From: a virus
Lineage: Duplodnaviria; Heunggongvirae; Uroviricota; Caudoviricetes
Length of the DNA: 7,700 nucleotides
Virus record (IMG/VR): IMGVR_UViG_2529292718_000010
Direction: 5' to 3' (one strand)
Notes under the pieces: generated by a model
The model's input: only the letters and a program-made list of their open reading frames with translations
Told to the model about the DNA's origin: nothing
Database searches by the model: none
Position numbers and translations under genes: made by a program
In this document: in pieces, positions 1 through 7,700 of the stretch
Layout: each line of letters starts with the position of its first letter
Numbering within the stretch: the first letter of the stretch is position 1

Positions 1-851
1 TCCTGCGTGAAGCGCTGTTCCGGTGTCTGCCTGAACTGGCGAAGTTCTCGCCTGTCAGCAACGTCAGCCATCCACTGCTCCAGTAGCTGGTTAACATGGG
101 CGAAGCTGTCGAACCGGCGGTACCGGACGAAGAAGTTTTCCTTGAGGTATTTCACCATCCGTTCAACCTTACCTTTGGTTCTGGCCCTTCGTGGACGGCA
201 GGCCCGTGGCAGGAAGCCATAGTGATCGGCCAGCAGCAGGAACCCGGAGTTGAACACCACCTTCCCATTGTTATTTTTCAGAACTGCGGCTTTCTGGTTA
301 TCGACCAGCACGGTTTTCACGCTACCGCCGAAGTAGCGAAAGGCGCGGACCAGTGACTCATAGGTATGTTCAGCATCCTGCTTTGGTGCCGCGAAGACAT
401 GGAAGCGACGTGAGAACCCCAGCGTATTAACCGCGAAGTTAACCCTGCATCGTTGCCCGGCAACCTCAGCCTCAACTTCTCCCCAGTCATGCTGTAGCTG
501 GTAACCGGGCTGAGTTTCGAAGCGAACCGTTTTCTTCGATGGCCGCATCTTACGTTTGGGCTGGATGTAGTAGCGCAACATGGAACGGCCACCGGTATAA
601 CCCATCGCTTTGATTTCCGCCAGGATGACCTCGCCGTTCCAGACGTTCTCAGCCAGACGCATATCTATATAGTCCATGAACGGCTTGAGTTTGGCCATTT
701 TGTGGCGTGTTTTTCTGGCCGGAGGTTCCGGGTATTTCAGGTACCGTCTGACGGTCCGCTCAGAGCAACCAACCTGAGTGGCAATATCAACAATATACGC
801 ACCTTGCTGGCGCATTTGCTTTATCATGTAAAAATCCTCTCTGCTCAGCAT
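1..851 (-). CDS. istA: IS21-family transposase IstA, N-terminal 283 codons (3' end outside window)
   Basis: Manual minus-strand translation: MLSREDFYMIKQMRQQGAYIVDIATQVGCSERTVRRYLKYPEPPARKTRHKMAKLKPFMDYIDMRLAENVWNGEVILAEIKAMGYTGGRSMLRYYIQPKRKMRPSKKTVRFETQPGYQLQHDWGEVEVAGQRCRVNFAVNTLGFSRRFHVFAAPKQDAEHTYESLVRAFRYFGGSVKTVLVDNQKAAVLKNNNGKVVFNSGFLLLADHYGFLPRACRPRRARTKGKVERMVKYLKENFFVRYRRFDSFAHVNQLLEQWMADVADRRELRQFRQTPEQRFTQ... with no stop. N-terminal HTH followed by a DDE-type core is typical of IstA. Missing from the ORF track only because no stop codon lies in the window. Confidence 0.8.
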   Translation of the reverse strand, partial: MLSREDFYMIKQMRQQGAYIVDIATQVGCSERTVRRYLKYPEPPARKTRHKMAKLKPFMDYIDMRLAENVWNGEVILAEIKAMGYTGGRSMLRYYIQPKRKMRPSKKTVRFETQPGYQLQHDWGEVEAEVAGQRCRVNFAVNTLGFSRRFHVFAAPKQDAEHTYESLVRAFRYFGGSVKTVLVDNQKAAVLKNNNGKVVFNSGFLLLADHYGFLPRACRPRRARTKGKVERMVKYLKENFFVRYRRFDSFAHVNQLLEQWMADVADRRELRQFRQTPEQRFTQ

Positions 852-952
852 GAGTGTTCCCTTTGTGGTGTAGGAACCTTAAGGAAACAACATGTTGGGT
901 GGAGCGGACAATCCAAATGGTGAATTACTGTCTTATATCATTGGCGCTGACA
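1..952 (-). mobile_element. IS21-family insertion sequence, partial (left end plus 5' part of istA); continues beyond window start
   Basis: Minus-strand translation from ATG at 851 is open for 283 codons to the window edge and reads as IstA-like transposase (see istA feature). The non-coding end 852-952 terminates with TGTCAG on the minus strand exactly where integrase homology stops. Outer boundary is approximate (about +/-10 bp). Confidence 0.7.
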
Positions 953-1945
953 TAATGGGACGCCTGACTGAATCAGCCAGCTTGCCCAGGTGTGTCTGAG
1001 GTCATGGAAACGGAAATCTTCAATTCCTGCACGACGACAAGCTGATAGCCATGATGTCTTGCTGTCGATGCGCATCTTCCTGACCGCAGGCGTTGATGTT
1101 CCATCTGCTCGCTTAGCCGCCTTGGTATGTACAAACACCCATTTGTGATGCTTGCCTATTTGATCACGCAACACTTTACAGGCGGTATCGTTCAGCGCCA
1201 CACCAATGGCGCGGTTTGATTTGCTCTCTTCTGGATTCACCCAGGCAACTCGTCGCTGCATGTCGATTTGTTGCCATTCCAGATTTATGATGTTCGACTT
1301 TCTCAGACCAGTTGCCAGCGCAAACTTGACGACAGATTTCAGTGGTTCGGGGCACTCATCAATAAGGCGTTTTGCTTCCTCCTTTTCCAGCCATCTGACT
1401 CGCTTGTTTCTGACCGCTGGTATCTTGATGACAGGCGCTTTTTCCAGCCACTTCCAGTCGCGTTCTGCAGCACGGAGAATGGCCTTTATCATGGCAAGAT
1501 GCTTTGCCTTTGTCTGAGTTGATACTGGCTTTGGTTCATAAACAGGCGGTTCTTTACCTTTCCTGATGGCGGCCTGAACTTTCTGTTTCCATATTTCTTT
1601 CGTCTTTCTGTTATGCATTCTGCTTACAGCAGAGTAAATCTTTGCCTCCGAGATATCTTTAAGCCTTATACCCTCAAAATGTTCAAGCCAGAACTCAATC
1701 CGGCTTTTATCTGAATCGAGAGATTTTTTATCAGCTTTTTCCTCAAGCCATCTTAGGCAGGCCTCTTCAAAAGTGACATCAGGTAAATCCCCTAGCTTTT
1801 CTACTCGCCAGAGTTCTGCTTTTCGCTTGTCGTGCAACTCCTGAGCTTGCCGCTTGTCCTTTGTGCCAAGAGATTCCTTAATTCGTTTCCCGCCCGGGAG
1901 CGAATACGAGGCATACCATATTTCATTTCTGCGGAAGAGTGACAT
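938..1945 (-). pseudogene. intD: Phage tyrosine integrase (DLP12 IntD-like), 3'-truncated by the IS21-family insertion
   Basis: 335-aa ORF with a phage-integrase N-terminus ([34 protein letters not shown]...) and the conserved [18 protein letters not shown] box, then only CQRQ-stop, which is read from IS sequence. The downstream LLGH...Y catalytic tyrosine segment is absent. Strong RBS (AGAGGAAAG) before the ATG at 1945. The intD symbol is by family and context, not verified. Confidence 0.85.
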
Positions 1946-2172
1946 TTTCTTTCCTCTGTTATGCCATCACCCGCGCTCACCTGGACAGTATGCAGCGGAG
2001 ACTGAAGCGCCGCAATGCAGGCTTGCCGTGTTGTGAGGTAAGGAGATTTTGGCTTGGTTGGATCTTTACGTGTTGCCTGTAGGCGGCCTGTTCGTATCCA
2101 GTTGGTGGCGGTTGGTCTGGATATCTTAAGAAACTGACAGGCCTCATCGAGTGTGAGGCTGTATGATTCCAT
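1801..2172 (-). CDS. xis: Excisionase-like protein (lambda Xis-type), 123 codons with an unusually long C-terminal extension
   Basis: ORF-track 133-aa ORF trimmed to the Met with a good RBS (AGAGGT, 5 nt spacing): [31 protein letters not shown]... resembles the lambda Xis N-terminal pattern. Lies immediately upstream of int on the same strand. The 3' end overlaps int by 145 bp. Confidence 0.6.
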
Positions 2173-2422
2173 GGTTACCTCTGCTTTTTGAACGCATGTC
2201 ACGTAACTTCTTAATGTGTTCTGCCGTTTCGATCTCTTCTGCTATCCGATCTGCATCAGCTTTATTCACAGGTTCAAAGTCATGATTAAAGCGGAACATG
2301 CTGGCGATACATGTTCTGCCTTTTCGGATGTAGTGAACTTTGTTGTGGGTAGAACGCAGGATTTTGCAGGGAGTGCCGTGGTGGTCGACGTACCAGGTGT
2401 TAGGCAAAATGATTCTGAACAT
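2144..2422 (-). CDS. Hypothetical small protein (92 aa), first gene of the ORF92-xis-int string
   Basis: ORF MFRIILPNTWYVDHHGTPCKILRSTHNKVHYIRKGRTCIASMFRFNHDFEPVNK... with RBS AGGTG 5-6 nt upstream of the ATG. Overlaps the xis start by 29 bp, consistent with translational coupling. Family not recognised with confidence. Confidence 0.45.
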   Translation of the reverse strand: MFRIILPNTWYVDHHGTPCKILRSTHNKVHYIRKGRTCIASMFRFNHDFEPVNKADADRIAEEIETAEHIKKLRDMRSKSRGNHGIIQPHTR

Positions 2423-2435
2423 TTTTACACCTCAG

Positions 2436-2495
2436 TTGGAAGGTATGGCGAAAACACAGGTTATGTGGCTGAAAGAGGGGATTATTAAGGCGTGA
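2436..2495 (+). pseudogene. ybcO: 3' remnant of a ybcO-like (DUF1364) gene
   Basis: In-frame reading ends ...[19 protein letters not shown]-stop, matching my recollection of the YbcO C-terminus (...LEGMARTQVIWLKEGVIKA). Further upstream in the same frame the sequence is unrelated and hits a stop at 2334-2336. The stop (2493-2495) overlaps the rusA GTG start (GTGA), a typical coupled junction. Confidence 0.4.
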
Positions 2496-2854
2496 ATACC
2501 TACAGTATCACATTCCCCTGGCCTCCGAGCAATAATCGCTATTCCCGCCATAATCGCGGGCGCACGCACGTCAGCGCAGAGGGGCAGGCATACCGCGATA
2601 ACGTCGCCAGAATCATTAAAAACGCAATGCTGGATATCGGCCTGGCTATCCCTGTGAAAATCCGCATTGAGTGCCACATGCCGGATCGCCGTCGCCGTGA
2701 CCTGGATAATCTGCAAAAAGCCGCTTTTGACGCACTCACTAAAGCAGGTTTCTGGCTGGATGATGCTCAGGTCGTTGATTACCGCGTTGTGAAGATGCCT
2801 GTTACCAAAGGTGGGAGGCTGGAACTGACCATCACCGAAATGGGGAATGAATGA
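2492..2854 (+). CDS. rusA: Holliday junction resolvase RusA
   Basis: 120-aa ORF from a GTG start: [120 protein letters not shown], recognised as RusA. Length and position upstream of Q fit the nin region. Confidence 0.9.
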
Positions 2855-2991
2855 TGTTTGAGTTTAATATGGCAGAACTTCTTCGCCACCGCTGGATGCG
2901 CCTGCGCTTATATCGTTTCCCCAGTTCTGTTTTGACCGATTACCGAATACTGAGGAATTACGCCAAAACCCTGACAGGAGCAGGAGTATGA
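2851..2991 (+). CDS. ylcG: Small nin-region protein YlcG-like (46 aa)
   Basis: ATG overlaps the rusA stop (ATGA). Translation [46 protein letters not shown] matches my recollection of DLP12 YlcG. Below the ORF-track size cutoff, so found by hand. Confidence 0.6.
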
Positions 2992-3076
2992 AGTCAGAGA
3001 TAACAATCAACTAATACTGTTTTATTGATTTTTGCTTGTAATTGGCGTTCTGGTCTGATTTTTGTGGAGTAAGTTG

Positions 3077-3460
3077 ATGCGTGATATTCAGATGGTTCTT
3101 GAGCGTTGGGGAGCGTGGGCGGCTAATAATCATGAAGATGTGACCTGGTCGTCCATTGCCGCCGGTTTTAAGGGATTAATTACTTCAAAAGTAAAATCTC
3201 GCCCGCAATGTTGTGACGATGACGCGATGATCATTTGCGGGTGCATGGCCCGTCTGAAAAAGAACAACAGCGATTTGCACGATTTATTAGTAGATTATTA
3301 TGTAGTCGGTATGACATTCATGTCACTGGCAGGTAAGCATTGCTGCTCTGATGGTTATATCGGGAAAAGGTTACAGAAGGCTGAGGGCATAATTGAAGGG
3401 ATGTTAATGGCATTAGATATCCGGTTAGAGATGGATATCGTTGTTAATAACTCTAATTAA
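3077..3460 (+). CDS. quuD: Late-gene antiterminator Q (QuuD-like)
   Basis: ORF-track ORF trimmed to the ATG at 3077 with RBS GGAGTAAG: [64 protein letters not shown]... (127 aa). Cys-rich, and sits between the nin genes and the lysis cassette as in lambdoid phages. Confidence 0.85.
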
Positions 3461-3477
3461 TATGCCAATTGTTTACT

Positions 3478-3511
3478 AAAAATTATTAAAAATGGGGCGT
3501 TGAGACGCCCC
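3478..3511 (-). terminator. Intrinsic terminator for minus-strand transcription (candidate nmpC terminator)
   Basis: Stem GGGGCGT (3494-3500), loop TGAG, stem ACGCCCC (3505-3511). On the minus strand it is followed by ATTTTTAATAATTTTT. Confidence 0.45.
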
Positions 3512-3599
3512 CAAAAATAAAGGGTAATATATAACAGAAGGTTTATATAGTTAGAAGCAAGGTTGTGCTTCTAAAGGAAGTGGCTTGAGGGAGCCACTT

Positions 3600-3639
3600 A
3601 TATGTTGGGGAGGCAAAGCCTCCCGCAACATATCTTTTT
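3600..3639 (+). terminator. Intrinsic terminator for plus-strand transcription downstream of Q (tR'-like)
   Basis: 15-bp stem with one bulge (ATATGTTGGGGAGGC / GCCTCCCGCAACATAT), AAA loop, followed by CTTTTT at 3634-3639. It lies 11 bp from the nmpC stop on the opposite strand. Confidence 0.55.
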
Positions 3640-3649
3640 CGTAATCAGA

Positions 3650-4732
3650 TTAGAACTGATACACCAGACCTACAGCGACGATGTCGTCGGTATCAATACC
3701 AGCTGTTTTGGTAAACTTACTATCGTCAATTAAGTTGATTTTGTAATCAACAAAAGTGGACATGTTTTTATTAAAGTAGTAAGTAGCACCGACATCGACA
3801 TACTTGACTAAGTCTCGGTCACCATGAACACCAAGGTCTTTACCTTTTGACTGAAGGTAAGCAACAGATGGTCGCAGACCGAAGTCAAACTGATATTGTG
3901 CTACTGCTTCAAAGTTTTGTGCTTTGTTTGCAATATGGTTATTACCAAAAACGGTCATATTCTGAGTTTCAGAATATGTGGTAGCCAGATAGATATTGTT
4001 CGCATCATATTTCAGGCCTGCAGCCCATACTTCCGCATTTTTGCCGGAGGCATTGAATTTGCTCTTACCATAGGCGACCTGACCGTCAGTGCGATCTGAT
4101 TTAGCATAGGTTGCACCCACGCCGAATCCTTCATACTCATAAGTAGTGGAGAAACCGAAACCATCACCATTGGCTTCAGTTACGTCAGTGCGGTCATTTT
4201 TACCCTGATACTGAGCAGCAAAGTTCAGGCCATCGACCAGACCAAAGAAGTCGTTGTTACGATAGGTTGCAACACCAGTGGTGCGACCAGTCATGAACAC
4301 ATCTGTTTGGGTCCAGGTATCGCCACCGAATTCTGGCAGAACGTCAGTCCACGCACCGATGTCGTATGCTACCCCGTAGTTACGGCCGTAATCGATTGAG
4401 CCGTAGTCACCGAATTTCAGGCCTGCAAATGCAAGACGGGTTTTGTCTTTGGAGGAACCTTGAGATTCAGCGCGGTTGCCTTTGAATTCATATTCCCACT
4501 GACCGAAACCAGTCAGTTGATCGTTGATTTGGGTTTCACCTTTGAAGCCAAGACGGGCATAAGTAGTATCACCATCATCTGCATCGTTAGAGGAAAAGTA
4601 GTGCTTGGCATTAACTTTCCCGTACAGATCCAGCTTGTTACTGTCTTTATTATAAATTTCAGCTGCCTGAGCAGACATCGTCATCAGTACTGATGCAGCT
4701 ACAGCAGAAATTGCCACTGTTAATTTTTTCAT
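3650..4732 (-). CDS. nmpC: Phage-encoded general porin (NmpC/Lc/OmpD-type), apparently intact
   Basis: 360-aa ORF with signal peptide [23 protein letters not shown], a Gly/Tyr/Asp-rich beta-barrel composition and the C-terminal ...VGLVYQF aromatic end typical of outer-membrane porins. Located between Q and the holin on the opposite strand, as in DLP12/PA-2. Confidence 0.9.
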
Positions 4733-5320
4733 CGTGAGCCCTTTTTTTTGAACTATTATTAAAAAATGATGTCACTGCGCGATAAATATTCATCTAATCA
4801 ATGTGATTATTTCAAGATGTAAGTTTTAGTTTCTCATTTAATTTGTGAAGTAGATCTCTATTTTTATCTGAACTTTTTCTATCGAAACCTATTTATAGCT
4901 CTTATTTGAACAAAAATAAACCTATTAGCTAATTTATATTAATGGCTGTTATTTATGGGGGTTCTATAATTCGGTGGTTTAATTTAAATCAACTAAAAAT
5001 AACGCCGGAAATTATTTATTGGTTATTTGTTGAGGTTTTCTTATATATTTGTGGTGGTGTTTTGAACACTCGGTAGCATTCTCATAAATATCATTCAGTG
5101 GTTTACGTACGTAAAAAATTGGTTATGCTGTTAAGAGTGGTTACTTCGTCACACAGCTTAAACCCGCCGTCGAGCTGGTTTTTCCATTTTTTGAGTCTCG
5201 ATATTAGCTGATAACTCAATACCTGAGTTATTCACTGACTCCGAGTCTGTTACGTTTCTGCTTTTTTGCGATACGTTGTATTCCCTCAATTTACACCCGC
5301 TTTGTCTGCGAGGTGGGGTT
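4733..5320. promoter_or_regulatory. AT-rich intergenic region holding the nmpC promoter (minus) and possibly late-operon control elements (plus)
   Basis: About 590 bp of strongly AT-rich non-coding DNA between the divergent nmpC and essD starts, with no ORF of 60 aa or more. Contains a 14-bp perfect palindrome TTTACGTACGTAAA at 5102-5115. Exact promoters not resolved. Confidence 0.4.
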
Positions 5321-5536
5321 ATGAAATCCATGGATAAGTTAACAACGGGTGTCGCCTATGGCACCTCAGCAGGTAGTGCCGGTTACTGGTTTTTACAGCT
5401 GCTCGATAAAGTCACGCCCTCACAGTGGGCAGCAATAGGTGTGCTGGGTAGCCTGGTATTTGGCCTGCTGACGTACCTGACAAACCTTTATTTCAAGATT
5501 AAAGAAGATAAGCGCAAGGCTGCGAGAGGTGAATAA
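5321..5536 (+). CDS. essD: Class II holin (S21-type pinholin) with dual-start motif
   Basis: [71 protein letters not shown] (71 aa): two TMDs, the first Gly/Ala-rich. Met1/Met4 (MKSM) is the classic holin/antiholin dual start. RBS GAGGTGG. The ORF-track start at 5276 is a TTG extension. Stop overlaps the endolysin ATG. Confidence 0.9.
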
Positions 5537-6033
5537 TGCCTCCATCATTACGAAAAGCCGTTGCTGCTGCTATTGGTGGCGGAGCAATTGCTATAGCATC
5601 AGTGTTAATCACTGGCCCAAGTGGTAACGATGGTCTGAAAGGTGTCAGCTACATACCATACAAAGATATTGTTGGTGTATGGACTGTATGTCACGGGCAT
5701 ACAGGAAAAGACATCATGCTCGGTAAAACGTATACCAAAGCAGAATGCAAAGCCCTCCTGAATAAAGACCTTGCCACGGTCGCCAGACAAATTAACCCGT
5801 ACATAAAAGTTGATATACCGGAAACAACGCGCGGCGCTCTTTACTCGTTCGTTTACAACGTGGGCGCTGGCAATTTCAGAACATCGACGCTTCTTCGCAA
5901 AATAAACCAGGGCGATATCAAAGGCGCATGTGATCAGCTACGTCGCTGGACATATGCTGGCGGTAAGCAATGGAAAGGTCTCATGACTCGTCGTGAGATT
6001 GAGCGTGAAATCTGTTTGTGGGGTCAGCAATGA
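5536..6033 (+). CDS. rrrD: SAR endolysin (T4-lysozyme family, R21/RrrD-like)
   Basis: 165 aa. N-terminal signal-anchor-release domain [20 protein letters not shown], then the lysozyme core ...[25 protein letters not shown]. Codon 35 is AAA (Lys), see findings. Confidence 0.9.
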
Positions 6034-6491
6034 ACAGAGTAACCGCGATTATCTCCGCTCTGGTTATCTGCATCATCGTCTGCCTGTCATGGGCTGTTAA
6101 TCATTACCGTGATAACGCCATTACCTACAAAGCCCAGCGCGACAAAAATGCCAGAGAACTGAAGCTGGCGAACGCGGCAATTACTGACATGCAGATGCGC
6201 CAGCGTGATGTTGCTGCACTGGATGAAAAATACACGAAGGAGTTAGCTAATGCGAAAGCTGAAAATGATGCTCTGCGTGATGATGTTGCCGCTGGTCGTC
6301 GTCGGTTGCACATCAAAGCAGTCTGTCAGTCAGTGCGTGAAGCCACCACCGCCTCCGGCGTGGATAATGCAGCCTCCCCCCGACTGGCAGACACCGCTGA
6401 ACGGGATTATTTCACCCTCAGAGAGAGGCTGATCACTATGCAAAAACAACTGGAAGGAACCCAGAAGTATATTAATGAGCAGTGCAGATAG
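6030..6491 (+). CDS. rzpD: i-spanin Rz
   Basis: ATG overlaps the endolysin stop (ATGA). [55 protein letters not shown]... (153 aa): N-terminal TMD plus coiled-coil periplasmic domain, lambda Rz-like. The ORF-track start at 6018 is an upstream alternative start. Confidence 0.85.
6250..6432 (+). CDS. rzoD: o-spanin Rz1, embedded in the +1 frame of Rz
   Basis: [60 protein letters not shown] (60 aa): lipobox VVGC, proline-rich. Strong SD AAGGAG 7 nt upstream. Entirely inside Rz, the classic embedded arrangement. Confidence 0.8.
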
Positions 6492-6522
6492 AGCTGCCCA
6501 TATCGATGGGCAACTCATGCAA

Positions 6523-6816
6523 TTATTGTGAGCAATACACACGCGCTTCCAGCGGAGTATAAATGCCTAAAGTAATAAAACCGAGCAATCCATTTACGAA
6601 TGTTTGCTGGGTTTCTGTTTTAACAACATTTTCTGCGCCGCCACAAATTTTGGCTGCATCAACAGTTTTCTCCTGTCCAATTCCCGAAACGAAGAAGTGA
6701 TGGGTGATGGTTTCCTTTGGTGTTACTGCTGTCGGTTTGTTTCCAACAGTAAACGTCTGTTGAGCACATCCTGTAATAAGCATTGCCAGAGCGGCAGAAA
6801 ACAACATTTTTTTCAT
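6523..6816 (-). CDS. borD: Bor outer-membrane lipoprotein (serum-resistance factor)
   Basis: ORF-track 113-aa ORF trimmed to MKKMLFSAALAMLITGCAQQTFTVGNKPTAVTPKETITHHFFVSGIGQEKTVDAAKICGGAENVVKTETQQTFVNGLLGFITLGIYTPLEARVYCSQ (97 aa). Lipobox LITGC, RBS AGGA. Convergent with Rz. Confidence 0.9.
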   Translation of the reverse strand: MKKMLFSAALAMLITGCAQQTFTVGNKPTAVTPKETITHHFFVSGIGQEKTVDAAKICGGAENVVKTETQQTFVNGLLGFITLGIYTPLEARVYCSQ

Positions 6817-7175
6817 CTTATTATCCTGCATTGTTAAAAACGGCAGAATCCTATGTGACAACAATTAAACGATAGTTAAATGGATTGATGAAAATTAAAA
6901 CTATATAGGTGGATGCTCAGCCTATTGGAGGAGGGGGGCACTCAGAATCCTGTGGAATGAAATAAACCGCTCTTTCTGTCCATTACCCTTTTAGCTGCGC
7001 TGTATCGTCGCCGTATTCCCGCATTAACCATGACCGTAGCCCGACGGGGAATTCCTTCTGCGTGAGTGTGCGGGAATAATCAAAAACGATGCACACCGGG
7101 TTTTACTGTGCTGACAGACGCAGGGTTACCCTCATAGTCGCTTTTCCGGTGCGATGGTGGAAGAAACCGGGATGT

Positions 7176-7326
7176 TTATTCATCATCACTCTGGATTGAT
7201 GTATATGCTCTCTTTTCTGACGTTAGTCTCCGACGGCAGGCTTCAATGACCCAGGCTGAGAAATTCCCAGACCCTTTTTGCTCAAGAGCGATGTTAATTT
7301 GTTCAATCATTTGGTTAGGAAAGCGG
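7176..7326 (-). pseudogene. ylcI: ylcI-like (DUF3950) gene, 5'-truncated by IS1
   Basis: Minus-strand reading from the IS1 junction: ...(I)RFPNQMIEQINIALEQKGSGNFSAWVIEACRRRLTSEKRAYTSIQSDDE-stop. This matches my recollection of the YlcI/YnfO family motif NIRFPNQMIEQINIAL.QKGSGNFSAWVIEACRRRL. The first ~18 codons are replaced by IS1 starting at 7327. Confidence 0.5.
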
Positions 7327-7349
7327 GGTAATGACTCCAACTTATTGAT
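7327..7349. repeat. IS1 terminal inverted repeat
   Basis: GGTAATGACTCCAACTTATTGAT matches the canonical IS1 end sequence. Confidence 0.85.
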
Positions 7350-7700
7350 AGTGTTTTATGTTCAGATAATGCCCGATGACTTTGTCATGCAGCTCCACCG
7401 ATTTTGAGAACGACAGCGACTTCCGTCCCAGCCGTGCCAGGTGCTGCCTCAGATTCAGGTTATGCCGCTCAATTCGCTGCGTATATCGCTTGCTGATTGC
7501 GTGCAGCTTTCCCTTCAGGCGGGATTCATACAGCGGCCAGCCATCCGTCATCCATACCACGACCTCAAAGGCCGACAGCAGGCTCAGAAGACGCGCCAGT
7601 GTGGCCAGAGTGCGTTCACCGAAAACGTGCGCCACAACTGTCCTCCGTATCCTGTCATACGCGTAAAACAGCCAGCGCTGACGTGATTTAGCACCGACGT
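7342..7700 (-). CDS. insB: IS1 transposase InsB, C-terminal part (5' end outside window)
   Basis: Minus-strand frame is open from the window end to the stop at 7342-7344: ...[118 protein letters not shown]. The ORF-track 97-aa ORF is its 3' part starting at an internal GTG. Several substitutions versus the IS1 InsB I recall. Confidence 0.85.

What the first reader, a model, noticed from the sequence alone, without database searches (positions are those of the whole stretch)
2144..2422. Unassigned 92-aa ORF heading the ORF92-xis-int string
The ORF has a good RBS, an ATG start and a 29-bp coupled overlap with xis, so it looks like a real gene. I cannot place it in a family with confidence; its Trp/Tyr/His- and Cys-containing N-terminal half (TWYVDHHGTPCKILR...YIRKGRTC) is reminiscent of small integrase-adjacent prophage proteins. 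It may be an accessory factor of the excision module or a moron.
Basis: inference. Interest (0 to 1): 0.45.

Follow-up and report, generated by a model that had tools for sequence, protein, structure and literature searches.

The report
Stranded DUF4222 (RgdR-family) prophage gene
The 92-codon ORF is a real, conserved phage gene of the catalogued but poorly understood DUF4222/RgdR family of small proteins, left behind in a decayed DLP12-like prophage, so it is an ordinary find whose biochemical function is still unknown.

Summary
An intact 92-codon ORF lies on the minus strand at 2144-2422, with ATG, a GAGGTG RBS and a 29-bp overlap with the xis start.

It is not unassignable. It hits Pfam DUF4222 (69.6 bits against a cut-off of 27) and phrog_285. 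It is 99-100% identical to phage phi458 and SfI gp30, and is present in about 43% of complete E. coli genomes, annotated 'DUF4222 domain-containing protein'. The frame is under purifying selection (median dN/dS 0.17), and all 30 homologues examined are intact.

The only characterised relative is RgdR of EHEC, a pleiotropic transcription modulator (24% identity; its RGD motif is absent here).

Across diverse loci the gene usually lies near the xis-proximal end of the early-left 'exo-xis' block. It usually follows a TraR/Orf73-like zinc-finger gene and precedes three unrelated types of excisionase. It is therefore not tied to the excision machinery.

Most likely it is a small host-directed transcription modulator; this is inferred, not shown.

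In this window it is stranded: its operon and promoter are deleted and int is cut by an IS. Catalogued gene, low interest.

The parts
2144..2422 (-). ORF92 coding sequence (92 aa plus TGA), DUF4222 family
   Evidence: 99-100% identical to phage phi458 and SfI gp30
2428..2433 (-). Shine-Dalgarno GAGGTG, 5 nt before the ATG
   Evidence: SD-like motifs precede the start in most homologues
2264..2416 (-). Codons 3-53: DUF4222 domain, predicted five-stranded SH3/Tudor-like beta-barrel
   Evidence: Pfam residues 3-53; AF2 strands 10-12, 18-24, 28-33, 36-41 and 50-52, pLDDT about 90
2180..2263 (-). Codons 54-81: predicted long alpha-helix with a conserved EHIKKLRxMR stretch, not covered by the Pfam model
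   Evidence: AF2 helix 54-81; I60, H69, L73 and R74 invariant in the subfamily; aligns with the RgdR C-terminal helix
2147..2191 (-). Codons 78-92: module-specific, low-confidence tail that carries the xis RBS and start
   Evidence: similarity to phage 21 ends at window 2193; 79-, 92- and 104-aa tail variants; pLDDT about 52-55
2177..2182 (-). xis Shine-Dalgarno AGAGGT inside the ORF92 tail
1801..2172 (-). xis (123-aa ORF, HTH_17 / phrog_2907 excisionase), overlaps ORF92 by 29 bp and int by 145 bp
938..1945 (-). intD integrase truncated at codon 335 of 387 by an IS insertion
2437..2440 (.). Deletion junction (4-bp overlap of the two homologies). The left side is SfI-like ORF92 upstream sequence; the right side is the 3' end of DLP12 ybcO, 52 bp before rusA
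   Evidence: blastn against SfI ends at 2440; blastn against K-12 DLP12 resumes at 2437
1..951 (.). End of the IS21-like element ISEc62 that interrupts intD
   Evidence: DLP12 homology starts at 952

Best explanation
ORF92 is an intact copy of a lambdoid-phage accessory gene of the DUF4222 (PF13973) / phrog_285 family, the family whose only studied member is RgdR.

In functional phages it usually lies near the xis-proximal end of the early-left (pL) 'exo-xis' block. It usually comes 0-0.5 kb after a TraR/Orf73-like zinc-finger gene and just before whichever xis-int module the phage carries.

The protein is predicted to be a small basic SH3/Tudor-like beta-barrel followed by a conserved amphipathic helix. 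The last 15 residues are a disordered read-through into the xis module.

Most likely it is a host-directed modulator of transcription, acting like RgdR through protein-protein contacts (RNA polymerase or a nucleoid protein such as H-NS/Ler) and/or weak non-specific DNA binding. It is not part of the excision machinery.

Shown: gene reality, family membership, synteny, mosaicism, purifying selection, predicted fold.
Inferred: the molecular activity and its target.

In this window the gene is a stranded remnant. Its operon and pL promoter are deleted, no promoter-like site lies upstream, and int is inactivated by an IS.
For: Family:
- Pfam DUF4222 at 1.7e-19 and 69.6 bits against a cut-off of 27; phrog_285 at 7.7e-38 over its full length.
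- RgdR itself is DUF4222. hhalign of the ORF92 subfamily against the RgdR subfamily gives probability 89.9% and E 1.7e-6 over 75 columns, including the helix.

Reality of the gene:
- All 30 homologues have intact frames.
- NG86 dN/dS has a median of 0.17, and every informative pair is below 0.5.
- The antisense frame is broken in 19 of 28 homologues.
- The gene is present in 2357 of 5426 complete E. coli genomes and in 59 phage records.

Synteny:
- An integrase lies on the same strand 0.2-2 kb downstream in 25 of 30 diverse loci.
- A TraR/DksA zinc-finger gene lies upstream in 21 of 30 diverse loci and in 77 of 80 IMG/VR loci.
- Three unrelated xis types follow the gene.

Fold:
- The AF2 model has pLDDT 80.6 and shows a barrel plus a helix. 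The RgdR model has the same architecture.

RgdR biology (PMC3378721):
- It activates LEE1, represses motility and raises Congo-red binding.
- It binds DNA weakly and non-specifically.

Context: exo-xis proteins have been proposed to act on transcription and RNAP, for example Orf73 as a TraR-like protein (PMC8614690; PMC9239242).
Against: - Only 24% identity to RgdR, and the functionally important RGD motif aligns to P7-N8-T9.
- The RgdR phenotypes come from a different genomic context (a P4-like/PICI element, next to a primase).
- There is no sequence-level link to any solved structure.
- There are no expression data, and no promoter-like site upstream in this window.
Confidence: 0.55

Rival explanations
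1. Accessory factor of the excision module: a cofactor or regulator of Xis/Int, translationally coupled to xis through the 29-bp overlap.
For: - It is adjacent to, and co-oriented with, xis-int in most loci.
- The xis RBS and start lie inside its 3' end.
- ORF92 and the 5' part of xis are about 100% identical to SfI as one block.
- One phage record labels the homologue 'excisionase' (H22).
Against: - It has no excisionase or HTH family hit.
- It is found upstream of three unrelated xis families.
- A mosaic junction lies at about codon 77, and phage 21 has a 139-bp gap before xis.
- Unrelated genes (a dATP/dGTP pyrophosphohydrolase, DUF7694) intervene in many loci.
- RgdR-type members sit next to a primase, not next to xis.
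Confidence: 0.07
2. Lysogen-expressed moron: a host fitness or virulence regulator expressed from the prophage independently of pL and kept in this remnant by selection on the host.
For: - RgdR is active from a cryptic element and affects colonisation (PMC3378721).
- ORF92 is intact although the rest of its operon is gone.
- It is widespread in E. coli.
Against: - No sigma-70-like promoter was found upstream on its strand.
- Its native position and orientation are those of a pL-operon gene, with only a 47-bp gap after the preceding gene.
- Intactness here can be explained by recent decay, since the sequence is 99.7% identical to SfI.
- K-12 and E. coli B have lost or truncated it.
Confidence: 0.15
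3. Anti-defence, superinfection-exclusion or antitoxin-like small protein, of the kind often found in variable accessory regions of temperate phages.
For: - It sits in the variable part of the exo-xis block (PMC8614690).
- It has many uncharacterised small phage-protein structural neighbours.
Against: - No PADLOC hit.
- No conserved partner gene apart from the TraR-like gene.
- The VapX similarity is no better than dozens of other small barrels.
Confidence: 0.1
4. Not a gene: a chance ORF in a decayed prophage.
For: ORFs of similar length occur by chance in this window, and PGAP calls a shorter 71-aa version in one genome.
Against: Strong family hits, frames conserved across genera, dN/dS of 0.17, and a conserved RBS.
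Confidence: 0.02

Closest known systems
SfI gp30 / phage phi458 and ev243 'DUF4222 domain-containing protein' (92 aa)
   Same: 99-100% identical protein. Same 29-bp overlap with an HTH_17-type xis and the same RBS.
   Different: In those phages the gene is preceded by a DksA/TraR-like gene and the full early-left operon. Here that is deleted and the gene abuts rusA.
Phage 21 CPT_21_36 and the 79-aa DUF4222 proteins of Enterobacter, Citrobacter, Salmonella and Klebsiella prophages
   Same: Same domain and helix (86% down to 44% identity over residues 1-79) and the same position at the end of the exo-xis block.
   Different: They end at codon 79. They are followed by a lambda-type or DUF1233-type xis, or by other genes, and do not overlap xis.
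RgdR (ECs1581, EHEC O157:H7 OI-51/Sp7; Flockhart et al. 2012, PMC3378721)
   Same: Same Pfam family, same predicted barrel plus C-terminal helix, small and basic (pI 9.9 versus 10.1).
   Different: 24% identity. It has an extra 13-residue N-terminus, and its RGD motif corresponds to PNT in ORF92. It is located before the primase of a P4-like/PICI element. Regulatory phenotypes have been tested only for RgdR.
RNA-polymerase-interacting Tudor-like domains of UvrD/PcrA and CarD
   Different: No detectable sequence similarity (2-11% identity). They are domains of larger proteins, and many other small barrels score almost as well.
Lambda Ea8.5 / Orf55 (genes between ea22 and xis in lambda)
   Same: Positional analogues: small non-essential proteins encoded just upstream of xis in the pL operon (PMC8614690).
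   Different: Unrelated folds. Ea8.5 is a homeodomain/zinc-finger hybrid and Orf55 is modelled as T7 Gp2-like. There is no sequence similarity.

Membership tests
Pfam DUF4222 (PF13973) / PHROG 285 | Score above the Pfam gathering threshold over the whole domain model | tested here: met
   69.6 bits against 27; residues 3-53 match model positions 1-53 of 53. phrog_285 at 7.7e-38 covers positions 1-82 of 83.
Pfam DUF4222 (PF13973) / PHROG 285 | Family-invariant residues present (Y11, D13, G16, I21, Y31, R33, G35, F45, F49) | tested here: met
   They are invariant or nearly invariant in the 45-sequence alignment that includes the RgdR-type members.
Pfam DUF4222 (PF13973) / PHROG 285 | Shared predicted architecture: five-stranded barrel plus C-terminal helix | tested here: met
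   ORF92 model and RgdR-type model.
RgdR orthologue (functional LEE/T3SS activator) | High identity over the full 99 aa (orthologues in the paper share more than 77%) | tested here: not met
   24% identity over 75 residues; criterion taken from PMC3378721.
RgdR orthologue (functional LEE/T3SS activator) | RGD motif at residues 20-22 | tested here: not met
   It aligns to P7-N8-T9 of ORF92.
RgdR orthologue (functional LEE/T3SS activator) | Location in a P4-like/PICI element directly upstream of the primase gene | tested here: not met
   ECs_1581 overlaps the start of the DUF927 primase gene in Sp7. ORF92 lies upstream of xis in a lambdoid prophage.
RgdR orthologue (functional LEE/T3SS activator) | Activates LEE1, represses motility, binds DNA non-specifically | not testable with these tools
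   Needs experiments.
Excisionase / recombination directionality factor | Winged-helix or HTH excisionase domain (PF12728, PF07825, PF06806, TIGR01764) | tested here: not met
   No such hit for ORF92. The neighbouring ORF 1801-2172 carries the HTH_17 domain instead.
Excisionase / recombination directionality factor | Co-inheritance with a particular int/xis type | tested here: not met
   It is found with three unrelated xis families and two integrase clusters, and the mosaic junction lies at about codon 77.
RNAP-interacting Tudor-like domain (UvrD/PcrA CTD, CarD RID) | Tudor/SH3-like five-stranded barrel | tested here: met
RNAP-interacting Tudor-like domain (UvrD/PcrA CTD, CarD RID) | Detectable sequence homology | tested here: not met
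   A profile search of PDB sequences found nothing below E 0.1. Foldseek found nothing at E <= 0.001.
RNAP-interacting Tudor-like domain (UvrD/PcrA CTD, CarD RID) | Binds the RNAP beta subunit | not testable with these tools
   Complex prediction with RpoB could not be submitted; pull-down or two-hybrid assays are needed.

The most novel reading that the evidence does not exclude
DUF4222 proteins are a phage and PICI family of free-standing Tudor-like RNA-polymerase-binding (or H-NS/Ler-antagonising) factors. In lambdoid phages they work alongside the adjacent TraR/Orf73-like secondary-channel binder to reprogram host transcription early after induction. This would explain RgdR's hns-mutant-like pleiotropy (LEE up, motility down, Congo-red binding up).
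Probability: 0.15. Interest if true: 0.55.

Novelty: already known. Interest (0 to 1): 0.22.

Why it matters
For annotation, the ORF can simply be labelled 'DUF4222 family protein (RgdR family)'. The full 92-codon start should be used rather than the 71-codon PGAP call.

Biologically, the family is common: it is found in about 43% of complete E. coli genomes. Yet it has one studied member and no mechanism. Three observations give a concrete, testable hypothesis for a widespread class of small phage proteins and for the EHEC virulence regulator RgdR:
- the predicted Tudor-like barrel plus helix;
- the best structural matches to RNAP-binding Tudor domains;
- the conserved pairing with a TraR/Orf73-like gene.

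Nothing in this particular window adds beyond that, because the copy here is a promoter-less remnant.

Tried and rejected
- NCBIfam and PADLOC gave no hit for ORF92.
- A profile search of PDB sequences gave only chance-level matches, to retinoic acid receptor at E >= 0.13.
- Foldseek against the PDB found nothing at E <= 0.001. Foldseek against BFVD returned almost only uncharacterised small phage barrels. The afdb50 library was unavailable.
- A literature search for phrog_285 found nothing. Papers after 2012 add no mechanism for RgdR.
- The first genome-contig scan with the mixed alignment failed for lack of a conserved block and was repeated with the subfamily alignment.
- The viral-contig scan returned only 98-100% identical copies. 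These were useful for synteny but not for dN/dS.
- Zinc or metal binding through Cys/His was considered and rejected, because the residues are not conserved across the family.
- The antisense ORF that PGAP annotates (window 2282-2488, plus strand) was considered as the real gene and rejected, because it has stops in 19 of 28 homologues.
- The promoter scan found nothing on the minus strand upstream of the ORF.

Full report
**Context of the window**

The window is a decayed DLP12-like lambdoid prophage of E. coli. It matches 39 complete E. coli genomes over at least 80% of its length. The annotated features there are intD, rusA, ylcG, quuD, an ompC/nmpC-like porin, essD, rrrD, rzpD and iss/borD.
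- Bases 1-951 are the end of an IS21-like element (ISEc62). It interrupts intD and leaves a 335-codon Int instead of 387.
- An IS1 begins near 7327.

**The observation**

On the minus strand an ORF runs from ATG 2422 to TGA 2144 and encodes 92 aa.
- GAGGTG (2428-2433) lies 5 nt upstream of the ATG.
- The next ORF downstream on the same strand is an HTH_17 / phrog_2907 excisionase. It starts at ATG 2172, the start annotated in phage SfI, behind AGAGGT (2177-2182). The two ORFs therefore overlap by 29 bp.

The description is accurate. ORF length by itself is not significant, because spurious ORFs of 90-103 aa occur elsewhere in the window.

**Is it a gene?**

Yes, on several lines of evidence.
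- It scores 69.6 bits against Pfam DUF4222 (cut-off 27) over the whole domain model, and 7.7e-38 against phrog_285 over its full length.
- tblastn finds it in 59 phage records. It is 100% identical in phi458, 98.9% in SfI (gp30) and ev243, 86% in phage 21, about 74% in HK639 and Enterobacter phages, about 70% in Salmonella phages, and 37-45% in Klebsiella and Stx phages.
- Megablast finds it in 2357 of 5426 complete E. coli genomes, annotated 'DUF4222 domain-containing protein'.
- A species-level genome scan found 26 loci with clear relatives, nearly all in Enterobacteriaceae (two are in MAGs assigned elsewhere).
- An exhaustive HMM search of 1.84 billion representatives found only 121 clusters, so the family is narrow.
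- In all 30 diverse homologous loci the frame is intact, usually with ATG and an SD-like motif.
- Pairwise NG86 dN/dS over codons 1-77 has a median of 0.17, and every informative pair is below 0.5.
- The antisense frame, which PGAP annotates as a hypothetical protein in one genome, carries stops in 19 of 28 homologues.

**Native context**

In SfI, phage 21, BP-4795 and a Klebsiella phage, the gene is the last or near-last gene of the early-left operon (the 'exo-xis' block), just before xis-int.

Clustering of neighbouring ORFs in the 30 diverse loci, with Pfam checks of representatives, gave the following:
- An integrase on the same strand 0.2-2 kb downstream in 25 of 30 loci.
- A TraR/DksA-type zinc-finger gene (PF01258) 0-475 bp upstream in 21 of 30 loci.
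- Three unrelated kinds of excisionase downstream: the HTH_17 type in 6 loci, DUF1233 in 20, and lambda Exc (PF07825) in phage 21.
- Frequent intervening genes: a dATP/dGTP pyrophosphohydrolase, DUF7694, and NinX-like or methyltransferase genes on the upstream side.

Among 80 near-identical IMG/VR loci, 77 have the TraR-like gene ending 47 bp upstream.

**Mosaicism**

- Similarity to phage 21 stops at window 2193, at about codon 77.
- Family members come in three lengths: 79 aa (ending ...LRAMRAA), 92 aa and 104 aa. The extra residues are read-through into the next module. The 104-aa form overlaps a DUF7694 gene by 82 bp.
- Against SfI, the window is about 100% identical from 2440 to about 2091, 90-96% identical down to about 1941, and only 50-84% identical through int.

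The 29-bp overlap with xis is therefore a property of one module combination. It is not a conserved coupling, and the gene does not co-vary with the recombination module. This argues against a role in the excision machinery.

**State of the gene in this window**

- blastn against SfI ends at 2440, 18 bp upstream of the ATG. blastn against K-12 DLP12 resumes at 2437, in the 3' end of ybcO, 52 bp before rusA.
- A deletion has therefore removed the entire early-left, immunity and replication regions. This is why the ORF appears to head the string.
- No sigma-70-like promoter is predicted upstream on its strand.
- K-12 itself has lost the gene; its xisD pseudogene ends at the equivalent of window 2040.
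- E. coli B carries a deletion fusion, 'ybl17', that joins another exo-xis gene to codons 21-92.
- With Int truncated before its C-terminal region, the excision module here is dead in any case.

**Predicted structure**

The AlphaFold2 model, built on a 45-sequence alignment spanning both subfamilies, has mean pLDDT 80.6.
- Residues 10-52 form five strands (pLDDT about 90) with a short helix at 42-48.
- A long helix spans 54-81 (pLDDT about 74).
- The tail is low-confidence.

An RgdR-type protein gives the same architecture. The helix is not part of the Pfam model, yet it holds subfamily-invariant residues (I60, H69, L73, R74) and aligns with the RgdR helix in hhalign.

Structural comparisons:
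- Foldseek finds nothing significant. It lists the same kind of small barrels: TnsB, PWWP, Spt5 KOW, the HIV integrase C-terminal domain, RapA and the UvrD C-terminal domain.
- BFVD returns mostly uncharacterised phage proteins.

The fold assignment (SH3/Tudor-like small barrel) is solid. The specific partner is not.

**What is known about the family**

RgdR (ECs1581) of EHEC O157:H7 is stated to contain a DUF4222 domain (PMC10877973). I confirmed this at 2.1e-23.

According to Flockhart et al. (PMC3378721):
- RgdR is 99 aa with pI 10.09.
- It activates the LEE1 promoter and type III secretion, represses motility and increases Congo-red binding.
- It binds DNA weakly and non-specifically.
- It was proposed to act as a co-factor with other regulators, or to interfere with Ler autorepression.
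- H-NS was not tested.

It is encoded in E. coli PICIs (PMC6092414). In Sakai Sp7 it lies immediately before the DUF927 primase gene.

ORF92 is only 24% identical to RgdR (BLASTP E 4e-6; hhalign probability 89.9%). The RGD motif aligns to P7-N8-T9. ORF92 is a family member but not an RgdR orthologue.

**Most likely mechanism (inference)**

I think ORF92 is most likely a small, basic host-directed modulator of transcription, made early from pL. The barrel and/or helix would contact RNA polymerase or a nucleoid protein, possibly with weak DNA binding. Support comes from four sources:
- RgdR's phenotypes.
- The structural neighbours of the predicted barrel.
- The conserved pairing with a TraR/Orf73-like gene. 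TraR homologues, including lambda Orf73, bind RNAP and reprogram host transcription (PMC9239242).
- The published suggestion that exo-xis proteins act on transcription and RNAP (PMC8614690).

From my own knowledge, hns mutants are non-motile and derepress both LEE and curli. RgdR's phenotype resembles H-NS antagonism, but this is untested.

Likelihoods:
- About 0.97 that this is a real DUF4222 gene.
- About 0.45-0.5 that the family acts on transcription.
- About 0.15 that the target is RNAP or H-NS, as in the novel reading.

**Verdict**

The finding is real but ordinary. The identical protein is already catalogued (Pfam DUF4222; SfI gp30; RefSeq 'DUF4222 domain-containing protein'). The 'excision accessory' reading is not supported. 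The function remains inferred. The copy in this window is a promoter-less leftover.

Noticed in passing
window 1-951 and 938-1945: The end of an IS21-like element (ISEc62, istA side) is inserted in intD. It truncates the integrase at codon 335 of 387, so the prophage remnant cannot excise.
   Followed up: partly
window 2437-2440: Deletion junction with 4 bp shared between the two flanks. It joins the ORF92 RBS region to the 3' end of ybcO just before rusA. The whole early-left, immunity and replication part of the DLP12-type prophage is missing.
   Followed up: yes
window 2282-2488 (+) and L001 4156-4537: RefSeq/PGAP for strain 99-3165 does three things: it calls the DUF4222 gene from an internal start (71 aa), annotates an antisense 'hypothetical protein', and marks xis as a short pseudogene fragment. 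The antisense frame has stops in 19 of 28 homologues, and the 123-aa xis ORF matches phrog_2907 over its full length. These calls look like annotation artefacts.
   Followed up: partly
P0017 (E. coli B 'ybl17', 132 aa): A different deletion in E. coli B-type DLP12 fuses the first ~60 residues of an upstream exo-xis gene (similar to the SfI L002 3283-3636 product) to ORF92 codons 21-92.
   Followed up: no
L090, L091, L096, L101 around 4233-4574: 104-aa (95-aa in L096) DUF4222 variants overlap a downstream DUF7694 gene (113 aa) by 55-82 bp. Database entries P0127 and P0122 are apparent fusions of DUF4222 with downstream sequence.
   Followed up: partly
L002 3735-3953; 77 of 80 IMG/VR loci (L008-L087); 21 of 30 diverse loci: A TraR/DksA-type zinc-finger gene (a lambda Orf73 analogue) is a conserved upstream neighbour of the DUF4222 gene. 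P0121 is an apparent read-through fusion of the two.
   Followed up: partly
P0347 (304 aa) from the representative search: One protein matches the DUF4222 profile in four separate stretches, so it may be a tandem-repeat version of the domain.
   Followed up: no
window 3650-4732 (-): The nmpC/ompC-like porin gene is intact (360 aa) here, whereas in K-12 DLP12 it is interrupted by IS5.
   Followed up: no
window 1941-2440 versus 947-1940: ORF92 plus the 5' two-thirds of xis are 90-100% identical to phage SfI, while int is only 50-84% identical to SfI but 99.8% identical to K-12 intD. A recombination boundary therefore lies near the int start.
   Followed up: partly

Follow-up and report, generated by a model that had tools for sequence, protein, structure and literature searches.

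The window analysed here, the whole stretch of 7,700 bases, is the entire draft-assembly contig AQDE01000020.1 (GCA_000355455.2) in reversed orientation, and both of its ends lie inside insertion sequences. At the left end, an IS21-family istA fragment (the transposase part; 1-951, minus strand) sits in the 3' end of intD, and the contig terminates within it. The family was assigned from the Pfam rve domain of the called gene and from matches to the IS21-like istA of strain 582; similarity to intD-bearing loci begins at 952 when the window is compared with its relatives by BLAST. The DLP12 integrase gene (intD'; 938-1945, minus strand; PF00589, 123 bits) is cut by this element, encoding 335 amino acids versus 387 in the full-length protein, with the last few codons derived from the IS, and it is 99.8% identical at the DNA level to K-12 intD (952-2040). 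The start of intD is overlapped by an xis-like excisionase ORF (HTH_17; 1801-2172, minus strand; PF12728; phrog_2907 excisionase, E = 6e-46), and upstream of it lies ORF92, an intact gene for a DUF4222 protein (2144-2422, minus strand), which matches PF13973 with 69.6 bits over profile positions 1-53 of 53, belongs to phrog_285, a family of unknown function, and has an identical counterpart in FG92-1.

On the plus strand, a non-coding relic of ybcO (DUF1364; 2439-2495, codons 79-96 plus the stop) precedes an intact rusA gene for the Holliday-junction resolvase (2492-2854; PF05866, 78 bits against a cut-off of 22.8), followed by ylcG (2851-2991; phrog_2705, PF26818 on the called gene, and the RefSeq annotation in carriers of the joint described below) and by quuD, which encodes a Q-family antiterminator (3077-3460; PF06530, 179 bits). 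Then come an intact porin gene (3650-4732, minus strand), the lysis genes essD, rrrD and rzpD (5321-6491), bor/iss on the minus strand between the lysis genes and IS1, and IS1 itself, which starts at 7327 and inside which the contig stops. Pfam hits and colinear BLAST matches to K-12 and five other argU prophages place the late module rusA-ylcG-quuD-porin-essD-rrrD-rzpD-bor in this order; an Rfam scan of the whole window returned no family at the gathering score. In the finished genomes carrying the joint, intD is of full length and adjoins the tRNA-Arg gene argU, which in the window has been cut off by the IS21-family insertion. As judged from its sequence, the window is a DLP12-family defective lambdoid prophage.

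From 7327 on, IS1 cuts a ylcI-like gene (DUF3950), leaving an ORF of 54 amino acids (7176-7340). The DLP12 porin gene (nmpC, annotated as ompC-like; 360 amino acids) is uninterrupted in the window; the K-12 copy contains IS5 and the AR_0085 copy contains ISVsa5.

The start codons of the two divergent genes, ATG of ORF92 (2422-2420) and GTG of rusA (2492-2494, overlapping the TGA stop at 2493-2495), are separated by 69 bp (2423-2491), close to the ~70 bp given in an initial annotation of this DNA. That annotation had proposed that a deletion scar in this gap joins the int-xis module directly to the nin region, and this proposal is supported: both parents were found at the same argU site and the joint lies at a TGGA. 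DNA homology to K-12 ybcO-rusA begins exactly at 2437, and homology to the native sequence upstream of the DUF4222 gene stops exactly at 2440. In a search of 5,426 complete E. coli genomes with an 801-base query spanning the joint, thousands matched from base 338 (window 2437) on, over ybcO-rusA-ylcG, other genomes matched only up to base 341 (window 2440), over HTH-DUF4222, and 34 matched over the full length of the query. A three-way base-level alignment revealed no ybcO similarity left of 2437, in agreement with the earlier remark that the sequence upstream of the ybcO tail is unrelated, and no DUF4222-upstream similarity right of 2440.

The left parental context (FG92-1, AR_0085, TBE6 and XH988) reads ...CTCAGT TGGA CGATGTTGAAATTTGC... 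and runs into a TraR/DksA-like gene; the right parental context, within ybcO (the same four genomes and K-12), reads ...GCGCGC TGGA AGGTATGGCG...; and the window reads ...CTCAGT TGGA AGGTATGGCG.... FG92-1, AR_0085 and XH988 have TGGA at both parental sites, and the window has one TGGA at the joint. As the left parent matches through 2440, the right parent matches from 2437, and both sites carry TGGA, the joint is one kept copy (2437-2440) of a 4-bp direct repeat, which is what the search for microhomology suggested in the initial annotation has yielded. The distance of 14 bp between the ORF92 start and the junction, also given there, is exact (2423-2436). The RBS of ORF92 (GAGGTG in the minus-strand sequence, 2428-2433), recognized by reading the sequence and by comparison with relatives, had been placed at the junction. 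Positions 2433-2428 are indeed beside the joint, but the RBS is native and lies wholly in the left parent, 3 nt inside it and 5 nt from the ATG; it is identical in the undeleted AR_0085, XH988 and TBE6 and carries a single substitution in FG92-1 (GAGATG, window 2430).

The 10-mer CTCAGTTGGA at the left breakpoint (2431-2440) occurs again, base for base, in the D-arm of tRNA-Arg argU (L005 1249-1258), located 1.73 kb leftward on the same strand; this identity is probably a coincidence. Annotation pipelines call a 68-amino-acid "hypothetical protein" on the plus strand, antisense through ORF92 and over the joint (window 2282-2488; L001 7183-7389; L007 5206-5419). It is a fusion artefact, and for annotation purposes both this ORF and the ybcO fragment should be treated as non-genes.

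Translation of 2436-2495 gives 19 residues, to be compared with the C-terminus of the 96-residue YbcO of K-12, LEGMARTQVIWLKEGVIKA*. The true remnant consists of 18 whole codons (2439-2492) plus the stop, within the range of about 16 to 19 codons previously estimated to end at the rusA start, and the Leu codon at 2436-2438, which spans the joint, is of hybrid origin. Fifteen of the 18 residues are identical to K-12 YbcO 79-96, so the YbcO C-terminus assumed in the initial annotation was not wrong. At the DNA level, 53 of the 56 nucleotides at 2437-2492 match K-12 ybcO (3 SNPs), and all 56 match the relic in FG92-1 and AR_0085. The remnant is too short for Pfam and was assigned by colinear homology.

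In FG92-1, AR_0085 and XH988, ybcO comprises only ~30 codons after a shared 23 bp, CCGGTAAAGGGCATGCCAAGCAA (L006 6286-6375; L005 5009-5098), and ninE-ninX-(ybcO fragment)-rusA occurs at 98-99% identity in the viable phages ev207, ev017, 2G7b, mEp332, PhiR57_1, PhiR11_1 and Chlobot. The ~30-codon fragment is a mosaic joint of functional phages; about two thirds of ybcO had already gone in the parental phage type, and the event at the joint took only ~12 more codons. The loss of ybcO noted earlier is thus real in that the gene is truncated at the joint, but only this last portion of it can be assigned to the event. The phage-type ybcO frame has upstream stop codons and no start codon. As the fragment in viable phages precedes rusA without any upstream start codon, rusA is there independent of ybcO translation; for this reason, the idea that the truncation affects translational coupling of rusA to ybcO was rejected, and losing a further 12 codons should make no difference to how rusA is translated. 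In the predicted RusA translation, D70, D72, D91 and R66-R69 are all present.

Three rusA substitutions, at 2506, 2515 and 2544 (codons 5, 8 and 18), are clustered within 40 bp. The one at 2506 is synonymous and common to sibling IS21-carrying contigs; those at 2515 (L8F) and 2544 (Y18S) are private to the window contig. Y18 falls within the flexible loop of RusA, residues 15-28, which has been implicated in junction recognition (PMC1636454). These changes could be due to sequencing error, or to drift in a gene that is silent.

The flanks of the joint (1.5 kb to its left, 4.9 kb to its right) are 99.8-100% identical to relatives with undeleted sequence, indicating that the resemblance is not due to chance. 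The left flank of NCCP12480 is identical to the window at 1,488 of 1,488 positions. FG92-1 shows 99.87% identity in the left flank and 99.86% in the right flank (over 4,890 bp), and the values for AR_0085 are 99.93% and 99.8-99.9%, respectively. The argU prophage of XH988 is an apparently complete lambdoid prophage, in which intD, xis and the DUF4222 gene are followed by a TraR-like gene, small ORFs, exo, bet, gam, kil, cIII, ral, sieB, cI (LexA-family), cro (described as cro-like), cII, O, P, ren, ninB, dam, ninE and ninX, the genes from TraR-like to ninX lying between the two breakpoints. After ninX come a 90-nt ybcO fragment, rusA, ylcG, quuD, a porin gene, lysis genes, the terminase and head genes. 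In this prophage, 11,968 bp separate the two TGGA sites. As identity to the window is only 93% in its right arm, XH988 serves as a structural model and not as the direct ancestor.

FG92-1 and AR_0085, the two closest relatives, have already undergone part of the decay. The TGGA sites lie 2,054 bp apart in FG92-1, where exo has been fused to the ybcO fragment, and 3,331 bp apart in AR_0085, where the fusion is between fragments of dam (dam') and P (P'). The loss may therefore have amounted to 2.05 to ~12 kb, depending on the state of the precursor. Whichever precursor applies, the present window structure lacks all recombination, immunity and replication genes. The claim that a deletion of several kb removed these functions agrees with the content of the 11,968-bp interval in XH988, but it needs qualification in that possibly only 2.05 or 3.33 kb disappeared from an already decayed precursor.

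Several other genomes were considered as references. The alignment to K-12 DLP12 proposed earlier places the right breakpoint at 2437, but this prophage was rejected as an undeleted reference because it lacks 2041-2436, and ORF92 with it, and has joints of its own. TBE6 was rejected as the left parent because its prophage lies at thrW with a different integrase and is only 89% identical left of ORF92; argU relatives were used instead. A third joint type ("TGGCCG") seemingly present in XH988 and Z217-4 proved to be an artefact of BLAST extension, both sequences being native. The prophage of Z217-4 (L015 4480-12247) resides at the icd (e14) site. Its integrase and excisionase differ from those of the window, and its DUF4222-TraR-DGQHR-exo segment is fused to O'-P-ren-emrE-ybcK; here the central region of DLP12 type occupies a different attachment site and has an exo|O' joint of its own.

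At either endpoint, there was no IS, no att-like site and no long repeat or homology, and the two endpoint contexts have only TGGA and scattered matches in common. The calculated probability of 4 bp or more of microhomology at a random blunt joint is ~0.016. A structural hot spot at the breakpoints was rejected, as single-strand DNA folding of the joint and of the two native sites gave unremarkable z values, from -1.2 to +0.85. All features tested for a microhomology-mediated deletion were found, namely identified parents on both sides, a short repeat, and freedom from a mobile element or long homology.

The joint is carried by 34 of the 5,426 complete E. coli genomes (0.6%). Named carriers include the O6:H16 strains 2014EL-1346-6, 2011EL-1370-2 and M9682-C1, together with TW10598, B2C, FMU073332 and the human isolates E8 to E2386. 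TW10598 and B2C are strains that we take to be enterotoxigenic E. coli (ETEC) of serotype O6:H16, and on this basis the carrier lineage is probably ETEC. The joint occurred in none of 50,697 phage records, and no phage natively carrying the arrangement, which would have spoken against a deletion, was thus found among them; it was likewise seen in 0 of 184 viral and metagenomic public contigs that contain a 23-nt motif from its left side. Nine draft or metagenomic contigs carry the IS21-family insertion in intD together with an identical joint, while this insertion was found in none of the 5,426 complete genomes. It identifies a sublineage whose prophage excision is disabled twice over.

In a lambdoid prophage, pL transcribes ORF92-xis-int and pR transcribes the nin region. 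Both promoters and their regulators are absent from the joint-bearing prophage. A consensus scan for promoters and terminators covering 1900-3100, a weak test that misses weak, extended -10 or non-sigma-70 promoters, detected no promoter-like site in the 69-bp gap on either strand, none upstream of the genes in 1900-2500 (plus strand) or 2423-3100 (minus strand), and no terminators in 1900-3100. The sole promoter-like match, a weak one, lies inside rusA (2507-2536). These results agree, as far as such weak evidence goes, with the earlier statement that rusA and ORF92 have no obvious promoters. In K-12, rusA of DLP12 is quiescent and becomes active only once IS2 or IS10 inserts upstream (PMC1636454). 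The same scan, again as a weak test, gave no sigma-70-type site upstream of rusA that would correspond to the promoter creation seen in those rus-1 and rus-2 alleles. By analogy with K-12, rusA at the joint is probably silent, although our confidence in this is only moderate because a consensus scan is weak evidence. The joint looks like a passive scar and not a regulatory element.

With the breakpoints, the microhomology, the parental sequences, the lost gene content and the distribution read directly from the genomes compared, we consider it very likely that the joint arose by an internal deletion in a DLP12-family argU prophage, through TGGA-TGGA illegitimate recombination, and that it is a passive scar inherited vertically from a single event. 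The left TGGA lay 15 nt upstream of the DUF4222 gene (ORF92), and the right TGGA at codons 78/79 of the ybcO relic, just upstream of rusA. Recombination between them, independent of long homology, would have removed one TGGA plus the whole interval, i.e., ~12 kb from a full-length precursor or 2.05 to 3.33 kb from a partly decayed one. The likely route would be replication-associated slipped mispairing or template switching, or else end joining guided by microhomology; however, the molecular route is unreadable from one product, and 4 bp is short. The event presumably took place once and was followed by vertical inheritance in a narrow E. coli lineage. The resulting prophage is left without the repressor, pL, pR, the Red functions and the O/P replication genes; ORF92-xis-intD has lost pL-derived transcription and rusA-ylcG-quuD has lost pR-derived transcription. 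The two gene groups now diverge across 69 bp without a recognizable promoter, and rusA is expected to be quiescent as in K-12.

One observation fits this explanation less well, namely a second, independent deletion at the same left TGG, which is unexpected under a purely random process. In this second DLP12 deletion type, found in NCCP12480, FORC_082, O15_8X and one more complete genome (n = 4), the DUF4222 leader is fused to the O gene at codon ~72. Its joint crosses within the left TGG used in the window (window 2437-2439; L004 2986-2988) and reads ...CTCAGT TGG CCGGATTAAC..., the native O sequence being ...GTGATGC TGG CCGGATT.... The right-hand partners of both joint types read GCTGG. Among the 184 contigs with the 23-nt left motif, 178 show the native continuation, 3 have the NCCP12480-type joint and 2 are point variants. 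The idea that the left TGG is a hot spot for recombination in general was rejected, as no new joint type appeared among these contigs, and the shared endpoint may be due to chance, involving 2 of ~7 joints at the locus.

The most serious refinement of the TGGA-TGGA deletion is that the joint represents the last step of a serial decay, in which a precursor already missing most of its centre, like FG92-1 or AR_0085, lost only 2,054 or 3,331 bp. We regard this as nearly, though not quite, an even bet. It is favoured by the flanks of FG92-1 and AR_0085, which are as close to the window as those of any genome (0.07-0.14% divergence on both sides), by their identical RusA, YlcG and QuuD proteins and ybcO relic, and by the many different joints at the argU prophage locus, where stepwise decay is the norm. 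However, the SNPs do not choose between the precursors: there is no derived allele shared exclusively by the window and either FG92-1 or AR_0085, each of these two has private SNPs absent from the window, and the three form a trichotomy; of the genomes compared, only a fellow carrier has derived alleles in common with the window (position 4897). A one-step loss of 12 kb from an XH988-like ancestor fits equally well.

The two uses of the left TGG also admit readings in which the endpoint is more than a coincidence. The TGG 15 nt upstream of DUF4222 could be a preferred recombination site, or deletions there could be preferentially kept, channelling decay so as to retain intD-xis-DUF4222 and the RBS, and the joint could also alter rusA or DUF4222 expression in carriers. 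This seems improbable to us; if such a bias were real, it would bear on how defective prophages get trimmed, but its basis is two events.

Slightly less plausible still is the descent of the window joint from the NCCP12480-type joint, by a second deletion reusing the TGG followed by recombination in the rusA region. The left flank is 100% identical over 1,488 bp, both joints fall on one and the same TGG, and the window sequence would result from a TGG-TGG deletion. However, the region 2452-2923 differs from NCCP12480 by 17 SNPs (~3.6%), the first only 12 bp from the joint, at positions where FG92-1 and AR_0085 match the window, and the remaining flanks differ by ~0.1%. This pattern reflects a recombinational replacement of ybcO-rusA-ylcG between two DLP12 nin-region types. 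As the window and NCCP12480 joints thus lie on different nin-region haplotypes, common descent is unlikely: it would need an extra recombination breakpoint within ~12 bp of the joint and would rest on 3 bp of microhomology versus 4.

We hold it to be just as doubtful that the deletion was selected for changed expression, with rusA or ORF92 coming under a fortuitous promoter, comparable to the activation of rusA by IS2 or IS10 that suppresses ruv defects. Changes in upstream sequence can switch on rusA (PMC1636454), both rusA and ORF92 are intact with their RBSs, the RusA catalytic residues are kept, and the left endpoint was used twice, with ORF92 and its RBS kept both times. On the other hand, the consensus scan of 1900-2500 (plus) and 2423-3100 (minus) gave no promoter-like site, ORF92 has been lost entirely in K-12 and other lineages, the joint is present in only 0.6% of genomes, and the two private amino-acid changes in the window rusA are drift-like. 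Finally, the alternative that a functional phage natively has this mosaic boundary, or that the assembly is chimeric, with no in-situ deletion in either case, is suggested by the natural mosaicism of the DUF4222-TraR spacer in other prophages (with ASCH-gene insertions, and homology ending at the DUF4222 start) and by the nature of the window as a short draft contig bounded by IS copies, but it is effectively refuted by the identical joint in 34 finished genomes and at least nine independent contigs, by its absence from all 50,697 phage records, and by the fact that such a phage would lack immunity, replication and Red genes.

No paper describing the joint was found, although RefSeq genomes do contain it. 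The 60-bp joint can serve as a clean marker of clonality in the narrow lineage of E. coli that carries it and that has several members named O6:H16.

How does the TGGA-TGGA deletion compare with known systems? The classical short-homology spontaneous deletions of E. coli, the slipped-mispairing class reportedly described by Albertini et al. in 1982, have in common with the joint two short direct repeats, of which one is kept, an interval that is lost, and no mobile element. The repeat at the joint is only 4 bp, which is at the short end of what is typical for this class, and here the process is inferred from the product. XH988 represents the undeleted architecture, with both TGGA sites and the 12 kb lost in the window. 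The phages ev207, ev017, mEp332 and PhiR57_1 have a native ybcO fragment of ~30 codons directly before rusA, as described above, and keep the interval between the sites. In the rus-1 and rus-2 alleles of K-12 (IS2 and IS10; PMC1636454), sequence immediately upstream of rusA is likewise rearranged. Those alleles bring an IS-borne or hybrid promoter, whereas the joint brings the DUF4222 leader in antisense without a promoter-like site.

It is well known that DLP12 decays through deletions and IS insertions. No cryptic prophage of E. coli is more widespread: DLP12 occurs in 74% of 638 strains (PMC6379469). The K-12 order is intD ... ybcO-rusA-ylcG-quuD-nmpC-essD-rrrD-rzpD-borD, and K-12 DLP12 and the window are alike in their integrase, the argU site (in carriers) and the order rusA-ylcG-quuD-porin-lysis-bor, with 98.6% identity over 2437-3685. 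They differ in the centre. In K-12, homology to the left arm of the window stops at 2040 inside xis; xis' is fused to exo', exo' to P', and IS3 is inserted in ren. K-12 keeps emrE-ybcK-ybcL-ybcM-ybcN-ninE and the full 96-codon ybcO and has no ORF92, whereas the window keeps xis and ORF92, an intact porin gene and the phage-type haplotype of the ybcO relic, and lacks the genes from emrE to ninE. K-12 is therefore an unsuitable reference for the ancestral structure of DLP12. The joint is an ordinary one, one more lineage-specific variant of DLP12 decay and no new kind of element; its importance is small beyond bookkeeping, in that it adds one precisely mapped joint to the stepwise decay of this prophage.

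Follow-up and report, generated by a model that had tools for sequence, protein, structure and literature searches.

In lambdoid phages such as lambda, 21 and 82, the late promoter pR', the qut element and the terminator tR' directly follow the gene for the antiterminator Q. In Shiga-toxin (Stx) phages, the start of the pR' transcript has been mapped by dRNA-seq (Sy et al.) to a position 258 nt upstream of the 3' end of tR', and an RNase E cut between GU and AUU was placed at +173 (PMC7547250). A second described system that bears on the locus considered here is IpeX, which the passages of PMC12197685 devoted to it present as a 167-nt RNA of the cryptic prophage DLP12. According to the same passages and the corresponding parts of PMC5069750 and PMC3333887, IpeX is made from the porin promoter within the porin transcript, is then processed and represses ompC and ompF; these three sources, like the portion of PMC7177473 that deals with the RNA, cite Castillo-Keller, Vuong & Misra 2006 for it.

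The 7,700-nt stretch of viral DNA analyzed here (referred to as the window) comprises the late-control and lysis region of a lambdoid prophage of the DLP12/qsr'/PA-2 type (Table 1). Over 1.8 kb around the hairpin-rich zone between Q and nmpC (positions 3461-3649), the window shares 99.9% identity with many E. coli chromosomes, whose annotation shows quuD (antitermination protein Q) and a porin gene, and one matching E. coli record gives the order intD, rusA, ylcG, quuD, porin (reverse strand), essD, rrrD, rzpD. The arrangement of the window is also that of phage PA-2, in which the porin gene is lc, and of K-12, but there IS5 lies inside nmpC; the laboratory recombinant phage 434B has Q, nmpC::IS5 and S in that order. 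The Q-nmpC spacer itself, compared over 226 nt, shows 98.7% identity to both K-12 strains and PA-2 (J02580). Of 5426 complete E. coli genomes, 2510 contain it, as do 36 phage records, and in each of these phage records the porin gene adjoins it. A partial match in E. coli JB2 that ends at 3524 was set aside as merely an IS5-family insertion with a deletion. QuuD shows only a distant likeness to Q21 and is 78-81% identical to the Q933-type Q proteins of Stx phages, and its homology to relatives ends after residue 120 (...LEMD). Overall, we consider it very probable that positions 3461-3649 are the junction of Q with a reverse-strand nmpC cargo, consisting of the IpeX tail and convergent terminators, and that late transcription starts at 5136 and not in this zone.

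Table 1. Features of the window between Q and essD (positions are those of the window).
Feature	Position	Strand	Description
quuD (Q-type antiterminator)	3077-3460	+	127 aa; Pfam PF06530, Q21 family; stop 3458-3460
Predicted intrinsic terminator of nmpC/IpeX transcript	3478-3511	-	hairpin 1, then AUUUUUAAUAAUUUUU (3493-3478)
Hairpin 1	3494-3511		7 bp, -12.5 kcal/mol, z -4.3; stem GGGGCGU/ACGCCCC
Predicted target-pairing core of IpeX	3515-3547	-	plus strand is an inverted copy of the ompC 5' UTR (AAATAAAGG..ATATAACAGAAGGTT)
Fifth hairpin, weak, AU-only	3528-3549	-	-2.1 kcal/mol
Hairpin 2	core 3553-3572		7 bp, -7.4 kcal/mol; 9 bp at 3551-3574 in whole-region fold; structural module of IpeX
Hairpin 3	3578-3599		-12.4 kcal/mol on plus strand, -10.4 on minus strand; structural module of IpeX
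Hairpin 4	3600-3633		15 bp, one bulge, -22.2 kcal/mol, z -6.5
Predicted intrinsic terminator for transcripts leaving Q	3600-3639	+	hairpin 4 plus C-TTTTT
nmpC/lc-type porin gene	3650-4732	-	intact, 360 aa, no IS5; stop 3650-3652; reverse-strand cargo (moron)
nmpC promoter region	4733-5100		
Late promoter pR' (by homology)	5101-5136	+	-35 TTTACG 5102-5107; 16-nt spacer; -10 TATGCT 5124-5129; start-equivalent A5136
Palindrome TTTACGTACGTAAA, candidate Q-binding element	5102-5115	+	contains -35 TTTACG
Late leader	5137-5195	+	conserved 5' stem GUGG..UCAC, then terminator-like hairpin 5160-5181 with tail TTCCATTTTTT
essD (S21-type holin)	5321-5536	+	first late/lysis gene downstream of pR'

The initial annotation, made from the sequence alone, had read the Q-nmpC spacer as a convergent terminator zone with four hairpins and had named folding energies as a check. 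All four hairpins do fold where it placed them, each with an energy well below that of its own shuffles, and the fold of 3461-3660 is stable beyond chance on both strands: against dinucleotide shuffles, z was -6.4 on the plus strand and -8.9 on the minus strand, and 0 of 200 shuffles was as good. The convergent arrangement also stands, with hairpin 1 as the putative minus-strand terminator and hairpin 4 as the putative plus-strand terminator. Consistent with the proposal that hairpin 1 and its minus-strand U-tract terminate nmpC, a consensus terminator scan called 3511..3494 followed by ATTTTTAATA, and among relatives the variation of this hairpin is confined to the loop. Because hairpins 4, 3 and 2 have no U-tract on the minus strand (and hairpin 2 has none on either strand), hairpin 1 would be the sole canonical terminator of nmpC, ∼160-170 nt past the stop codon; for want of a U-tract after it, hairpin 4, the 5'-proximal stem of IpeX, cannot be expected to terminate on that strand.

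Downstream of hairpin 4, the plus strand reads C and then TTTTT at 3635-3639, a tract that numbers 3-5 T in relatives, and the consensus scan misses 3600-3633 solely owing to the bulge. The description of this last hairpin, with its CTTTTT, as tR'-like and just after Q was thus half right: a plus-strand terminator is predicted here, but its identity as tR' is not upheld, the pR' homologue lying at 5101-5183. In a 2024 study of IS5 at nmpC, an rrnB terminator added in the nmpC/quuD spacer had no effect, which led the authors to infer that transcription coming from quuD is already stopped by intrinsic terminators (PMC11677980); this result is indirect support for a plus-strand terminator after Q. 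We infer that termination takes place at each of the predicted sites. On the plus strand, hairpin 4 and its T-tract would stop transcripts leaving Q, in the absence of antitermination, and so spare nmpC antisense transcription. Eight aligned variants of the zone are 93-100% identical, too little variation for a covariation test; most changes lie in loops or bulges, and those outside the 3515-3547 core fall in loops, in a bulge, or shorten a stem. In PhiR29_1, hairpin 2 has a T to C change in its 3' arm, which still permits a G.U pair on the minus strand and leaves an A-C mismatch on the plus strand.

The minus-strand stretch 3483-3649 is, as judged from its locus and sequence, the published and thus already known IpeX RNA, with which the nmpC/lc porin messenger ends as an untranslated 3' tail. 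If 3649, which adjoins the nmpC stop codon, is taken as the first base, a length of 167 nt brings the end to 3483, within the U-rich stretch that follows hairpin 1; the nmpC stop and the minus-strand terminator flank the stretch as they do in IpeX, and the gene order matches K-12 and PA-2. The structured 3' region of ∼170 nt that had been proposed after nmpC is therefore real in its extent, from the stop at 3650-3652 to the terminator at 3511-3478, but its identity with a published regulatory RNA had been missed. An Rfam search of the whole window (E ≤ 1) matched no family and did not recognize IpeX. The nmpC messenger would pass the stop codon, then hairpins 4, 3 and 2, the AU hairpin and a single-stranded spacer, and would end at hairpin 1 and its U-tract; the GC-rich hairpins 2-4 would stabilize the processed IpeX.

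We compared IpeX with porin messengers by contiguous-pair and local tests, as whole-length RNAduplex gave meaningless long duplexes. Nucleotides 107-121 of IpeX (AACCUUCUGUUAUAU; window 3529-3543) can form 15 contiguous bp, one of them G.U, with positions -21..-7 of the K-12 ompC mRNA (AUAUAACAGAGGGUU), and this helix covers the ompC Shine-Dalgarno sequence. None of 1000 shuffles reached 15 contiguous bp (the shuffle maximum was 12), and the duplex that includes a second, 9-bp helix has a predicted energy of -26.7 kcal/mol, which 4 of 1000 shuffles reached. At the DNA level, the plus strand of window 3515-3547 aligns with the ompC 5' UTR (AAATAAAGG----CATATAACAGAGGGTTAATA) with a score reached by 0 of 1000 shuffles. 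As read from the sequences, 14 of 15 positions can pair between IpeX 116-130 and ompF -14..+1. The control ompA, which is reportedly not affected by IpeX, gave only a 9-nt A/U run and nothing comparable, and nmpC itself gives 7. The pairing bases sit in the loop of the AU hairpin and in the spacer before the IpeX terminator: the loop reads ACCUUCUG on the IpeX strand, a complement of the Shine-Dalgarno sequence, and the predicted unpaired fraction is 89% for the loop and 70% for the spacer. The 3515-3547 core is invariant in 8 of 8 aligned variants, as is 3512-3560. These results suggest that the core of IpeX is an inverted copy of the ompC ribosome-binding region and make IpeX look like a classical antisense RNA, whose unpaired loop and spacer would cover the Shine-Dalgarno sequences of ompC and ompF. 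Castillo-Keller et al. 2006 are said to have reported no complementarity of IpeX to ompC, and the 15-bp match predicted in the window differs from that conclusion.

It could be argued that the hairpins are merely insulating terminators left by the cargo insertion and that porin repression by the tail is a multicopy artefact without a physiological role, as IpeX was reportedly found as a multicopy suppressor in the 2006 paper and as IS5 severs the tail from the nmpC promoter in K-12. We regard this as extremely improbable. PA-2 lysogens reportedly need the 3' tail of lc to lower OmpC. Clinical isolates express ipeX, as stated in the part of PMC7177473 concerned with it. Further, the 15-bp anti-Shine-Dalgarno match and the inverted homology to the ompC UTR would be unexpected for a mere terminator array, in which, moreover, three hairpins have no U-tract on either strand.

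With respect to late transcription, Rueggeberg et al. 2013 reportedly found that the DLP12 homologue of Q controls the promoter of the lysis cassette. The part of PMC7918800 that touches on this point cites Rueggeberg et al. 2013 for Q control of the lysis operon. In Stx2 phage II (L004), both published pR' distances fit only a start at A2957 (T-tract end, 3214; GTATT, 3128-3132), which is preceded by the -35 TTTACG (2923-2928), a 16-nt spacer and the -10 TATCAT (2945-2950), and an independent record labels this stretch 'Promoter'. Window 5101-5183 matches L004:2922-3003 with 76-77% identity (blastn, E ∼1e-11), and when window 3380-5400 was compared with Stx loci by blastn, this was the sole match besides Q itself. 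In an alignment of DLP12-type phages, PhiR55_1, two Stx phages and 1H12, GTTTAC, CGTAAAAA and TATnnT are invariant. On grounds of homology, we consider it settled that the pR' homologue lies at 5101-5183, ∼1.6 kb past the hairpin zone and just upstream of essD. The initial annotation had expected late read-through antisense across the whole of nmpC unless the late promoter lay upstream of essD; its reservation proved to be right, and the read-through need not arise because the pR' homologue lies between nmpC and essD.

Q would load at 5102-5116, and Q-dependent late transcription would start at 5136 (TTTACG-16-TATGCT), run through the leader terminator at 5160-5195 and continue into essD, never crossing nmpC. 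The leader terminator sequence is AAACCCGCCGTCGAGCGGGTTT followed by TTCCATTTTT (window 5160-5181), and the scan calls a terminator here in K-12; a G-to-T change at 5176, shared by the window, PA-2 and PhiR29_1, weakens the predicted leader hairpin from -14.1 to -8.4 kcal/mol. The -10-like pause element, TACATT at +7..+12 in Stx phages, is TACTTC in the window, which is weaker and lacks the final T, and the element differs again in the Xenorhabdus and Providencia relatives.

To place the window within the QuuD family, we collected 30 loci with QuuD relatives from species-representative genomes of eight genera (Escherichia, Shigella, Trabulsiella, Pantoea, Citrobacter, Xenorhabdus, Providencia and Morganella) and searched them for the exact pattern TTTAC[AG][AT][AT]CGTAAAA, followed by a -10 after 16 nt. 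The exact motif, TTTACRWWCGTAAAA, was present downstream of Q in 27 of the 30 species-level loci; the three without it are two short contigs and one locus with a 36%-identical Q. Every Q locus examined that had the motif had exactly one copy, in the orientation of Q, and in the window the copy lies only at 5102-5116. The distance of the motif from the Q stop is -12 to +29 nt in 23 loci, and the values for the others are +140, +2338 and +2856. Because the motif sits near the Q stop in most loci, pR' abutting Q appears to be the default state of the family. The phage records with the Q gene (401) and those with the element at 5085-5200 (363) are similar in number, and in the records of Stx phages the element either overlaps Q or comes immediately after it. 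In phages of the DLP12/PA-2 type, by contrast, Q and pR' are separated by 1.65 kb (3439-5100) that hold a new Q tail, the hairpin zone, nmpC and the promoter region of nmpC. The junction is marked in the Q proteins of four lineages, which are collinear as far as ...LEMD (residue 120) and differ beyond it. The nmpC cargo thus appears to be inserted between Q and pR'.

Similar orders recur in other lineages. In PhiR55_1, a hairpin and T-run come right after Q, and a reverse-strand ORF separates Q from the motif; in Citrobacter braakii, Q is followed by a terminator-like hairpin, and three ORFs on the reverse strand precede the motif; and 1H12 has a plus-strand terminator after Q, reverse-strand blc, a forward ybgA-like gene and then TTTACA-16-TATGAT. 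The cargo is wholly reverse-strand in PhiR55_1 and Citrobacter braakii and mixed in 1H12. Because the order Q, terminator, cargo, motif recurs in this way, the comparison supports a reading of hairpin 4 as a plus-strand insulator that accompanies cargo at the Q junction and not as tR'. In an alignment of the sequences downstream of Q in the window, 1H12 and Stx2 II, window 3469-3540 weakly resembled a promoter-like stretch after the 1H12 Q; this candidate was rejected, the real 1H12 motif being at L016:2283.

The initial annotation had looked for pR' and qut within 3461-3560. In full, such an arrangement would place pR'-qut-tR' directly after Q as in the paradigm of lambda, 21 and 82, with a promoter at ∼3500-3530, the pause element TATAGT at 3546-3551, hairpin 4 as tR' and antisense read-through across nmpC to the lysis genes. 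Viable phages such as 434B do carry Q, nmpC::IS5 and S in order, and a rough PWM scan ranked plus-strand TTGAGA(3500)-19-TAATAT(3525) higher than the pR' homologue and among the top 0.01% of the window, with the -10-like TATAGT ∼10 nt and a strong hairpin with T-tract ∼100 nt downstream. However, the candidate has a 19-nt spacer, and the AT-rich -10-like hexamers of the zone are explained by the inverted copy of the ompC 5' UTR. Neither does 3461-3560 match the Stx pR': homology to the mapped promoter of the 78%-identical Q933 system is found at 5101-5183 and not in the zone. The family motif, single in the window, is absent from 3461-3649 even with three mismatches allowed, and other lineages repeat the order of Q, terminator, cargo and motif. 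We therefore consider a late promoter in the zone very improbable.

The same hexamers could instead be a Q-independent plus-strand promoter, from which a ∼100-nt RNA ending at hairpin 4, perfectly complementary to IpeX, would act as a cis-antisense or sponge of IpeX and the nmpC 3' end. Two variants shorten the TTGAGA/TAATAT spacer to 17-18 nt, which together with the high PWM score, the suitable distance of the terminator and the invariance of 3512-3560 in the aligned variants would fit such a promoter. Nonetheless, we consider it quite unlikely: a stricter consensus scan found no promoter at TTGAGA/TAATAT, the -35 falls within the loop and 3' arm of a terminator hairpin and is not constant among relatives (TTGAGA, TTGCAA, TTGAAA, TGGAAA), the invariance of 3512-3560 is already explained by the IpeX seed, and we found no report of such an RNA.

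Given the positions of the two predicted terminators, the nmpC tail and transcripts that run out of Q would overlap by ∼150 nt. A combined reading, in which IpeX acts by anti-Shine-Dalgarno pairing and a plus-strand antisense RNA titrates or destroys IpeX, coupling the lytic switch to host porin levels, strikes us as unlikely; if it were true, early-right or Q transcription at induction, or a plus-strand promoter at 3500-3530, would make a perfect antisense of IpeX.

Returning to the junction of Q with IpeX-bearing cargo as the preferred explanation, the analysis bears on how such loci are annotated. The Q-nmpC spacer, which roughly every second complete E. coli genome contains, would be annotated as ipeX plus convergent terminators and not as pR'/tR', and in DLP12-type prophages the late promoter would belong upstream of essD. 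An essD-proximal pR' would remove the apparent paradox of late transcription running antisense through a porin gene, and the Q-pR' junction emerges as a recurrent landing site for cargo, largely on the reverse strand. Two hypotheses follow: that IpeX may be an inverted ompC leader that pairs with the ompC ribosome-binding region, and that the palindromic motif marks pR' throughout the QuuD family and may be a Q-binding element.

Compared with known systems, the tail shares with IpeX of DLP12/PA-2 (Castillo-Keller, Vuong & Misra 2006) the locus, the sequence (98.7%), the position from stop codon to Rho-independent terminator, the length of ∼167 nt and a highly structured character; it differs from the K-12 copy in that nmpC is intact and the tail is joined to its promoter, whereas in K-12 IS5 separates the two. 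With MicF and MicC, IpeX shares a short imperfect antisense match to the ompC/ompF ribosome-binding region, a location beside another porin gene and an end at an intrinsic terminator, but IpeX is a piece of a porin messenger derived from its 3' UTR and not a separate divergent gene, and there is no shared sequence. The nmpC block resembles phage morons in being a reverse-strand gene with its own promoter region and 3' terminators, inserted at a module junction. Unlike them, it sits between Q and its promoter and not downstream of tR', and the junction, after Q residue 120, is shared by at least four lineages. Finally, zone 3461-3649 resembles the lambdoid pR'-qut-tR' region (lambda 6S RNA; StxS of Stx phages) in lying downstream of Q, in having a strong hairpin and T-tract on the strand of Q, and in its AT-rich sequence with -10-like hexamers, but it lacks both the family promoter motif and homology to the pR' mapped for the closest Q relatives; it is at 5101-5195 that homology to a mapped pR', a conserved -35 and -10 and a predicted leader terminator before essD are found together.

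Judged by its sequence, window 5101-5195 is the homologue of the late promoter pR' that was experimentally mapped in Stx phages (PMC7547250). This promoter homologue is located 185 nt upstream of essD and is separated from Q by nmpC; its elements are listed in the table, together with the cargo genes discussed below. At position 5176, in the leader terminator's 3' arm, K-12 and most DLP12-type phages carry G; the window, like PA-2 and PhiR29_1, carries T (GCGGG to GCTGG), and with this T the leader hairpin weakens from -14.1 to -8.4 kcal/mol.

Late promoter features and cargo at the Q junction
Feature	Position	Strand	Remark
pR' homologue	-35 TTTACG at 5102; -10 TATGCT at 5124; start-equivalent A5136	+	homology to Stx pR'
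Late leader terminator	5160-5195	+	part of the pR' homologue region
Cargo at Q junction			nmpC
Cargo at Q junction			reverse ORF, 149 aa
Cargo at Q junction			blc and a ybgA-like gene
Cargo at Q junction			three reverse ORFs, Citrobacter braakii (L027)

The 5' stem of the late leader is conserved as GUGR/YCAC from E. coli to Xenorhabdus, and the putative CRP site in the PA-2 GenBank record (L003:1730-1750) coincides exactly with this stem (GTGGTTACTTCGTCAC; window 5137-5152). Stx2 phage II (L004) has a strong terminator-like hairpin at 2980-3005, consisting of CCCGCGCAUCGGCGGG followed by U7 and labelled 'Terminator' in one GenBank record. It is positioned at about +24 to +49 of the Stx pR' transcript, far ahead of tR' mapped at +258; the 258-nt StxS precursor extends beyond it. 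Further downstream in the window, a hairpin at 5296-5332 (CCCGC..GCGAGGUGGG) is predicted to sequester the ribosome-binding site of essD. The essD gene itself has two in-frame starts, ATG 5321 and ATG 5330; this is the dual-start organization for holin and antiholin that the phage 434B annotation gives.

We compared the Q proteins of four lineages, which align collinearly as far as ...LEMD (residue 120) and end beyond it in unrelated tails of 1-24 residues (window 3430-3460; loci L004, L016, and L017). On this alignment, the residue 120 point is a recurrent junction for the entry of cargo. In E. coli TUM13066 (L011:2201-3492), the hairpin zone and porin gene adjoin ybcM without any Q gene; the identity of this copy is 88.9%, and its T-tract on the plus strand, CTTTG, is the shortest. 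The integrase gene of the window (938-1945, minus strand) is within about 550 nt of rusA (window 938-2991), so this strain lacks the prophage early region entirely and retains just int, rusA, ylcG, Q, nmpC, and the lysis genes.

Between Q and nmpC, the plus-strand pair TTGAGA-19-TAATAT (3500-3530) was among the best 0.01% of the window with a rough sigma-70 position weight matrix. Its -35 is contained in terminator hairpin 1, where it spans loop and 3' arm; the variants PhiR63_2 and 4C10 have a spacer of 17-18 nt. An RNA antisense to IpeX would result if this candidate promoter were active. Because the plus strand of 3515-3547 (IpeX nt 103-135) nearly duplicates the 5' UTR of ompC, IpeX is complementary to the Shine-Dalgarno regions of ompC, with a predicted pairing of 15 contiguous bp, and of ompF, with a predicted 14/15 bp. 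The original IpeX paper reportedly found no complementarity. A 43-amino acid ORF (3602-3733, plus strand) begins within hairpin 4 and is antisense to nmpC. Its counterparts are 'ORF1' in the PA-2 record of 1986 and a 'hypothetical protein' in several phage records. Most probably, this ORF is not a gene.

The -35 of pR' is overlapped by a palindrome, TTTACG-WW-CGTAAA (window 5102-5115; L004:2923-2936; 27 of loci L019-L045). Across eight genera, it follows Q genes of the QuuD/Q933 type with exact conservation, except that the central dinucleotide alternates between TA and AT. The palindrome is a candidate Q-binding element. Whereas Q21 has direct TGAGCA repeats, the candidate element of the QuuD/Q933-type proteins would be a palindrome instead.

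Follow-up and report, generated by a model that had tools for sequence, protein, structure and literature searches.

A lysine in place of the catalytic glutamate in an RrrD-type SAR endolysin from a DLP12-type prophage remnant of Escherichia coli

Introduction

The closest described relatives of the endolysin analysed here are R21 of phage 21 (3HDE/3HDF) and RrrD/YbcS of the K-12 prophage DLP12 (4ZPU). R21 is a 165-residue enzyme with a signal-anchor-release (SAR) N-terminus, Asp44, Thr50 and a pinholin as its partner, and the SAR function of this N-terminal segment is established. The triad Glu35/Asp44/Thr50 has been listed for both the P21 and the DLP12 endolysins (PMC8228626, Table 3); the family motif is Glu-x8-(Asp/Cys)-x5-Thr, and a conserved Arg forms a salt bridge with the Glu (PMC8228626). 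T4 lysozyme, whose general acid is Glu11 (PMC5606550), belongs to the same GH24 fold family and has the same triad spacing, but it is soluble, lacks a SAR domain and shares only ~26% identity with our protein. At the level of the locus, K-12 RrrD and WP_001135280.1 (BL21, E. coli C, ETEC) represent the same gene within the same essD-rrrD-rzpD/rzoD cassette, and DLP12-type loci also share the neighbouring quuD, nmpC-type porin and bor/iss genes. Among phages, the best match is Escherichia phage mEp332 (PV340541.1), whose complete genome was deposited with K-12 MG1655 given as the host.

Here, we analyse a stretch of 7,700 bases (the window), which matches contig AQDE01000020.1 (draft E. coli assembly GCA_000355455.2) exactly. 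The window contains a small DLP12-type lambdoid prophage remnant. Its endolysin is an RrrD/R21 allele by descent, and from its sequence we would class it as a natural catalytic-null variant, or putative pseudo-enzyme, of a known SAR endolysin. Very probably, a lineage-specific G>A change turned Glu35 into Lys and killed the enzyme, as part of the neutral decay of a cryptic prophage in one clone.

Results

[quoted passage not shown]

The endolysin gene rrrD (5536..6033, + strand) encodes a protein of 165 residues that is assigned to the GH24/T4-lysozyme fold by PF00959 and by its matches to 4ZPU and 3HDE, and that equals the mEp332 endolysin apart from E35K. The PF00959 (Phage_lysozyme) match reaches 152.3 bits against a cut-off of 22.3 and covers residues 35-156. 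Codon 35 (5638..5640, + strand) is AAA, coding for Lys, where all relatives carry GAA for the catalytic Glu35; the changed base is 5638 (G>A). Direct reading of these three bases gives the codon and the context exactly as they were written in the preliminary description, N-D-G-L-K35-G-V-S-Y-I-P-Y-K-D44-I-V-G-V-W-T50. The two other triad residues are intact: Asp44 (GAT, 5665..5667, + strand) and Thr50 (ACT, 5683..5685, + strand), each present in 134/134 sequences. Thus, the protein retains the GH24 Asp at +9 and Thr at +15, and has Lys35 at the place of the defining catalytic Glu, the general acid.

The assignment of position 35 is based on alignments with enzymes of known structure. In a phmmer search against the PDB, K35 falls opposite Glu35 of RrrD (4ZPU) and of phage 21 R (3HDE/3HDF) in gapless, end-to-end alignments (E about 1e-111), and in the more distant lysozyme 9KBS a Glu-Gly pair stands opposite the Lys-Gly of the window. 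BLASTP against T4 lysozyme, at ~26% identity, pairs Glu11 with K35, Asp20 with D44 and Thr26 with T50. The preliminary description had proposed that D44 and T50 are in register and that a Glu is expected at residue 35, and the alignments with 4ZPU, 3HDE and T4 lysozyme uphold this proposal: in all of them the residue aligned to K35 is the catalytic Glu.

Two objections raised in the same description fail on these data. A catalytic Glu displaced to another position, for example D32, is rejected by the gapless 4ZPU/3HDE alignments (164/165 residues identical) and by the pairing of K35 with T4 E11. As for Lys being an ordinary variant of functional enzymes, both 4ZPU and 3HDE have Glu, as do 131/133 homologues in a set free of motif constraint, in which the two Lys entries are the identical protein and a rearranged, misaligned sequence. 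Lys is also absent from phage records in this allele background and from the other loci surveyed in IMG/VR, metagenomes and GTDB representatives, and this candidate was likewise rejected.

The remaining differences from the known enzymes are few. K-12-type RrrD alleles share 164/165 residues with our protein. E35K sets it apart from the common allele WP_001135280.1, and V159I is a further difference from the K-12 RrrD crystal sequence. From R21 it differs at two residues, which are Glu35 and Met98 in R21 and Lys35 and Thr98 in the window.

The lysis cassette is otherwise intact

The SAR segment (residues 1-27; 5536..5616, + strand) is unchanged, with every residue equal to that of phage 21 R in 3HDE. 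Identity with R21 (3HDE) extends over residues 1-34, and the segment has the weakly hydrophobic, Gly/Ala-rich composition of SAR domains. Among the rrrD homologues, two loci (L053 and L205) carry a one-residue in-frame deletion in the SAR segment (AVAAIGGG vs AVAAAIGGG) and, where the start codon is usually located, a codon other than ATG.

Immediately upstream lies essD (5321..5536, + strand), an intact phage-21-type pinholin of 71 residues with an M1/M4 dual start (PF04971, 121 bits), which is 100% identical to the mEp332 holin. The essD stop and the rrrD start overlap in TAATG, so that the endolysin directly adjoins a pinholin of the S21 family. Downstream, rzpD (6030..6491, + strand) encodes an intact i-spanin of the Rz family with 153 residues (PF03245, 182 bits), and embedded in its +1 frame is rzoD (6250..6432, + strand), an intact Rz1 o-spanin lipoprotein (PF06085, 72 bits); both are 100% identical to their mEp332 counterparts. 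The Rz1 protein contains a lipobox-like LVVVGC, and together the two genes form a two-component spanin. For rzpD, the start is GTG 6018 (157 aa) in the mechanical ORF list, and ATG 6030 (153 aa) in gene calls and RefSeq relatives.

All four lysis genes score far above the cut-offs of their Pfam families (phage 21 holin, Phage_lysozyme, Rz and Rz1). They follow the Q antiterminator in the DLP12-type order of holin, endolysin, and i-spanin with embedded o-spanin, with 99.9% identity and collinearity to annotated loci. The preliminary description of an intact pinholin and intact spanins thus agrees with the identity of these proteins to those of mEp332.

The endolysin itself is 99.4% (164/165) identical to that of mEp332, residue 35 being the sole difference, and no second-site changes were found in the endolysin or its partner genes relative to mEp332. 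Since the pinholin, the spanins and the rest of the endolysin equal those of mEp332, E35K is the sole lesion in the cassette and is accompanied by no compensating change. The two endolysins therefore constitute a natural near-isogenic pair, with the mEp332 enzyme as the active and that of the window as the inactive member, as far as can be predicted from the substitution.

The prophage remnant is reduced and bounded by insertion sequences

The left boundary of the remnant is the end of an IS21-like element, ISEc62 (1..951, - strand), represented by istA with an rve domain and 99.9-100% identity to annotated ISEc62. The insertion shortens the integrase gene intD (938..1945, - strand) to 335 aa, as compared with 387 aa in relatives. 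The missing C-terminal part should contain the catalytic Tyr, and the remnant is probably no longer able to excise.

After intD, the gene order continues with a DUF4222 gene, rusA, ylcG and quuD. The DUF4222 gene and rusA lie almost directly beside intD (1945-2492), as the early region is deleted and the ybcL-ybcO interval of BL21(DE3) is absent from the remnant. The remnant is thereby smaller than the K-12/BL21-type locus, in addition to being bounded by ISEc62 and IS1. This reduced layout without the early region is common to ETEC O6:H16-type genomes, e.g. F5656C1.

The late antiterminator gene quuD (3077..3460, + strand), of the Q type, is intact and located upstream of the lysis cassette; it is supported by a PF06530 gene call and is annotated as quuD in relatives. 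Between quuD and the cassette lies an intact nmpC/ompC-type porin gene of 360 aa (3650-4732, - strand; NCBIfam porin OmpC subfamily, 519 bits). The porin gene of BL21(DE3), unlike the intact copy in the window, is interrupted by IS1.

Downstream of the cassette, bor/iss is followed by a ylcI fragment and then by the end of an IS1 element. In the mechanical ORF list bor/iss starts at TTG 6864 (113 aa), and gene calls and RefSeq relatives have a 97-aa form ending at 6816. The IS1 end (7327..7700, - strand; DDE_Tnp_IS1) is inserted in ylcI and marks the right boundary of the remnant, the homology of relatives ending at 7326. The broken ylcI gene (DUF3950; 7176-7349, - strand) and its IS1 junction are also found in other contigs of the K35 lineage. 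Together, the ISEc62 and IS1 junctions account for the observation that every contig carrying the allele is at most 7.7 kb long.

The K35 allele recurs in independent assemblies

A change of this kind in a draft contig could be a sequencing or assembly error, the true gene having Glu35. The window is indeed a short draft contig, and it has three private differences from its relatives (2515, 2544 and 4373), all of them A>C directly 5' of CC, so that the assembly may contain errors. Two of the three affect RusA (L8F and Y18S). Read on the opposite strand, an A>C change before CC becomes GGT>GGG, a well-known systematic error of sequencing. As the lineage's other contigs carry A at 2515, 2544 and 4373, these three differences may well be such errors.

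Base 5638 behaves differently. An exact-sequence look-up finds the identical 165-aa K35 protein on 16 contigs, and eight of these 16 comprise four NCBI assemblies (GCA_000355455.2, GCA_000356685.2, GCA_049980005.1 and GCA_040073515.1), three assemblies of SRA runs (SRR1184450, SRR1184670 and SRR1184671) and one ENA metagenome. The same protein is thus obtained from assemblies of different submitters as well as from read-level assemblies of the three runs and the metagenome. The longer K35 contigs are collinear with the window, have the same ISEc62 and IS1 junctions where they reach them, and carry A at 5638 together with a synonymous T at 2506. Three of the contigs (L005-L007) keep A at 5638 and lack the three private A>C changes of the window. 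Furthermore, the G>A change in CTGGAAGG does not match the GGT>GGG error pattern. The presence of the K35 allele in independent assemblies shows that the change did not arise as an error of this one contig, and the caution of the preliminary description about position 5638 is answered by the reproduction of the base elsewhere. We therefore reject a sequencing error, to which we assign next to no probability, since the allele recurs in assemblies free of the private differences of the window.

The allele is confined to one small lineage

The nearest complete genomes are of the ETEC O6:H16 type, e.g. F5656C1, which differs from the window at 5 of 6,375 bases over 952-7326 and has G at 5638. Given this G in the nearest genomes, the change is a GAA>AAA transition, the single-base event that had been suggested at the outset. 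Over these 6.4 kb only two changes are specific to the lineage, namely the one at 5638, on the catalytic codon, and the synonymous one at 2506.

To measure how frequent the allele is, we searched complete E. coli genomes with a query of 41 bases designed so that each 28-mer seed covers the variant base. The G version matches 3,989 places in 3,045 of the 5,426 genomes, and the A version matches none of the 5,426. IMG/VR, GTDB and metagenome collections were scanned with a degenerate pattern encoding N31 to T50. Among IMG/VR viral contigs, Lys is found once (a 6,840-bp contig of the same lineage) and Glu at least 120 times; the counts are 0 for Lys and 8 for Glu in GTDB species representatives, and 0 for Lys and at least 120 for Glu in JGI metagenomes. 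Patterns with every other non-Glu codon at position 35 gave no further match in IMG/VR. From these counts, the allele arose once, within a single small clone, and Glu is otherwise kept everywhere, prophage copies included. Our literature search returned no publication naming the K35-carrying assemblies or runs, and no report of Lys at this position in R21 or RrrD.

Three of the GTDB representatives with an E. coli-type rrrD motif belong to bins of Segatella copri, a Bacillota bacterium and a soil Proteobacteria MAG (L134, L139 and L141, respectively); here the motif most likely reflects contamination of the bins by E. coli prophage DNA.

Discussion

Expected effect of the substitution

On the basis of the alignments and of what is known of the related enzymes, we consider it highly likely that the K35 enzyme has lost its muralytic activity. 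From its identity to R21, the protein would still be made, exported through its SAR segment, anchored to the inner membrane and set free once this membrane is depolarised by the pinholin. Lacking the proton donor of the Glu-x8-Asp-x5-Thr triad, however, it would be unable to cleave the MurNAc-GlcNAc bond, and Lys35 would stand where the conserved Arg normally makes its salt bridge to Glu. If the wall is left undegraded, the spanins, which act after wall degradation, would have nothing to act on. The pinholin of phage 21 alone is lethal when triggered (PMC9239132), and the present cassette would kill via its pinholin and yet be unable to lyse.

Could the K35 enzyme nevertheless retain useful muralytic activity, either residual or with an acidic residue such as D32 as the proton donor? 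D32 lies three residues upstream of K35 and is invariant in the homologue set, and T4-type active sites are known to tolerate rewiring: Asp20Cys is active, P1 Lyz uses Cys51, and T26H switches the mechanism (PMC8228626, PMC5606550). These cases affect the Asp or the Thr, never the Glu, which is present in 131/133 homologues and in every surveyed copy outside the K35 lineage. In addition, at the pH of the periplasm Lys would serve poorly as a general acid, and it would be expected to repel the conserved Arg partner. The E11 of T4 lysozyme reportedly tolerated none of 13 substitutions, Lys included, in the work of Rennell and colleagues of 1991. The comparison with the SAR endolysin gp22 of phage Mu points in the same direction. 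Its E37A variant resembles our protein in that the triad Glu of an E-x8-D-x5-T SAR endolysin is replaced, and differs from it in being laboratory-made, in having Ala instead of Lys and in belonging to a distantly related protein; this variant is experimentally inactive (PMC9239132). Retained activity thus appears very improbable to us.

Even less credible is a new, non-catalytic job of the protein as a peptidoglycan-binding factor, a decoy, or a dominant-negative inhibitor of lysis by related phages. In favour of such a job, the rest of the protein is intact, GH24 domains have been recruited to functions other than lysis, and there is a weak NCBIfam match to SpmX, a localisation factor of the lysozyme family. 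That match reaches 43.8 bits, far under the model cut-off of 700; one substitution stands alone, with no accompanying protein changes, and the lineage is tiny.

Drift or selection

The most economical explanation of the loss would be that the mutation arose as a cryptic prophage decayed neutrally and became fixed in a single small clone. Degradation of the remnant is already under way: like the ETEC relatives it lacks the early region, and in this lineage ISEc62 has inserted in intD and IS1 in ylcI. To place this in context, we surveyed 248 motif-selected loci, in which the pattern fixed residues 31-50, so that the survey informs on the rate of truncation only. Among the 220 complete homologous loci from the Glu-motif scans, rrrD is intact at 165 aa in 212 and truncated in 6 (~3%), indicating that the gene is lost at a low background rate.

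Alternatively, the loss of activity may have been selected, because it disarms a SAR endolysin that may leak and harm the wall or cuts the shedding of immunostimulatory peptidoglycan in what is probably an enteric-pathogen lineage, in parallel to Shigella. In Shigella, which has lost the DLP12 lysis module, its restoration increases the release of peptidoglycan and makes the bacteria less virulent (PMC7918800). The module is expressed in K-12, where it influences vesiculation (PMC7918800) and, under quinolone stress, the turnover of peptidoglycan (PMC12287860). The nearest relatives of our lineage are ETEC O6:H16 strains, and the fact that one of the two lineage-specific changes in 6.4 kb hits the catalytic codon is what selection for loss of activity would also produce. 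On the other side, the allele has a single origin without parallel events, no other non-Glu codon appears in the codon-35 scans, and the allele is confined to one small clone (0/5,426 complete genomes). Truncation of ~3% of the sampled homologous loci in any case fits background decay, and E35K was itself picked post hoc. Taken together, selection for the loss seems unlikely. We regard as more doubtful still the specific version in which E35K is the selected disarming of a domesticated module, leaving, in a lineage of enteric pathogens, an exported RrrD that would bind peptidoglycan without cutting it, beside a working pinholin and spanins. If this were true, the bacteria would shed less peptidoglycan or undergo less self-lysis, and the allele would be the counterpart, by point mutation, of Shigella's loss of the DLP12 lysis module.

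Implications

The allele leaves the understanding of lysis unchanged: on our preferred reading, neutral decay, a single point mutation in one clone is ordinary prophage decay and will not surprise specialists. The strong retention of Glu even in prophage copies, over hundreds of sampled loci, supports purifying selection or young cassettes. The value of the allele would lie elsewhere, as a natural, otherwise isogenic and putatively catalytic-null form of a well-studied SAR endolysin in a cassette identical to that of mEp332. As such it might serve as a clean control for the host roles proposed for the DLP12 module, namely vesiculation, biofilm and peptidoglycan release.

The K35 rrrD also exposes a blind spot of automatic annotation. 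Public sources call the exact K35 protein 'lysozyme RrrD'. A full-length gene with a strong family score has thus kept this name despite the missing catalytic residue, and such missense pseudogenisation goes unseen by annotation.

Follow-up and report, generated by a model that had tools for sequence, protein, structure and literature searches.

An IS1 element truncates ylcI in a DLP12-type cryptic prophage of Escherichia coli

Within the window analysed here (the whole stretch of 7,700 nt), ylcI, a gene of a DLP12-type cryptic prophage, is cut inside its fifteenth codon by the right inverted repeat (IRR) of an IS1 element, and a simple insertion of IS1 into ylcI is the explanation favoured, with modest confidence. 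The joint lies at nt 7326/7327, where the plus strand reads ...CATTTGGTTAGGAAAGCGG directly followed by GGTAATGACTCCAACTTATTGATAG.... In a megablast comparison of nt 6900–7700 with 5,426 complete E. coli genomes, many of the genomes gave 100% identity to query positions 1–427 (window 6900–7326) at an intact ylcI locus; all such matches ended exactly at nt 7326, and all were annotated as "ylcI: YlcI/YnfO family protein". In the uninterrupted strain 99-3165 the sequence ...GGAAAGCGG runs on into ATGTTGCGGG..., whereas in the window ...GGAAAGCGG is followed by GGTAATGACT.... The native continuation of GGAAAGCGG in 99-3165, ATGTTGCGGGTTGTTGTTCTGCGGGTTCTGTTCTTCGTTGACAT, is the reverse complement of the start of ylcI, which on the coding strand reads ATG TCA ACG AAG AAC AGA ACC CGC AGA ACA ACA ACC CGC AAC AT(C). 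The first-pass annotation of this DNA had described a ylcI-like gene truncated by IS1, and these matches bear it out. It had also named the right codon at the junction, that for Ile, but the break does not follow this codon; it falls between its second and third base.

When the truncated integrase encoded in the window was looked up by exact match, the stretch proved to be a complete draft contig, AQDE01000020.1 (7,700 bp), of assembly GCA_000355455.2. IS fragments terminate this contig at both ends, ISEc62 on the left and IS1 on the right and, since the window is an entire contig, each end shows where assembly halted within a multi-copy IS. The segment from intD to ylcI::IS1 was also present in near-identical short contigs of GCA_000356685.2 and GCA_049980005.1, the latter having an unrelated accession prefix. 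Both contain the 40-mer that spans ylcI and IS1, and they extend past the joint into IS1 by 111 nt and 76 nt, respectively, before the contig ends. The same joint in three assemblies indicates that the junction is real and that it marks a small lineage. Exact look-ups of the truncated integrase and of the 57-aa ORF at the junction (see below) returned only short contigs ending in IS1 or ISEc62, while that of the partial InsB returned only AQDE01000020.1. The ylcI::IS1 junction occurs in no complete RefSeq E. coli genome, and pattern scans of the JGI metagenomes and of the GTDB species representatives gave no match to it.

The intact ylcI gene has 64 codons, and the window retains its 3' part (nt 7176–7326, minus strand), beginning with the third base of codon 15, ending with the stop and encoding residues 16–64. 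Because the break lies inside codon 15, the first 44 nt of ylcI have been displaced or lost along with all of the DNA before them. Compared with K-12 ylcI, codons 1–14 and two bases of codon 15 are gone; the fragment has neither a start codon nor the sequence before it, it lacks residues 1–14, and in place of a complete ORF of ~64 aa with the conserved basic N-terminus MSTKNRTRRTTTRNIRFPNQ the window has IS1 sequence where residues 1–14 would stand. The DUF3950 model spans residues 21–49 of the intact protein and is wholly kept. A minus-strand ORF (nt 7176–7340), which starts at a TTG inside IS1 sequence and has the product ...RFPNQMIEQINIALEQKGSGNFSAWVIEACRRRLTSEKRAYTSIQSDDE, matches Pfam DUF3950 (PF13132) with E=1.5e-20 and 73.2 bits (cut-off 25), so that the family assignment made from the reading frame alone, which the absence of a database match to DUF3950 would have refuted, is upheld. 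The ylcI gene of K-12 DLP12 (b4589) and ynfO of Qin belong to the same family as the window fragment. In the ylcI region the window matches the remnant of DLP12 type found in ETEC-type strains at 100%, compared with 94.6% for K-12 over 168 nt.

Two chimeric ORFs run across the joint. The GenBank record contains a gene call for a 57-aa product (nt 7176–7349, minus strand), also called in the contig of GCA_000356685.2, which is made up of 8 residues encoded by the IRR, a Pro from the codon that spans the junction, and then YlcI residues 16–64. This CDS, whose coordinates are those given in the first-pass annotation, overlaps the stop codon of insB and starts at a non-canonical codon within the IRR; it is probably an annotation artefact. 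The chimeric ORF of 54 aa had no exact protein match. Both ORFs would be by-products of the insertion. A hybrid outward promoter at the IS1 end that might drive the ylcI remnant was considered and rejected, as no outward, sigma-70-like promoter site was seen on the strand reading from the IS1 end into the remnant. Close members of the family hardly vary in the N-terminal stretch that was removed, MSTKNRTRRTTTRNI; for this reason, and given the lack of an outward promoter-like site, ylcI appears from its sequence to be a pseudogene that has lost its function, even though the DUF3950 domain itself is retained.

The 44-aa product that begins at an internal ATG of ylcI was rejected as a marker of truncation since gene calls for it exist in many genomes, and contigs that start near it stop within ylcI itself, not in IS1. 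Many draft contigs of other strains (L004–L010) have their breakpoint in the conserved 5' portion of ylcI, because ylcI/ynfO is presumably repeated among lambdoid prophages. Two contigs (L002 and L003, ~9940–10000) show a 1-nt deletion in the N-terminal codons of the gene.

No functional data on ylcI or DUF3950 were found in the literature, and an intact YlcI homologue was assigned to PHROG 949, which is annotated as "unknown function". There are no sequence relatives of YlcI in the PDB, and no sequence match to the ribbon-helix-helix (RHH) families of Pfam was obtained. The YlcI/YnfO sequences follow a pattern of a basic arm, R-F-P, a helix, GSGNFS and a second helix. As modelled by AF2, a YnfO-like homologue (mean pLDDT 68) has a coil at residues 1–18 and helices at 19–32 and 34–52. 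Taken together, the pattern and this model, which is of modest confidence, suggest that YlcI could be ribbon-helix-helix-like, the predicted fold being compatible with an RHH monomer. A Foldseek search of the PDB with the AF2 model gave nothing at E<1; the weak matches include the regulator Reg576 (6gyg).

The element that interrupts ylcI is represented by its IRR-proximal 374 bp (nt 7327–7700, minus strand), the remainder lying beyond the contig end. Its IRR, GGTAATGACTCCAACTTATTGAT (nt 7327–7349), which the first-pass annotation had recognised as beginning at nt 7327, is the exact canonical sequence and is identical to the IRR of K-12 IS1A and to those of full-length copies in 99-3165. Next to it lies the 3' part of insB (nt 7342–7698, minus strand), 118 codons and a stop, which continues as an open frame to the edge of the contig; the translated fragment matches DDE_Tnp_IS1 (PF03400) with E=3e-50. 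The stop codon is at nt 7342–7344, and the insB/DDE_Tnp_IS1 coding region ends ~15 bp inside the IRR. Over the 374 bp that are visible, identity to copies in ETEC-type strains (O6:H16 strains, 99-3165 and others) is 100%, and the copies of identical sequence in 99-3165 are complete elements of 768 bp with 9-bp target site duplications (TSDs) and an annotated programmed frameshift.

The InsB sequence had been suspected of belonging to a divergent isoform, and this holds: 10 of its 118 visible residues differ from K-12 IS1A (91.5% protein identity), as do 22 of the 374 nt, and the 374 bp of the window are 94.1% identical to IS1A and to IS1F alike. For a full-length comparison, a 768-bp copy from 99-3165 (L016 4101–4868) was aligned with IS1A, IS1F and an IS1B-type copy, which gave identities of 96.4% to K-12 IS1A, 96.1% to the IS1B-type copy and 93.4% to K-12 IS1F. 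Almost all of the 28 differences from IS1A (about 27) fall in positions 262–538, where only 4 differences separate the isoform from IS1F. The isoform is therefore a mosaic, IS1A/B-like at positions 1–261 and 539–768 and IS1F-like at 262–538, and RefSeq labels it simply 'IS1 family transposase'. A query made from its distinctive central patch, chosen to exclude IS1A/B-type copies although it would also pick up those of IS1F type, retrieved 652 records at ≥99% identity, ETEC H10407 among them, and found at least 40 matching places in the chromosome of 99-3165 alone. The isoform is widespread, not rare, and is present in hundreds of public genomes.

The prophage itself shows a DLP12-type gene order, with ORFs and Pfam families corresponding to int-xis...rusA-ylcG-quuD-porin-essD-rrrD-rzpD/rzoD-bor-ylcI. 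The closest complete genome, that of 99-3165 (NZ_CP029981.1), matches window nt 952–7326 over 6,375 nt with 5 mismatches and no gaps (99.92% identity), so that the two are collinear from inside intD to inside ylcI. From the left, the 99-3165 remnant comprises a tRNA-Arg, full-length intD, rusA, ylcG, quuD, the porin gene, essD, rrrD and rzpD, and it continues to the right with iss/bor, ylcI, nohD, tail-fibre fragments, appY, an IS1 of the mosaic isoform, and ompT. It differs from the window in having neither ISEc62 in intD nor IS1 in ylcI, its own mosaic-isoform IS1 lying in the last codons of appY. Collinearity with K-12 DLP12 is in blocks, and ybcV and ybcW are absent between bor and ylcI. 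In both the window and K-12 DLP12, ylcI is on the same strand and is positioned after bor and before nohD (by the order of 99-3165).

Several differences from K-12 lie away from the junction. The porin block of the window is ~91% identical to that of K-12, and the nmpC-type porin gene (nt 3650–4732, minus strand; 360 aa) is intact, while its counterpart in K-12 DLP12 is interrupted by IS5. Between xis and rusA (nt 2040–2437), the window is without the exoD...ybcO segment of K-12 (IS3, emrE and ybcK–ybcO), which is replaced, as in 99-3165, by a DUF4222 ORF (nt 2144–2422, minus strand).

At the left end of the window, nt 1–951 are the end of an ISEc62 element, identified by 99–100% matches to annotated ISEc62 istA copies and by the gene call for a protein with an rve domain; the reading of this end as an IS21-family element was correct. 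ISEc62 has cut intD (nt 938–1945, minus strand) at its 3' end, collinearity with the full-length intD of 99-3165 beginning at nt 952. The truncated integrase has 335 aa, of which 331 are native codons and 4 are IS-encoded, the last 56 intD codons having been replaced. As with the IS1 joint, the ISEc62/intD junction was found in no complete RefSeq E. coli genome.

From the presence of ISs at both ends, it had been proposed that IS1 forms the right-hand boundary of the prophage remnant and that a core of ~6.4 kb is bracketed by the two elements. As worded, neither statement finds support, because the window is a whole contig and the DLP12-type remnant in 99-3165 extends past both IS positions, on the right through nohD, the tail-fibre fragments and appY. 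The 6.4 kb are thus the part of an ~11-kb remnant enclosed by two insertion points, and not a unit defined by ISs. A composite transposon was rejected since the elements belong to different families (ISEc62, of the IS21 family, on the left and IS1 on the right) and, to our knowledge, two different ISs are unable to act jointly as a composite element. The apparent boundary and bracket are unproven and are largely an effect of assembly; a short draft contig ending in IS fragments mimics an "IS-bracketed island" because assemblers stop in repeats.

On the favoured explanation, a mosaic IS1, of the isoform that has reached dozens of copies in ETEC-type E. coli, would have inserted itself in codon 15 of ylcI. 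This small gene of the DUF3950 family has bor/iss on one side and nohD on the other within a DLP12-type cryptic prophage of an E. coli strain. The IRR of the element faces the body of ylcI, and its transposase genes are read in the direction of ylcI; the insertion would have cut the last 49 codons off from the start codon, ribosome-binding site, promoter and 14 conserved N-terminal residues. Such an event would have duplicated the 9 bp adjoining the IS1 end, GGAAAGCGG (nt 7318–7326), of which one copy is read on the contig and the second would be expected beyond its end, where ...GGCAGCATCACC of the left inverted repeat (IRL) would be joined to GGAAAGCGGATGTTGCGGG. In that case a different contig of the draft would carry the 5' end of ylcI together with nohD and the remaining prophage DNA, and the end of the present contig at IS1 would reflect the inability of the assembler to cross a multi-copy repeat. 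A pattern scan of the JGI metagenomes for this reciprocal junction, in which a TSD of 7–13 bp was allowed, gave no match, and the far side of IS1 was likewise not recovered from the complete E. coli genomes, the GTDB representatives or the exact protein look-ups. An active source for the transposition would be plentiful, given the number of patch matches in 99-3165 and the 100% patch identity seen in many strains; such abundance is what continued transposition would produce.

Inspectable IS1 insertions near this site were simple in three out of three cases, each with a 9-bp TSD. In 99-3165 (NZ_CP029981.1) an IS1 (L016 4101–4868) occupies the last codons of appY (4864–5604) and is flanked by the TSD TGTTTATTC. 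In strain Ec-RL2-1X an IS1A (L020 6566–7333; TSD ACCTGCGTC) lies in the spacer between ylcI and nohD, 93 bp upstream of the ylcI start codon, and in a K-12 derivative (CP010440) an IS1A (L021 2260–3027; TSD GCCGAAAGG) is inserted in nohD. The insertions in Ec-RL2-1X and CP010440 are independent events, and both are oriented like the IS1 of the window. The ylcI–nohD area may be a recurrent target of IS1. The insertion in appY alters the C-terminus of AppY, from ...GINKTID-stop in K-12 to ...GINR-stop in 99-3165.

A less probable account, which we regard as possible but unlikely, is that IS1 has removed the right arm of the remnant, either by deletion or by IS1–IS1 recombination with the appY copy. 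One possibility is an intramolecular attack on ylcI by the IRR of the appY copy, with an adjacent deletion resulting from abortive or replicative transposition; the other is recombination of the appY copy with a new insertion in ylcI. By either route ~4.8 kb would be removed, comprising the 5' end of ylcI, nohD, the tail-fibre fragments and appY, and the product would be a single IS1, without a TSD, between the ylcI remnant and the ompT side. The geometry in 99-3165 is that needed for adjacent deletion or IS1–IS1 recombination: the appY copy is 100% identical to the window IS1 over 374 bp, is oriented alike and lies 4.8 kb away with its IRR facing ylcI. Its IRR junction reads ...TGTTTATTC followed by GGTAATG or, in window orientation, ...AATGGAATAAACA followed by GGTAATGACTCC, and the flank of this copy on the ompT side is AACATTATCAGTCAATTGTTTTGTTTATTC.

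Deletions starting from an exact IS1 end have been documented in E. coli (PMC10569738). In that study a 4.3-kb deletion directly follows the IRR of one IS1X2 copy, and deletions of nfsB and of wzi–wzc adjoin IS1X2, which the authors interpreted by an abortive-transposition model (PMC10569738). The present case resembles those deletions in that a gene is cut exactly at the IRR and a close relative has an IS1 in the same orientation downstream, and it differs from them in that no missing DNA is evident and the far side of IS1 is off the contig. Identity with the appY copy was rejected as evidence for a local deletion, because no fewer than 40 sites of the 99-3165 chromosome share the distinctive patch and the identity is accordingly not discriminating. 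Further, the appY copy is known from 99-3165 and may be absent from the source strain, and the simple nature of all three inspectable insertions nearby also argues against loss of the right arm. Were a deletion directed to appY nonetheless the true event, IS1 would be the real right edge of the DLP12-type remnant in this lineage, and AppY would have been lost.

Other IS1 rearrangements are improbable. If recombination between distant IS1 copies had caused an inversion or translocation, an unrelated chromosomal region would lie beyond IS1 and the 5' end of ylcI would be attached to another IS1 copy elsewhere; related strains, with dozens of IS1 copies in each genome, offer abundant substrates for such recombination, but nothing points to it directly, and a joint shared by three assemblies fits any stable event. 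That ylcI reads were chimerically joined to IS1 reads without any real insertion, as a short draft contig with repeat ends might suggest, is extremely improbable, given the identical joint in GCA_000356685.2 and GCA_049980005.1 and the exact coincidence of the break with the first IRR base of IS1.

The truncation of ylcI by IS1 is ordinary decay of a cryptic prophage driven by ISs, with element types that are already known. In IS-rich E. coli it is commonplace for IS1 to insert into genes of cryptic prophages. The biological weight of the event is small, as ylcI is without a known function and the isoform occurs in so many public genomes. The ylcI::IS1 and intD::ISEc62 junctions could nevertheless mark the lineage of the few assemblies that share both.
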